Under the pieces are notes generated by a model. That model saw only the letters and a list, made by a program, of their open reading frames with translations, made no database searches and was not told the origin of the DNA. A stretch of DNA of 64,000 nucleotides from an uncultured delta proteobacterium (GTDB lineage: Bacteria; Desulfobacterota; RBG-13-43-22), in contig CAWBOS010000010.1 of the NCBI GenBank assembly GCA_963790475.1, positions 128,001 to 192,000 on the forward strand, in the 5' to 3' direction. Positions within the stretch are counted from its first letter, which is position 1. Every line of letters starts with the position of its first letter. Positions 1 through 64,000 of the stretch are shown here, piece by piece. The position numbers and the translations under genes were made by a program.

Positions 1-2
1 AT

Positions 3-923
3 TATCTCCGGGAGAATCTAAAATCTCATGTCCCTTTAATCGCAGAGATCAATCAACATATTCTTCTAAGCGGCGGGAAAAGACTCCGGGCCTTGCTCTT
101 TATCCTCTGTTCCAGGCTCTGCGGATTTTCGGGGGGTGAAAAGGCCTATTATTTTTCTTCTATTTTTGAATACCTCCATGCCGCCACCCTGCTTCACGAT
201 GATGTTATTGACAATGCCACTGTCAGGAGAGGCAAGGCTTCGGCTAATACCCTTTGGGGTAATTCAGCCTCGGTTTTAGTTGGTGATTTTCTGCTGGCAA
301 AATCCTTCGCTCTGGCAGTAGAAACCGAAAACCTTCAGTTCTTGGATGTCCTTTCCCGGACAACAACCCTGATGGCCGAAGGCATGGTTTTGGAATTGGT
401 TGAAAGCCACAATCTGGAGGTGTCTGAGGAGACCTACCGGGAGATATTGATCAATAAAACGGCTATTCTTATCTCTGCCGCTTGTCAGACCGGGGGTATT
501 TGGGGCCAGGCCGGACTTGAGGAACAGGCGGCCCTGGCCGAATACGGCTTGGAATTGGGGATAGCCTTTCAACTGGTCGATGATCTTCTGGATTATACGG
601 GTACCCAGGATGAATTCGGCAAACCGGTGGGCAATGATTTTAAAGAAGGGAAGATCACCTTGCCCTTGATCCATACCTTGAAGGTTTGTTCGGATAAAAA
701 TAAAAACAAAATTGAAGAGATTTCTAAAAAAGATCAATTTATGGATGAAGATTTTCGATTTCTTCTTGACCTGATCAAAGGGCATGGCGGGTTTGAGTAT
801 GCCTGGGGGCGAGCCTTAAATTCTAAAGAAAAGGCCAAAGGAATGCTTACTCGATTCAACTCTACAGAGGCTAAACAGACCCTGATCGATCTGGCTGATT
901 TTGTGGTTGAACGGAAAAATTAA
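3..923 (+). CDS. ispB: Polyprenyl (octaprenyl-type) diphosphate synthase, 5' end outside window
   Basis: Frame open from the window edge (YLRENLKSHVPLIAEINQHILLSGGKRLR...); FARM LLHDDVID and SARM QLVDDLLD motifs. Confidence 0.85.
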   Translation, partial: YLRENLKSHVPLIAEINQHILLSGGKRLRALLFILCSRLCGFSGGEKAYYFSSIFEYLHAATLLHDDVIDNATVRRGKASANTLWGNSASVLVGDFLLAKSFALAVETENLQFLDVLSRTTTLMAEGMVLELVESHNLEVSEETYREILINKTAILISAACQTGGIWGQAGLEEQAALAEYGLELGIAFQLVDDLLDYTGTQDEFGKPVGNDFKEGKITLPLIHTLKVCSDKNKNKIEEISKKDQFMDEDFRFLLDLIKGHGGFEYAWGRALNSKEKAKGMLTRFNSTEAKQTLIDLADFVVERKN

Positions 924-969
924 TCTATTTTTTAAAGTAAAAATAAAAAGATGACAGGGAAAATTAAGC

Positions 970-1341
970 ATGATTCGATATGAGTTGTCCCCGGAAATTG
1001 AGTCGAAATTAAGACGGATCACCCGCAAACTTAAGATGGACCATATTGATCTGGACCGGGTTAGAGGGGTGCGAAGTTACGGTTCCACCGGTAAAGGAAT
1101 CATCGCCAGGTGCCACGCCCTACCCAAGGTGATGCAACTGGCCCTGGGAATAGACGCCCATTATGTAATAGAAATATTAACTGAAAATTATGATCGCCTG
1201 TCCAAAGAAGAACAGATTAAAATTCTGATTCATGAACTGATGCATATTCCGGAAACATTTGGTGGGGGCTTCCGTATGCACAGCGACCATGTAACCCGAA
1301 AAAATGTTGAAAAGTTGTACAGGAAATTAATGGGCGAGTAA
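970..1341 (+). CDS. Putative small metallopeptidase (HExxH)
   Basis: LIHELMHIP zincin motif in a 123-aa ORF. Confidence 0.7.
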   Translation: MIRYELSPEIESKLRRITRKLKMDHIDLDRVRGVRSYGSTGKGIIARCHALPKVMQLALGIDAHYVIEILTENYDRLSKEEQIKILIHELMHIPETFGGGFRMHSDHVTRKNVEKLYRKLMGE

Positions 1342-1396
1342 CATTTTATTTGCTGGTCAGGTGAGATGTTGGAAAAATGGGGCATTTCCCAAGGTC

Positions 1397-1636
1397 TCAG
1401 TCTTCAGGTTCGGAGGCATCATATAGCAGATTGTTGACCATAGAATGCAGGATACCCGCCAAATAGATCTCATCGTTGATGTCTGAAGACAGGGAGTGAT
1501 AAACTCCTTCTTTATCCATATAAAAAACAATAAGTTCCTTTATATTCTCTTGCTCTTCACTTAACCTGTCCAGGATATCCACAACCTGCTTCTGGGTTCG
1601 GTCAATGTGAATCAGTTTTCCCTTTTTTTCAGACAT
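1397..1636 (-). CDS. Hypothetical protein, 79 aa, acidic
   Basis: GAGGAG Shine-Dalgarno upstream of ATG; co-oriented with the lon cluster. Confidence 0.65.
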   Translation of the reverse strand: MSEKKGKLIHIDRTQKQVVDILDRLSEEQENIKELIVFYMDKEGVYHSLSSDINDEIYLAGILHSMVNNLLYDASEPED

Positions 1637-1718
1637 TCTAAGTACTCCTCAATAAGTATTTCTTATTTCTGAAGGCGGATTCCAATATGATTTCAGGGCA
1701 AAAATTCTCCGACCACAA

Positions 1719-2606
1719 TCATCCGGGAAAAAGTCTGAATTTGTCCACCATAAGTTCCGGATGATAAGAAAGCTTGGACTTTCGTAAGCCCTCGATCCCT
1801 AAGTCCTGTTCCCGATTGACAAAGGGGACATTAGCCCATTCCCGCTCTAAAAACTGTTGTTGGAGTATAGGATAAAGACCGGGAAGCTCCGGGTTGGCCT
1901 TTTCTATGTGTATAACCACGGTCTCCGGGTTTAGCAGTTCTCCCAGGGTGAAGGCTTCCACTTTGTTTCCGATCCGGATAACTCCGCCCTTATAACTCAA
2001 TAAATCATATTTTTTGATGGCCTCAGAAACAGCCTGATCCTCACTCAACAGATTGTGAGATTCAAGACATTTTTTCGAACGGCACCATTCCTCCTGGAGA
2101 TTGAGGCATTCGTCAACAAGGTCGATAGTCAGAGTGTGGTATTCCCAAGTGTGCTTTTTATTAAAACGGTTGATGTGGTTTTTCAAGGTATGATATTTAT
2201 TTCCGGAAAGATGGACCAGCTTATTGATCCGGTAAACATAATCGCTGTTATCCCGATCCAGAACAACTTTTAAATCAGGAAAGTCAGGGAGTTCTTTGAC
2301 GACCGATTCAGGAAGACGTTCGAAGGAAGGGGGAAGCCCTTGATCTTTAAAATAGGTCAGGCAATCGATGACCCAGGACGCCGTATCCCCTTTTCCTATA
2401 GGGGGAAAGAAAAAAGGGGCGGCTCCCTTAGGCTGGGCCAACAGGGTTATGAACCCCTGATGGAGGGCTACCTTAAATTGATAATAATACCTCCAGATAT
2501 AAAGATTGGTAAAGGTCAACTCAGAAATAACCGGGGGGTTTTGTTGAAGATTCTCCTCGATTTCCTGTTTGTGGTCGAGAGAAAGAGGGGTAAAGTTCAA
2601 TTGCAT
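1719..2606 (-). CDS. DUF2156 / lysylphosphatidylglycerol-synthase C-terminal-like GNAT protein
   Basis: SELTFTNLYIW, DYVY, HIEKAN, VNREQDLGIEGLRKSKLSYHP motifs. Confidence 0.85.
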   Translation of the reverse strand: MQLNFTPLSLDHKQEIEENLQQNPPVISELTFTNLYIWRYYYQFKVALHQGFITLLAQPKGAAPFFFPPIGKGDTASWVIDCLTYFKDQGLPPSFERLPESVVKELPDFPDLKVVLDRDNSDYVYRINKLVHLSGNKYHTLKNHINRFNKKHTWEYHTLTIDLVDECLNLQEEWCRSKKCLESHNLLSEDQAVSEAIKKYDLLSYKGGVIRIGNKVEAFTLGELLNPETVVIHIEKANPELPGLYPILQQQFLEREWANVPFVNREQDLGIEGLRKSKLSYHPELMVDKFRLFPG

Positions 2607-2675
2607 GGCGAGTTCGATTTTGAATGTTTAAATATTAGATTCATTTTATATTTTAAGTAATTCATTTTAATCCTT

Positions 2676-3560
2676 TTATTGTTTACTCTTTCTTGTCTTT
2701 CCGAAAGGCCGATCCAGACCTTTCAAAGCCTTAAGATCCTCAACAATTTGATAGGGGATCTTTAAATCCCCTTTCCCGGTAAGGAGGTCCACATCTTTTT
2801 TGATGTCCCCGTGATAATCAGTACCCCCAGTGTAAATAAGATTTAACTCTTTGGCCAGTGAAAAATAATCGCCTGTCTGATTGGGCGTATGCTCGGAATA
2901 AAGGACCTCGATCCCTTTGAGCCCACTATTTTTTAATTTTTGGATTAATCTTTTTAGATCCCTTAACGATGGATAATTTAAAGTGAAAGGATGAGCCAGA
3001 ACCGGGATCCCTCCGGCCTGAGTAATCAAAGAAATAGCCTCAGAGGGAGAAAACCGGAATTTTTCCACATAGGCCTGAGCCCCTTTAGCTAAATATTTTT
3101 GAAAAGCTTCTTCGAAAGAGGAGACCGCCCCCATCTGAAAAAGGACCCGGGCAATGTGAGGCCGGCCCATCTGGCCAGTGGCCAGGGCCTGGACTTGATC
3201 AAAGGAAATGGGAATACCCAGGGACTGAAGCTTGCTGATGATCTTCGGATTTCTTTCCCTCCGGGCCTCTTGGAGCCGTAGAAGTTCTCGATTCAAATTC
3301 AGGTCTGAAGGATCAATATAATAACCCAGCAGGTGCATCGTCCCTCCGGGGTATTGGGCACTGATCTCCAAACCCGGTATGACCTCAAGCCCTATTTCTT
3401 TGCCGGCGACCAAGGCCGTTTCCAATCCGTCGATGGTATCATGATCGGTCAAAGAAACGGCCGCAGCCCCCTTTCTTCTGGCATAGGCCATCAGGTCTCC
3501 GGGCGAAAGGCTGCCATCAGAAGCGGTGGAATGGATGTGGAGGTCGATCAGCTTTTCCAC
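2676..3560 (-). CDS. PHP-domain phosphoesterase (TrpH/YciV-like)
   Basis: DLHIHSTASDG, LTDHDT, GRPHIA, LAHP, GGTDYHG; start placed at GTG 3560 because the upstream extension is a heptamer repeat. Confidence 0.9.
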   Translation of the reverse strand: MEKLIDLHIHSTASDGSLSPGDLMAYARRKGAAAVSLTDHDTIDGLETALVAGKEIGLEVIPGLEISAQYPGGTMHLLGYYIDPSDLNLNRELLRLQEARRERNPKIISKLQSLGIPISFDQVQALATGQMGRPHIARVLFQMGAVSSFEEAFQKYLAKGAQAYVEKFRFSPSEAISLITQAGGIPVLAHPFTLNYPSLRDLKRLIQKLKNSGLKGIEVLYSEHTPNQTGDYFSLAKELNLIYTGGTDYHGDIKKDVDLLTGKGDLKIPYQIVEDLKALKGLDRPFGKTRKSKQ

Positions 3561-3619
3561 TTTGTTACCATTTTTGACTCTATCCCACAATCCGAATTCC
3601 GAAATCCGCAATCAAGAAA

Positions 3620-5992
3620 TTATCTCTTGCAGGCCCTGGATCTTTTACATAGGGCCAGGTCAATGACCTCATCCATTCGTTCCACAAAATGAAACTTCAG
3701 ACCTTTTTTCAGATGAGAGGGGATCTCTTCCAGGTCTTCTTCATTTTTCTTGGGCAGGATAACCGTCCTGATCCCGGCCCGCTTGGCTGCCAGAACCTTT
3801 TCCTTGATCCCCCCCACCGGAAGGACCAGACCACGCAGGGTGATCTCTCCGGTCATGGCCAGGTTCCCGCGTATTGGCCGGTCAGTCAACAAAGAAGTTA
3901 ACGCGGTCATAATGGCTATTCCGGCAGATGGCCCGTCTTTGGGGATGGCCCCGGCCGGGACATGGACATGGATGTCGTTCTTTTCATAAAAATCTTCCGG
4001 GATACCCAACTGCGCGGCTTTGGAGCGGATATAGCTGAGGGCCGCCCCGGCCGATTCTTTCATGACGTCTCCCAGTTGTCCGGTAAGGGTCAGGGTTCTC
4101 CGACCGGGCATTTTAGAGGCCTCGACAAAGAGAATGTCTCCCCCGGCTTGAGTCCAGGCCAGACCGGTGGCCACTCCGGGCTCTTGAGTTCTTTCGGCAA
4201 TTTCGGAAAAAAAGTGGACCGGACCTAAATATTGGTGCAGATCCTCCTCGGTTATTCTTTTAGTCTGGATTTTTCCCTCGGCCACCTCTTTGGCTACCCC
4301 TCGGCAGATGGAGGCTATTCCTCTTTCCAGATTACGCAGACCGGCCTCGCGGGTATAAGAGCGGATAATAATCTGAAGGGCCTTCTGGTCAAAACTGAGG
4401 ACCTTTTCGGACAGACCGTGTTCCTGCAGTTGTTTGGGGATGAGATGTTTCCGAGCGATTTGTATTTTTTCCTCCTCAATATAGCCGGACAAATCTAAAA
4501 CCTCCATCCGGTCCCGTAAGGCCGGGGGAATGGTGTCCAGGATATTGGCTGTGGTGATAAACATGACCTTGGAAAGGTCGAATTCAACCTCCAGATAGTG
4601 ATCGGAAAAAGTGGAGTTTTGTTCAGGATCCAGGACCTCCAAAAGGGCCGAAGAGGGGTCGCCTCGAAAATCTGCGCCCACCTTATCGATTTCATCCAGG
4701 ATAAAGACCGGATTGTTGGACCCGGCTTTTTTCAGGCCCTGGATGATCCGGCCGGGCAGGGCCCCAATATAAGTCCGCCTGTGTCCCCTGATTTCGGCCT
4801 CATCCCGAACCCCTCCGAGAGAAAGACGGACAAACTTCCTGCCCAGGGCCCGGGCGATGGAACGCCCCAAGGAGGTTTTGCCCGTGCCCGGAGGACCGAC
4901 AAAACAAAGGATAGGCCCCTTCATGTCCGGTTTAAGTTTCCGGACGGCCAGGTATTCCAATATCCTTTTCTTGACTTTTTCCAAATCAAAATGATCGTCG
5001 TCTAAAACCTTGGCCGCGGCCCCGATATCCAGGTTATCTTCGGTATGGGTCTGCCAGGGCAGTTCGGTCAGCCAGTCAAGAAAGGAGAGGGCAACCGTAT
5101 ATTCGGGTGAGGCGGAGTTCATGCGGGAAAGACGGTTCAATTCCCGTTCCGCTTCTTTGGCTGCGGCCGGCGATAAACCGCGCTCAATGATCTTTTTCCG
5201 GTACTCCTCAATCTCCAGAGATTTTTCGTCTTTTTCCCCTAACTCTTTTTGAATGGCCTTGAGTTGTTCCCGGAGGTAATATTCCCGTTGTGTTTTATCT
5301 ATTCCTTCCTTGACTTCAAACTGGATTTTTTTACCGAGTTCCAAAACTTCCAATTCTTTGGTCAGGATTACGGTTATCTTTTGGAGCCGTTGTCTGACCT
5401 CCAGGGTTTCCAGGATATCCTGCTTGTCTTCCTTCGGTATATTCAGAGTTGAGGTTATCATATCGGCCAGAGAGCCGGGATCTTCCACACTTTGGGCCAA
5501 AAGACCCAATTCGGAGGGAAGATAAGGGGATAACTCGAGTACTTTGATAAAAAGACCCCGGGCGCTGTTTAACAAGGCATCGGTTTCGATTCCCGACTCC
5601 AATTGATCTTTGAGGATTTCGATCCGGGCCCTGAAATAAGGGCTGGTGGAGGTGATTTCCTCAATTTTAAAGCGGGAGAGGCCCTGGACCATAAGCCGGA
5701 CCCCTCCTTCGGGGACTTTGGCCATCTTCAAAATGGAGCCTACGGTCCCATAAGTATACAGGTCCTCGGTCGTTATAGGATCTTTGCCTTTACCTTGAAT
5801 CATGACCAGACCGATCAGGTGGTCTTTCATCAGGGCATCGTCCACTAATTGGACCCAGTTTTTTTCCCAGACCATCAGAGGCATGACCATTTTGGGAAAC
5901 AAGGCTACATCAAGAACGGGTAAAATAGGAATTTCTTCCGGTATGGTCAATACCTGAGTTTGAAGGGGTAAAGAAGTTTCGTTGATTTCCAT
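3620..5992 (-). CDS. lon: ATP-dependent Lon protease
   Basis: LON N domain, Walker [16 protein letters not shown], catalytic PKDGPSAG and KEKVLAA. Confidence 0.97.
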
Positions 5993-6023
5993 GGACTTCT
6001 CCTTTTATATTTAAGACCGAAAT

Positions 6024-6446
6024 CTATTCGGATTTAATGGGAATTGTTTTCTTTTGGGAAAGCTTTTTTGGCAAGACCACGGTAAGCAGTCCGTCTTTGT
6101 ATTGGGCCTCGATCCGCGATTCTTCAACCAGAACGGGTAACTCAAAGGACCGTTCAAAAGAGCCATACTCGATTTCCATTTGAAGATAACGAACAGCATT
6201 GGCCATTGGGAGCCGCTGTCTTTTCCCGGCCAGATAGACCAGGTTCCTTTTAACCGTAACCTGTATCTCGTCTTTTTTTAAACCCGAAACCTCGGCGATT
6301 ATCATAAAGGCCTCAGGGGTTTCGAGTACATCAATCTGTGGAGACCAGATTCTTTGGTCAAGTAAAAAACGGGGACTGAGTTGATAGAGCATATCATCCA
6401 TCAAACGCCTCATTTGACCATGAAGTTGGGATAAGTCGCTTACCAC
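6024..6446 (-). CDS. Hsp20/alpha-crystallin small heat-shock protein
   Basis: WSPQIDVLE...YGSFERSFELP...AQYKDGLLTVVLPK; directly upstream of lon. Confidence 0.9.
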   Translation of the reverse strand: MVSDLSQLHGQMRRLMDDMLYQLSPRFLLDQRIWSPQIDVLETPEAFMIIAEVSGLKKDEIQVTVKRNLVYLAGKRQRLPMANAVRYLQMEIEYGSFERSFELPVLVEESRIEAQYKDGLLTVVLPKKLSQKKTIPIKSE

Positions 6447-6718
6447 CTTGGATCCTCCTTTCTCTTCTAAGAACGATTATTTTGAAGAGCTGCTCTTTAT
6501 GTCAAAAACTATATGAAGTCTTATTATAAGGATTGTAAAGGCTTTTGTAAAGGAGAGGGTTAATAATTTTTGGCTTGACAGGGTCCGAGGGAGGTGGGAG
6601 ATTTGGATGCAGGCAAGAGGCATGACGTTCTTAATAATACCTACTTTGAGTATTCGACACAATTTTGAATTTTGATTCCTGGATTCCTGAGGATAATTTT
6701 AAAATTGAAAGCCAATCC

Positions 6719-8635
6719 ATGAAACAGATTATTCTCGGTACTGCCGGACATATCGATCACGGCAAGACCAGCTTAGTTAAGGCCATGACCGGGATAGATA
6801 CCGACCGCCTTAAAGAGGAAAAAGAGCGGGGAATCACCATCGAACTGGGATTTGCCTATTTGGATCTTCCTAATGGCCAGCGTCTGGGAATTATCGATGT
6901 CCCCGGGCATGAACGTTTTATCAAAAATATGGTGGCCGGAGCCAGTACCATCGACCTGGTGGCCTTGATTATTGCCGCCGATGAAGGGGTCATGCCCCAA
7001 ACCAGGGAGCATTTGGATATTTGCACCCTCCTGGGTATTAAAAAAGGTCTGGTGGCCTTGACCAAAATCGACTTAGTCGAAGAAGATTGGCTGGATCTGG
7101 TTCAGGAGGATATCAAGGAATTCTTGAAGGGGACCTTTCTGGAAGGAGCTCCGATCCTTCCGGTCTCATCGGTTACCGGCCAGGGAATTTCTGAATTGAC
7201 GGTAGTCCTGGAAAGGCTTTCGGGCGAGGTAGAGGAACGTTCTTCTGCCGGCATCTTCCGGCTGCCGGTGGACCGGGTCTTTTCCATGCGCGGGTTTGGT
7301 ACGGTGATTACTGGTACGACCATGTCCGGCAGCCTGTCCGTGGGGGAGCAGGTTTATATTTATCCCCAGGAGATCCAGGCCAAGGTCCGCGGGATTCAGG
7401 TCCACAATCAGGATACTGAACAGGTCCGGGCCGGTCTGCGCACAGCCATTAATCTGCAAGGAATTGAAAAGGCCACTGTAAACCGGGGGGATGTGGTTGC
7501 CTCTCCTCTGAGTTTGTATCCGACCCGATTGTTGGATATCCAGGTGCGCTTACTGAAATCCATTCCCAGACCCTTAAAAAACAGGAGTCAGATACGTTTT
7601 CACAGCGGGACGAACGAAATCCTGGGCCGGGTTATCCTTCTGGAAAGCGAAGAAATAAAACCTGGCGAATCCCAGTTCTGCCAGATACGTTTCGGCGAAC
7701 CGGTGGCCTTGTTGCCCGGAGACCTGGCCGTAATTCGCAGCTATTCGCCGGTCCAGACCATTGGCGGAGCTGAGGTTTTGAATGTGAAACCGGGCAAGCA
7801 TAAACGTTTCAATCCCGAAGTGATTCATCAACTCCAGGTCCTTAAATCCGGCAGCGATTCGGAAAAAGTAGCCCTGCAAGTCCTCCAGAGCGGGGCAACC
7901 GGGGTGTCCCGGAAGAATTTGGGACAGGTCCTGCCCCTTCCCCCGAAAAAGTTGGATGACCTGCTCAAAGAGCTCCTTTTCCAGAAGGTGCTCGTTCAAT
8001 GGGACAAGGAAAATAAAATCATTATCCATCAACAGGAGTTGTTCAAGCTGAGCCAGGCGACCCGGTCGGAATTGGAAGGATATCATAAAGCCAATCCCTT
8101 AAAGTCCGGATTGTTTAAGGAAGAATTAAAATCCCGTCTGCCTCAAATTCGAGAGGCCAAACTTTTTAATTTTGTTTTAAATCAACTGGCCGAGCAGAAT
8201 ATTTTGGTTCAGGAAAAGGAACTGGTTCGACTGACAGACCATAAGGTGCAGTTAAAGGAAGACCAACAGGCGGTCCGGGATTCGCTGGAAAAGGTCTATC
8301 TAACCAGCGGCCTCCAACCTCCCTATTTCAAAGAACTGGCTGAAAAATTCGCCAAAGGGCAACCCCGGCAGGTTTTGGAATTGATGGTCAAGGAAGGAAA
8401 ATTAGTCAAGGTTAAAGAGGACCTTTATTTTCACAAACAGGCCATCGAAGATCTCAAAAGAAACCTGATCCAGTGGCTGAAGGAAAAAGGAGAAATCACT
8501 ACCCCGGAATTTAAAGATATGACCCAGACTTCGCGGAAATATACTATCCCTTTATTGGAGTATTTTGATGCTCTTCAGGTGACCATGCGGGTCGAGGACA
8601 AGCGGCTCCTTCGGGAGAGTAAGAAGTCGGTTTGA
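6719..8635 (+). CDS. selB: Selenocysteine-specific translation elongation factor
   Basis: [29 protein letters not shown] GTPase motifs; C-terminal winged-helix end [13 protein letters not shown]. Confidence 0.97.
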
Positions 8636-8904
8636 TTTCAAGCCGGATATCATTTAGCACTCTTCTTTTTAACCCTATAGAATTTTTCCGTGAGCCAAAG
8701 AAGACCCGTCGCATCAAATAAGACCCCATAGTCCCTTTTCCCTTTTGCTCAGACTACCCGGAATCACCGGACACATCAGACCGATGATTTTATTCGTCGA
8801 AATAGGTCTGTGGCCAGATAAATACTTCGAATTAAATATCCCTTGACTTACCCTATCCAAAAAAAATAGTATTCCTCCCAACAAAAAATGATAGGGAGGA
8901 ATGT

Positions 8905-9465
8905 ATGCGGCTTAAAGAACCCCGGGTGAAACCTTTGCCTGAATCGGAATGGACTGAAGAACAAAAAACGCTTCTTGAATATTATCGAAGAAAGTCCGGC
9001 AAGATATACAATATTTTTCTGACCCAGGCCCGACATCCTGAATTGATGAAAAAATGGAGGACCTTTTCCGATTATATCCTAAACCAAACCAGCCTTCCTG
9101 AAAGGGACCGCGAAATCCTGATATTACGTACCGGCTGGCTTTGCCAGTCGGAGTACGAGTTTGGACAGCATACCCGCATTGGAGAGAAGGCTGGGTTAAA
9201 ACCGGAGGAGATTGTAGAAATTACTAAAGGCCCCGATGCCCCGGGGTGGAGCCCTTTCGACTCTGCCCTGCTGCGGGCCGCGGATGAACTCCATGCCGAT
9301 GCCTTCATCTCCGATGTCACCTGGGATGTGCTGTCCAAGCGATACGACGAAAAGCAAATGGTGGATCTAGTCCTGACCGTAGGACAATATACCATGGTCT
9401 CCATGTTTCTGAATACCTGCGGCGTTCAGCTGGACCCCAAATTGGTCGGTTATCCTAAAGCCTGA
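8905..9465 (+). CDS. Carboxymuconolactone decarboxylase/AhpD-like family protein
   Basis: LPERDREILILRTGWLCQSEYEFGQH motif; ALLRAADELH. Confidence 0.85.
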   Translation: MRLKEPRVKPLPESEWTEEQKTLLEYYRRKSGKIYNIFLTQARHPELMKKWRTFSDYILNQTSLPERDREILILRTGWLCQSEYEFGQHTRIGEKAGLKPEEIVEITKGPDAPGWSPFDSALLRAADELHADAFISDVTWDVLSKRYDEKQMVDLVLTVGQYTMVSMFLNTCGVQLDPKLVGYPKA

Positions 9466-9478
9466 AGAGAACAATTCC

Positions 9479-9703
9479 ATGACGCCGATAATTATCTATG
9501 GAAAAGACGGCTGACCTTTTACCCGAAAGGCCCGTGAGACCTATCAGGCCCAAGGAAGAGAAATCTTATATTACAATCTTCCGGACCATCCGGAAAAGAT
9601 CGCAGAGTTCCTTTTATTTTCTCCGGATCGAAAGGTTCCGGTGGTCGTGGAAAATGGCCAGGCGATCATCGGATACGGGGGGACATGAAGGATAAAAAAT
9701 TAG
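9479..9703 (+). CDS. Glutaredoxin-like selenoprotein with two Sec (UXX-star-type), 74 aa
   Basis: MTPIIIYGKDG-U(TGA 9512-9514)-PFTRKARE...DRKVPVVVENGQAIIGYGGT-U(TGA 9686-9688)-RIKN-TAG; Grx motifs continue through the UGA; a SECIS-like hairpin follows each UGA; selB nearby. Confidence 0.85.
9515..9555 (+). promoter_or_regulatory. Candidate bacterial SECIS element for UGA 9512
   Basis: GGCC-cg-TGA-[GACCTA]-TCA-GGCC stem; G-first loop ~23 nt after UGA; lower CCTT/AAGG pairing. Confidence 0.6.
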
Positions 9704-9717
9704 GCCGGGTCCGGTTT
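9702..9717 (+). promoter_or_regulatory. Candidate bacterial SECIS element for UGA 9686
   Basis: AGGCCG-[GGTC]-CGGTTT hairpin; loop starts ~20 nt after UGA. Confidence 0.65.
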
Positions 9718-9972
9718 TAAAATCAACCGCCGTTTCGCTGTTTATCGCAATGGCTTCACCAGGATGACAAGATTGTTCGGACGACAAGCGGTTATTTTTG
9801 GGAGACGGGACAGGGATGTTTTCCTGGGCGAAGGACCTGCAAATAGTCGGGATTGAGATCGGGCAGGGGAAGGGTCTTCCTTAAAAATTCGGATTACCAA
9901 TCTAAATTTTCAAGGGGCACTGGGGAGAAGAAGGCTATGGATTGAACGGGAAAAAATTAGATTGTTTTATGT

Positions 9973-10446
9973 TCAGGTGACGTTGATATCGACAATTTCC
10001 AGGAGCCTCAATCCTCCCGGCGTTTTAACCTGAATTTCGTCCCCCGGTTCTTTTCCGATCAAGGCCCGGCCCAATGGAGAAAGGACGGAGATATCTCCAT
10101 CGTCGGCATTGGATTCATCCGGTCCGACCAGTCGGATTTTAAATTCATTGCCGGTATCCAAGTCGTTTAGAAGAACGGATGTGCCGAAGACGACCCGGTC
10201 TTCCGGCAAATCGGATATATCAATGATTTCGGAGACGGCGATCTTGGAGTGGAGTTCCGCTATCCGGCCCTCGATAAAACCCTGGCGTTCCTTGGCGGCG
10301 TGATATTCCGCATTTTCCGAAATATCCCCGTGAGACCGGGCCTCGGCGATGGCCTTGATAACCGCCGGCCGTTCGTCCCTTTCCAGTCGTTTTAGCTCTT
10401 CCCGAAGTCTTTCCAGCCCTTCCTTGGTAATCGGCGTCCGATCCAT
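9973..10446 (-). CDS. greA: Transcription elongation factor GreA
   Basis: MDRTPITKEG...AEARSHGDISENAEYHAAKERQ...SPLGRALIGK. Confidence 0.97.
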   Translation of the reverse strand: MDRTPITKEGLERLREELKRLERDERPAVIKAIAEARSHGDISENAEYHAAKERQGFIEGRIAELHSKIAVSEIIDISDLPEDRVVFGTSVLLNDLDTGNEFKIRLVGPDESNADDGDISVLSPLGRALIGKEPGDEIQVKTPGGLRLLEIVDINVT

Positions 10447-10659
10447 GCTACTTTTTCCTTTCAAACAAACTACCCCCGGAGAAGCTTCCATCCGAGGGTT
10501 TAAACATATTAGCAAAACAAGGGTCATAGTGCAAGAATATTATGTCATAACCCTTGATGTTGAAAGAGCCGAGGATACTGAAGCGTGGAAAGGCGGCAAG
10601 GAGAAGAAGTCCGGAGAATAAGGGGGGGGACGGCTGCAATGTCTCTTTACAAGGTCAAT

Positions 10660-11247
10660 TTAATTCTTAAAGAGCGTCTTGCTTTCTCTATGCAGCCTCA
10701 CATGATAGGGGAAAGAGCCTATCAGTATTTCCATCTCCGCAGCCTCCCGTACGGAAAGGCCATCTGCACCGAGTTTCCGACCATAGTATCCGTTGGCCAC
10801 CACTGTTGCAGCAGGCCCTATCCATTGCACGAGGTCCTTTGCGTTCCCGGCTTGCAGATACATACTGATGTCGTTGATGAAAAGGATGTCCTTTCCTGTG
10901 CGCCGAAACTCGTCAAAGAGGGGATCGATTTTTCCCCTGTTTTCCCGGGCCTTCATGACGGCCTCTTCGTCGGTCTTCGATGTCAGCCGGGGAGGTCTGA
11001 GTATTGCAGTCAGATAGACCACATCCGTCCATCCGGCAGCCATCAGCTTTCCTCCTACCCCTTTGATGCCCCTCTGTAAGGCAATCTCTTTAGGAATCTC
11101 CGGCGCCATATCTACAATCACGATTCGGGATGAGAGGCCGCGACTGCATAATCCTTCCATGATGTTTCTCGCCAGCGTCGTTTTCCCTGTGTTCACATCC
11201 CCGGTGATCAGTATCTGCTTGCCAAGCACATCCTTTGGCTCTGCCAT
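10660..11247 (-). CDS. Uncharacterised P-loop NTPase
   Basis: ILITGDVNTGKT Walker A; GGAGG SD; follows the MFS gene by a few bases. Confidence 0.7.
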   Translation of the reverse strand: MAEPKDVLGKQILITGDVNTGKTTLARNIMEGLCSRGLSSRIVIVDMAPEIPKEIALQRGIKGVGGKLMAAGWTDVVYLTAILRPPRLTSKTDEEAVMKARENRGKIDPLFDEFRRTGKDILFINDISMYLQAGNAKDLVQWIGPAATVVANGYYGRKLGADGLSVREAAEMEILIGSFPYHVRLHRESKTLFKN

Positions 11248-11257
11248 AGACACCTCC

Positions 11258-12472
11258 TTATGACCGTTTCTTCAGGGTCTCAGGCAAAAAGCAGAGGGTA
11301 ACGACGCCCAGAAGATTAATGACACAGGTAATGGCGAGACCTGTCTGAAGACCGTAGATTTTGCCTATATAACCTATCGTATAGGGCGCCAGTACAGCGC
11401 CGATACGTCCCATATTCCAGCAGAACCCGCTTGCATATGCACGGAGGTGTTCAGGATACAACTCTGCATAGTAAGCTCCCACGGCCGCTGCAAATCCGCT
11501 CACCCCGATGCCCACTACAGCGCCCCACCAGAAAAGGAATATGGGGTTCTGTAAAATGATATAGACGCCGACGGAAAAGGCAACCAGCAGGAAGGCAGCC
11601 ATCATGGCATTCCGGCGTCCTATCTTATCAGCCATATAGCCGAAGACCTGGAAGCCGATGAACATGCCAACATACATAAAGAGGGAAAAGTTGGCCATGG
11701 TTATAAGGGAGAGCCCTCTCTCCTTCACAAGGAAGGTGGGGACCCAGTAGGCAATACCCCAGTAACCGGCAAGGTTGCACATGCTCACGAGGGTGGCCAA
11801 AATGGTGGTCTTGAGCAGCCCTTTCTCAAATATTGCGCCGATCCTGACCTTTTCTTTCTTTGACGCAGGAGCCAGGGCTGTTCCCTTTTTGTTGTCTGAC
11901 GGTATGAGCCATCCGACAATGAATGCGAGGATAATCGAGCAGACTCCCAGAAGGAAGAGGACCCGCCAGTCCAGGTTGAGCACCAGTCTGCCCACGAGCG
12001 ATGCGAGTACGGCGCCGATCGCAAAGCTGCTTACAAAAAAAGAGGCGGCCCGGGCGCGAAAGGCTGGCGCCCAGTGCTCGACCATCAGGGCAGCGCAAGG
12101 GCCCCAGAGACCGCCTATGGCAAGGCCGGTAAAGAATCTGAGGGCCATCCACTGAGTCCAGGTTGAGACAAAGTAGACACAACCCATACCGATGCCCAGC
12201 CAGACGAGGGTCAGAACAAGGGTAAATCGCCTGCCGTAATTCTCTGCGAGGAGGCCAAAGACGATGGAGCCTGCCATGGCCCCCACCATCGTGGCCGAGC
12301 CGAGAAGCCCCCCTTCAGGCAGGGAAATGTTGAGCACCTTGAGCAAGACCGGCATGGCAATGGCCAGGACGATGAGGTCGTAGCTGTCAACTAAATAGGA
12401 AAAAAAGGAGGCCCACAGCACACGCCAGCGGTACACAGTGCCCGTGGCAGTTTCGTAAATAGGTTCAGTCAT
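11258..12472 (-). CDS. MFS transporter (aromatic acid/sialate-like)
   Basis: About 12 TM segments, DSYD in TM1, GLLAENYGRR and GYMADKIGRR motif A, ELYP..R, LPET. Confidence 0.9.
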   Translation of the reverse strand: MTEPIYETATGTVYRWRVLWASFFSYLVDSYDLIVLAIAMPVLLKVLNISLPEGGLLGSATMVGAMAGSIVFGLLAENYGRRFTLVLTLVWLGIGMGCVYFVSTWTQWMALRFFTGLAIGGLWGPCAALMVEHWAPAFRARAASFFVSSFAIGAVLASLVGRLVLNLDWRVLFLLGVCSIILAFIVGWLIPSDNKKGTALAPASKKEKVRIGAIFEKGLLKTTILATLVSMCNLAGYWGIAYWVPTFLVKERGLSLITMANFSLFMYVGMFIGFQVFGYMADKIGRRNAMMAAFLLVAFSVGVYIILQNPIFLFWWGAVVGIGVSGFAAAVGAYYAELYPEHLRAYASGFCWNMGRIGAVLAPYTIGYIGKIYGLQTGLAITCVINLLGVVTLCFLPETLKKRS

Positions 12473-12803
12473 CGATTCCCCCGTACTCTTTTTTATAGTC
12501 GTTCAAAGATATTTTCCAAGAAGAAATAGAAATCAAATGAATTATATATTCTATCGCAACATGTGGCTACATATCAATACTCAAATGCGTTTTTGTATGG
12601 GATGAGTGACAAAGGGAGGGTGGGGATAAGGATGATATGGTTATTGATAGTTATTGATTGTCCTGATTACAGTGCATTACAAAATTCTTCCTGACAACGA
12701 ATCTGTCAACCCTTAGCCACATTGAAGCAAGCAGCGCCCAAGCCTTCACCTACGAAGCAAGAGGTCGGATGGTAGCAAGAGTTGATGATTTACGTTTGGA
12801 AGA

Positions 12804-12864
12804 GAGCATACGGTTTGGCGCTGAGCGACTGTCGCAGCCAGTCCGCTCGAGCGGCTTGTTCAAG
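12804..12864. other. Degenerate attC-like hairpin
   Basis: GCTGAGCGACTG...CAGTCCGCTCGAGCGGCTTGTT imperfect palindrome of ~60 bp ending in a GTT core-like site. Confidence 0.4.
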
Positions 12865-13021
12865 TAAGCCCCCTTGCGGCAGAACCCTTTTTTGTAATCA
12901 TTTCTGGTAAATCTCTTTAGAATCCATTCGATAGGACGTATAATGTTTAGTCAAGTATGATACTTCAAAACCCCTCCCAATGGGAAGGGGCAAGTCTTTT
13001 TATGAAGAAAGGAGAAGTATC

Positions 13022-13126
13022 ATGATGGCCAATTGGTATGACAAAACGATCCAAGCCCTTCAACTCAACGGCAAAGGGGAGCGCACCCAGAAGGCCTATG
13101 CCTACTCGGCCTTCTGGGTCTATTAA
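13022..13126 (+). pseudogene. N-terminal remnant of a tyrosine recombinase (type usually paired with IS91-like transposases)
   Basis: AAGGAG SD; MMANWYDKTIQALQLNGKGERTQKAYA resembles the integrase N-terminal SAM-like domain; diverges after 27 aa and stops at codon 35. Confidence 0.6.
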
Positions 13127-13276
13127 TAAGCCCGTGATCAACATCCCTGATCAATTTATTTCTAACCCTTACCTTATATAGATCACCAAAAATATTCATG
13201 CTTCTTGAACAATGGATTAATACGACCGTACTGGATCGTCTCAATCCTTAGTTAGTGGTTAGGCCGATGAATTTCC

Positions 13277-14152
13277 CTATTTTTTGCCCACGATGAAATA
13301 AGTGCGAAAATATTCAAGATTTTTGGAGCTAATTCCTTTTACTTTGAGCAAATCATCTACGGTTCTATATGGGCGGCCGGCTATAATTCTTTGAGCAAGA
13401 ACTGGACCGATACCTTTTATAGACTGAAGTTCTTTTTCAGCGGCAGTGTTAAGGTTTACTAAACCCTGTGGAGATTTGGCTTTTGTTACCTGATCCCGTA
13501 TTTCCTGTAATTCACGATCTTCACTGCGTTGTTTAGAGCGGAGTTCCGCAATTCGATCCGGATCACTCTCCGCCCAAACGCCAACACGTTTCAACATGGC
13601 CGAAATCTCAAAATCCCGCAGCCTTTTAACCATTTCATCCCGTGTAACTCCGTCGAACGTTTCCCTCCCCATGCCGTATGTCCGGGCAAAACCATTTTTA
13701 ACGAGCAGGCTCGCCAAATCATTTCCGTCAGCAGTGGTGATGAATCCATATACTCGGCCATTGGATGACCTTCCTAACGCACTTGCAAAGGCTGTATAAA
13801 CAGTAAAAGGTTTAACAAGGACATGATTAACAAAGGTTTTTGCTTCGTTACCGAAATGAATAGTACGTTTTACATCAGACAATCCAAAATAACGTGTTTG
13901 TTCCCGGACCCTCTGTACATCACCTGTAAAAGCAATTAAGGTTTCAGGACAGTCCACAAAATAAAGCCTCACATGGAAAGATCTCCCATTGGCTTCCACA
14001 AGAAAGCTATCCCCATCATTTGCTGGATCATTTATCAATCTCACATTGGAGAACATTTGCAAATCAGCAGAAAATGACGGAGAAATGCCTCCAAACATCA
14101 GCACTGCTGTTACGAATAAAAACCCGATTGTCGGTTGAATAAGATTTTTCAT
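13277..14152 (-). CDS. Secreted thermonuclease (SNase-like) fused to a ComEA-type helix-hairpin-helix domain
   Basis: Signal peptide; DGDSF, VRLYFVDCPE, GRVYG, LVKNGFAR; C-terminal VNLNTA...IKGIGPVLAQRII. Confidence 0.85.
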   Translation of the reverse strand: MKNLIQPTIGFLFVTAVLMFGGISPSFSADLQMFSNVRLINDPANDGDSFLVEANGRSFHVRLYFVDCPETLIAFTGDVQRVREQTRYFGLSDVKRTIHFGNEAKTFVNHVLVKPFTVYTAFASALGRSSNGRVYGFITTADGNDLASLLVKNGFARTYGMGRETFDGVTRDEMVKRLRDFEISAMLKRVGVWAESDPDRIAELRSKQRSEDRELQEIRDQVTKAKSPQGLVNLNTAAEKELQSIKGIGPVLAQRIIAGRPYRTVDDLLKVKGISSKNLEYFRTYFIVGKK

Positions 14153-14294
14153 AACGTAACCTTAAGGGTCAACAAGTTATTCTAAAGTTTCTGTATAACA
14201 CCCCAACTCAAGTAATCTCTTCGGGGATATAAACAAAGACCATTGGCTGATATTGGACGTCCAACGGTACGGCACCCTTTTTAAATTCCAGATG

Positions 14295-14692
14295 ACCTAT
14301 TATAAAAGATAAATATTATCATGACAAATTAATTTCTGGCGTTATTTCTTTGAATGATATATTTGATGCTCATCCGTAGAGAATATTTTTGGGAGAGAGT
14401 TGACAGCGAAAAGATCAGGAAAGGAGAAAGATAAAATGAAACGGGTCACGGAAAATGTTTTTGTGGAAACCGGTTATCGAGGATGTAATCCGGGTTTTGT
14501 GAAGACCTCGGAAGGGGTGGTGATGATCGACACCCCCCAGATCCCCAGAGATGCCCTGGCCTACCGGGAGATTGTTCAAAAACAGGGTAAGGTCATTTAT
14601 TTGATCAACACCGAACCGCACGGCGATCATTATACAGGCAATTTCTTTTTCGATGCCGTCTGCGTGCCCATCAAGGGACCAGAGAAGTTATG
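14295..14692 (+). repeat. Direct-repeat copy 1 (promoter + 5' part of MBL hydrolase); copy 2 at ~15566-15948
   Basis: Starts at shared ACCTATTATAAAAGATAAATATTATC; coding part nearly identical. Confidence 0.9.
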
Positions 14693-14693
14693 A
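14436..14693 (+). pseudogene. Truncated duplicate of MBL-fold hydrolase 15690-16514
   Basis: Same N-terminus to ...FFDAVCV, then a 1-nt deletion (GTGCCC vs GTGGCCC) and stop. Confidence 0.85.
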
Positions 14694-14912
14694 TGAAATC
14701 GTCGTTGGACGTCCCGGCATGTACATGGAGGGACGCGGGTGGTAAAACAACTTAAGGATTATCTTAAATTCTGAATTTCAATTTCCGAAGGCACCTAATC
14801 TGGTTTGCCTTGGCCTGCTTTTTTCTTCATTTTTATATCTCTATTTGCAAAGTTGCCTTTGCACTAGCGTCTCCGTTTACGATTGCCGGAAACCCCGGCC
14901 ATTTGTTGTAAA

Positions 14913-15491
14913 TTATGAACGAGGCTGAGATAACCTTTTCAGGTCTTCCCGTAGTTGCCCTATCAGCGCAATTTGCTTTTGCTGGATGGCTATTAGATCG
15001 TTCCACTGCTTCTCTCTGAGCCTGTCTATTTTTTCATTAAGGGCCATTATCTCAAGTTCCGCCTTGAGGTTGACTTCATAGTCATGTTGGGCTCTGTGGC
15101 GATCTTTATCGTCCTGCCGATTCTGCGACATCAGAATGATGGGTGCTTGAATGGCTCCAAGCATGGATAAAACGAGGTTTAGCAGAATATAGGGATAGGG
15201 ATCGAATTCCTTGCTTATCTTGATGAGGAGGAAAGAGTTGAGTGCGATCCAGGCAAAGAAGATCAGGCAGAAAATGGTGATGAAGGGCCAGGAGCCACCG
15301 AAAGCCGCCACCTTGTCAGCAATCCGCTGGCCGTGGGTCAGTTGCTCATCGTATTCCCTGACCATGTCCTTCGATATCGGAGTCCGTTCGTGAAGATGAT
15401 AAGCGATTTCTTTTTCTTTTTCACCGAACTCCTTACAGCTTCGTTGAAGGATGCTCTCCGGTGTGCACTGCTCCATCTCGTCGGTGGCCAT
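14913..15491 (-). CDS. DUF1003 membrane protein
   Basis: GQRIADKVAAFGGSW, FDPYPYILLNL, QAPIILMSQNRQ, DYEVNLKAELEI. Confidence 0.92.
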   Translation of the reverse strand: MATDEMEQCTPESILQRSCKEFGEKEKEIAYHLHERTPISKDMVREYDEQLTHGQRIADKVAAFGGSWPFITIFCLIFFAWIALNSFLLIKISKEFDPYPYILLNLVLSMLGAIQAPIILMSQNRQDDKDRHRAQHDYEVNLKAELEIMALNEKIDRLREKQWNDLIAIQQKQIALIGQLREDLKRLSQPRS

Positions 15492-15689
15492 AGAGACCTC
15501 CATTTTCTCTACCCTGAATTTTTGTTTTTTATACTTCTTATGTTACTTTGAAAGGAAATCTTGGTACCTATTATAAAAGATAAATATTATCTTGACAATT
15601 TCTTTCAACCGGTTATTTCTTGAAAGATAAAAATGATGTCCATCCGTATAGAATTGTCAGCGAAAAGATCGGGAAAGGAGGAAGATCAA

Positions 15690-16514
15690 ATGAACCAGGT
15701 CACGAAAAATATTTTTGTGGAAACCGGTTATCGAGGATGTAATCCGGGTTTTGTGAAGACCTCGGAAGGGGTGGTGATGATCGACACCCCCCAGATTCCC
15801 AGAGATGCCCTGGCCTACCGGGAGATTGTTCAAAAACAGGGTAAGGTAATTTATTTGATCAACACCGAACCGCACGGCGATCATTATACGGGCAATTTCT
15901 TTTTCGATGCTGTCTGCGTGGCCCATCAGGGGACTCGGGAAGCCATGAGGCAAGCATCATTGGAGGCCTTGAAAGAAAGGATAAAATTACTGGATCCCGG
16001 TTTCGAACCCCATCTGGATACCTACCGGATAAAACTGCCGACCATCACTTTCGATCGGTCCATGCGTTTGTATGTGGGCAACCATACCTTCGAACTGTTC
16101 CACCTTCCCGGCCATACGGCCAGCGAAACAGCGGTCTTTATTCCGGAGGAACGAACCGCTTTCACCGGGGATAATATCTTTAATCAGGTGCAGTCTTTTC
16201 TTCATGAAGCCTGGCCGAAGGAGTGGCTTGAGTCGCTGGAGGCGCTAAAAAAATTGGATGCGGATCATTATATCCCCGGACACGGGGAGGTCTGCGGCAA
16301 GGCCTATCTGGATGAACAGGCCTCATTTATCAAGGACTGGATCAATTCCATCCGGGAAGCGATCAAGAAAGGATGGACTTTGGATGAGGCCCAGAAGCTT
16401 ATCTCATTTCTGAACCGTTATCCCATGGGGGCGGGTATGGAGGCCTTCGGCCCAGAGCTGCAGAAAATGAATGTGGCCCGTCTTTACGCCCTGGCTATGG
16501 AGGGAAGGCTTTAA
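15690..16514 (+). CDS. MBL-fold metallo-hydrolase (cyclase-like)
   Basis: INTEPHGDH, GHT, FTGD, IPGHG; AGGAGG SD. Confidence 0.9.
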   Translation: MNQVTKNIFVETGYRGCNPGFVKTSEGVVMIDTPQIPRDALAYREIVQKQGKVIYLINTEPHGDHYTGNFFFDAVCVAHQGTREAMRQASLEALKERIKLLDPGFEPHLDTYRIKLPTITFDRSMRLYVGNHTFELFHLPGHTASETAVFIPEERTAFTGDNIFNQVQSFLHEAWPKEWLESLEALKKLDADHYIPGHGEVCGKAYLDEQASFIKDWINSIREAIKKGWTLDEAQKLISFLNRYPMGAGMEAFGPELQKMNVARLYALAMEGRL

Positions 16515-16665
16515 CACGAAAAATACCGTTCGTCGTTAAGCGTTCGGGTCTAAAGAGCTCCAAGCCAAAAACAAACGGGTAAAAAGTTTGGAGTTCGGAG
16601 ATAAAAGGTCAAAGAAAGAACAAGGCAGGTTCGGAGTAGGGGAATAGGAGGAAAGAAAAGAATGT

Positions 16666-16698
16666 AAAAAAAGGGCGGGTTTTATCCCGCCCTTTTTT
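16666..16698. terminator. Bidirectional intrinsic terminator
   Basis: A7-GGGCGGG-ttttat-CCCGCCC-T6 between convergent genes. Confidence 0.9.
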
Positions 16699-16747
16699 AT
16701 CTCAAGCACGAAGGCTTAAGCGATAAAGCCTATCCTAAACGGAATGC

Positions 16748-18196
16748 TTACTTAACGGCCTTCAGTAAGGATTCAGGCATGGTCCAGGGAGATTTCATTG
16801 GCTGCTGATAATCCGGGTGATCCGTGGGGATTCCCAGACCGCGTTTGGCAATGGCCTTGAATTTTTCCCAATCGGCCATCTGATAAACCACCATCCTCTG
16901 GGTGGCCAGAGAGCCTTCGGCATGGATAGTCAGGACGCCGCCGAAGGTCGAGCCCATGCGGATGACCGCGTTAACGGCCTTGATCCGATCTTCAGCCGAG
17001 AAGCGGGCATCACCTTGCAGATACTTATCCATATACTTTTTGACTTCAGGATTCTCATAATCCTTCGTGGAAGGAATGGTGGCGGCAATACCGCCGGTGA
17101 TATCCTGGACATACTTCATGGCTTCATGCCACTGGGAGGCAAACCAGTACTTGGCGCAGTTGGTGTAAACCGGATTTGGTAAAGCAAATCCCGTTTCCGG
17201 ATCGATAACCGGGGCCAGGGCAGCGGCTTTTCCCAAGGCCTCGGTGACATCGGCATACATGGCCAGCCAGGCCAGCATGTCCTGGATCCGGGTGGCATGG
17301 GTCAAACCGTTATATTCGGCCATCAACATGGCGGTACCGGCCACATGCTGCAATTGGACGTGCTTGTAAGTGGCGGCGGTTAGGCGATGATAACGGGCGA
17401 AAGAAGTGGCATAGACCCGGGAGAACTGCCATTCACCGCAGAGAAACACCCTTTCCCAGGGCACAAAGACGTTATCAAAAATGATCATGGGGTGGCCGCC
17501 GTTCTCGGAGCCGGCCGTGGCCAGGAACTTCACGCCCTTGGCCCCGCAGGGGACGGCACAGGATACGGCATAATCCTTGCCGGTTTCGTTATGGTTGCGG
17601 GAAGGGAGGACGATCAATTCATTGGATAGAATAGAATCGCTGATGTGCAGTTTACAACCGACAATGGTGATGCCTTCCTTGTTTTTGTCAACCACCCGGA
17701 CATAAAAGTCCTTGTGGGCCTGTCTGGGGTCTTCGGCATGCAGTCTCCGGTTACCCTTGGGGTCGCTGACTGCGGCGCAGAGGCTGGGGTCGTTTTTCTT
17801 GCACCAGGCCCGATAGGCCTTCATGTTCTCGGCATAATGGGTGCCCATGGCCGCATCCATTTTTTCACAGGCATAGGCCACACCGTTCAAACTGTCGATA
17901 CCGGTAAGCCGGGAACCGCCGATTCGATTGCTGGTCAGGGTCGTGAGAATTTGCCTGCGTCTTTGCAGGTGTTCCCCGGTTGTGGGTACGTTAAAGGAGA
18001 AGGAGACCTCCTCGCCGTCCTCCACCATATTGAACAGCTCCCGATACTTCGGCTGGGTAGAAATCCAGAATTCGGCCGCGGAGCGCTCCACCGCCTCTTT
18101 GTAACGGGTAGGCACGTCTTTTACCAGTTCCCCGTCCTGATAGACCACTCTTCCATCTCTTAAACTTTCAACATACTGTTCCGGTGTCTTAACCAT
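16748..18196 (-). CDS. 4-hydroxybutyryl-CoA dehydratase / HpaB-family flavoprotein
   Basis: YVESLRDGR, AVSDPKGNR, GCKLHIS, IFDNVFVPWERVF, IHAEGS. Confidence 0.85.
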   Translation of the reverse strand: MVKTPEQYVESLRDGRVVYQDGELVKDVPTRYKEAVERSAAEFWISTQPKYRELFNMVEDGEEVSFSFNVPTTGEHLQRRRQILTTLTSNRIGGSRLTGIDSLNGVAYACEKMDAAMGTHYAENMKAYRAWCKKNDPSLCAAVSDPKGNRRLHAEDPRQAHKDFYVRVVDKNKEGITIVGCKLHISDSILSNELIVLPSRNHNETGKDYAVSCAVPCGAKGVKFLATAGSENGGHPMIIFDNVFVPWERVFLCGEWQFSRVYATSFARYHRLTAATYKHVQLQHVAGTAMLMAEYNGLTHATRIQDMLAWLAMYADVTEALGKAAALAPVIDPETGFALPNPVYTNCAKYWFASQWHEAMKYVQDITGGIAATIPSTKDYENPEVKKYMDKYLQGDARFSAEDRIKAVNAVIRMGSTFGGVLTIHAEGSLATQRMVVYQMADWEKFKAIAKRGLGIPTDHPDYQQPMKSPWTMPESLLKAVK

Positions 18197-18329
18197 TGTT
18201 GTTCCTTTCTAATATTAGATTTGTCGGTTAAAATCTCATGATTTAATTATCTTTAAGAATCCTCGGTTGATATCTTAAATCACCTCCTCAAACATTCCCG
18301 ATATCCGGGAATCAGCAAGCTGTTCACCT

Positions 18330-18358
18330 ACCTTATAAACTTAAATAGTTTAAGTCAA
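18330..18358 (-). promoter_or_regulatory. Sigma70 promoter with palindromic operator, probably MarR-bound
   Basis: Minus strand TTGACT-N17-TAAGGT; ACTTAAA-tag-TTTAAGT palindrome at 18339-18355 covers the spacer. Confidence 0.6.
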
Positions 18359-18389
18359 GATATTTTCAATTTGAAGTAAATTCTAAAGA

Positions 18390-18848
18390 TTAGAGGTCTT
18401 CCCTCAAGGTAACCCCCAGTTTTTTAAGCAGGCGGCCCAGATCCAGCTGCTCCTGCTCGGTTAGAACTGAAGCCATTTTCGTCAGATACCCGGCATGGCG
18501 GGCGAAAGAGTCGTCGAATACTTTTTTCCCTTTCGAAGTAAAACGAACCAGGATAGACCGGCGATCATCCTCGCTGGGAACACGTTCCACCAGGCCGTCT
18601 TTTTCCAGATTGTCGACCACGACCGTCATGTTCCCTCCGCTGACCAGCATTTTCTTACACAATTCTCCCATCATCATCGGGCCCAGGTGCCCCAGACATT
18701 CGATAACGGCATATTGGGCTGCTGTGATGCCGAAGTTCTTCAGATGATCGGCATTTTTTTTGTTGAAGGTTGCATAGCTTCTTATCAATTTCACCCACAT
18801 ACTCAGGGCGGTATCGATCTTTTTCCCGTACTTGATTGTATTTTTCAT
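18390..18848 (-). CDS. MarR family transcriptional regulator
   Basis: GITAAQYAVI...SGGNMTVVVDNLEKDGLVER...DDRRS. Confidence 0.93.
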   Translation of the reverse strand: MKNTIKYGKKIDTALSMWVKLIRSYATFNKKNADHLKNFGITAAQYAVIECLGHLGPMMMGELCKKMLVSGGNMTVVVDNLEKDGLVERVPSEDDRRSILVRFTSKGKKVFDDSFARHAGYLTKMASVLTEQEQLDLGRLLKKLGVTLREDL

Positions 18849-18862
18849 AGGTTTAAGACCAA

Positions 18863-19660
18863 TCAGGCTTTCATGCCGGGTAGGTTGAGTGAAGCAGTAT
18901 TGCCGCCATCGACCGGGAGGGCCTGGCCGGTGATATAGCTGGCGTCATCGCTGGCCAGAAAAAGAATGGCAGCAGCCACCTCTTTGGGATGGCCATATCG
19001 CCTTAATTCACAACGATATCCCATTTTTTCAATTTTCCCCGTTGACCTGGCATAATCAAAGGCCCGTTTGGTCATCCCTGTTTCAATCAAACCCGGGCAA
19101 ACGGCATTGACCCGCACACCGAATCCTCCCAGATCACAGGCCGAGGTCTGGGTAAAATTGATCAAGGCGGCCTTGCTGGCGCTGTAGGCATTGCCTCCGG
19201 CTCCCCCGCGAATCCCGGCTACCGAGGAGGTATTGACAATGGCCCCGGTTTTTCTGGCCATCATGTGCCCGGCCACATGCTTAGACGCAAAAACAGCCCC
19301 TAAGACATTGACCCCGTACACCCTCATCCAGGTCTCCTCACTCTCATTCACTAAACTGGCCAGGTCACCGCCGATGCCGGCGTTATTGCAGAGGATATCG
19401 ATTTGGGAGTAAGTTTTCAGGGCCAGATCGATCAGGGCCTTGACTTCCGCCTCGACGGCTACGTTGGTTATTCGGCCAGTTGCCTCTCCGCCTTCTTCTT
19501 TAATCAAATCCAGTGTCTCGTTTAAACCTTTTTCATTGACATCGGCCAGGACCAGTTTGGCGCCCTCGGTGGCGAATAAAATGGCTGTCGCCCGGCCGAT
19601 TCCGTTGGCGGCCCCGGTGATAATGGCCACCTTTCCAGACAATCTTCCCTTTGTCTCCAT
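18863..19660 (-). CDS. SDR family oxidoreductase
   Basis: TGAANGIG, NNAG, YSASK. Confidence 0.93.
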   Translation of the reverse strand: METKGRLSGKVAIITGAANGIGRATAILFATEGAKLVLADVNEKGLNETLDLIKEEGGEATGRITNVAVEAEVKALIDLALKTYSQIDILCNNAGIGGDLASLVNESEETWMRVYGVNVLGAVFASKHVAGHMMARKTGAIVNTSSVAGIRGGAGGNAYSASKAALINFTQTSACDLGGFGVRVNAVCPGLIETGMTKRAFDYARSTGKIEKMGYRCELRRYGHPKEVAAAILFLASDDASYITGQALPVDGGNTASLNLPGMKA

Positions 19661-19889
19661 GAAATCTCCTTATTTTTTTGTTTCGATCGGCCTTCTTTCA
19701 ATTAAAGTCTTAGCTGAAAACAGGCTTGCAGGCTGAAGGCGGATAGACTGAAGGAAAACGTTCGTCTGATCGTCCAAAACAAAAAATGCCAGAATGGTCT
19801 GACGGGAGATTCGGTCAGGATGATTATCCTTTTTTTACCTTCGGGCCTCGGTCTATCTACCTAAAAATTCCTTTTCTGAATTCGCCCGG

Positions 19890-20672
19890 CTATTCCGGAG
19901 AACCTGCCGTCCCGACCATGGAGCCGCCGTCGATGACTATGGTTACTCCGGTAACGTATCTTGAAGCACCGGAGGCCAGATAAAGCACAGCACCGGCCAC
20001 ATCATCCGGCTGACCCAGGAAACCGACGGGCATACGGCTGATCGCGGCAGCCCTTACCGCCGGGTCCTTCCACAGGGCTTCGGCGAGGCGCGTTTCGATC
20101 ACTCCCGGGGCAATGGCGTTGACTCGGATACCGTATTGACCCCACTCCCTGGCCATACACTGGGTCAGCATGATCAAACCGGCTTTGGTCACGCCGTAAA
20201 TGGCCAATCCACTGGCCCTTAATCCGGCAACGGAGGCCGTGTTGATAATAGATCCGCCTCCCTTTTCCTTCATAACCCTGGCCACTAACTGGCTCAGAAA
20301 GAACTGCCCCTTCAAATTGACGTTCATGGTCGTATCCCAGGCCCATTCCTCGGCATCCATCAGACTCCCGGGGTAGGGATTGGTGCCGGCATTGTTAAAT
20401 AAAACGTCAATACGGCCGAACTCTTTGACCACCTGATCGACCAACTTTTTCTGTTCGTCGAGTTTGGCTACATGAGAGGCAATGGCCTTTGCTTTTCCAT
20501 TTTTGGCTTTGATCTCTTGAACGACTCGATCCAGATCAGCCTGTTTGCGGCTGCTGACCACCACTGTCGCTCCGGCGTCGGCAAAAGCCATGGCGCTGGC
20601 CTTGCCGATTCCGCGGCTTCCGCCGGTGATGAGGGCCACTTTGCCCTCTAAAGAAAATCTGCTGCAGTCCAT
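19890..20672 (-). CDS. SDR family oxidoreductase
   Basis: TGGSRGIG, NNAG, YGVTK. Confidence 0.93.
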   Translation of the reverse strand: MDCSRFSLEGKVALITGGSRGIGKASAMAFADAGATVVVSSRKQADLDRVVQEIKAKNGKAKAIASHVAKLDEQKKLVDQVVKEFGRIDVLFNNAGTNPYPGSLMDAEEWAWDTTMNVNLKGQFFLSQLVARVMKEKGGGSIINTASVAGLRASGLAIYGVTKAGLIMLTQCMAREWGQYGIRVNAIAPGVIETRLAEALWKDPAVRAAAISRMPVGFLGQPDDVAGAVLYLASGASRYVTGVTIVIDGGSMVGTAGSPE

Positions 20673-20998
20673 GATGATTCTCCTTTCAATTCAGATCCAT
20701 TCAGACCGTTTATTAGGGATTAATTTTGTAAACCTGCTCCAAGGTCTTCCTACAGCTATCTCCTGGGGAACGACCCCGGTATTATTAGTTTAAATTCAAA
20801 ATATAGAAAGTCATATCATAGCCCCGGGGAAAAAGGCAACAAGGTTTTTTGTCTTCTCCGGGAGGGGGATTTTCTCTCCAAAGTCGGGTTTCAAAACCGC
20901 CTCATCATCCACTCATGCCCTTCCCATTTTCTTAAAATGGATACCGGGCCTGGAACTCCCGAATTCTCCCGACCATAATACGGACGCCCTTCCGGGGA

Positions 20999-22729
20999 TC
21001 AGGCCTTTTGCAGTTTCCTGGCCTTTTCCACATATTCATCCATTTTCTTCCGGATGGCGATCTTGTCGTATTTGCCCACACTGGTCTTGGGTATTTCATC
21101 GCAGAAAACAATATAATCAGGCAGCATCCATTTGGCGAGTTTTCCCGTTCCCACCCCTTCAGTCTCGAGATATTTAAGGAGATCTTCTTCGGTCTTACCC
21201 GAACCGGGTATACACCGGGCCAGACACAGGGGTCGCTCTCCCCACTTCTCATCCGGAACCCCGACATAGGTGGCTTCCAGCACGAAATCGGCGTTGCAGG
21301 TCAGGTTTTCCAGGAGCACCGTGGGCACCATCTCGGCCCCGCTGCGGATGACATCCGTTATCCGGTCGACGATGATGATGTAGCCCTCTTGATCCACTTT
21401 GGCCGCATCTCCGGTATGGAACCAGCCGTCCCGCCAGGCGGCATTGGTCTTTTCCGGATCCTTATAGTATTTTTCCATTATCCAATGGCCTCTCAAAACG
21501 ATCTCGCCAATGGTCTCATTGTCGTGGGGCACCGGTTTTCCGTTTTCACCCATAACCACAGCGTCAATGGCCGGGTTGGGCAAGCCGGTCTTGACCCTGA
21601 CCTGATCCAGTTGTTCTTTCGACCAGCCAACCATTCCACGTTTGATGGTCGCCCCGATAACACCAGCCAGGGTTTCCGTCATGCCGTAACCGGAGCCGAC
21701 GGTGAACTTCGGAAACATTTTCTCGGCTTTGGCTTTCAGACCCAGGGGCAGGGCCGCGCCGCCGGTCCCGACCGTGGTCAGGCTGCTCAAGTCAAATTTA
21801 TGAAAGTCCGGGTATTCGATAAGCATAGCCAGCATGGTCGGCACCATGGAGGTCGCGGTCACCTTCTCCGTTTGCACCAGATCACAGAAGCTCTCCGGAG
21901 AAAACCGGCCGGGGAGAACGATCCTGGCGGCCGCATAAACATAGGCAAAGGGAGCCTGCCAGGCGTGGATATGGAACAAGGGGACATTGATCATAACCAC
22001 GATCGTATTGGGTGTCGGCGGGTCGTCGGGCAACGTCGGAGTCAGAAATCGAGTGCCCATCGTGTATAAAGTTTGCAAAAAAAGCTGTCGGTGGGTGAAA
22101 AGGGCGCCTTTGGGCAGGCCGGTGGTGCCCGTGGTGTAATAGAGAACGGCCGGGGTATCTTCGTCGAAGTCGGGCCAGTCAAAGGTTGGCGGTTGCTCCT
22201 TTATCAATTCCTCATATTCGTAGAGAGGCTCGATAAGGGTCTTAGGCTTACCCGGCTTTTCGGAGATATAGACGAATTTCTGAACGGTAGCCTTTATCCG
22301 GTCATACAACGCTTCAACCAGGGGCAGGACCGCGTCATCAAAGAACAGGATCTTGTCTTCGGAATGGGTTATGGTGTAGGCCATGTGATCCAGGGAAAGC
22401 CGGATATTGACCGGATGAGACACCGCTCCGGTGCAGGTGGTGGCGTATATGGTCTCCAGGTGCCAGTGGTGGTTTAAAGACATGGTTCCTATGCGGTCAC
22501 CGGGCTGGCCGGGTCTACCAGGGGTTACCCCCAAGGCCTTAAGTGCCTGGGCCAGACGACAGGTGCGTTCATGCCACTGCCGCCAGGTGAATCGGGAATA
22601 TTTGCCGGCATCATTTCTGTAAACCACGCCTATTTCATCCGGATATAAAGACAGCGGCCGCTTAAAACAATTTTTTATGAGCAGCGGGTAATGGATGTTG
22701 TATTCAGGGTAGGTAATTTCCTCAATCAT
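20999..22729 (-). CDS. Acyl-CoA synthetase (medium/long-chain fatty-acid-CoA ligase)
   Basis: YTTGTTGLPKG, GYGMTE, GWFHTGD, IPKTSVGKYDK. Confidence 0.93.
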   Translation of the reverse strand: MIEEITYPEYNIHYPLLIKNCFKRPLSLYPDEIGVVYRNDAGKYSRFTWRQWHERTCRLAQALKALGVTPGRPGQPGDRIGTMSLNHHWHLETIYATTCTGAVSHPVNIRLSLDHMAYTITHSEDKILFFDDAVLPLVEALYDRIKATVQKFVYISEKPGKPKTLIEPLYEYEELIKEQPPTFDWPDFDEDTPAVLYYTTGTTGLPKGALFTHRQLFLQTLYTMGTRFLTPTLPDDPPTPNTIVVMINVPLFHIHAWQAPFAYVYAAARIVLPGRFSPESFCDLVQTEKVTATSMVPTMLAMLIEYPDFHKFDLSSLTTVGTGGAALPLGLKAKAEKMFPKFTVGSGYGMTETLAGVIGATIKRGMVGWSKEQLDQVRVKTGLPNPAIDAVVMGENGKPVPHDNETIGEIVLRGHWIMEKYYKDPEKTNAAWRDGWFHTGDAAKVDQEGYIIIVDRITDVIRSGAEMVPTVLLENLTCNADFVLEATYVGVPDEKWGERPLCLARCIPGSGKTEEDLLKYLETEGVGTGKLAKWMLPDYIVFCDEIPKTSVGKYDKIAIRKKMDEYVEKARKLQKA

Positions 22730-22752
22730 CGATTAATTCCCCTTTCTTCAGG

Positions 22753-23559
22753 TTAATTCTTTTCAAAAATTTTGGCCCCGATTTCATAAACACGGGTGAC
22801 CTCAGTTAATGACTCGGATAACCGGCCGGAGGCTGCCAAGGCGTCAGCCCGGACCAGGCCACGGGCCGTTTCAGGATCTGCATCGTCAGGTCGGGCTAAG
22901 GTGGTAAGGTCGGCCAGAAAGCGCCGTTCCGCCGCCCGGTTAAGCACCAGATAGGGGAGGCCATCATACCACAACAATCGTTCCTCCAAACTGGCAAAAG
23001 GGACCCGTTTGGTTAGCCTGTCAGCCAGGATCCGGCCGAGGGCTTCAACTCGTTCAAGGGATTCCTGAAAATTGAAACGGGTGACCGGTAATGGTTCTAT
23101 GGCACGCATCTGCATCACTTGAAAAAAATGATACACCGGACGCAGACCGGAAATGAGGCCGTTGCCGGTCCCTCCGGCGATGCTAAGGCCCAAGGCCGGC
23201 AAACCCTTAAGTGGAGCCGATCGGGCAAAAACGCGAAACATTTTCAGGATAAAATATTTGACCATTCCGCTGGTATCCCCCCAATAGACCGGTGTTCCTA
23301 AAACCAAAGCGCCACAATTCAATATTTTTTGACTCAGGAACTGAAAGGCTTCATCATCAAAATTACACTCAAGATTGGTTAGGCAGGTCCAAGGCAGGCA
23401 ATCTCGGCAGGCAGCGACGACATGATCGCTCATCTGAATCAATTCGACAGCGGCACCTGCCCGGCCGGCGCCTTCCAGGGCGGCGGTTACCAACTCATTA
23501 GTCCGTCCTTTCGGGTTGGGGCTTCCAACCAGCCCCAATACAACATCTTCTGATCCCAT
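22753..23559 (-). CDS. Flavodoxin-like / iron-sulfur flavoprotein family with C-terminal extension
   Basis: GSPNPKGRT, CRDC-x4-C-x5-C, GTPVYWG. Confidence 0.8.
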   Translation of the reverse strand: MGSEDVVLGLVGSPNPKGRTNELVTAALEGAGRAGAAVELIQMSDHVVAACRDCLPWTCLTNLECNFDDEAFQFLSQKILNCGALVLGTPVYWGDTSGMVKYFILKMFRVFARSAPLKGLPALGLSIAGGTGNGLISGLRPVYHFFQVMQMRAIEPLPVTRFNFQESLERVEALGRILADRLTKRVPFASLEERLLWYDGLPYLVLNRAAERRFLADLTTLARPDDADPETARGLVRADALAASGRLSESLTEVTRVYEIGAKIFEKN

Positions 23560-23813
23560 GACACTTTTTCCCTTTCTGTAGTTGCAGAAGAGTTCAGCTC
23601 AAGATAGGAATTGCAAGTTTTACCCTTGCCCTCACTGGGCCAAATGACTATAAGACAGGAAAGGAAATGGGGTCAAGCAGAAAATCAATTAGCCGGCAAA
23701 GTCCGACTTCCTGTCCCCTGATGATCCTCAGGAAGAAAAGATTTGATATTGACATAGGAAATCCTTTCTAACATACTCCCAACTTTTGAAGGGTTTTTTT
23801 CTTATTCATTTAA

Positions 23814-24989
23814 ATGGATCAAAGCGTGAAGCGCCATACCGAGCTTAAAGGCCGGGCCCTCATATTTCTCTTTTTCCTTTGGTTTCTCTGGTTCAATAAT
23901 CTGGGCGTCCGGCTCATTTTTTCACCCATCTTGCCGCTGATTGAAGATGAGTTTGCCGTCAGCCATGCCCGGGCCGGAAGTGTTTTTATTTTTCAATCTG
24001 TCGGTTATGGCTTGTCATTGTTTTTTTCAGGATTTTTTTCGGGGAGACTGGGATATAAGAAATCGATCCTCCTCTCCCTGGCGGTTTCGTCCCTGGTCTG
24101 TTTCTTGATCCCTTTGGTCAAAATATTTCCGGCGATTTATCTCTTTTCGTTTTTTTTGGGTTTTTCAACCGGGGTGTATCTTCCCTCGGTGATGCCCCTC
24201 CTCACTGAGTATTTTGATGAAAAAAATTGGGGCAAATCCATTGCCATCCATGACTCGGCGGCCTCGATCAGTATTTTCTCTACTCCCTTCCTGGCTCTAT
24301 TTCTGCTTCATTTTTTTTACTGGCGAGGGATTTTTCCGGTATTTGCCGGGATCTTCCTCCTGAGCACCCTCATTTTCTTTTTTTCAAGTGAGGAGTTCAA
24401 AATCAGACATTCCGAAAAAACCCGACTGCGTGATCTGGTGCGAAGACGATCCCTGTGGATCATGGCCATCTTGTGGATGTTTGCCGGGGGGGCCAATATG
24501 GGGATCTATTTTATCATTCCCCTGTATTTGACCAAAGAGATGTCCTTGAGTATCGGCTATGCCAACACCATTCTGGGGGTATCCCGCTTTGGAGGTATTG
24601 CCGTGGCCATCTTGTGCGGATTTCTGGTTGACCGCTTCAGTCTGAAGAAGATTATGTTTGCCATGCTGTTACTGACCGGTATTTTTACCGTCCTGTTGGG
24701 GATGGCTTCTGTTCGTTGGGTAGGGATTTTTCTTTTTTTACAGGCTGTCATGGTAACCGGTTTTTTCCCTTTGGGGCTGGTGTCCATGGCCCGGATGTTC
24801 GACCGGGAAATCAGGGGCCTGGCCACCGGTGTCACCCTGACGGTCGGGGTTATCCTGGGAGCAGGGCTCATGCCTTATCTCCTTGGTCTTTCCGGTGACC
24901 TGCTCAGCTTCCGTTTTGGTATTTCCCTGCTGGGAATGGCCATTATTCTGTCCACCAGCCTGGTCTTTTCGTTAAAGGAAATTAGATAA
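23814..24989 (+). CDS. MFS transporter
   Basis: About 12 hydrophobic segments; SGRLGYKK and GFLVDRFSLKK motif A. Confidence 0.88.
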   Translation: MDQSVKRHTELKGRALIFLFFLWFLWFNNLGVRLIFSPILPLIEDEFAVSHARAGSVFIFQSVGYGLSLFFSGFFSGRLGYKKSILLSLAVSSLVCFLIPLVKIFPAIYLFSFFLGFSTGVYLPSVMPLLTEYFDEKNWGKSIAIHDSAASISIFSTPFLALFLLHFFYWRGIFPVFAGIFLLSTLIFFFSSEEFKIRHSEKTRLRDLVRRRSLWIMAILWMFAGGANMGIYFIIPLYLTKEMSLSIGYANTILGVSRFGGIAVAILCGFLVDRFSLKKIMFAMLLLTGIFTVLLGMASVRWVGIFLFLQAVMVTGFFPLGLVSMARMFDREIRGLATGVTLTVGVILGAGLMPYLLGLSGDLLSFRFGISLLGMAIILSTSLVFSLKEIR

Positions 24990-25000
24990 AGGAGGAAATT

Positions 25001-26166
25001 ATGGTATCTGCTATTCGGATCGAAATGAACGTCCCCATGAAAATGCGGGACGGAGTAACCTTGCGCGCCGATGTTTATCGCCCGGATGATAAGGAAAAGC
25101 ATCCCGCCATTATCGTGCGTACACCCTACAGCAAAACCTACAGCCACCACAGCGATTATCTGTCGGCGCATCAGGCCGCGGTCAATGGTTACGCCTTTGT
25201 CGTGCAGGATGTCCGGGGGCGCTTTGCCTCTGAAGGCAGCGGGTTCACTATCGGGGCCGCGGAAGGGCTTGACGGTTACGACACGGTGGAGGGTGTTGCC
25301 GCCGAGCCCTGGTGCGACGGGAATGTCGGCATGGTGGGCTGTTCCTATCTGGGCCGCAACCAGTGGCAGGCGGCCTTTGAAAATCCGCCGCATCTAAAGG
25401 CCATATCACCTTCCGTGATCGGATCGGGGCCCCTGATGGAAACCCGTCTGACCGGGGTTTGTGGGTATGGCCTTCGATACGCTCGACAAATTGAGCAGGC
25501 AGGGCAAAGACGTGACCGAGGCCTTGGCAACCCTCAGGCAAGCCCGCCTGAATATTACCGAGATGTTCGACTATCTGCCTCTGAAGGACCTGCCGATCTT
25601 CAAAATTGAGCACCTGGGCGCCAATTTTCTGGCCCGTCAATCTGAGGCCGTTCCACCGACCATTAAGACCGAGGCCGATCTGGTCTGGCCCTGCCGCAAA
25701 CCGAGTGGCAGCGGTTCTTTTTCCACAGCCAAGGGAAGGCCAATTCCCTGACCGGTAACGGGACTCTGAACCGGGATGCTCCGAGTTCGGAACCGGCGGA
25801 TATCTTGGTTTATGACCCCAGGTTTCCGGTGCCCTCTTTAGGCGGGAGAAATCTTGACCTGGGAACTCTGGTGGCCGGTCCCCTGGACCAGAGGCCGGTT
25901 GAACAACGCCACGATGTGAGGAAATGGTTGTTCCCGGTGAGGTCAATGAATATGTGATCGATATGGCCAACACCAGTAACTGCTTCCGACGGGGTCATCG
26001 TCTGAGGATCGACCTGACCAGCAGCAATTTCCCCCGGATCGATCGCAACATGAATACGGGAAACCCCTTTGGGGAGGATGCGGTAAGCATTCCGGCAATC
26101 CAGACCATTTTTCACCAGAGCGATCATGTGTCTTACATCGATTTGCCGGTGATACCGACGAAGTAG
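25001..26166 (+). pseudogene. CocE/NonD hydrolase pseudogene with several internal deletions
   Basis: MRDGVTLRAD, QDVRGRFASEG, GCSYLG nucleophile, WPLPQT, GHRLRIDLTSSNFPRIDRN appear in order in different frames; total ~390 codons, well short of a full-length enzyme. Confidence 0.88.
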
Positions 26167-26227
26167 GCGTGAGGCGAGAGGCGTGAGGGTTAAGGTTTCT
26201 TTGCCTCAAGCCTCTCGCCTCAAGCCT
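26165..26227. repeat. Inverted heptamer-repeat hairpin (AGGCGTG)n...(GCCTCAA)n, likely terminator
   Basis: Read directly; lies between convergent genes. Confidence 0.75.
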
Positions 26228-26232
26228 GCTTT

Positions 26233-26991
26233 TTATCCATACCGGCCGGTGATATAGTCGTTAGTCCGGTCATCCCGGGGCTTGGTGAAGATCTGCCCGG
26301 TGGGGCCGAATTCGATCAGGTCCCCCAAAAGCATAAACCCGGTTTCTTCGGAGATTCGAGCGGCCTGCTGCATATTATGGGTGACGATGACGATGGTAAA
26401 GTTTTCCTTAAGCTCCAGCATCAGGCTTTCGATCTTTTCCGTGGCCATGGGATCCAGGGCCGAGCAGGGTTCGTCCATCAGGATAATACGGGACTGCAGG
26501 GCCACGATCCGGGCGAAGCAGAGCCTTTGTTGTTGTTCGAGGGTCAGACTTAAGGCCGATTGTTTTAGTTTATCTTTGAGATTATCCCAGAGTCCCACAG
26601 CGGATAAGGCCTGGGAGGCAATTTGATCCCAGGTTCCTTTTTTCGAAGGTAGCAGGCCATGGACCTTTAACCCGAAAAGAACATTTTCCAGGATGGAGAG
26701 CGGGAAAGGGTTGGGCCGTTGGAAGACCATGCCCACTTCTTTCCGAAGCTGAATCAAATTGGTTCCCGGTTCATAGATATTTCTATCCCCGATCAAGACC
26801 TGTCCTTCTATCCGGACATCGTCAATTAAGTCATTCATCCGGTTGAGACAGCGCAGTAGGGTGGATTTCCCGCACCCGGAGGGGCCGATCAGGGCGGTAA
26901 TGGTCTTTTCTTTGAAAAAGGAAGATACGCCCTTCAAGGCATGGAAAGAACCATAATACAAGTCCAGATTTCTTATGGTGATGGCCGGCAA
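26233..26991 (-). CDS. pstB: Phosphate ABC transporter ATPase
   Basis: GPSGCGKST, MVFQRPNPFP, DEPCSALDP, YITGRYG; signature degenerate (LTLEQQQR). Confidence 0.93.
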   Translation of the reverse strand: MPAITIRNLDLYYGSFHALKGVSSFFKEKTITALIGPSGCGKSTLLRCLNRMNDLIDDVRIEGQVLIGDRNIYEPGTNLIQLRKEVGMVFQRPNPFPLSILENVLFGLKVHGLLPSKKGTWDQIASQALSAVGLWDNLKDKLKQSALSLTLEQQQRLCFARIVALQSRIILMDEPCSALDPMATEKIESLMLELKENFTIVIVTHNMQQAARISEETGFMLLGDLIEFGPTGQIFTKPRDDRTNDYITGRYG

Positions 26992-27002
26992 TATTCCTCC
27001 TT

Positions 27003-27770
27003 TTAACCAAATCTTCCCGAAACATAATCTTCCGTTCGTTTGTCCGATGGACTGGTGAAGATCTTGTCCGGAGAGCCGTATTCAATCAGATCCCCCATGA
27101 GGAAGAAAGCCACCTTATCCGAAATGCGGGCGATTTGTTTGGTGTTGTTGCTGACCAGGATAATGGTGTAGTCCTTTTTCAGAGTGCGCAAAGCCTCTTC
27201 AATCTTGGCGGTAGAGATCGGGTCCAGCCCGGAGGTCGGCTCGTCCAGAAGGATGACCTCGGATTGCATGGCCAGGGTCCGGGCCACACAAAGCCGTTGC
27301 TGCTGGCCGCCGGAAAGTTTCAGGGCCGATTCAAACAGGCGGTCTTTGACTTCATCCCAGAGGATGGCGGCCCGAAGACTCTGTTCCACCCGTTCATCCA
27401 GAATCCGCCGATCTCTCACCCCATGCATCCGGGGGCCAAAGGTCAGATTTTCATAAATGGAACGGGGCAGGGGGATCGGTTTGGCAAAGACCATGCCCAC
27501 CCTGGCCCGAAGGAGATTGACATCAAAATTGGGTAACAGGATGTCGTCCTCTTCCAGGAACACCTGCCCCCGGATTAAAATATTCGGGATCAGGTCGGAT
27601 AATCGATTTAAAATCCTGAGCAGGGTGCTTTTCCCACTGTTGGAAGGCCCCATGATCCCGGTAATTTGATTCCTGGGGATGGCCAGGGAGATGGACTGGA
27701 GACAGGATTCCTGGCCATATAAAACCGTAAGATCTTTGATCTGAATTTTATTGGGGGCCTGGTTGGTCAT
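27003..27770 (-). CDS. pstB: Phosphate ABC transporter ATPase (second copy)
   Basis: GPSNSGKST, LSGGQQQR, DEPTSGLDP, YVSGRFG. Confidence 0.93.
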   Translation of the reverse strand: MTNQAPNKIQIKDLTVLYGQESCLQSISLAIPRNQITGIMGPSNSGKSTLLRILNRLSDLIPNILIRGQVFLEEDDILLPNFDVNLLRARVGMVFAKPIPLPRSIYENLTFGPRMHGVRDRRILDERVEQSLRAAILWDEVKDRLFESALKLSGGQQQRLCVARTLAMQSEVILLDEPTSGLDPISTAKIEEALRTLKKDYTIILVSNNTKQIARISDKVAFFLMGDLIEYGSPDKIFTSPSDKRTEDYVSGRFG

Positions 27771-27797
27771 TAATTATTCCGCAATCTGCCATCGAAA

Positions 27798-28634
27798 TCA
27801 GGAGTATTTTTTCATAAAAAACCGCATGGTCAAATAAGCGCTGATATTAATGGTCAAAATAAGCAGGACCAGAATGGCTGCTGTTCCATAAGCCATTGGC
27901 ATAGAGATCCCTTCACGGGCCAGGATATAAAAATGGACAGCCAGGGTTCGACCGGATTCAAAGATGGATTCCGGAAACCGCAGGGAAGAACCGGCGGTAA
28001 AGATAATGACTGCCGTTTCGCCGATGGAACGGGCAATGCTCAGGACGATACCGGTCATGATCCCGGGGAGGGCCGTGGGCAGGACAACGCGGGTGATAGT
28101 CCGCCATTTGCCCACTCCGAGAGAAAAAGAAACTTCCCTGAATTCCTGAGGGACGGCCAGGATTGATTCTTCCGATGTTCGAATAATCGTGGGCAGGAGC
28201 ATGGCCGATAGGGTCAGGCCGCCGGAGAGAAGGCTCCATCCCCAGCCCAAGGCCATGACAAAAATGGCAAATCCGAAAAGACCCAAAATGATGGACGGTA
28301 TCCCGGCCAGGGACTCGGTCCCGAATCGGATGATCCTGGTAATCAGGCCTTCCTGGGTATATTCGGTAAGATAGATCGCTGTTCCCAGTCCCAGGGGGGT
28401 GGCGAAGAAAAGGGCGATCCCGATTAGATAGATGGTACTGACGATGGTGGCCAATATTCCTCCCGAGCGTCCCATATCGACCGGATTGGTGGAAAGAAAG
28501 GCCCAGGAAATCTGGGGGAGTCCTTTGATGAAAATGAAAATAATGATGAAAAACAGGATGCCGATGGTTGAACCGGTCAGGACCCAGAGCAGGGTCTTGA
28601 TGAGTTTTTGGGTTAGGATGGGATTAAGGCGCAT
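27798..28634 (-). CDS. pstA: Phosphate ABC transporter permease PstA
   Basis: AIYLTEY, LAGIPSII, ARSIGETA. Confidence 0.93.
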   Translation of the reverse strand: MRLNPILTQKLIKTLLWVLTGSTIGILFFIIIFIFIKGLPQISWAFLSTNPVDMGRSGGILATIVSTIYLIGIALFFATPLGLGTAIYLTEYTQEGLITRIIRFGTESLAGIPSIILGLFGFAIFVMALGWGWSLLSGGLTLSAMLLPTIIRTSEESILAVPQEFREVSFSLGVGKWRTITRVVLPTALPGIMTGIVLSIARSIGETAVIIFTAGSSLRFPESIFESGRTLAVHFYILAREGISMPMAYGTAAILVLLILTINISAYLTMRFFMKKYS

Positions 28635-29470
28635 TATTTTTTCCGCATCAAAAGATTGGCCAGGATGTTGAGGGCCATGATGAAGATAAACAAGATGATC
28701 CCGGCGGCAAAAAGGGCGGTTCGATGATCTCCGGCTGAATAGCCCATCTCCAGGGCGATGGTGCTGGTCAGGGTCCGAACCGGATCCACCAGGGAACTGG
28801 GTATCTTCAGGGCATTACCGGCCACCATAATTACGGCCATGGTTTCACCGATGGCCCGGGCCATACCCAGAATGATGGCCGTCACTACCCCGGACCGGGC
28901 GGCAGGAAGAAGGACCAGCCGAATGGCCTGCCAATGAGTGGCCCCCATGGCCAGGGCCCCTTCTTTGTATAACAAGGGGACGGCTTGAATAGCATCGATG
29001 GAAATACTGGTGATCGTCGGTAAGATCATAATAGCCAGGATGATGGAGGCCGCGAGTAAGGACAACCCCGGTCCACCCAGATATTCGCGGATGAAGGGGA
29101 CCAGTATAATGACCCCTAAAAATCCAAAGACCACGGAAGGGATCCCGGCCAGCAGTTCGATAGTCGGTTTCAGGAAGACCAACAAGCGGGGCGGGCAAAA
29201 TTCCGCCAGGGTGATGGCACAGGCCAGGGCCAGGGGCACCCCCAGGATGATGGAGCCGAAGGTCACCGCCAGAGAGGAAATGATCATGGATAAAATCCCG
29301 AAGTGACCTTTGGTCGGCGCCCATTTGGCACTGAAGAGGAAGTCTTTTATCCCCGCCTTCAAGATGATGGGAAGCCCTTCCTTAAAAATAAAAACCGTAA
29401 TCAGCAAAAGAAGCCCTATGGCCGAAAAAGCGAGGAGGGTCAGGAATTTTTCGATGATTTTTTCTTTCAT
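28634..29470 (-). CDS. pstC: Phosphate ABC transporter permease PstC
   Basis: ELLAGIPSVVFG, ARAIGETMAVIMVAGN. Confidence 0.93.
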   Translation of the reverse strand: MKEKIIEKFLTLLAFSAIGLLLLITVFIFKEGLPIILKAGIKDFLFSAKWAPTKGHFGILSMIISSLAVTFGSIILGVPLALACAITLAEFCPPRLLVFLKPTIELLAGIPSVVFGFLGVIILVPFIREYLGGPGLSLLAASIILAIMILPTITSISIDAIQAVPLLYKEGALAMGATHWQAIRLVLLPAARSGVVTAIILGMARAIGETMAVIMVAGNALKIPSSLVDPVRTLTSTIALEMGYSAGDHRTALFAAGIILFIFIMALNILANLLMRKK

Positions 29471-29471
29471 C

Positions 29472-30278
29472 TTAATGGATTCCCACCAAACCTTCTTTTT
29501 CCAGAATTTGCTGACCTTCCCGGCTTAAGACAAAGTCAACAAACTGCCGGGCCAGAGCTGTGGGTTGACCGGGCAGAACGAAGATGAAAGGCCTGGTCAG
29601 GGTATATTGATTGTCTTTGATGGTGGTCACACTGGGGGCGATCGAGTTGACGGCCAAGGCCTTTACTTGATGGTTAATAACACCAAAGGAAATATAACCG
29701 ATGGCCTGGGGGTTATTGGCAATGATTTCCCGGACCGAACCGTTGGAGTCCTGGACCAGGGCCTCATCGGAAATCTCCCCTTTTTTCATAACCAAATTTT
29801 CAAAGGCATCCCGGGTGCCGGACCCTTCTTCCCGATTGACAAAATAAATCGGTTTGTCCACCCAGCCCAGGCGGGACCAGGAGCGAATTTTTCCGGAAAA
29901 AATTCCCTTCAGTTGTTCAAGGGAAATATCAGTGATTGGATTTTGGTGGTGAACAATAACGGCTATCCCGTCTTTGGCAATGATTATTTTAGTTAAGTCG
30001 CTTTCATCAGGATGTAGTTCTCTGGAGGAAGTGCCGATTTGGGCCGCTTTTTCGCGGCAGGCCTTGATCCCGGCGGTCGAGCCCCCGCCTTGGACATTGA
30101 TAACCAGTTTGGGATTCATATCCATATAGATTTCAGCCAGTTTTTCGGCAAAGGGCTGGATGGACGTGGAACCGGCAATCGTTAACGAGTGAGACCTGGA
30201 GGAACCTTTTGAAGAACAGCCTAAAGCCAGTAAAAACACCAATAGGCTAAAGCCAATAAATGACCGTTTGACTCCCAT
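29472..30278 (-). CDS. pstS: Phosphate ABC transporter substrate-binding lipoprotein
   Basis: Lipobox LALGC; [21 protein letters not shown]. Confidence 0.92.
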
Positions 30279-30335
30279 AGAAAAATTACCCTATTATAAA
30301 AACCCCGAATTTGGGGCAAAGGTCTTTCTTAGTCC

Positions 30336-30412
30336 TGGTGCGCCCGGCCCGACTCGAACGGGCGGCCTGCGGATTCGAAGTCCGACGCTCTATCCAACTG
30401 AGCTACGGGCGC
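30336..30412 (-). tRNA. tRNA-Arg, anticodon TCG
   Basis: GCGCCCGTAGCTCAGTTGGATAGAGCGTCGGAC-T-TCG-AATCCGCAGGCCGCCCGTTCGAGTCGGGCCGGGCGCACCA; 77 nt with encoded CCA. Confidence 0.95.
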
Positions 30413-30577
30413 ACGCAAAGTCACCATACTAAAAATTGGTTTCAAATTCAAGAAAATCAATAGGGTAGGAAAAATTAAAGAAATTCAATTTAAATAGGCA
30501 CTTATTCTTCTTGAAACGGTTTTTAAGGTGTGTTATTTAAAATATCGGGAAAAATTTTTCATCGGGGGGCTTCTTTC

Positions 30578-30874
30578 ATGTTTGTATTCGGGAATCTATT
30601 GATTGCAGTAGCAAAAATTCTGGATATTATTTTTACCCTCTATACCTGGATCATCATTGCCCAGGCGATTATCTCCTGGGTCCGTCCCGATCCCTACAAC
30701 CCCATTGTCAGATTCCTCTATGCAGTGACCGAACCGGTGTTAAGGCCCATTCGTCGTTATCTTCCGGTGTCCTGGGGAGGATTTGATTTTTCACCGCTGA
30801 TCGTTCTCTTGGCCGTTGTCTTTTTACAGGAATTTCTGATCAAAAGTCTGATTCAATTGGGTTATAGAATGTGA
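30578..30874 (+). CDS. yggT: YggT family membrane protein
   Basis: ISWVRPDPYNPIVRFL...TEPVLRPIRR...DFSPLI. Confidence 0.93.
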   Translation: MFVFGNLLIAVAKILDIIFTLYTWIIIAQAIISWVRPDPYNPIVRFLYAVTEPVLRPIRRYLPVSWGGFDFSPLIVLLAVVFLQEFLIKSLIQLGYRM

Positions 30875-31233
30875 GGAAGTATTACAAAAAACATATAAAT
30901 TCAATTTATTACCAACCATCTCTCCCCCTATACTTGAAGCTTTCCTCAAAAGGAATCATTCTTAATATCCGGGTTCAGCCCGGGGCCAGAAAAACAACCT
31001 GGGCGGGAGTCCACGGCCAGGAACTGAAGCTAATGGTCCAGGCCCCTCCGGTGGAGGGAGCTGCCAATCAAAGTTGTCTTTCCTTCTTAGCCCGCTGGTT
31101 TCGAGTGAAGCAGTCCGAGGTCGTACTGCTTAAAGGAGGGAAATCCCGTTCGAAGGTTCTTCTGCTGAAAGGTTTGACTTTGGAAAAATGCCTGTCCCTT
31201 ATTCCAGGCCAAAATCCAGATCTGCCGGACTGA
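30871..31233 (+). CDS. yggU: DUF167 / YggU family protein (start uncertain)
   Basis: IRVQPGARK...APPVEGAAN...GGKSRSK; follows yggT. Confidence 0.85.
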   Translation: MRKYYKKHINSIYYQPSLPLYLKLSSKGIILNIRVQPGARKTTWAGVHGQELKLMVQAPPVEGAANQSCLSFLARWFRVKQSEVVLLKGGKSRSKVLLLKGLTLEKCLSLIPGQNPDLPD

Positions 31234-31402
31234 AGGCGGGGAAATAATCCTCTGCCAATTCCATTTCAAACCATTGTTTCTTGGCCAGGGCACATCGGAT
31301 ATTTAAAGCACAATATTTCAAGCAGATCGGGTCGATCCGATTAAATTGGCTAAAACAATCAAAACGGCCGTGCAATTGTTGGGCGGTAAAGAGCTTCTTC
31401 AT
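31199..31402 (-). CDS. Small four-cysteine protein, 67 aa
   Basis: AGGAGG SD; C-x10-C-x3-C-x5-C and an acidic tail. Confidence 0.6.
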   Translation of the reverse strand: MKKLFTAQQLHGRFDCFSQFNRIDPICLKYCALNIRCALAKKQWFEMELAEDYFPAFSPADLDFGLE

Positions 31403-31676
31403 GTATGCCTCCTTAAAAATCTCGTGGCATAGAGGGATGAACTATTGAACAACACCGGAGAATTCCTTTTAAAAAGCTTTCAAAAAAATGAAGAGTCGAA
31501 GCGAAGTATTTAAGGAAAAGGGTTGCGTAAGTATTATATTAGCTTAGGCCGGGGCGTTTGTCCAGATAAAACGAAGATCGGCCGAATTTCGAGGATAAAT
31601 ATGTTATATCTTATTGTTTTTTAAAAATAAAATTCGTATAACCGTTCGTAAATGAGTCTGATCTAGTCCCCAATTT

Positions 31677-31768
31677 GTCATTCCGGCGAATGCCGGAATC
31701 CAGGAAATTTGGAGTGGTTCCCGGCTTTTGCCTGACGATGACTGGACCCCGGCTTTCGCCGGGGTGAC
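31677..31768. repeat. REP-type palindromic doublet (GTCATTCCGGC...)
   Basis: GTCATTCCGGCGAATGCCGGAATCCAG ... CTGGACCCCGGCTTTCGCCGGGGTGAC inverted pair. Confidence 0.8.
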
Positions 31769-31900
31769 GGCTCTATAGACTTTTCAAGTATTTATCATCT
31801 GTAGCAAAAAATTTTTTCTTGGCCTTCAATTTCCTCCCCCAGATCGAGCTGTTCTTGGAAAGAGTTAAGAAAGGTTCCTGCCTGCCTTTAAGCCTCCTCA

Positions 31901-32260
31901 TCAAGCCGCCCGAAGCCGGCGACGGTTAAGGGAGTCCACTTGAACCACTTTTGGCTTAAAGTTTTGAAGTTCTTTTTCCTCCATGGCGGCATAAGTGGCA
32001 ATGATGACAAGATCTCCGACAGCCCCCTTCCGGGCTGCGGCACCGTTTAGACAAATCACGCCCGAGCCTCTGGGTCCTTCCAGGGCATAGGTGGAGAACC
32101 GTTCTCCGTTGGCGATATTATAGACATGGATTTGTTCGTAGGAAATTATATCGGCGGCCTCCATCAGGTCCTGATCGATGGTCATACTCCCTTCATACTG
32201 GAGATTGCTTTCGGTAATGGTCGCGCGGTGAATCTTCGATTTCATAAGGGTCCTGGTCAT
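31901..32260 (-). CDS. panD: Aspartate 1-decarboxylase
   Basis: [18 protein letters not shown] self-cleavage site, CLNGAAAR. Confidence 0.97.
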
Positions 32261-33111
32261 TATCCGTTATCCTCCAATAAACAATTATCTATCAGGCGGG
32301 TGGCACCAAGCCACACCGCCAAGGCTAATACTCCCTGATCCTTGACAACCGTCAGTTCTTCAAGGGTTCGGGGATGGCAGATCTTGGCGTACTCGATCCG
32401 CGTTTCCGGATGCCGGCCGATCAGGCCCACCACCCGGTCCAACAAGACTTCTGTCTTTCGTTCTCCCTTTCGGAAAAGGGTTTGGGCCCCCATCAAAGCC
32501 TGGGAAAGGGTTCGGGCCGAGACTCTCTCTTGTGGTGAAAGGTACCGGTTCCGGGAACTCATGGCTAAACCATCGGCTTCTCGAATCGTCGGTCGGCCGA
32601 TGACTTCGACATCCATATTCAGGTCCGTAACCATTTGTTGAATGACGATTAGCTGTTGAAAATCTTTTTGGCCGAAAATGGCCAGATGAGGTTTGACGAT
32701 ATGAAACAGCTTGCAGACCACAGTGGTGACTCCTCTGAAATGTCCGGGCCTGACAGCCCCGCATAAGTTTTGAGTCACCTGTTCGACAGTCACATAGGTT
32801 TGGAAAAACTCCGGATAAAGGGCCTTGGGTTCGGGAGAAAAGATGACATCTACCCCTCTTTTTTCAGTCAGGCGGCCATCCTCCTGTAGATCCCTGGGGT
32901 ATTTCTCAAAATCTTCTTTCGGCCCGAATTGGATAGGATTGACAAAAATACTGACCACCAGTAGATCGGCTTTTTCCCGGCCATAATCCATAAGAGACAA
33001 GTGCCCCTCGTGGAGGGCCCCCATGGTCGGCACCAGGGCAGTCTTCTTCCCTGATCGCCGGGTCTCTTCGGCCACGGCCTGCATTTCAGGGATATCTTTG
33101 ATAAGTTGCAT
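32260..33111 (-). CDS. panC: Pantoate-beta-alanine ligase
   Basis: [40 protein letters not shown]. Confidence 0.97.
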
Positions 33112-33143
33112 AAAAAAAGCCCCTGGACTTCCTCCAGAGGCTT
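33112..33143 (-). terminator. Attenuator terminator abutting the panC start codon
   Basis: AAGCCTCTGGA-ggaag-TCCAGGGGC-T7-ATG on minus strand. Confidence 0.8.
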
Positions 33144-33160
33144 AAACTGGTCTTTGTTGG

Positions 33161-33196
33161 AAGTCTCAGTCCAACCTTTGTCGGATCCAAGCTGCC
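33161..33196 (-). ncRNA. pan RNA motif (cis-regulatory leader of pantothenate genes)
   Basis: Minus strand GCTTGGATCC-gacaaaggtt-GGACTGAGAC bulged-A hairpin upstream of panCD, followed by a terminator. Confidence 0.7.
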
Positions 33197-33394
33197 TTAT
33201 CCTTGTTTCGTTCAAACTTTTCTCTTTTTATCATCCCTTCCGGCTGTCGTCAAGGGATTTTTTGTTTTTTCATCGATTTTTTTTAAAAACCTTCTTGACA
33301 TTTCCATCCATCATGTTAAATATAGAAAATAACTTGAAGGCCTAAAGAATCAGGCTTTTTAGAACATAATTTTCTAAAATAATAAGGAGAGGTT

Positions 33395-33487
33395 ATGCCT
33401 TGGGTTCCATATCAGTGGTACTGCAAAACCCCCTCGGTGCTTAAAGCCGAGGGGGTTTTTTTTGCCCTTAAAAAGGAAGAACTATGA
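33395..33487 (+). CDS. Putative pyrB leader peptide (pyrL-like), 30 aa
   Basis: AGGAGAGG SD; [30 protein letters not shown] reads through the terminator and stops in ATGA overlap with pyrB. Confidence 0.55.
33425..33463 (+). terminator. Attenuator terminator upstream of pyrB
   Basis: AAAACCCCCTCGG-tgcttaaag-CCGAGGGGG-T8. Confidence 0.85.
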
Positions 33488-34422
33488 ACTTTTCCCGCCA
33501 TCACCTGTTGGGGATGAAGGGCCTGACCCAGGAAGAAATCGAAGCCATCCTGACCACAGCCGAATCCTTAAAAGAGATATCCTACCGGGACATTAAAAAA
33601 GTCCCCACCCTGCGGGGCAAAACCGTAGTTAATTTTTTTCATGAACCCAGCACCCGGACCCGGACCTCTTTTGAGATAGCCGCCAAACGACTCAGTGCCG
33701 ATACGGTAAGCCTCTCGGCCAATACCAGCTCATTGGTCAAGGGTGAGACCCTGGTGGATACGGCCCGTAATTTAGAGGCTATGAACCCCGATGTCATCGT
33801 TATCCGCCATTCCATGGCCGGGGCACCTCATTTACTTTCCCGGTCGATAAAATCGTCGGTTATTAATGCCGGGGACGGCATGCACGAACACCCCACGCAA
33901 GCCCTTCTGGACCTTCTGACCATTCGCGAAAAAAAAGGCCGTATCGAGGGATTACAGGTAGCCATTATCGGAGATATCGCCCACAGCCGGGTGGCCCGAT
34001 CCAATATCATCGGTCTTAAAACCATGGGGGCCCAGGTTATGGTGGCCGGTCCCCCAACAATGATCCCCCCTTTCATCGAGTCGCTGGGGGTCGGGGTTAC
34101 TTATCATCTCCAAGAGGCCGTGGCCTGGGCTGATGTGATCATGATGCTACGGGTCCAGATGGAAAGACAACAGCAGATGCTCTTTCCCTGTATTCGCGAA
34201 TACTCCCGCTTCTTCGGTTTAAGTCTGGAGATGATGACCAAGGCCAAACGGGATGTCATCATAATGCATCCCGGCCCCATCAACCGGGGGGTGGAAATCC
34301 ATCCTGAAGTGGCCGACGGACCTTATTCCGTGATCCTGGACCAGGTGACCAATGGGGTGGCCATCCGCATGGCCCTTCTCTATTTGCTTTTAGGAGGTAA
34401 ACGAAGTGAAATGGCTGATTAG
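33484..34422 (+). CDS. pyrB: Aspartate carbamoyltransferase catalytic subunit
   Basis: [33 protein letters not shown]. Confidence 0.97.
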
Positions 34423-35719
34423 AGGGGGCCGGGTCATCGACTCACAAAACCAGGTGGACGACCTGATGGATATTTATATTCATCAGGGAAAGATTGTCGA
34501 TATGCTGCCCGTTCCCCTTAAGAGGACTTCAAAATCCTTTTCCGACTATCGGGTTATTCCGGCTGAAGGGATGATGGTTACCCCCGGATTGATCGACATG
34601 CATACCCATTTAAGGGAACCGGGTTTTGAATATAAAGAAACCATCCTGACCGGTACCCGGGCGGCAGTGGCCGGAGGGTTCGCGGCGGTGGCCTGTATGG
34701 CCAACACCGTTCCGGTCAACGACAACCAGTCGGTCACGGAGTATATCCTGAATAAGGCCAGAGAAGCCCGGCTGGCCCGGGTCTTTCCTGTTGGGGCCGT
34801 CAGTGCCGGGCTGAAAGGGGAGACTTTGGCCGAATACGGAGAACTGAAAATGGCCGGGGTTGTGGCCCTGTCGGATGACGGAAATCCGGTCATGAGCAGT
34901 CAGATGATGCGCCGGGCCATGGAATATGCCCAGGCCTTTGCCCTGCCCATTATCTCTCACTGCGAAGACCTGTCCTTAAGCCGGCCCGGGGTCATGAATG
35001 AAGGCCCCACTTCCACCCGGCTGGGACTTCACGGTATCCCATCCGTGGCCGAGGAGGTCATGGTCTACCGGGATATTCAGCTCTGTCAAATGACGGAAAC
35101 TCCTTTGCACATCGCCCATGTCAGTACGGCCGGATCGGTCCAGCTGATTCGCGAAGCCAAGAAAAAAGGGCTTCCCGTTTCGGCCGAAACCGCCCCCCAT
35201 TATTTTTCGCTGACCGAAGAGGCCGTTATCGGTTTTGATACTCTGGCCAAGATGAATCCCCCGTTAAGGACTAAGGATGACCTGCTGGCTATTCAAAGGG
35301 GGCTTAAAGACGGCACCATCGAGGTCATCGCCTCCGACCATGCCCCGCAAAGTCCTTTGGAAAAAGAAGTGGAATTTGACCTGGCGGCCATGGGGATCAT
35401 CGGTCTGGAAACCACCCTTCCCCTGACCCTCGACCTGGTTCACCGGGGGATATTAACCCTCCCTCAGGCCATTGGCAAGTTGACTCAGGGACCGGCGCGG
35501 ATTTTAAAATTGGATGGTTTTGGCCGGCTGGAGCGTTCCGGTCCGGCCCACCTGACCATTATCGACCCTGATCTGGTGTTTCAGGTGGATATCCGTTCCT
35601 TTATTTCCAAGAGTAAAAATTCCCCTTTCCATGGCTGGGAGTTGAAAGGCAAGGCCGTGCTGACCATGGTTGACGGCCGGATTGTTTTTAATCAAATGAC
35701 TCCGATCGCGGAACTATGA
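34406..35719 (+). CDS. pyrC: Dihydroorotase (start GTG near 34407; approximate)
   Basis: [30 protein letters not shown]. Confidence 0.95.
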
Positions 35720-37095
35720 CCCCATCTATCCTTATCGTTGATGACGAACAAAGCCTGCGGGAAATGCTGGAGATTCTCCTCTCCCGGGAAGGATATAACG
35801 TGGTCACGGCCGCCAGTGGCCCTGAGGCCCTGGAGTTGTTTCAAAAAAACCTTTTTCAGGTTGTGCTGACCGACATTCGCATGCGTCCCATGGACGGGCT
35901 TACCCTGTTGAAGGAAATCAAGGCCCTCCGCCCTCAAACAGAAGTCATCATGATGTCAGCCTATGCCGATCAGGAAACCGCTATTGAAGCCATGAACGAA
36001 GGGGCCTACGACTTCTTCCCCAAACCCTTTAACAATAAAGAATTGAAACAGGTCATTAAAGATACCCTGGCCAAGGCCGAAGGAGAACCCTCTCCCACGC
36101 TTGAAAAAGCCCCCTTTCTTTCCCCTGGTTCCAGACCGATTATAGGTGAAAGCCCGCAAATGAAAAAGGTTTTTGACCTGATCTTAAAGGCCGGTCAGGT
36201 GATCAGCAATGTATTGATTACCGGGGAGTCCGGCACAGGAAAAGAATTGGTGGCCCAAGCCATTCATGAAAACAGCCTTCGAAAAAATCAGCCCTTTGTA
36301 ACCATTTCCTGCGCCGGGCTGCCGGAAACCTTAATTGAAAGCGAACTGTTCGGTTATCGAAAGGGGGCCTTCACCGGGGCCGTAATGGACAAGGTCGGTT
36401 ATGTGGAAACGGCCAACAAAGGAACTCTTTTTCTGGATGAAATCGGTGAACTTTCTGCGAATATGCAGGTGAAACTGTTAAGGCTTATTCAGGAAAAAAA
36501 ATATGTTCCCATTGGAGAAACCAGAGAGCGATCGGTTGATGTCCGGTTTATCCTGGCCACCAATAAAGATTTGGAGCAGGAAATTATAGAAGGCCGCTTC
36601 CGCTATGATCTTTTTTATCGAATCAATGTCATTTCCATTCCTATTCCTCCCTTGCGGGAAAGGCCGGAGGATATCCCCTTGCTGGCCAACTTTTTTTTGG
36701 AAAAATATTCCAAGACCGTAGGGAAACAGATTCGAAAAATTTCTTCCTATGCCCTCAAAATTCTTTCCGAGTACCACTTCCCCGGAAACGTGCGGGAGTT
36801 GGAAAATATCATCGAACGGTCGGTGGCCATGGAGCGTTCGACCATTATCCTTCCTGAAAGCCTGGTCCTGGCCCAGTATAAGGGGCAGGTCTCCGCCGGA
36901 AAAGCCGCTTTCCCTATGAGCCTTCCGTCGGAAGGATTGGATCTGGATCAAACCTTGGACACCCTGGAGAAGACCCTGATCCTTCAGGCTCTGCAAAAGA
37001 CCCAGGGAAATAAACAACGAACCGCCGCTTTATTGAAGATCAACCTGCGATCTTTGCGGTATCGGCTGTTGAAGCATGGGATGGAGGCGGAATAA
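35716..37095 (+). CDS. Sigma54-dependent response regulator (NtrC/PilR-like)
   Basis: REC domain, GESGTGKE, GAFTGA, Fis-type HTH RSLRYRL. Confidence 0.93.
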   Translation: MTPSILIVDDEQSLREMLEILLSREGYNVVTAASGPEALELFQKNLFQVVLTDIRMRPMDGLTLLKEIKALRPQTEVIMMSAYADQETAIEAMNEGAYDFFPKPFNNKELKQVIKDTLAKAEGEPSPTLEKAPFLSPGSRPIIGESPQMKKVFDLILKAGQVISNVLITGESGTGKELVAQAIHENSLRKNQPFVTISCAGLPETLIESELFGYRKGAFTGAVMDKVGYVETANKGTLFLDEIGELSANMQVKLLRLIQEKKYVPIGETRERSVDVRFILATNKDLEQEIIEGRFRYDLFYRINVISIPIPPLRERPEDIPLLANFFLEKYSKTVGKQIRKISSYALKILSEYHFPGNVRELENIIERSVAMERSTIILPESLVLAQYKGQVSAGKAAFPMSLPSEGLDLDQTLDTLEKTLILQALQKTQGNKQRTAALLKINLRSLRYRLLKHGMEAE

Positions 37096-37312
37096 AAAGA
37101 GGTTCAAGGTTCAAGGTTTAAAGGTTGCTGGTTTGTTGGGAAATCCAGCAAGAAAGACATTCTGAACTTTTAAAAATGTTTACTGTTGAATACCTTCTCC
37201 CTTTTTGCTATCAAAGGCTTATTGCTCTCAACGACGGTCCTAATAAATAAAAGGCAGTTCCCCCAAGCCTTGAACTTTGAACGTTGAACATTAAGCTGTT
37301 TTCCTTTAACTC

Positions 37313-37879
37313 TTGATGAAAAAAAAACAAAGCACCATCTTAATCATTATCATGGTAGCCCTGGCCTTCGGGGCCGGTTTGTTGTGGCGGTGGGTCCAGG
37401 GGACCCCTTATTATGCCCTGTATCAAATCGGGGCCGGGTTGAAAAACAGGGACCTGAATACATTCCTGACCTATGTCGACGTGGAATCGATCCTGAATCA
37501 GCAGGCCTCAGAATCGATTTCCAGCTTACTGACTTCTCTGACGGCCTCCGGTCCCGTAGGCAAAATCGCCGGTCCCCTGGGGGAAATCAAAATCAAAATA
37601 TCTCCGGAAGCCAATAAAGGCCTGAGCAACCTGGCCATCCGGCAACTCCAAACTTATCTCGAAAATCCGAAAAATCCTACCTTGCCCTCATCCTTCCTGC
37701 TCCTTACCCTGGCGCAGTTTAATGTAAAACAGGATTATACCCTGGTGACATTGAAAAAGGACAAGGATCAGTTGAGGATGGGAATGCAAAAGCAGGAGGG
37801 CATTTGGAGGGTGAAGGAACTTAATCCGGAGGACACCCAAAGACTCATCAAGACCTATCTTCTACCTTCTCAGAATTAG
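37313..37879 (+). CDS. DUF2939-like membrane-anchored protein
   Basis: N-terminal TM, TPYYALYQI...FLTYVDVESI, GIWRV. Confidence 0.7.
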   Translation: MMKKKQSTILIIIMVALAFGAGLLWRWVQGTPYYALYQIGAGLKNRDLNTFLTYVDVESILNQQASESISSLLTSLTASGPVGKIAGPLGEIKIKISPEANKGLSNLAIRQLQTYLENPKNPTLPSSFLLLTLAQFNVKQDYTLVTLKKDKDQLRMGMQKQEGIWRVKELNPEDTQRLIKTYLLPSQN

Positions 37880-37966
37880 ACCTAACTCCATTTTAGAAAT
37901 CGATCGACAGAGGTTAATTTGACCGAGTTGGCCCAACATCGAAGGGGGCTGTTGGTGCGTTCCGAT

Positions 37967-39310
37967 CTACCCGGAGGCAGGGATCTCAACGGGGAGCCAG
38001 GTTTTTTTAGTATACCGGTGGTAGAGGAGCCCGCATTGAACAAACTGGGAGATATTCATGCACCACCAAACCGAAACTGCCCCAAAACCGAAGACGACGA
38101 CAAACAGGTATACCAGCGGTAAGCGGATAAGCCAGACGCTCAGGGCGACACGGATCATGACGCTCCGGGTGTCACCGGCACCGCTAATCCCGCCTCCAAG
38201 GATAATGCCCAAGGCCATAAAGGGCTCACTGATCATGGAAATGTAGATATAGCGCACACTCTCACGAACGACAAGGGGGTTATTGGAGAGTGACGAGGCG
38301 ATCCACCGGGCATTGACAATGACCAATAAGACCATGAAGGTGACCACAGCGACTCCGATCAAGGCCGTTATCATTCCGCTTCGATAAGCCTCTTCCTGCT
38401 CCTTCCCGCCCAGCAGGTTTCCTACGATTACGGCGTTGGCCATATTGAAGGCGAAGGCCGGCAGATAGATGACCGATTCGATCCGAAGACCGGCGGTCAG
38501 GGCCGCCAGGATCTCAACCCTGTTTTCCGGTAACTCGCTGATGATCAGGAAAAGGATTATGCTTCCGGCCTGCCACAGGATCTGGACAGCGGCCATGGGC
38601 CATCCGATAACGGCCACTTTCTTGATCAAAGCTTTGGAAAAGGTCAGAGACTTGATCATTAATTTTTTTACACGGGACAGATTGATTAAAAAACCCACGA
38701 AGGAGGCCGTGGCCGTAGCCAGGGCAATTCCCTTGAAACCCAATGGGGTGGCGAAAACATAAAAGAAATTGAGCCCGACATTGAGAACGCAAACGACGGC
38801 CATGGTTTTTAAAGAGGCCCGGATCAGGTTGCAGGATCTCAGGATCCCGTTGCTGTTGATGACGATATATTGAAATAAAAGACCCCCTGAATAAATCTGA
38901 ATCAAGGGGATGGTAAAGGGCTTGACCTGGGCCGGGATGTTAAGGAAATTGATCAATAGCGGGGTGAAGACGATGCCGATAAAGGCGAAAATGATCCCTG
39001 CCCCCGCCGTTGCCGAAAGAGAGGAGAAGATGGCGGCGGTCAGTTGATCATTATCCTCGGAAGTGAAAAGCTGAGAGACCACCGACACCGTTCCCACCGT
39101 AAGGGCATTGGCCACTACGATGAAGATAAAATAAAACTGGATGACGAAGCCATAGGCCGCCTGAATGTCTTTTCCCAGCCGGCCGGCGACAAAGACATCG
39201 GTAAGACCGATGATGGCTTCAAAAACCATGATAAGGGTCATCGGCCAGGCCAGTTTCCAGCTTCGTGCGGCAAAACATTTTATATTATCGCTGTTACACT
39301 TTTCCAGCAT
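37967..39310 (-). CDS. MATE family efflux transporter
   Basis: KLAWP...DVFVAGRLG; internal two-fold repeat; GAGDT. Confidence 0.93.
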   Translation of the reverse strand: MLEKCNSDNIKCFAARSWKLAWPMTLIMVFEAIIGLTDVFVAGRLGKDIQAAYGFVIQFYFIFIVVANALTVGTVSVVSQLFTSEDNDQLTAAIFSSLSATAGAGIIFAFIGIVFTPLLINFLNIPAQVKPFTIPLIQIYSGGLLFQYIVINSNGILRSCNLIRASLKTMAVVCVLNVGLNFFYVFATPLGFKGIALATATASFVGFLINLSRVKKLMIKSLTFSKALIKKVAVIGWPMAAVQILWQAGSIILFLIISELPENRVEILAALTAGLRIESVIYLPAFAFNMANAVIVGNLLGGKEQEEAYRSGMITALIGVAVVTFMVLLVIVNARWIASSLSNNPLVVRESVRYIYISMISEPFMALGIILGGGISGAGDTRSVMIRVALSVWLIRLPLVYLFVVVFGFGAVSVWWCMNISQFVQCGLLYHRYTKKTWLPVEIPASG

Positions 39311-39344
39311 GTCCGGTTCCTTCCACCCTTTTCCTGCTTCTTGT

Positions 39345-39746
39345 TTATTTTTTGAAGATATAAAAAGTCCCGGTGGCCGTGGCGACCAGCTGGGCCTCCT
39401 GGTCTTTGACGCTCGATTCCAAAAAGGCGATATTCTTTCTTTTGTAGATCACCCTGGTGTCGCAAACCAGTCTGCCTGAACGCACGGATTTCAAATAATT
39501 GATTTTGATTTCAATGGTCGAACAGCGCTCATCTTCCTCCAGTAAGGTGGAAAGCGCCCCGCCCATTCCGGTGTCGGCCATGGAGTAGACCACCCCGCCG
39601 TGCAGCGTATCATAAGGATTTAAAAGTGAGCCGGTTATTTTAAGCTCCCCGCGACAGAAGCCTTTTTCCATTTTGATGAATTTAAGCCCGATTAATTCTA
39701 AGAAGCGCTTGGCCGGTTTTGAAGTTCTTGGGATTTTTTCTGGCAT
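39345..39746 (-). CDS. PaaI family thioesterase
   Basis: NPYDTLHGGVVYSMAD, STIEIKINYL. Confidence 0.92.
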   Translation of the reverse strand: MPEKIPRTSKPAKRFLELIGLKFIKMEKGFCRGELKITGSLLNPYDTLHGGVVYSMADTGMGGALSTLLEEDERCSTIEIKINYLKSVRSGRLVCDTRVIYKRKNIAFLESSVKDQEAQLVATATGTFYIFKK

Positions 39747-39927
39747 GCTGTCAACCTTCCTCTTCTGGGGGCTTCGTCAAAAGAAAATCTTAATTTCATT
39801 ATTCTATTTAATTTTTCTGAAAAAACAAGAAATTCTCTCCACACTCTTCAATTCCAGAATTGAGCAACCCGCCAAGATTACAAAACGAAAAGTCAGGTTT
39901 TTTTACAACCGGATAAGTATCCCATCC

Positions 39928-40070
39928 GAGACCTTTGAAAAATGTTCAGTTTTGTTCAAGGTAAAGGAAGAGGAAAATTATAACCACAGGAATACATTTT
40001 AGTATTTTGAGGATTAAACTTTGAGTTTGACCCAGAGATTGAGCAAAAGGGGGCGTTTTTCAAAGGTCTC
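39928..40070. mobile_element. 143-bp MITE with IS5-family-like ends
   Basis: Perfect 15-bp TIR GAGACCTTTGAAAAA/TTTTTCAAAGGTCTC flanked by direct CATCC (39923-39927, 40071-40075). Confidence 0.85.
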
Positions 40071-40235
40071 CATCCGACCATTAAATTCCCGTCATTGGTT
40101 AGCACAAAATACACGCTTTCTTCCCGGAAAATATGGTCTTCACTGTATTTACTTCTCAGGTCGCCTTAGATAGTCTAAAAAAATACTAAACAGGATCGCC
40201 GGAGGCGGTCCGTTAATCTGAAAGGAGAAACGACA

Positions 40236-40523
40236 ATGGCATATGGAATCGTGCATTATTTTCAGGGGGGTACGAAAGAGCAGTACGAGGCGTCAATAGC
40301 GGCGGTGCATCCTAGCAGAGACATCCTGCCGAAGGGCCAGATCTTCCACGCGGCCGGCCCTTCGGCTGGCGGCTGGACGATCATTGCGGTCCACGACTCC
40401 AGGGGGAGCTGGGAGCAGTTCCGGGACGGCATCCTGATGCCTCAAATGCAAAAAGGCATCGAAGGCGGTTTCACCACGCCACCGCAGGAAACGGCCTTCG
40501 AGGTCTACCACCTGAAACCGTAA
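40236..40523 (+). CDS. Hypothetical protein, 95 aa (probable dimeric alpha+beta barrel)
   Basis: AAGGAG SD; GTKEQYEA...FHAAGPSAGGWTIIAVHDS. Confidence 0.75.
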   Translation: MAYGIVHYFQGGTKEQYEASIAAVHPSRDILPKGQIFHAAGPSAGGWTIIAVHDSRGSWEQFRDGILMPQMQKGIEGGFTTPPQETAFEVYHLKP

Positions 40524-40637
40524 CCGGCTGTTCATGATCGTTCATATTTCCTCGGATGCTCATATAACATTCGTAAACCATGGACACCGTGAATCGATAT
40601 TGCGGCTGATTTTGACATTAGAGGCCCGGAGTGAACG

Positions 40638-41108
40638 ATGAAACGGACTAAGACATTCTCTTGGAAGGGTCTGGTCTTGGCTCCTTTGCCCGTCCCTCTT
40701 ATCTTCAGCGCCCTGTTCGAGATTTCGATTCCAGACAGAAGTCCGATTCTGTCATTCTTGTTCTTTTTCGCCATGAGCAGTGTTCTGTCCTATGGCACGA
40801 TATTCTTCCTTTTGCCCTGCCTGTCCCTGGTTTCCAGATTCACCCCGCCGACGGCTCTCCTGACCTGCCACCTGGGAACGGTGCTGGGGGGCGTAGTGTA
40901 CCTCCCCATCATCTGGCAGTCGTACCTCGCCGGTGGGGACAATTCGGGACCGCCGCCAAACTCCTTTGGAGAATATCTCCGGCAACACTTGTTTGAGGGG
41001 GCGATCTACGGCTTTATTGTGGCCGGGCTTATAACGGCGATGCTGTATTGGTTTCTCCTCAATCAACCCTCTCGGAGAAAAGATCAGCCACAGTATGAAG
41101 ATGTTTGA
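40638..41108 (+). CDS. Hypothetical membrane protein
   Basis: GGAG SD; four hydrophobic segments. Confidence 0.6.
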   Translation: MKRTKTFSWKGLVLAPLPVPLIFSALFEISIPDRSPILSFLFFFAMSSVLSYGTIFFLLPCLSLVSRFTPPTALLTCHLGTVLGGVVYLPIIWQSYLAGGDNSGPPPNSFGEYLRQHLFEGAIYGFIVAGLITAMLYWFLLNQPSRRKDQPQYEDV

Positions 41109-41452
41109 CAGGCCCAGAAGGATGAATTAATAAGTTAATTAAGGGCGTCTCGCTCCAATTAAAGACGATTAGATAAAAAGGTTTGAAAACACCGCAGGGG
41201 TGAAATAGTGGGGGTGATAAAATTGGAAAAGGAAAGTCTGTCGAGAAAGATTAACTTTTTGAGACCCCTCTGGTGGCTTATTCACCTGGTCGGGATCTCA
41301 ACAATTTACACCATTGGGCACTTATTGTGGAGGTAATATGATTCAGCATTTCATGTTATTCAAACCGGGATGGTGGATTCTCCATATAGTCGCAGTTGGT
41401 TTTACTCTCTATCTCGGACATATGGTCAAATTTTTTTAGGGGGGTGGAGGAT

Positions 41453-41857
41453 ATGACCAGAAGAGCACTGCTTTTCGCCCTTTTCCTGCTGGCCCTGGGG
41501 GGATTCCTGCTTCACTACCGGATCCACCCTTTCTGGGTGGCCGATAAACTGGACCCCGGTACGTTTCACTTCAAGGGGACCTTTTTTCTGGCCAACCTGT
41601 TCCCTTTGATTGATGTGGTGTTGGTAACGATTCTTTTCCTGTCCAGAAAAACGGCCCTGTACGGGTATCTGCTCAACGGTCTCCTGGTTATCTATGGGAC
41701 CATTTTCATGGCCCATTTCTCCATGGCCAGTTTTATGGCTCAGTCGATTCCTCCAAGCCAATGGATCATGAAATCCCTGCTGCCTGATATCGGTATAGCT
41801 TGGGCCGATTTTTTTGTGGGCAAAGCCCTCTATGATTTCTATTTGGGTAGGAAATAA
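41453..41857 (+). CDS. Hypothetical membrane protein
   Basis: GGAGG SD; four TM segments with His residues (LLHYRIHP, MAHF). Confidence 0.7.
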   Translation: MTRRALLFALFLLALGGFLLHYRIHPFWVADKLDPGTFHFKGTFFLANLFPLIDVVLVTILFLSRKTALYGYLLNGLLVIYGTIFMAHFSMASFMAQSIPPSQWIMKSLLPDIGIAWADFFVGKALYDFYLGRK

Positions 41858-41893
41858 AGCAGGACCAACGCTGCCGCGAGAGTTGAGGCATTC

Positions 41894-43903
41894 TTATTTC
41901 ATCGAGTCCAGCAACTTTGAAAGCAGGTCGGTCTTGCTGTATCCGTCTTGAGGCTGAACCTTGCCCTCGTCCGCAAAGCCGGGGGAAAAGGTATCCTTCT
42001 GGGCGAGCAAGGCCTTGACGTTGTCGGCCTCGATAAAACGCGACAGCCGGTTGAAGGTATGAATACCCATATTGCGGCCTTCATGGTGGGCAAGGATGAA
42101 GAGCCGTTCTCTGGCCCGGGTAACCGCCACGTAAAGGAGCCTGTGCTCTTCTTCCATCTCTTCATCGTCATGGGTGGTGTAGCTTGAAGGCAGCACCCCG
42201 TCAATCGCGCCGATAAGAAAAACATTCCGCCACTCCAAACCCTTGGCCGAATGAATAGTAGAGAGGATAAGCGGCCGTTCCCAGATGGTGTCATGGAAAT
42301 CCTTCACGCCTCGTTCCGGCGGTTCGATGGCCAGGTCGACGAGCAAATCCCGCACCGAGCCGTATCTCCCGGATATTTGGGCCACCGCTTCCAGATCGTT
42401 TTTTCGCAAACGCCAATCGAGATCGAATTCTTCTCTCAGGATCGGATCATAATAATCAGTAACAGCCTGGCACAAGACCCCGGGTTCACTTGGGGCCTTT
42501 ACGAGCAGTTGGGCAAGACGGGTCAAGCCTTCGGAGGATTTACCGCCCGCGCTGTATTTTTGCAGGACGTTTTCAACTATGCTGCCCAGGGTCTCATAGG
42601 CCGCGATTTCGTTCAGCAGTCTCTCGACGGTCCTGGGGCCGATGCCGCTGATAAGGAGAAGGACGCGGCTCCAGGCCAGTTCATCCAAAGGGTTGATGAA
42701 GAGCTTCAGATGGGCGATAAGGTCTTTTACGTGAGCGGTCTCATAAAATTTGAGCCCTCCGTGAACGGCGAAGGGGATATTCCTTTTGCTCAATTCGGCC
42801 TGGAGGGGGATGGTGATGTAAGCGGAGCGGAAGAGAATGCACTGATGGCTCAGTTCCATCCCCTGATCGTAGAACTCTTTCACCCGGTCCGCGACCCAAC
42901 CGGCCTCTTCATAGGCGTCTTTGGAGTAGATGAGCGACGGTTTTTCACCATGCTCTTTTTTCACCGCCTTGAGGCACTTCTGATATTTATTCTCCATGTT
43001 GTCCAGCACCGCGTTTCCGACATCGAGAATGGCCTGGGTGCTTCTGTAATTCGTTTCAAGTTTGATGATCCGGCAGCCGGCAAATCGTTGGGGGAAGGAC
43101 ATGATATTCTCGTGGGAACTACCCCGGAAGGAGTATATCGACTGGGCGTCATCGCCGACAACCAAGATATTTTGGTGGGCCTCGGCCAGGTGGTAGGCGA
43201 TATCCCCCTGTAAGGCGTTGGTGTCCTGAAACTCGTCAATCATGACATAACGGTATCTGGCCGCAATTTGGCAGCGGACCCGCTCATCATCGAGGAGGAG
43301 TTTGAAGTAGAGGAGGAGATCATCATAGTCCAGACATTGGGAGGTGATCTTATATTCCGTATATTTATCCCGGAGCGTCTTGATTTCCTCTTCGTACGGA
43401 AGGAAGGGGATGTAGTACTTCTCCAGCACCTGCCGGATGGGCATCCCCTTATTGAGGGCCATGCCGAGGATCTTTCTCAGCATATCTTTTCGGGGGCGTC
43501 GCTTTTTCTTCTCATAAAATCCGAGTCGGACGGCGCAGCGATGGATGGCTTCTTCGGCATCGGCCTCGTCGTAGATGGTAAAATCTTTGGACATACTGAA
43601 ATACTGGCTATAGATGCGCAGCATCTTGTTGGCGAAGGAGTGGAAAGTTCCCCCTTCGACGCCTTCGCACCTGGGGTCGTGGCGGGCGGCCCTCGATATC
43701 ATCTCCCGGGCGCTGCGCCTGGTGAAAGTGAGGAGCAGAATCGAGGTCGGCGAAACTCCGCTCTCGATGAGGTAGCGAACACGGAATTCGATGACCCGTG
43801 TTTTGCCGCTTCCGGCCCCGGCAATAACGAGCAAAGGACCATCGACGGTGGTAACGGCTTCGTACTGCTTTTCGTTGAGCTGTTCTCTGATGTCCTGGGT
43901 CAT
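41894..43903 (-). CDS. UvrD/Rep/PcrA-family helicase
   Basis: AGAGSGKT, DEFQDTN, VGDDAQSIYSFRG, NYRST, STIHSAKGLEW, YVAVTRA. Confidence 0.95.
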   Translation of the reverse strand: MTQDIREQLNEKQYEAVTTVDGPLLVIAGAGSGKTRVIEFRVRYLIESGVSPTSILLLTFTRRSAREMISRAARHDPRCEGVEGGTFHSFANKMLRIYSQYFSMSKDFTIYDEADAEEAIHRCAVRLGFYEKKKRRPRKDMLRKILGMALNKGMPIRQVLEKYYIPFLPYEEEIKTLRDKYTEYKITSQCLDYDDLLLYFKLLLDDERVRCQIAARYRYVMIDEFQDTNALQGDIAYHLAEAHQNILVVGDDAQSIYSFRGSSHENIMSFPQRFAGCRIIKLETNYRSTQAILDVGNAVLDNMENKYQKCLKAVKKEHGEKPSLIYSKDAYEEAGWVADRVKEFYDQGMELSHQCILFRSAYITIPLQAELSKRNIPFAVHGGLKFYETAHVKDLIAHLKLFINPLDELAWSRVLLLISGIGPRTVERLLNEIAAYETLGSIVENVLQKYSAGGKSSEGLTRLAQLLVKAPSEPGVLCQAVTDYYDPILREEFDLDWRLRKNDLEAVAQISGRYGSVRDLLVDLAIEPPERGVKDFHDTIWERPLILSTIHSAKGLEWRNVFLIGAIDGVLPSSYTTHDDEEMEEEHRLLYVAVTRARERLFILAHHEGRNMGIHTFNRLSRFIEADNVKALLAQKDTFSPGFADEGKVQPQDGYSKTDLLSKLLDSMK

Positions 43904-44311
43904 GTATGGCTGTATTCCTGATAGGCACTGCCTTAAATTCATTTTAAAAAGAAAAACAATTTCCTTTTTTGCCGCAGACAAGGCAAACAAAGACAGACGG
44001 AAGAATAGGCACTGATTGATGACCTGTCAATCAGTACCCGGCCGGCCTTTTCGGCCAATCAGGTTTTCCCCGGCAAAGATCTGCCCTGTAGTGTATTTAT
44101 ACGGGTCCGCTGGGGAAAAGGTCTGAAGTTGTCTGTGTGGGTCATAGTAAGAAAAGATTGAATATTCATTTCTGGTATTGAAAGTATCCCCCTTTTCTAA
44201 TATTTGTCAAGGTTTTCACTTGTCGAGAAATATTTTGACAAATTAAGAGGTTATAGTAATCTTATTATATCCATTTAGCCTTTCGAGATTCAAGATATTC
44301 TTTAGACAGGT

Positions 44312-45031
44312 ATGAATGACCGATTCATAGACAAATTCGACGTAATCCTGCTGGACATGGGCAACACCTTTATGTTCGACGTGGACCGGTTCGGGGAAGA
44401 TGAGGACTATCATTCGACCTACCGGGATCTGGGGGGCAGAATTCTGACTCCGGAGGAGGTGCGCGCCCCAATTACCGAGGTCCTTGACCGAATGCTGATC
44501 GCGGCACGGGACCCGGCTCGCGTTGACGATTTCGGAGATGTTCGCCGATTCCTACTGGAATCCGGGGCAGCCTCTAAACTTCCGCCTCAGGAATTAGACC
44601 TCATTGTGGCTGTGTTTTCCAGACACGAACTCGGTTCTATCCCCAAAGGTCATGCCGATGTCCTTCACCGACTCAGGAGTTCGCATTCCCTGGGCCTGGT
44701 GTCCAATGTCTGGTCGCCGAGTCCTGTTTTCGAATCCGCGCTGGAAAGTGCCGGTGTCCGCGACCTGTTCGCGGTCCGGGTCTGGTCCTCGGATCATCTC
44801 TCGATCAAGCCTTCGGCGCGGTTGTTTCGCATAGCTCTGGACGCCTTCGCCGTCGACCCGGCCCGTGTCGTCTACGTGGGAGACAACCCCAAGAGAGACA
44901 TAGCCGGAGCGAAAGTCATGGGAATGGCTGCGGTGTGGATTGAAAATAAGACGAGGCCCCTCACTCCGGAGATCCCCGAGCCGGATTACATTGTCTCTGA
45001 TTTGACCCAGTTGGTAGAGACCGGCTTTTGA
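44312..45031 (+). CDS. HAD-superfamily hydrolase
   Basis: LLDMGNT, LVSN, KP, YVGDNPKRDIAGA. Confidence 0.9.
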   Translation: MNDRFIDKFDVILLDMGNTFMFDVDRFGEDEDYHSTYRDLGGRILTPEEVRAPITEVLDRMLIAARDPARVDDFGDVRRFLLESGAASKLPPQELDLIVAVFSRHELGSIPKGHADVLHRLRSSHSLGLVSNVWSPSPVFESALESAGVRDLFAVRVWSSDHLSIKPSARLFRIALDAFAVDPARVVYVGDNPKRDIAGAKVMGMAAVWIENKTRPLTPEIPEPDYIVSDLTQLVETGF

Positions 45032-45325
45032 GAAAAGGGAGTCCTGGCCCATCGAGTATGATTAATATAGTTGGCGCCGTTGTCATTGTTTTGGGTATCG
45101 CCTTGATGTCAAATTGAATTTTCGGGGCCTATCGTCTTGACATTGGCGATTAGCGACCTTATGTTTTTCTATGGAAAAATTATAGATAACTAACTGGTTA
45201 TATAAAAGTTATCTGTTTCCTTAGCTTTTTTAAATTTAAGAAATTCTTTTCATAAGTCTAACTTGGCACAACTTATCAAGTTTAATTTAATCTGACGAAC
45301 GTGTAAAAATCACTCAAGGGAGGAA

Positions 45326-45499
45326 ATGATGAAACTAACCAGTCGGTTTATTCTTTTTCTTTGTCTCTTGGCCGTCTTGCTTGTGGGGGGATGCGTAATC
45401 GGACCCCCATATCATCAGGTACCACCAGATCACACCATCCCCGGGCCGGGAGGGACGAATGACCATGGTGACAGGAATGTCGTTTTGAAAACGCCATAA
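45326..45499 (+). CDS. Small putative lipoprotein, 57 aa
   Basis: GGGAGG SD; MMKLTSRFILFLCLLAVLLVGG-C lipobox, Pro/His-rich tail. Confidence 0.5.
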   Translation: MMKLTSRFILFLCLLAVLLVGGCVIGPPYHQVPPDHTIPGPGGTNDHGDRNVVLKTP

Positions 45500-45667
45500 T
45501 TCGGTTTCCGTTGTACTTTTTTTCGTGGAAAACGGAGATGCCTGACCGAAATGGGGTCGGGCCTCTAAGTCGGGCCTAAAAAGAAGATTTAGGCTAAGAA
45601 TAAACCTATTGCCGGGACGTTAAAGAGGAATAATCACGGACTCGTCGTGGCCCGACCCCAGGCATCG

Positions 45668-46233
45668 ATGACTTATATCATTCTGTTGCGAGGCGTCGCG
45701 CCTACCGGTAAGAACAAAGTCGCCAGGGGGCCATTGCGCACTGCGCTGGAGAAAGCCGGACTCAAGAATGTACGAACCTGCATTCAAAGTGGAAACGTTG
45801 TTGCTACATCCATCTTAGGCCGGTCCGAGCTGTAAAAGCTGGTGCATGACTTAATCAAAGAGTGTTTTAGCGCCGATATCACGATTATCGGTAGAACGGT
45901 GCCTCAGTTTGGTAACATTCTCCTTCGTAACCCCTTTAGAAATGCCGATCCCGCGAAACTCTATTTCACGCTTCTGGCCGCCAAACCTGAAAATCGCCTG
46001 ATCAGCGAGTTCCTTGCTCCAGGATATTCACCGGACCAGGTGGAGATAATCGGGGACTGGTGTGCGTGCTCTGCGCCACCAGATAAAGCGACCTGAAGGC
46101 CAACAACAATTTCATCGAACGAAAGCTCAAAGTGGCGGCGACGCCCCGTGTCTACAATACCATCACCAAGCTTATTGAATTGGTGGGGAATAATAATCCC
46201 GCGCTGCTCGAAGGTGCCGTTTATCCGGACTGA
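45668..46233 (+). pseudogene. DUF1697 family pseudogene
   Basis: YIILLRGV..GKNKV, NVRTCIQSGNVV, NNFIERKLKVAAT; premature TAA codons and a frameshift. Confidence 0.8.
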
Positions 46234-46329
46234 GCGAACAGGGGCGGTTTTCATCCTTGACCCCTGATCCCTTCTCATCTTATAATCCGTCCCAACCAAG
46301 CCTATCTTTTTTATTCAAGGAGAACCGAT

Positions 46330-47304
46330 ATGAAAAAAATCAATACTGTACTAGGTTCCATTTCAGCGGAAGATTTGGGGTTGACGCTCATCCATGAGCA
46401 TATTGTGGCCGGCTTTCCCGGCTGGGAGTGTGACCCTTTGTCCAGACCGTACAATAGGGAGAAGATGGTCCAGTTAGCCCTGCGTTCCCTGGAACCGGTG
46501 AAGGCCTACGGCCTGAAGGCGATGGTCGATGCCACACCGGCGGACTTATACCGGGATGTGGAGATCATGAAAGCTGTCTCCGAACAATTACAAATTCACA
46601 TCGTCTGCTCCACCGGCCGGTATACCGAAGATATGGGCCAATGGACTTACCTGAAACAGCGGAGTCGAAGCGGGGTCGGTAATATGCGTGATGAGTTGTA
46701 TGACGGGATGATGCAGGAAATAACACAGGGCGTCGGAAAGTCAGGGGTGAAGCCCGGGGTGATCAAGGTGGCCACAGGCCTGAATAAAATCTCGACGATA
46801 GAAGAGGCCGTCTTGCGGGCAGCGGCCCGGGCCGCCAAGGAAACCGGACTTCCGATAATCACCCATACCGAAGCCGGGACCATGGGGCCCGAGCAGGCGG
46901 CCCTGCTGATCAGTGAAGGCGTGGATCCGGAGCGCATCATGATCGGCCACATGTGCGGGAACCCTTCCTTGCAATATCAGATGAGTGTATTGGACCAGGG
47001 CGTCAATATCGCCTTTGACCGGTTCGGGATAGAAATGTTTTTACCGGATAAAGTCAGGACCGCCGTGCTGGTCGGCCTTCTGGGGACCGGGTATGGGAAA
47101 CGCATCATGCTCTCCCATGATTTTATCGGCTGCTCATCCGGACGGGGAGGTAAAATGCCTGATGCGGGACGCCGAAATGTAGCCAACTGGTCTTTTAGCC
47201 ATATTTTCCGTGACATCATCCCGGCCCTTAAACAGGCCGGGGTCAGCGATGAGCAAATAAGAACGATGATGGTCGACAATCCCAAGCGCCTGTTGAGTCA
47301 GTAG
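46330..47304 (+). CDS. Phosphotriesterase-like lactonase (PTE/Php family)
   Basis: GLTLIHEH, GVIKVA, ITHT, IGH, MLSHD, VDNPKRLL. Confidence 0.92.
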   Translation: MKKINTVLGSISAEDLGLTLIHEHIVAGFPGWECDPLSRPYNREKMVQLALRSLEPVKAYGLKAMVDATPADLYRDVEIMKAVSEQLQIHIVCSTGRYTEDMGQWTYLKQRSRSGVGNMRDELYDGMMQEITQGVGKSGVKPGVIKVATGLNKISTIEEAVLRAAARAAKETGLPIITHTEAGTMGPEQAALLISEGVDPERIMIGHMCGNPSLQYQMSVLDQGVNIAFDRFGIEMFLPDKVRTAVLVGLLGTGYGKRIMLSHDFIGCSSGRGGKMPDAGRRNVANWSFSHIFRDIIPALKQAGVSDEQIRTMMVDNPKRLLSQ

Positions 47305-47397
47305 GATCAAAAGGCCGGCACCTTCATTGCCAAAAGCCGGAAGTATGGGTGGCGGTTGTGGACCATAACCTGTGAGCGGAGTCCGAAAGATGAGCCA

Positions 47398-48768
47398 ATG
47401 ATCAAACAATCGGTGTTGTTGATTCTTGTTTTGCTGTTTGCGGCCTTTCCTGCGGGGGCGGAGACGGAACCCACGGAGGGAGGGATAATTCGAAAAATCG
47501 AGATCAAGGGAAACCGGGTGCGGGAAAGCGTGATACGGAAGGAGCTGACCTTCACCGAGGGGGACCGAATCAGCGAGGCGGCGATCGAGAAATCGAAGGA
47601 GAACCTGTATAAGCTGGGGTTGTTCAAAACCCTGGAGATCGCGCAGGTATGGGACGAGACGCTGGACGGCGTGGTAGTAACGATCAATGCCAATGACGGC
47701 TGGCATGTGCTCCCCTGGCCGATGGTCGGCAGTCGCGGAGGCAATACCTTCGCCGCCCTGATGGTGACGGAGAAGAACCTGTTGAAATGGGGGGAGGGGA
47801 TCACCCTCTGGGGTATGTCCGACCAGGAAAGCTGGTCGGCCATCGGAAGTGTCTACCTGCCGAATCTTTATATGATCGGCGGAATAATGCAGACGGATCG
47901 AACCGAGTACCTCTATGTGGACGGCGCCTACAATACCAAGGATTTCGACAGTCAATGGGGGAATGAAAAACCTGAGGATTTCGGGGCGATTGCTGATAAG
48001 TACCGGAAAAAAATCAAATCGTCTTTCATAGGAGGTGGTATTCCCCCCTTGAGGGACTGGAAGATGTACGCGGGCTTGGTATCGACCAAGGCGGACTACG
48101 GTTCTCGACTCCAGTCAAAGCCGGGTGACTCGGGGCAACTGAATTCGGTGATATTCTCGGTTGGTTACGGAAGAGCGGTCCGGACCTTGGGCGGCTACGA
48201 TAGCGGGGCCGGCGGGTTCGGACGGATTTTTGGAATGGGGATGGCGGGGGTGGAAGAGAGTTTGAAACCGCTTCCCAACCTGGAAACAACCTGGGGAGTT
48301 TTAATGACGGTTGAACGCGGAGATGAACTGTTAGGATCGGATGTTAATTTTACGAAAGTCACGGGCCTATTAAAACACACCACGCTTTTCCGTAACCGCA
48401 GCTATTTCGAAGCTTCGATGAGCGGTGGAGTTGGATATGATCTCCCGGAGAGCCGGCGGTTTGTGACCAACCGGTTGAACGGGTTGAAAGGGTTCTATGC
48501 GCGCGAATATCGGGGAGAGTCGATTGCGGTTGCCACTGCCGAATATTCGCATCCGCTTTTCCAAAACCGGGTGGGGGGGCTGATCGGAAGGAGTTATCTG
48601 GACCTGGCCGTTTGCCGGCAGGACGATAAACAATTTGAACGGCAAGGAGTGGGCCTGGAGGTGTCCTACAAGTTTTGGCGCTTCCCTTTGCCGCTGGGGC
48701 TGGGAATCACTTACAGCTTCGATGACCGGAACTTGCAGTACACGCTGGCCATGGGAGGAATGTTCTGA
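47398..48768 (+). CDS. Omp85/TamA-like outer-membrane protein with one POTRA domain
   Basis: Signal peptide; IEIKGNRVRESVIRKEL...LYKLGLF POTRA; LKGFY motif; C-terminal Phe. Confidence 0.75.
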   Translation: MIKQSVLLILVLLFAAFPAGAETEPTEGGIIRKIEIKGNRVRESVIRKELTFTEGDRISEAAIEKSKENLYKLGLFKTLEIAQVWDETLDGVVVTINANDGWHVLPWPMVGSRGGNTFAALMVTEKNLLKWGEGITLWGMSDQESWSAIGSVYLPNLYMIGGIMQTDRTEYLYVDGAYNTKDFDSQWGNEKPEDFGAIADKYRKKIKSSFIGGGIPPLRDWKMYAGLVSTKADYGSRLQSKPGDSGQLNSVIFSVGYGRAVRTLGGYDSGAGGFGRIFGMGMAGVEESLKPLPNLETTWGVLMTVERGDELLGSDVNFTKVTGLLKHTTLFRNRSYFEASMSGGVGYDLPESRRFVTNRLNGLKGFYAREYRGESIAVATAEYSHPLFQNRVGGLIGRSYLDLAVCRQDDKQFERQGVGLEVSYKFWRFPLPLGLGITYSFDDRNLQYTLAMGGMF

Positions 48769-48849
48769 GACCGCTAACAGCGGCCATAGGTAAGAAAATT
48801 CTGAGGGCGAGGAACCCATCTTCACTACAGTTTCTTCGATTGAGGTCTT

Positions 48850-49464
48850 ATGATACAGAAAGGAGTCGATTTAAGATCCGATAAATCGGCCACTCCAAGG
48901 AAGTTTAACCGGAATGAAGAAAGTCCGGAATGGGTCAAAAATCTTCCCCGCTACGACAATCCCAATCTGTGGCTGGCGATTGAACAACTGGTCGGGACGT
49001 TATTACCCCACTTTTTACTGCTCTCGCTGATGTTCGTGTCCATCAGGCCGGGCGTCTCCTACCGGGCCACCTTCTTGCTGGCGTTAATGGCCGTTCCTTT
49101 CTATATGCGGATTTTTATCTTTTTCCACGATTGCGGCCATGGTTCCTTTTTCATGAACAGGAAGGCCAATACCATCCTGGCCTATGTTTGCGGCATACTC
49201 ACCTTCATGAGGGGCGCTTCTTTTTACAAGCTCCCTCCCATCCTTCAATGGGCCACCGGAAACATCGGATTCCATTACGCCCATCACGTGAGTCCCCGTA
49301 TCCCCAACTACAACCTCCCCAAGTGCTTCACAGAGACAAGGGAATTGCACATAAGGGGGGTTACCCTCCGTAGAAGCCTGGATGCCCTTTTCCTGAGTCT
49401 CTGGGATGAAGACAAGAAAAATCCGGTAGGTTTTAGGGATATCAAAGAGCTGAAGAGGAAGTAG
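48850..49464 (+). pseudogene. Fatty-acid desaturase (DesA-like) with in-frame internal deletion
   Basis: His-box 1 FHDCGH and box 3 HYAHH present, box 2 missing; junction GILTF|MRGASFYKLP. Confidence 0.8.
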
Positions 49465-49599
49465 AGTAGGGCAGATGCGGAATAAACTACGTCAAATGAA
49501 AAGATAAAGGATTTGCCCAAACCAGGCAAAAATAGAAGTTGTTGTTTTGAAGCGCCTGACATATAAAACTAAGATGAATGCCGGAACCTGCTTTGGGAT

Positions 49600-49927
49600 A
49601 TGAAACCTTGGGAAAGAACAAACTGACCGATCGAAAGAAAAGAGCAATGGCGACCGCCCGGAAAATCAATAGGACGGCTCTAAGACTTTAAAATAGTGAA
49701 GTCCTTGGTTGAAGAGGCCCAGGCCGGGGGCTAATGCGCAAGGATTTCAGTAGTGAGGAGATCGCGCGGATGATCTTCGCTGTGTCAGCGGCATAACCCA
49801 TGACTGGTGTCTGGTCAACGGCGGATTCGACCTTGTCTCCGAAGGAGAAAAGGTCTTCGGCGTTCTGCTGAGGGGATTGGGTCCCGAATCTCCCTCGAAA
49901 CCCATTAAAGGCCCCTCATCATCATAA
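49600..49927 (+). pseudogene. Internally deleted paralogue of TetR 56805-57458
   Basis: Matches both ends of the intact gene; ~0.3 kb removed at AAGACTTT|AAAATAGTG; frameshifts and TAC>TAA. Confidence 0.88.
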
Positions 49928-49975
49928 CAGCCCGCCAATTTTTTTGCCGGATTAATTTTAATTGAATCGCGACTC

Positions 49976-50265
49976 TTATCATTACCCCCCCCCTTTTAAT
50001 ATTAATACAAATTGCTCAAATCGACCCAAAAAAAATCTTGACAGGCCCTCTTCACTAATATATAAAACGATCAAATAATGACCTAAGTCAATGACTATAG
50101 TCATTAATGAATGGAATTTGAACTGCTGGCGCCTCCTGCAGGTAAGAAATACCTTAATAAATTCAAGAAAGAGTCAAGGGAAGGCCCCTATAATCAGGGA
50201 ACGGGGAAATGAACGACACACAACCGGCTTCAAGGGAGTACTCGATATCCAAGGGACAGCGGACC
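49976..50265 (+). repeat. Direct repeat copy A (promoter + first 19 codons of MFS); copy B at 51851-52136
   Basis: About 290 bp, near-identical by eye. Confidence 0.92.
50038..50105 (+). promoter_or_regulatory. Sigma70 promoter with tandem TetR-type operator
   Basis: TTGACA-N17-TATAAA, then AATGACCTAAGTC plus perfect palindrome AATGACTATAGTCATT (50090-50105). Confidence 0.8.
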
Positions 50266-50289
50266 CCTGGCATAGCCTGGAGGAAGAAA

Positions 50290-51417
50290 ATGTTCTCAAA
50301 ACTCGACCAGGAAGATGCGAGTGTTTTATCACGGCTCATACAGCATCTTGAGGATGCGGCGACGACATTCGTGGGATATCCATGCAACGGACGATTCGAC
50401 TACTCCGAACTGTTCCCATTTCTCTCCCACACTGTCAACAATCTCGGGGATCCTTTCGTCCCAAGCAATTACCGGATTAACACGAGAGAGATTGAATGTG
50501 AGGTGGTGAGGTTCTTCGCCGAGCTGTTCCACGCCCCCCTTCAAGACTACTGGGGCTATGTTACCAATGGGGGCACCGAAGGGAACATGTATGGCCTCTT
50601 CCTCGCTCGTGAAACCCTGCCCCAAGGTATGGTTTATTACTCGGAAGACACCCACTACAGCGTCGCAAAGATCCTCCGCGTGCTGAATGCGCGCAGTATT
50701 ATGCTCCGCTCGACAAACAATGGCGAGATGGACTATGACGATTTACGCGAGACTCTCCGAATATATAGGGACATCCCCCCAATTATTTTCGCCAACATAG
50801 GTACGACCATGAAAGGTGCGGTGGATGACCTTGGACAGATAAACGAGATCCTTAAATCTCTGGCGATACCACGGTATTACATCCATTGCGACGCCGCTCT
50901 CAGTGGCATGATTCTCCCTTTTGCCGAGAATTCGCGCCCATTCGATTTCAATTGTGAGGTCGACAGCATTTCCGTCAGCGGACACAAGTTGATCGGCTCA
51001 CCCATCCCCTGCGGCATTGTGGTCGCCAGAAAACGACATGTCGACCGGATCGCACGATCCATCGAATACGTCGGCGCGCTCGACACCACGATCAGCGGCT
51101 CACGGAATGGCATCACACCACTTTTCCTCTGGTACGCCATAAAAACCAATGGACATCAAGGCCTTAAGAACATCGTCAACGGTTGTCTTGACCTGGCGGC
51201 GTACTCTGTCGAACGCTTTTTAAGTGCCAATGTGGCGGCGTGGCGCAACGATCACTCGATCACCGTCGTCTTTCCGAAGCCTTCCGACATGGTTCTGCGG
51301 AAATGGCAAATAGCCGTGAACGGCCCTGCGGCACATATCGTCACCGTGCCTCATGTTACCAAGGAACAGGTTAACCAACTGACGCAAGATATTCTTGACA
51401 ATCCGAAGCCCTATTAG
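50290..51417 (+). CDS. hdcA: PLP-dependent group II decarboxylase, histidine/serine decarboxylase type
   Basis: NNLGDPF, GYVTNGGTEGN, THYSV, IHCDAAL, SVSGHK (PLP Lys), GSRNG; own GGAGGA SD. Confidence 0.8.
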   Translation: MFSKLDQEDASVLSRLIQHLEDAATTFVGYPCNGRFDYSELFPFLSHTVNNLGDPFVPSNYRINTREIECEVVRFFAELFHAPLQDYWGYVTNGGTEGNMYGLFLARETLPQGMVYYSEDTHYSVAKILRVLNARSIMLRSTNNGEMDYDDLRETLRIYRDIPPIIFANIGTTMKGAVDDLGQINEILKSLAIPRYYIHCDAALSGMILPFAENSRPFDFNCEVDSISVSGHKLIGSPIPCGIVVARKRHVDRIARSIEYVGALDTTISGSRNGITPLFLWYAIKTNGHQGLKNIVNGCLDLAAYSVERFLSANVAAWRNDHSITVVFPKPSDMVLRKWQIAVNGPAAHIVTVPHVTKEQVNQLTQDILDNPKPY

Positions 51418-51454
51418 CCCACCCCATAGCGAAGCACAAAAGCAGGAGAGTAAG

Positions 51455-51949
51455 ATGAAACAAATCAGGATATTGATGGATGACCGTTCTGGTCTCGTTG
51501 CGGACATCGCCAACACATTGGGATGCAAAGGAATCAATATCGAGACATTGGATGCCGAGTCGGAATGCGATCACGGGATTGTCGTGTTGACCGTCGATAG
51601 ATATGACGAAGCGGTGAGAGCATTGAGGGAAGCATCGTTCACCACCATCACCGAAGACGCCATTCTAATCAAGATAAAGGATGAGCCAGGAGCTCTCGCA
51701 ATAGTCGCCATGCGCTTCAAGGAAGCTAACATCAACCTCAAAAGCCTGCGCATCGTGAAGCGGGAAGCGGGTTACTCGCTTGCGGCCATTTGCGTGGAAG
51801 AGACTTCTGAGGCGTCTGAATTGCTGAAGGGGATGGCGGATACCGTTTATTTATCATTACCCCCTTTTAATATTAATACAAATTGCTCAAATCGACTCCA
51901 AAAAAATCTTGACAGGCCCTCTTCTCTAATATATAAAGCGATCAAATAA
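51455..51949 (+). CDS. Tandem ACT-domain protein; C-terminus runs into repeat copy B
   Basis: DDRSGLVADIANTLGCKGINIE and DEPGALAIVAMRFKEANINL; AGGAG SD. Confidence 0.8.
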   Translation: MKQIRILMDDRSGLVADIANTLGCKGINIETLDAESECDHGIVVLTVDRYDEAVRALREASFTTITEDAILIKIKDEPGALAIVAMRFKEANINLKSLRIVKREAGYSLAAICVEETSEASELLKGMADTVYLSLPPFNINTNCSNRLQKNLDRPSSLIYKAIK

Positions 51950-52136
51950 TGACTTAAGTCAATGACTATAGTCATTAATGAATGGAATTTGAACTGCTGG
52001 CGACTGCTGCGTGTAAGAAATACCTTAATAAATTCAAGAAAGAGTCAAGGGAAGACCCCCATAATCAGGGAACGTGGAAATGAGCGACACACAACCGGCT
52101 TCAAGGGAGTACTCGATATCCAAGGGACAGCGGACC
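51851..52136 (+). repeat. Direct repeat copy B
   Basis: Matches 49976-50265. Confidence 0.92.
51909..51976 (+). promoter_or_regulatory. Sigma70 promoter with tandem TetR-type operator
   Basis: TTGACA-N17-TATAAA; AATGACTTAAGTC plus AATGACTATAGTCATT (51961-51976). Confidence 0.8.
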
Positions 52137-53381
52137 TACATTTTCGTTCTCTTATGTTTACTCTGTTTCTTCGATGGCCTTGACCGGTACATAGTATCGG
52201 CAATATTCCCGTTCATCAAACAGGAATTTGCCCTGACCGATACTCAGAGCGGGATGCTCGTCGCGACCGTTTACTGGTCGATCCTGGTGCTCGTGTTTCC
52301 GGTCTCGATAATCATCGACCGTTGGAGCCGCAGAAAAACCATAAGCATCATGGCAATTTGTTGGAGCCTGGCATCGATGGCCTGTGCTTTCGCAGGTAAT
52401 TTCGCCCAGCTTTTCACAGCCAGAACGTTTTTAGGTTTTGGTGAAGCGGGTTTCGGAGCCGGTGGCGCCCCCGTGATTACCGGTCTTTATCCTCTGGAAA
52501 AGCGAGCTCGTATGATAGGTATCTGGGGCGCATCGGCCTTTTTTGCCAATGCAGTGGCTATGGCTCTCGGGGGTGTAATTGCGACGCGCTTCGGCTGGCG
52601 CGCTGTCTTCGGACTGACGGCTCTCCCCGGTTTGATTGTGGCCTTCTTGTTCTTTTTCATCAAGGATTACAAGACCGTTGAGCTGATAAAGGTGGTGAAG
52701 GCGGGGACCGGGGAGGCATTAAAGATCAAAATGAAGGCGGCCGACGCCGCCTGGGAATTTCTTCGGACGCCATCGCTTATTTTGACCTACCTGGGCATGG
52801 GGTTTGTGCAATTTGTGGCGGTGGGCATGCTCACCTGGTTGCCAACCTATTTCAACCGGACCTATGGCATTCCCATGGGCCAGGCCGGGCTGAAGGCAGC
52901 TTCAATCATGGTGCTTACCATTATCGGCGCGCCTCTGGGCGGTTTCCTGTGTGATCTGTGGGTGAAGAAAAAATTAAATACGCGGCTTGTTTTTTCCGCT
53001 GCAACCACCTTCCTATCGGCACTCCTCGGTTTCGCAGCCTTCTACCTGTTCAATGGCGACATCCAGTATGGCGTTCTCTTGATGATGGGTTTAACCACCA
53101 GTGCTTTTATTGGGGCAGCAACCACCATCACTCAGGAAGTAATACATCCCGGTCTAAGAGCCATTTCAGGAGGCCTGTCTGTGGTGGCTACAAGTTTGAT
53201 CGGTGGATCACTGGCTCCGGTGGTCATGGGCGCCATCTCCGATGCCGCGGGCATTAAGACCGCCATGATGGTTCTGCCGGCTTTCCTGTTTTTGGCGGCC
53301 TCTTTCTTTTTTATCGGCTCATTTTTCTTTATGAGGGACTATAACAAAGTTGAAAAGATACCGCTTCAGGCCGAATTCTGA
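52080..53381 (+). CDS. MFS transporter, Spinster-like; paralogue of 61305-62612
   Basis: FDGLDRYIVS...IKQEFALTDTQSG, IDRWSRRK, RTFLGFGEA. Confidence 0.88.
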   Translation: MSDTQPASREYSISKGQRTYIFVLLCLLCFFDGLDRYIVSAIFPFIKQEFALTDTQSGMLVATVYWSILVLVFPVSIIIDRWSRRKTISIMAICWSLASMACAFAGNFAQLFTARTFLGFGEAGFGAGGAPVITGLYPLEKRARMIGIWGASAFFANAVAMALGGVIATRFGWRAVFGLTALPGLIVAFLFFFIKDYKTVELIKVVKAGTGEALKIKMKAADAAWEFLRTPSLILTYLGMGFVQFVAVGMLTWLPTYFNRTYGIPMGQAGLKAASIMVLTIIGAPLGGFLCDLWVKKKLNTRLVFSAATTFLSALLGFAAFYLFNGDIQYGVLLMMGLTTSAFIGAATTITQEVIHPGLRAISGGLSVVATSLIGGSLAPVVMGAISDAAGIKTAMMVLPAFLFLAASFFFIGSFFFMRDYNKVEKIPLQAEF

Positions 53382-53486
53382 TAGGAAAGTCGGGTATGAA
53401 CAAATCGAAATCGAATAATGAGGAATACATTCTTCTCCGGATCTTTCCTAAAGGGAAATGATCCGGCGGAAAGGGAGGTCTGAGGT

Positions 53487-54758
53487 ATGAACATCGGCGC
53501 GATAGTGCCGGACATAAGTCTCCAGCAGGTGAAGGACGCCTTTGCTTTTACCGACCGAGTGGTTGAGGGATACCCTGACCGTCTGGCCGGGACAGCGGCC
53601 TGCCACAGGGCCGCCGAACACATTAAAGCTGAGTTTGAACGGTGCTGCGACGAAGGGACCGTTAAGGCTGAGCCGTGCGTTATCCACCCGCAGAGCTTCG
53701 TCAAGTATATACCGGGACTGGTGGTGCTTTATTACGGTTGCATATTACTGCTGTATTTCTTACCCTCCAGGGCTTGGATTTCCTTCGTCGGCCTGGCATT
53801 GGGCGGGTTCGCCTACTACGGGCAGAGCGTACGTCAATGGCACCTGCTGGACCCGTTCTTCCCCAGGAAGCTGGGCTACAATGTCTATGGCTCGATTGAA
53901 CCATCGGGCGAAGTGAAGCAGCAAGTCATCTTATCGGCCCACCATGATGCGGCCTACGTATTCCATTTACGGGCGCTCCTGCCTAAATTATACGGGCCCT
54001 ACAGGAAAGCCGGTGGAGTGCTGCTGCTCATCGCCGTATTGGTATCCCTTACCGCCTCTGTATTCGCCTCTTTTTTTAGCTTAGCCTTCCCGCCGTGGGT
54101 GGCCCTGGTGCTTCTCATACTGGGTCTCATCGAGCTCCCTTTTTTGTTTTTCACCACCAGCCAGGTGTCGCCGGCAGCGGGGGATGATATGATGGCCGTG
54201 GCCATTGCCGCCGGCATCGGCAAACTCTTCGGCGATGCTAAGGAGGCCGGGAGCAACCCCCTCAGACACACCCGGCTGATCCTTCTCTCCTTTGACGCTG
54301 AGGAGTGCGGCCTGCGCGGTTCCCGAGCCTGGGTCAAACAGCACCTGGCGGAGATCAGGGCCACGAAGAGCTTCGCCTTAAACATGGACCCTATATACAA
54401 GCTCAAGACGCTGAATTTTTTCGATGCCGAACTTGGCGGAAAAATAAAACTTTCCCGGGAGATGGCACAGGAATGCGTGGATATTGCGGCGGCCTTGGGA
54501 TATGAGACCTACGTCGCGCCGTCGCGCGGCGGCTCGGCTTCTGATGCCGCGTCTTATGGTGCGGCGGGTATCGAGGCTACCAATCTCCACGGCATGAGTT
54601 CAGGGAACAAAGATCTCGGTGTCTATCATACCGCCGATGATTTCAGCAAGCACATTGAGCCGGAGTTGGTGGAAGCCGCTCTCAAGATCGTACGGGAGTT
54701 TATCCTCAGGAAAGACGCCAGCGCCAAAAAAAATTATGGCCGGACAAACGATAATTAA
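53487..54758 (+). CDS. M28 family metallopeptidase with internal TM segments
   Basis: SAHHD, AGDD, DAEECGLRGS, NMD, SDAASY, YHTADD. Confidence 0.85.
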   Translation: MNIGAIVPDISLQQVKDAFAFTDRVVEGYPDRLAGTAACHRAAEHIKAEFERCCDEGTVKAEPCVIHPQSFVKYIPGLVVLYYGCILLLYFLPSRAWISFVGLALGGFAYYGQSVRQWHLLDPFFPRKLGYNVYGSIEPSGEVKQQVILSAHHDAAYVFHLRALLPKLYGPYRKAGGVLLLIAVLVSLTASVFASFFSLAFPPWVALVLLILGLIELPFLFFTTSQVSPAAGDDMMAVAIAAGIGKLFGDAKEAGSNPLRHTRLILLSFDAEECGLRGSRAWVKQHLAEIRATKSFALNMDPIYKLKTLNFFDAELGGKIKLSREMAQECVDIAAALGYETYVAPSRGGSASDAASYGAAGIEATNLHGMSSGNKDLGVYHTADDFSKHIEPELVEAALKIVREFILRKDASAKKNYGRTNDN

Positions 54759-54902
54759 CCATGGGAAAAAGACTCAATTTAGAAAAGCCCAAAAAAGGGG
54801 GTGATGTGCAGATTCCCGTGAAAAAAAAATAAGTTAGGAGGTTTTGCTTTCTTAAAGAAGAGGCTGTTTTTCAAACTGCAACTACCACGAGGAGAAAAAG
54901 AG

Positions 54903-56141
54903 ATGATGAAGAAATTAGGCATGTTTGCTTTTGTTATGGCCCTGGCAGTCGCCTTTTCCCTGCCGGCCTACGCTGGCACCATTGCCGGTGAAAAAGAATT
55001 TTCCGTAACTATAGGCGGTTCGTATTCCCTTGATGCGAACTGGAATATCAGGGACAAAAATTACAATACTTTCATCAATCCGGCTGGCGGCGGGAAGGAT
55101 CAAACCAAGTTCATTATGGATGTCCCCTTTTGGAGCTACATGTACATACTAGTCCGGCAGGGGGGGTTCAGCGGCTATGCGGATATCGCTACCTCGATAT
55201 CCCGGGAGTCTAATCAGCTCCAAGTTCCCACCTCCAACTTCCAAAACGATGCCGACTTCATCACAAACGGTCGGTGGTACGGGTCCTATAGATTCGGAAA
55301 TATGGAAATCAGGGCAGGAAAGGATAATGGTTGGTTTGACTCCGATGCCTACGGGGTCGGTGGGCCATCGGTCCTTGGTTATTCTGCGGCCAACACTAGT
55401 CACGTAGCCTTGATCGGCTGGGGCTGGACTTATGACGGCAAGAGCGCCAATCTCAGGTTCCTCCACAACGTCAACAAGATGTTCGGCTACCAAATCGCCC
55501 TGGTCGATACCGGCACCTATGCCGAAACTGTCGGCACGGCGACCAGGCTGTCCTATGCTCAATATCCGGGCATTGCCGCCAAGATCCTGTTGAACTTCGG
55601 TGTGGTGAGCCTTTATCCGGCCGCTGTCTACCAGCAGGTTAAATGGGATAGTTTGACACCCGGGTTTCAGGACAATATGACCGCCTGGGCTGCGACATTA
55701 CCGGTAAGGGTCACGGTTGGTCCTTTCTCAGCCGGAGGGCAGATAACTTATGGAAAGAACGTAGGTGGTGCGACCTCTGGAAACGTCCTGCTGAGAGGAG
55801 AAAATTCCAATACCGGTTATCTAAGGGATGCCGCCGGCAACATCCAAGATACCACCGATTGGGCTGGCTTTATTGCTCTGGGCTATGCTTTTGGTCCGGC
55901 GCAACCGTATATCTGGTTCGGTTTTGACCATGCCCAAAATGACCATTGGAAGAATATTTTTAATGCCAATGATTACTATCAAAGGACGTCGTACGGGATC
56001 AATCTCTATTACACGATCGGCAACTTTCAAATTGTTCCTGAAGTTGCCTTTTATGATTATGGAAACTTAGCTGGGGTACCAGGCAAACAAGCTTTAGGCA
56101 CAGAGTGGTTGGCCGGCGTTCATTTCCGCTTCTCCTTTTAA
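54903..56141 (+). CDS. Outer-membrane porin-like beta-barrel protein
   Basis: Signal peptide (PAYA), aromatic/Gly-rich alternating strands, C-terminal FRFSF. Confidence 0.8.
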   Translation: MMKKLGMFAFVMALAVAFSLPAYAGTIAGEKEFSVTIGGSYSLDANWNIRDKNYNTFINPAGGGKDQTKFIMDVPFWSYMYILVRQGGFSGYADIATSISRESNQLQVPTSNFQNDADFITNGRWYGSYRFGNMEIRAGKDNGWFDSDAYGVGGPSVLGYSAANTSHVALIGWGWTYDGKSANLRFLHNVNKMFGYQIALVDTGTYAETVGTATRLSYAQYPGIAAKILLNFGVVSLYPAAVYQQVKWDSLTPGFQDNMTAWAATLPVRVTVGPFSAGGQITYGKNVGGATSGNVLLRGENSNTGYLRDAAGNIQDTTDWAGFIALGYAFGPAQPYIWFGFDHAQNDHWKNIFNANDYYQRTSYGINLYYTIGNFQIVPEVAFYDYGNLAGVPGKQALGTEWLAGVHFRFSF

Positions 56142-56158
56142 TCTATTCTAAAAAAATA

Positions 56159-56200
56159 ACCAAAAACCCCGGATGATTTTCTCTCCGGGGTTTTTTTGGT
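56159..56200 (+). terminator. Intrinsic terminator
   Basis: AAAAACCCCGGA-loop-TCCGGGG followed by a T-run. Confidence 0.88.
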
Positions 56201-56317
56201 CAAATTTTTATAGAGACCGCCCGGGATGAATTTATCCGCTTAATCAACTTTACTAAAATCACGCTATTTTCCCAAAATAATTAATCCCAAAACCCTGGAG
56301 GGGCAACCTCCAGGGTT

Positions 56318-56577
56318 TTATTTACCTCCTAATTTTTGATAGGTTGGTTTTTCTGTTTTTCGTAAATCCTCTGTCCAATCCCCGCCCGCAAGATTCATCA
56401 ATATCAACGCCAGTACCGTTTGGGTATCCGTCCACCCTCGCTGTAAATGCTTCTCTAGGCTGCCGCCTATCCCCATCACCGACGCTAAATCCGGATAAAC
56501 CGGCAATCCCTCCATCGCGGTCATCCCCTCTCTTTCTTCTCTTCTTTGTACTTGAATGATAGAACTCCTTGTGTCAT
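56318..56577 (-). mobile_element. IS1380-family transposase N-terminal remnant
   Basis: MTQGVLSFKYKEEKKERG / frameshift / MTAMEGLPVYPDLASVMG...GWTDTQTVLALILMNLAGGD. Confidence 0.65.
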
Positions 56578-56804
56578 AATGCTTTCACCTCGTTGATGAT
56601 AGTTCTTCCTTTAAAAAAGACTCTATCATCTCGATCCATCGAGATCGGCAAGGTTTTTTATTTTTTTGATAGTGAATTAAGGTGATCTGGTAAGCGAGGC
56701 GGAGAAGATGGCCCCTGTTGCGCTGCGCGGATTGCGGGCCAAATAAGGTTGTTGTTTTGTATACATCCTACAAATAAAACGTATACCGAAAGTTGTTTTG
56801 GAAT

Positions 56805-57458
56805 ATGGCCTTGGGGAAGAACAAACTGACCGATCGAAAAAAAAGAGCCATGGCGACCGCCCGGAAAATCAACAAGACCGCCTTGAAACTTTTTTATAGG
56901 GATGGATTTGATAGGGTCACGGTTGATGAGATATGCGAAAGTGCGGGGGTCTCGAAAGGCTCCTTCTATGTTTATTTCAAGTCCAAGGAGCAGGTCATTG
57001 TGGACGTGTACTCCAAAACGGACGAAACCTATGATGCCTACGTGGCCAATGATTTGGCCTCGATAACCAACCCGGTGGAGAAATTGTGGCTCCTGGGAAG
57101 GAAGGGGCTGAGTTACACCAGTGAGATGGGAGCGGAGATTATACAGGTTACCTACCGGGCCAGGCTGACTTTCGACAAGAAGGGCACGGCCTACCGTTCC
57201 GAGAACAGGTCCATATATAAAATAGTGAAGTCCTTGGTTGAAGAGGCCCAGGCCGGGGGCTACCTGCGCAATGATTTCAGTAGTGAGGAGATCGCGTGGA
57301 TGATACTTCGCTGTGTTGGTGGTATAACCCATGACTGGTGTCTGGTCAAAGGCGGTTTCGATCTTGTTTCCGAAGGGGAAAAGGTCTTCGGTGTTCTGCT
57401 GAGGGGATTACGTCCCGAATCTCTCCAGGGACCGATGGAAGGCCCTCCAAAACCATAA
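56805..57458 (+). CDS. TetR/AcrR family regulator
   Basis: ALKLFYRDGFDRVTVDEICESAGVSKGSFYVYFKSKE. Confidence 0.95.
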   Translation: MALGKNKLTDRKKRAMATARKINKTALKLFYRDGFDRVTVDEICESAGVSKGSFYVYFKSKEQVIVDVYSKTDETYDAYVANDLASITNPVEKLWLLGRKGLSYTSEMGAEIIQVTYRARLTFDKKGTAYRSENRSIYKIVKSLVEEAQAGGYLRNDFSSEEIAWMILRCVGGITHDWCLVKGGFDLVSEGEKVFGVLLRGLRPESLQGPMEGPPKP

Positions 57459-57495
57459 AAGTCTACGGATTTCTTTTCGATTTCACACAAAAATC

Positions 57496-57564
57496 TTGAC
57501 AAGTCCATCTTCGCCGGTGTATAAATCGGTCCGGTAATGACTGAAGTCAATGACTATAGTCATT
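57496..57564 (+). promoter_or_regulatory. Sigma70 promoter with tandem TetR-type operator
   Basis: TTGACA...TATAAA; AATGACTGAAGTC plus AATGACTATAGTCATT (57549-57564). Confidence 0.8.
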
Positions 57565-57882
57565 AACCGATGAAACTCGAACGGACGGCGGCCGATATTT
57601 GTCGGGGCTATTTCGGATGCCTACAATATCCAGACGCGCTTGCCCTATTACCTGTAGGGCATCGTAATTTCCGGGATCCTGTTCTTCATTGCCTCATTTT
57701 TCTATGAAAAAGACCTGTTACAGGTTGAAGGCGTGGCACTGCAGGCTGCTGCCCAGGCTGGCAGAGTGGTTTATAGACCGGAAGATCAAGTGCGTGCAGA
57801 AGTCCGAGAAGACACTTCCAATTGGAAAAAAATAAATATTTTCATGGATTGGGTTTTCCCAAGCCAACAAGGAGATAAATCC

Positions 57883-59214
57883 ATGGCCAAACTTGAATTC
57901 CCTCAGAAAGGAATGCCCCGGGAGGAGCTTTTCTCCGAACTGCGTTCGCTGAAATCAGGCGACAGCGACTGGAAGAACGGGCGCATGTTCAGCCTCGTCT
58001 TCAATGCCGGTGAAGACATTGCCGGTGTAGCCGAAGAAGCCTATGCCTTGTTTATGGTGGAGAACGGACTCAGCCCTTTTGCCTTTCCCAGCTTGCTGAA
58101 GATGGAGACCGAAGTGGCCTCCATGATGGCCGATTTATTCCACGGTGATTCGGATACGGTGGGCAATATGACCTCCGGCGGGTCGGAGAGCATCCTCCTG
58201 GCGGTCAAGGCGGCTCGTGATTATGCCCGGTCCAGGAAACCTCACATTATTCGGCCTGAGCTCCTCATGTCCCTTTCGGCTCACCCGGCCTTTAACAAGG
58301 CGGCCCATTACCTGGGCCTGAAAACCGTTATTGTACCCACGCAAAAGGGAACCCTCGATGCCGATGTGGAGGCTATGGGCCGGGCGGTCACCGAGAATAC
58401 GGTCATGATGGTGGGCTCGGCACCGTCCTACCCTCACGGAATCATCGATCCTATAGAAGAGCTGGCCGGGAAGGCAGCCGGGAAGGACATCTGGATGCAT
58501 GTGGACGCCTGTGTGGGCGGGTTGGAGCTGCCCTTTGTTAAAAGGCTGGGCTATCCTCTGCCGAACTTTGATTTTCAGATCCCCGGTGTGTGCTCCCTAT
58601 CAGCGGATATCCATAAATACGGATTTACTCCCAAGGGGGCATCGGTGGTTCTTTTCAGGAACCCGGAATTGCGGAAATATCAGCTTTTCGCCTATGCCGA
58701 CTGGCCGGGGGGCGTCTACGCTACCCCGAACGTGTCCGGTTCGAGGCCGGGCGGCCCTATCGCCTCGAGCTGGGCCGTACTCAAATACCTCGGCCTGGAA
58801 GGATATATGCGTTTGGCGGCGCAAAGCATGGAAGCGACCCAAAAGCTGATCGAGGGCATCAAGTCCATTCCCGAGTTGTATGTCCTTGGGAAACCATTGA
58901 CCACTGTTTTCGCCATCGGAAGCGACGTGCTCAATATCTTTGCCCTGGGGGAGAAGATGAAGGAATACCGCTGGTTCATCGACAGCCAGCATTTACCCCC
59001 TTGCCTTCACATGACCATCTCGCCGATTCATGTTGCCATCGTAGAGCCTTTATTGGACGACTTGCGGGCCGCGGTCAAAGAAACGGCCCGGCTCAAGCCG
59101 GAGGACATCAGCGGTGAAGCGGCCATGTACGGCATGATCGGCTCTCTTCCCGACCGCGCCCAGGCCGAGGAATTTGCCGTGCAATACCTGAACGACCTGT
59201 ACCGTGTCCACTAA
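57883..59214 (+). CDS. Sphingosine-1-phosphate lyase-like PLP enzyme
   Basis: ENGLSPFAFPSLLKME, TSGGSESI, AHPAFNKA, SAPSYPHG, HVDACVGG, SADIHKYG, WPGGVY, GSRPG. Confidence 0.85.
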   Translation: MAKLEFPQKGMPREELFSELRSLKSGDSDWKNGRMFSLVFNAGEDIAGVAEEAYALFMVENGLSPFAFPSLLKMETEVASMMADLFHGDSDTVGNMTSGGSESILLAVKAARDYARSRKPHIIRPELLMSLSAHPAFNKAAHYLGLKTVIVPTQKGTLDADVEAMGRAVTENTVMMVGSAPSYPHGIIDPIEELAGKAAGKDIWMHVDACVGGLELPFVKRLGYPLPNFDFQIPGVCSLSADIHKYGFTPKGASVVLFRNPELRKYQLFAYADWPGGVYATPNVSGSRPGGPIASSWAVLKYLGLEGYMRLAAQSMEATQKLIEGIKSIPELYVLGKPLTTVFAIGSDVLNIFALGEKMKEYRWFIDSQHLPPCLHMTISPIHVAIVEPLLDDLRAAVKETARLKPEDISGEAAMYGMIGSLPDRAQAEEFAVQYLNDLYRVH

Positions 59215-59954
59215 TGGATCCCCTGACTGGGTCTCTTTTTCTTCTGGGGTGCATCCTGGTCCTGGCCCACACGGTTGAAACCACACTGGGTTTCGGCTCC
59301 ACCCTTATCGCACTGGCTTTAGGCATCCACCTTCTCCCCCTGGAGACGCTGGTGCCCATGCTGGTCGTTCTCGGGTTATTGCAGAGCCTGTGGCTGGTAG
59401 GCAGATGGTTCCGACACATTGATTGGAAGGTCCTATTATTAAATATTCTTCCGCTGGCCGCCGCCGGAACGGCCATCGGAATATTCAGCAGGGAAATCGC
59501 TGCCGAAAATACCCTCAAAGCCATTCTGGGCGGTTTTATCATCATCGTTTCTCTGGCCGAATTGGCTGTCCTTTTCATAAGGAAGACGCCCAGCGGTGAG
59601 CTGCGTTGGTTCTTCGGTCTTCCCCTCCTGATCGGCGGTGGGATTTTTCATGGCTTATTTGCCACCGGCGGGCCGCCGATTGTCTATTATGCCAGCCGCC
59701 GGTTAATGACCCAGCAGTCTTTCCGGGCCACGCTGTCTATGCTCTGGCTGGTGCTCAATACCGGATTGGCCATCACCTTCCTGGCGGGAGGGCAATTGGA
59801 CGGAAATAAAGCGGTAATGACAGCGGCGGTGCTGCCGGGATTGGCCGCGGGTGTTCTGTTAGGCAGTTTTATCCGGGTGAAAGAGTTCTGGTTCAAGGGA
59901 CTTACTTACCTCTTTCTCTTTTTCACCGGATTTATTCTGTTAATACAGGTTTAG
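59214..59954 (+). CDS. TauE/SafE (TSUP) family exporter
   Basis: TLGFGS, GLFATGGPP, FRATL; about 8 TM segments. Confidence 0.85.
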   Translation: MDPLTGSLFLLGCILVLAHTVETTLGFGSTLIALALGIHLLPLETLVPMLVVLGLLQSLWLVGRWFRHIDWKVLLLNILPLAAAGTAIGIFSREIAAENTLKAILGGFIIIVSLAELAVLFIRKTPSGELRWFFGLPLLIGGGIFHGLFATGGPPIVYYASRRLMTQQSFRATLSMLWLVLNTGLAITFLAGGQLDGNKAVMTAAVLPGLAAGVLLGSFIRVKEFWFKGLTYLFLFFTGFILLIQV

Positions 59955-60138
59955 TGCGAAAACAGGGTTCAAGGGTTTAAGGGTTTAAACTCCAGGCCTT
60001 TCACCCGGTTCCCCGTAGGGGAACCTTTTCTATAGCTCGATAAAATCGAGCGGCTGAAACCTTGGCCCCTTGAATCCTTTTTCGTGTTTCGTGGGTTCCC
60101 ACCAGGGCATGGGAAAAAAGAAAACCTAAGGAGAGATT

Positions 60139-61212
60139 ATGAAAACGATAAAAAAGGACCTTTCTCAAATGACCTTTGCCGGGCTGCGCAGTTTAGCCGA
60201 TCTTCCCTATTTCGAAATGGCGGCTAATGGGTTGCTCAGGCTTACAGTAGACGATCTGGATAAGGGTATCGACGGCCATACCCATTTAGCCCTCAACGCC
60301 CTGGCCGCCCCCAAACCGGACCTCCTGGCCAAGCCCGGAAAGACCATATATTACATCGGGCCCAATACCCCTCTTTCGATGAATAATTACATGGGGCAGA
60401 ACCAGACGGAGGCGGACATCGCTGAGATGACCAAAAGTCTGCTGGGATCGATCAGTCCCGGCGGCAGCGCCGCGACCGAGACACATACGATTCCCAATCT
60501 GATAGAGGAAATCGATCTTTTAGGGATTGAAAAAACGGTCATCTTCCCCATCGCCTATGGCCTTCCTTACGGCGATGATGTGACCGAATGGTACCTTGAG
60601 GCCATCGAAAGGTCGGGGAAAAAAGATCGCTTCATCATTTGCGGGAGCGTGAAGCCGACACTGCCGGAGGCCGTAGAAAAGACCAAGGCTTTGAAATTGA
60701 AAGGCGTAAAAGGTATCAAAGTGCATCCCAACATGGCCCGTTTCACCCCGAATGACAAGCGGGCCTGGGCCTTTTACGAGGAATGCTCCCAACTCAGGCT
60801 GCCGGTCCTGATCCATTGCGGGTTGGTGGGAAAGGAAGGAATAGTCAAGCCCGACCAGACCATGGGCTATACGGGACGGCACGCCGAAATAACCCATTTC
60901 TTCGAACCGATAGAGGAATTTCCCAACCTGCTATTCGTTCTCTGTCATTCCGGCGCACTTCAAAACGATCAGGCGATCGGTCTGGCCAGAAAAAACAGGA
61001 ATGTCTGGCTTGATATCCAGGGACAGAGCGTGGCCAATATCAGGAAGATGATCGCCGAAGTAGGTCCTGAAAGGCTTATGTTCGGCTCCGATTGGCCCTT
61101 CTTTCCGGTCGCTTCGCTTTTGGCCCGCCTGCTCATGGCCACCGAAGGGGACAAAAAAATAAGAAAAATGATATTCTCAGAAAATGCCAGGCGCTTCTGG
61201 GGCCTGGTCTGA
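60139..61212 (+). CDS. Amidohydrolase-2 family protein
   Basis: IDGHTH, GIKVHP, LIHCG, LCHSG, MFGSDWPF, ENARR. Confidence 0.9.
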   Translation: MKTIKKDLSQMTFAGLRSLADLPYFEMAANGLLRLTVDDLDKGIDGHTHLALNALAAPKPDLLAKPGKTIYYIGPNTPLSMNNYMGQNQTEADIAEMTKSLLGSISPGGSAATETHTIPNLIEEIDLLGIEKTVIFPIAYGLPYGDDVTEWYLEAIERSGKKDRFIICGSVKPTLPEAVEKTKALKLKGVKGIKVHPNMARFTPNDKRAWAFYEECSQLRLPVLIHCGLVGKEGIVKPDQTMGYTGRHAEITHFFEPIEEFPNLLFVLCHSGALQNDQAIGLARKNRNVWLDIQGQSVANIRKMIAEVGPERLMFGSDWPFFPVASLLARLLMATEGDKKIRKMIFSENARRFWGLV

Positions 61213-61304
61213 CCCGCGCATTAAGCCATCTCCAACCGGATTTATTATGCCTTTGTCCACGGACCAGGCCTTCAATAAGTTAATCCAAGTGAGGAGCGCA
61301 GCCT

Positions 61305-62612
61305 ATGACCGAAGCCACAAGCACCTCTAAGGCCGGATACATTCTGAAGAGCGGACAAAGGACCTATATTTTCGTGCTCCTGTTCCTGCTCTATTTCTTC
61401 GACGTGGTTGACCGTTACATGGTCTCTTCCATGTTCCCTTTCATCCAGAAAGAATGGGGACTGACCGACATGCAGAGCGGTTTGCTGGTGTCAACGGTTT
61501 ACTGGTCCATCGTTGTCTTTGTATTCCCAGGCTCCATCATAATCGACCGTTGGAGCCGCAGAAAGACCATCAGCATCATGGCGGTCTTATGGAGCATCGC
61601 TTCGATGGCCTGCGCCTTGGTCGGCAATTTCAGGCAGCTGTTCACGGCCCGGACATTCCTGGGCATTGGAGAAGCAGGTTACGGCGCCGGTGGGACGGCC
61701 ATGATTACCGGACTCTACCCCATAGAGAAGCGAGGCCGCATGATGGGCTTATGGAACGCGTCGATCCCGCTGGCCACCGCAACGGCCATAGCCCTGGGGG
61801 GTATAATCGCCACCCGCTGGGGGTGGCGGGCCGCCTTCGGACTGACGGCTCTCCCCGGTTTGATTGTGGCCATCCTGTTCTTTTTCATCAAGGACTACAG
61901 GACCGTTGAGCTGGTGAAAACGGTTATTCAGGGGGAAGGCGATGTGGCGTCAAGGATCAAAATGAAGGCCGGTGATGCCGCCAGGGAATTTCTCCGTACG
62001 CCGTCGCTCATTTTCATTTACCTCGGCATGGCCGCTGTGCAATTCGTGGCTGTGTCCATCATCACCTGGCTGCCTACCTATTTCAACCGTACGGGCCATA
62101 TTCCAATCGACCAGGCCGGAACCAAAGCCGGAGCGGTCATGTTGCTGTCCGTTATCGGCGCACCCCTGGGCGGTTTTCTGGCAGACCTGTGGGTTAAAAA
62201 GCGCCTCAACTCACGGCTTCCCTTTTCAGCGATAACAACGACCATAACGGCCTTCTTTACTTTCGCGGCCTTCTCTCTTTTTGAGGGTAACCTCCAGTTT
62301 GTCTGTCTATTGATTATGGGCGTATCCATTATCTCCTTCTTGCCGGCAGCGGCTGCCGCGACACAGGAGGTCGTTCATCCGGGACTGAGGGCAATTTCCT
62401 ACGCCATCGCGGTTATTTTCATGAATCTGTTGGGCGGGTCCCTGGGACCCATTGTGATAGGCGCCATCTCCGATGCCTCCGGCATCAGGACCGCTATGAT
62501 GGTCCTGCCGGTCATTCTCGTCATTGGAGCAGCCCTGTTTTTTACGGGCTCGTTCTTCTTCCTGAAGGATTACAACAAGGCGGAGAAGGTACCGCTGGAA
62601 CTGGAATCATAA
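61305..62612 (+). CDS. MFS transporter, Spinster-like; paralogue of 52080-53381
   Basis: FDVVDRYMVS...IQKEWGLTDMQSG, IDRWSRRK. Confidence 0.88.
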   Translation: MTEATSTSKAGYILKSGQRTYIFVLLFLLYFFDVVDRYMVSSMFPFIQKEWGLTDMQSGLLVSTVYWSIVVFVFPGSIIIDRWSRRKTISIMAVLWSIASMACALVGNFRQLFTARTFLGIGEAGYGAGGTAMITGLYPIEKRGRMMGLWNASIPLATATAIALGGIIATRWGWRAAFGLTALPGLIVAILFFFIKDYRTVELVKTVIQGEGDVASRIKMKAGDAAREFLRTPSLIFIYLGMAAVQFVAVSIITWLPTYFNRTGHIPIDQAGTKAGAVMLLSVIGAPLGGFLADLWVKKRLNSRLPFSAITTTITAFFTFAAFSLFEGNLQFVCLLIMGVSIISFLPAAAAATQEVVHPGLRAISYAIAVIFMNLLGGSLGPIVIGAISDASGIRTAMMVLPVILVIGAALFFTGSFFFLKDYNKAEKVPLELES

Positions 62613-62728
62613 TTGTTTACCATTATCAGTCCTGGGGAGTGATCCTGTCTGACTGCCGGGGTGACCTTGTACAGCACCGTCCGGCCCGCCGAATGCCCAG
62701 TCTCTATTTCCCAAGCCAATCACAGGAT

Positions 62729-63274
62729 CTATTTGTCAAGCAGGAAAAGGGACAGATATTTTAAGGGGATGGTCCTGACCCGGGAAAAACCGGATGATGC
62801 CGCCAGACTTTCAAACTGTTCCGGTGCGATACGGTGCTTCAACGGCGGACCGAAACCCTCTTCCCTGTATGGCCATTCTAAGACCGCAACCCGGAGGGTG
62901 CAGACCCGGGCGGATTCTTTGAGCGTTAAGAGGGGTTGTTCCGATTCATGGAGCAACAAACCCAGAAAAACAAGGTTAAAAGCATTTTCCTCGAAAGGCA
63001 GTTTTTCCGACGAAGCCAGTTGGAAACTGGCGCCGGGAACGTAAGCCCGCGCGGCCTCCAGCATCGGCTCCTGGATATCGACCCCGGTCACTTCCAGGCC
63101 CTGATGGAAGAAAGCTTCAGCAAAAATACCGCTGCCGGTTCCGACATCGAGGATCGTTCGAGGGTTAATACCCTCCAGACACAACCTGACCACCTTATCG
63201 GTTTCAAGAAAGGCCAGGCGTTTCGGGTCGCGGAGTTTTTCGATTTTATCACGGTACACTTTGTCATCGCTCAT
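62729..63274 (-). CDS. Class I SAM-dependent methyltransferase
   Basis: ILDVGTGSG, GVD, LPFEENAF, GPPLKHR. Confidence 0.9.
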   Translation of the reverse strand: MSDDKVYRDKIEKLRDPKRLAFLETDKVVRLCLEGINPRTILDVGTGSGIFAEAFFHQGLEVTGVDIQEPMLEAARAYVPGASFQLASSEKLPFEENAFNLVFLGLLLHESEQPLLTLKESARVCTLRVAVLEWPYREEGFGPPLKHRIAPEQFESLAASSGFSRVRTIPLKYLSLFLLDK

Positions 63275-63306
63275 GATAAGGTCTCCATCAGTATCTTCAA
63301 TTTTGT

Positions 63307-64000
63307 TCAATTACCGGTAAACACCGGCCTTCTTTTCTCTCTAAAAGCGCGGCCGCCTTCCTGTTGGTCCTGACTGTTGGAGACGGCCAGGAGGTCGCGG
63401 CGGGCGATACCGGATTGCTCGGAAGGTCCTTTGGGCAAAACCGCGTTGCGGATGAAACGCTTGAGCATGGTGATCACCAGGGGTGCGCTGTCCCTCAGAA
63501 TTTTCGCGTACTCCAGGGCGCCTTCGATATGTTTGCCTTTTGGTGTTACCTGGTTCACGAAACCGACTTCGTAGGCCCGTTGGGCGTTGTAATGTTTCCC
63601 GGTAAGCATGAACTCCATGGCGATCTTATGAGGCACCCGGGCAGCCAGGCCGGCGATCAGGCCGCCGCAGAATCCCACCTGGGCCTCGGGATAAAAAAAG
63701 TCGGCGTTTTCGGCGGCGACGGCTATATCACAGAACTGGACCAGCACGGCCCCGCCGCCCACACAATATCCGGATACGGCGGCGACTATCGGTTTGTCCA
63801 CATCCACACCGACCCCGGGCATACATTCCCAGAGTTCCGGATTGCGCGGCGGATCGCGCAAATCGGCGCCGGCAGTGAAGGCCTTTTCCCCGGCTCCGGT
63901 GACAATGGCACAGCGGTCGTCACTCTGGTTAAAGCGGATGAAAGCACTCTTCAGCCCGGCCACCACAGCGCCCGAAGGGCGTTGAGCTGCCCGGGGCGGT
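63307..64000 (-). CDS. Enoyl-CoA hydratase/isomerase, 5'-partial, apparent frameshift near window edge
   Basis: AFTAGADL, GYCVGGG, AFREKRRPVF; RPGQLNAL motif lies in a different frame. Confidence 0.85.
   Translation of the reverse strand, partial: PPRAAQRPSGAVVAGLKSAFIRFNQSDDRCAIVTGAGEKAFTAGADLRDPPRNPELWECMPGVGVDVDKPIVAAVSGYCVGGGAVLVQFCDIAVAAENADFFYPEAQVGFCGGLIAGLAARVPHKIAMEFMLTGKHYNAQRAYEVGFVNQVTPKGKHIEGALEYAKILRDSAPLVITMLKRFIRNAVLPKGPSEQSGIARRDLLAVSNSQDQQEGGRAFREKRRPVFTGN

Follow-up and report, generated by a model that had tools for sequence, protein, structure and literature searches.

A predicted double selenoprotein of UXX-star family 1, with a putative insertion hairpin for each UGA, near selB in an uncultured Desulfobacterota genome

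Background

Can a stretch of 225 nt for which no credible open reading frame (ORF) is listed encode a complete protein, provided that two in-frame UGA codons are read as selenocysteine (Sec)? This question is raised by a locus in the genome of an uncultured delta proteobacterium (GTDB lineage Bacteria; Desulfobacterota; RBG-13-43-22). The locus lies in a window of 64,000 nt (assembly GCA_963790475.1, contig CAWBOS010000010.1, positions 128,001 to 192,000 of the forward strand), and coordinates given without a contig are positions in this window. A preliminary description, made from the sequence of the window and a program-made list of ORFs, had read here a 74-aa glutaredoxin-like (Grx-like) protein with one Sec at the Grx active site and a second one close to the C-terminus. 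Here, the locus was examined by profile searches, comparison of homologous loci, RNA folding and structure modelling.

Reading frame and coordinates

Translation of 9479-9703 (+) with TGA read as Sec was identical to the sequence quoted in the preliminary description and gave a gene of 225 nt, including the two recoded UGA codons (Table 1). Under translation table 11, the only same-strand ORF of at least 40 aa within the gene was an out-of-frame one of 65 aa (9498-9695), in agreement with the earlier statement that the ORF list held nothing credible at this place. Based on the comparisons set out below, 9479-9703 (+) very likely encodes a genuine 74-residue double selenoprotein with a glutaredoxin fold, an NF041114 orthologue in which both UGA codons would be decoded as Sec, each with a hairpin of its own. 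Two contigs from public RNA libraries covered 8900-9151, i.e., the 5' part of the upstream carboxymuconolactone decarboxylase/AhpD-like (CMD) family gene, and none fell on 9479-9717, which is neutral with regard to expression. Of eight other TGA-interrupted frames of the window that were compared with NCBIfam as well, one gave a match, confined to its ordinary metallo-beta-lactamase-fold part, and the other seven gave none.

Table 1. Features of the locus (window coordinates)
Feature	Position	Strand	Basis
Predicted coding sequence, 74-aa glutaredoxin-like double selenoprotein	9479..9703	+	ATG at 9479, TAG stop at 9701-9703; translation with TGA=U
UGA-1, predicted Sec12 in the U-P-F-T motif, glutaredoxin active-site position	9512..9514	+	TGA/Cys column in homologues
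SECIS-like element 1, inside the coding sequence	9528..9550	+	conserved stem 9528-9532/9538-9542, loop CGUGA; alternative fold 9529-9550, loop GACCUA
UGA-2, predicted Sec70, directly after G-G-T, four residues before the stop	9686..9688	+	TGA in homologues, Cys in orthologues
Four-codon tail R-I-K-N, then TAG stop	9689..9703	+	tail codons compared across 29 copies
SECIS-like element 2, 6-bp stem, GGUC loop 9708-9711	9702..9717	+	hairpin search, conservation, covariation
selB, selenocysteine-specific elongation factor	6665..8635	+	TIGR00475, 390.8 bits vs 242.25; SelB winged-helix domains
CMD (carboxymuconolactone decarboxylase/AhpD-like) family gene	8905..9465	+	Pfam CMD, 42.9 bits vs 23

Family membership

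With Sec scored as Cys, the protein matched the HMM NF041114 ('UXX-star selenoprotein family 1') with 85 bits (cut-off 72) over profile positions 1-70 of 70, so that the UXX-star type, which had been named in the preliminary description, was confirmed. The umbrella subfamily model NF041212 was passed narrowly (66.5 bits, cut-off 66), and Pfam PF00462 (Glutaredoxin) scored 33.3 bits against 22.9. When the genome DNA was searched in six frames with NF041114, the locus reached 70.7 bits, just below the cut-off, because stops interrupt the match. UXX-star families 2 and 3 and the HUGP/GUXX-star fusion belong to the same superfamily as the protein and likewise have a C-terminal Sec behind a Gly-rich motif, but the protein's scores are well under the cut-offs of NF041211 (35.2 vs 100), NF047338 (39.5 vs 97), and NF045501 (30.1 vs 325). 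It is likewise no member of the glutaredoxin equivalog TIGR02181 (GRX_bact; 21.7 bits, cut-off 90).

The motif U-x-x-T at the N-terminal active site is present as U12-P-F-T, and the second Sec lies at the extreme C-terminus (U70 of 74), giving two Sec per protein. A literal U-X-X-stop ending is absent, with four residues following U70; that exactly two residues should follow the Sec is our own reading of the name UXX-star, and the HMM cut-off was used as the operational criterion. The window protein and the NF041114 family thus have in common a glutaredoxin-like fold, an N-terminal U/C-x-x-T, a C-terminal Sec directly after G-G-[TS], and two Sec. The local departures are small: R-I-K-N instead of two residues after the C-terminal Sec, and a selB-CMD-gene order that is confined to the genus of the window.

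In a 2026 review (PMC13188914), the family is tabulated as 'Distant Grx-like protein 1' with the motif UxxT, 2 Sec, and the status 'Predicted with high confidence', and Haft & Tolstoy 2025 (mSystems) is cited there for other UXX-star families. No 'distant Grx-like' UxxT entry was found in passages of the main text of PMC2398784, the GOS paper to which the review refers for the family, and a full-text literature search returned no paper on glutaredoxin-like bacterial selenoproteins with a diselenide. The family is hence a known one, already having an NCBI model and an entry in PMC13188914, and no new class is opened by the window protein.

Sec and Cys at the two recoded sites

When 61 genomes (that of the window plus 60 relatives) were searched in six frames, matches at E ≤ 1e-5 were obtained in 39, 19 of them above the cut-off. 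From the 30 loci listed, 28 full-length homologues and one partial homologue (L038) were retained, L039 being left out as a different, single-Sec glutaredoxin; a search for related loci with the single protein yielded three distant loci, which were left out of the counts. All 28 homologues matched NF041114 at E ≤ 1e-10, and the closest relatives were 72-74% identical and had the same architecture. At the N-terminal site, where the alignment column is invariant C/U, the codon was TGA in 23 of the 28 and a Cys codon in the other five (L011, L018, L028, L034, L037). The C-terminal site was TGA in 28/28 full-length homologues and also in the partial one.

Cys at the C-terminal site was found in a wider profile search of a library of 1.84 billion representatives, in which 194 proteins matched at E ≤ 1e-10. 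Cys/Cys proteins among them end in T-C-G-V (P0007), Y-C-G-I (P0054), S-C-S-F (P0067), T-C-P-L-D-G (P0051), and K-C (P0020). The orthologues P0007, P0054, P0051, and P0020 score 75-108 bits on NF041114, with 84.6 for P0051, the tail of which comprises five residues after the Cys. Cys therefore alternates with Sec at both sites across the homologues, which is the classical criterion for Sec and the pattern that the preliminary description had proposed to look for. Many library relatives end exactly at G-G-T and are therefore considered to have been cut at the TGA by gene callers. In a collection of 5.8 billion proteins there were three close homologues, all of them fragments or ending at G-G-T.

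A separate group of public gene calls carries Trp at both recoded sites (P0029, P0037, P0044, P0059, and others) and sometimes reads on through a TGA stop. This indicates contigs called with a code in which TGA encodes Trp, and thereby a source of mis-annotated selenoproteins.

The tail after the second Sec

The codons behind UGA-2 were compared across 29 copies of the gene. In the distant copies, a stop (TAA, TAG, or TGA) follows exactly two codons past UGA-2 in 13/13 cases; six copies from sister genera of the same taxonomic family have a three-residue tail (K-[IL]-R); and in the genus of the window, nine of ten copies have four residues (R-I-K-N, R-M-K-I, K-V-K-I, R-I-T-I, etc.), all ten copies following the pattern [RK]-[IVM]-[KTR]-x. 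Whatever the length, the second residue after the Sec is V, I, M, or L in 29/29 copies, and it is encoded by nine different codons (GTA, GTG, GTT, GTC, ATT, ATA, ATG, ATC, and CTG). As judged from these codons, the tail is under constraint at the protein level, which is not expected if UGA-2 were the stop. Homologues ending at the second TGA had been named beforehand as evidence against the double selenoprotein; what is found instead is a short extension in frame, hydrophobic at its second residue throughout, and then a real stop. At L037 (G001), a locus of the window genus with Cys in the N-terminal position, the C-terminal Sec is followed by ten residues, and this longer tail passes through the hairpin.

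Putative insertion hairpins

According to PMC13188914, a bacterial SECIS combines a 4-16 bp stem with a 3-9 nt loop that has a G in one of its first two positions and lies 16-37 nt after the UGA. Element 2 and both folds of element 1 comply with these values, as the preliminary description had held for its own hairpins. Those hairpins, each with a G-first loop (GACCTA; GGTC) about 20-23 nt after its UGA, both occur in the sequence, but the fold with the GACCUA loop is specific to the window, the relatives conserving the stem with the CGUGA loop instead.

The conserved 5-bp stem of element 1 corresponds to columns 17-21/27-31 after UGA-1, with the loop 18 nt past the UGA. In the 23 Sec forms, 104 of 115 stem cells pair (90.4%), compared to 13 of 25 (52%) in the five Cys forms. 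As this stretch also codes for the conserved residues A-R-E-A-Y, covariation in the element is modest. The copy of the window carries an Ala-to-Thr codon at residue 21 and, as a result, one C-A mismatch (9531/9539). Its alternative fold is the minimum free energy structure of 60 nt, with the GACCUA loop (9538-9543) 23 nt after UGA-1, a z-score of -1.39, and 20 of 200 shuffled sequences folding as well.

The loop of element 2 lies 19 nt past UGA-2, and its 5' arm holds the A and G of the TAG stop, the remainder being located in the 3' untranslated region. Taken alone, the hairpin of the window is weak (-5.2 kcal/mol; 20 of 100 shuffles as good). Across the homologues, a hairpin loop begins 17-20 nt after UGA-2 in 29/29 copies in a search restricted to that region, whatever the length of the tail; the weakest copies are L026 (-3.5 kcal/mol) and L031 (-3.1 kcal/mol). 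By manual count, 28/29 copies have a G in the first two loop positions, and an unrestricted search places the best hairpin at this site with dG ≤ -5 in 24/29. The background for such a hairpin in the window amounts to 6/82 stops of long ORFs and 20/400 random TGA triplets.

The stem sequences of element 2 are wholly different between lineages. Covariation was counted without gaps in the 15 copies with odd loops, the 14 copies with even loops, including that of the window, being left out as they were gapped by MAFFT. In these 15 copies, 90.8% of the cells pair, a share that is biased upward since the segments were anchored on each copy's own best hairpin, and 6 of 7 pairs change on both sides (36 cells). 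Slid registers gave only 15-45% pairing, and the covariation score was 0.961 compared to 0.229 for shuffled data, with 0 of 500 shuffles as high. RNAalifold on a MAFFT alignment of the 52-nt 3' regions returned no structure, because MAFFT lost the register of the hairpin, and an Rfam scan of 9300-9900 gave no family at E ≤ 10. Individually weak, both hairpins are real as predicted elements on the grounds of their conservation. The lack of conserved hairpins, which had been named as a possible objection, is hence not observed, as in the Sec forms each of the two UGAs has a hairpin behind it at a constant distance.

Fold and comparison with glutaredoxins

An AlphaFold2 model calculated from the 28-sequence alignment (mean pLDDT 93, pTM 0.81) has the order strand-helix-strand-helix-strand-strand with no helix after the last strand, the last block being less confident (pLDDT 79). 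The best Foldseek matches in the PDB were glutaredoxins and NrdH-redoxins (3IC4, 4TR1, 1H75, 3GRX; TMq 0.69-0.79), and a profile search of PDB sequences retrieved E. coli Grx3 (E 8e-11, positions 4-63). The modelled structure is accordingly a glutaredoxin (thioredoxin-type) fold without the final helix.

The same core and an active-site residue at the start of helix 1 are found in the classical glutaredoxins and NrdH, i.e., Grx3 (1FOV/3GRX) and NrdH (1H75) of E. coli, cGrx2 (4TR0/4TR1) of Clostridium, and Grx-1 (3IC4) of A. fulgidus (Foldseek TMq 0.73-0.76). Where dithiol glutaredoxins have C-P-Y-C, the window protein has U-P-F-T and thus no second Cys at +3. It further lacks the C-terminal helix, being 74 residues long compared to 76-110 in the Foldseek matches, and has an additional Sec at its C-terminal end. 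This Sec70 follows G-G-T after the last strand, at the point where ordinary glutaredoxins begin their final helix.

A similar placement of Sec occurs in animal thioredoxin reductase, which ends in Gly-Cys-Sec-Gly. There, the redox-active Sec precedes the stop by a few residues, in a C-terminal tail that is flexible, so that the signal for its insertion lies beyond the stop codon, as it would in the window gene. The two proteins are otherwise different: the reductase has an unrelated fold, belongs to another domain of life, and uses another type of SECIS, and the partner of its Sec is the adjacent Cys, whereas in the window protein it would be the distant active-site Sec.

Sec machinery and gene neighbourhood

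The presence of selA, selC, and selD had been proposed as a check, and selA, selD, and a tRNA-Sec are all found in the genome. The selA gene is intact (629.5 bits, contig C20), the tRNA-Sec scores 74.3 bits against a gathering score of 47, and selD (394 bits; G000 contig C10, 1969676-1970587, locus L007) has one in-frame TGA and is, by its sequence, predicted to be the selenoprotein form of selenophosphate synthetase. A second selA-like region (G000 contig C13, 443305-444664, in part in L006) is broken into four pieces that lie in different frames, and it contains one TAA; a pseudogene, an error of assembly, and DNA from a contaminant are possible explanations. The window's genome is rated 9.68% contaminated. 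On contig C10 (1440216-1440401, minus strand, L002), G000 also has a single-Sec glutaredoxin-type ORF with U-P-E-C and an ordinary C-terminal helix region, which is distinct from the UXX-star gene.

The preliminary description had placed the gene beside selB. The latter is indeed near and on the same strand, but the CMD family gene lies in between. Since the CMD gene stops 13 nt before the ATG of the Grx-like gene on the same strand, the two are probably co-transcribed, and the CMD protein is a possible partner of the predicted selenoprotein. It has no C-x-x-C pair and a single Cys in the CMD domain (W-L-C-Q-S-E-Y-E-F-G-Q-H), and its score on TIGR01926 ('peroxidase-related enzyme') is 35.7 bits, below the cut-off of 81.8. 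Downstream of the Grx-like gene, the window has GreA on the opposite strand.

For the comparison of neighbourhoods, 95 of 111 ORFs of at least 90 aa from 29 loci were searched against Pfam, 16 having been dropped for overlap with the Grx-like gene or with a longer opposite-strand ORF. Among the ten loci of the window genus, selB occurs within 1.5 kb upstream in eight and the CMD gene directly upstream in seven. In the taxonomic family (16 loci), a membrane-fusion efflux gene (HlyD_3/HlyD_D23/CusB_dom_1) follows directly downstream on the same strand in 10, and the gene before the Grx-like gene is, in the sister genera, of the pyruvate:ferredoxin oxidoreductase gamma type. No recurring neighbour was found at 12 loci from other families of the phylum; the adjacency to selB is therefore a feature of the lineage and not of the protein family. 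At two loci of the window genus (L037 in G001 and L022 in G004), the place of selB upstream of the CMD and Grx-like genes is taken by a gene for a UbiE/COQ5-type methyltransferase.

Proposed mechanism and alternatives

In the proposed mechanism, selA, selB, selC, and selD of the genome would decode both UGAs as Sec, each UGA having its own putative SelB-binding hairpin with an apical loop 18-19 nt downstream, the first within the coding sequence and the second overlapping the TAG and extending into the 3' untranslated region. In the protein, Sec12 at the N-terminus of helix 1 would be the nucleophile, because it occupies the glutaredoxin active-site position. Sec70, on a flexible Gly-rich tail replacing the last helix, could reach Sec12, and the protein would then cycle between a diselenol and an intramolecular selenenyl-selenide. 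It may be a redox carrier of very low potential whose partner could be the CMD/AhpD-like protein encoded next to it; alternatively, both selenols may chelate a soft metal. The mechanism put forward in the preliminary description, a catalytic Sec plus a resolving or transfer Sec, is plausible.

That the gene encodes a real double selenoprotein is, judging from the conserved sites, tail, and hairpins, true in all likelihood. Given this, a diselenide redox shuttle is a role with an about even chance, a function in the handling of metal or selenium is a more tentative one, and some other role is unlikely.

In the likeliest alternative, the two selenols do not cycle as a diselenide but bind a soft metal or metalloid as a pair of ligands, or carry selenium. 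We regard this as possible but rather doubtful. It would suit the efflux gene downstream in 10/16 loci of the taxonomic family and the location within 1.5 kb of selB in most loci of the genus, but the window itself has GreA in place of the efflux gene, neither neighbour occurs at any of the 12 loci outside the taxonomic family, and matches to HlyD and CusB domains are generic to membrane-fusion proteins. Additionally, the fold and the position of the active site are of the thiol-disulfide oxidoreductase type.

A narrower version concerns the genus of the window only, in which the longer basic tail (U-[RK]-[IVM]-[KT]-x) and the stable position next to selB and CMD could mark a dedicated component of selenium handling instead of a general redox protein. 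Such a protein would carry selenide or a selenenyl-selenide intermediate to SelD, or away from degraded selenoproteins, and if this were true, the two UGAs would make the protein's own synthesis a sensor of Sec supply. We consider it improbable.

Highly improbable is the explanation that only UGA-1 encodes Sec, while the second TGA is a true stop, T69 is the last residue, and the hairpin behind it acts as a transcription terminator. It would agree with the many homologues ended at G-G-T by gene callers, with the short U run that follows the hairpin of the window, and with the position of UGA-2 at the very end of the domain, where the model is less confident. The hydrophobic residue at +2, conserved with synonymous variation in every copy, and the stop two codons on in all distant copies speak against it, and so do the Cys orthologues ending in C-G-V, C-G-I, and C-S-F, from which it follows that a thiol/selenol residue at site 70 is part of the protein. 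Moreover, the distance between hairpin and TGA stays constant (17-20 nt) while the tail comprises 2 to 4 codons, most copies have no U-tract (3' flanks read by eye), and a terminator scan of 8500-10100 made no call here.

It is scarcely credible that the window copy is decaying or non-functional on account of the C-A mismatch in a stem with all five pairs in 15 of 23 Sec forms, as its frame is intact, it retains every residue that is invariant in the 28-sequence alignment, L013, L014, L015, L017, and L023 likewise have 3-4 of 5 pairs (L020 has 2 of 5 in the same register), an alternative hairpin with a G-first loop is present, and the closest relatives share its architecture at 72-74% identity.

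Conclusions

The double selenoprotein reading of 9479-9703 implies that a gene of 225 nt with two recoded codons, which standard gene callers cut or miss, can be recovered by reading the raw sequence. For the family, it documents variation in tail length (2, 3, and 4 residues) within one set of orthologues. In addition, it would contribute a well-documented natural example of a predicted bacterial hairpin for Sec insertion that shares bases with the stop codon, is otherwise located in the 3' untranslated region, and clearly covaries.
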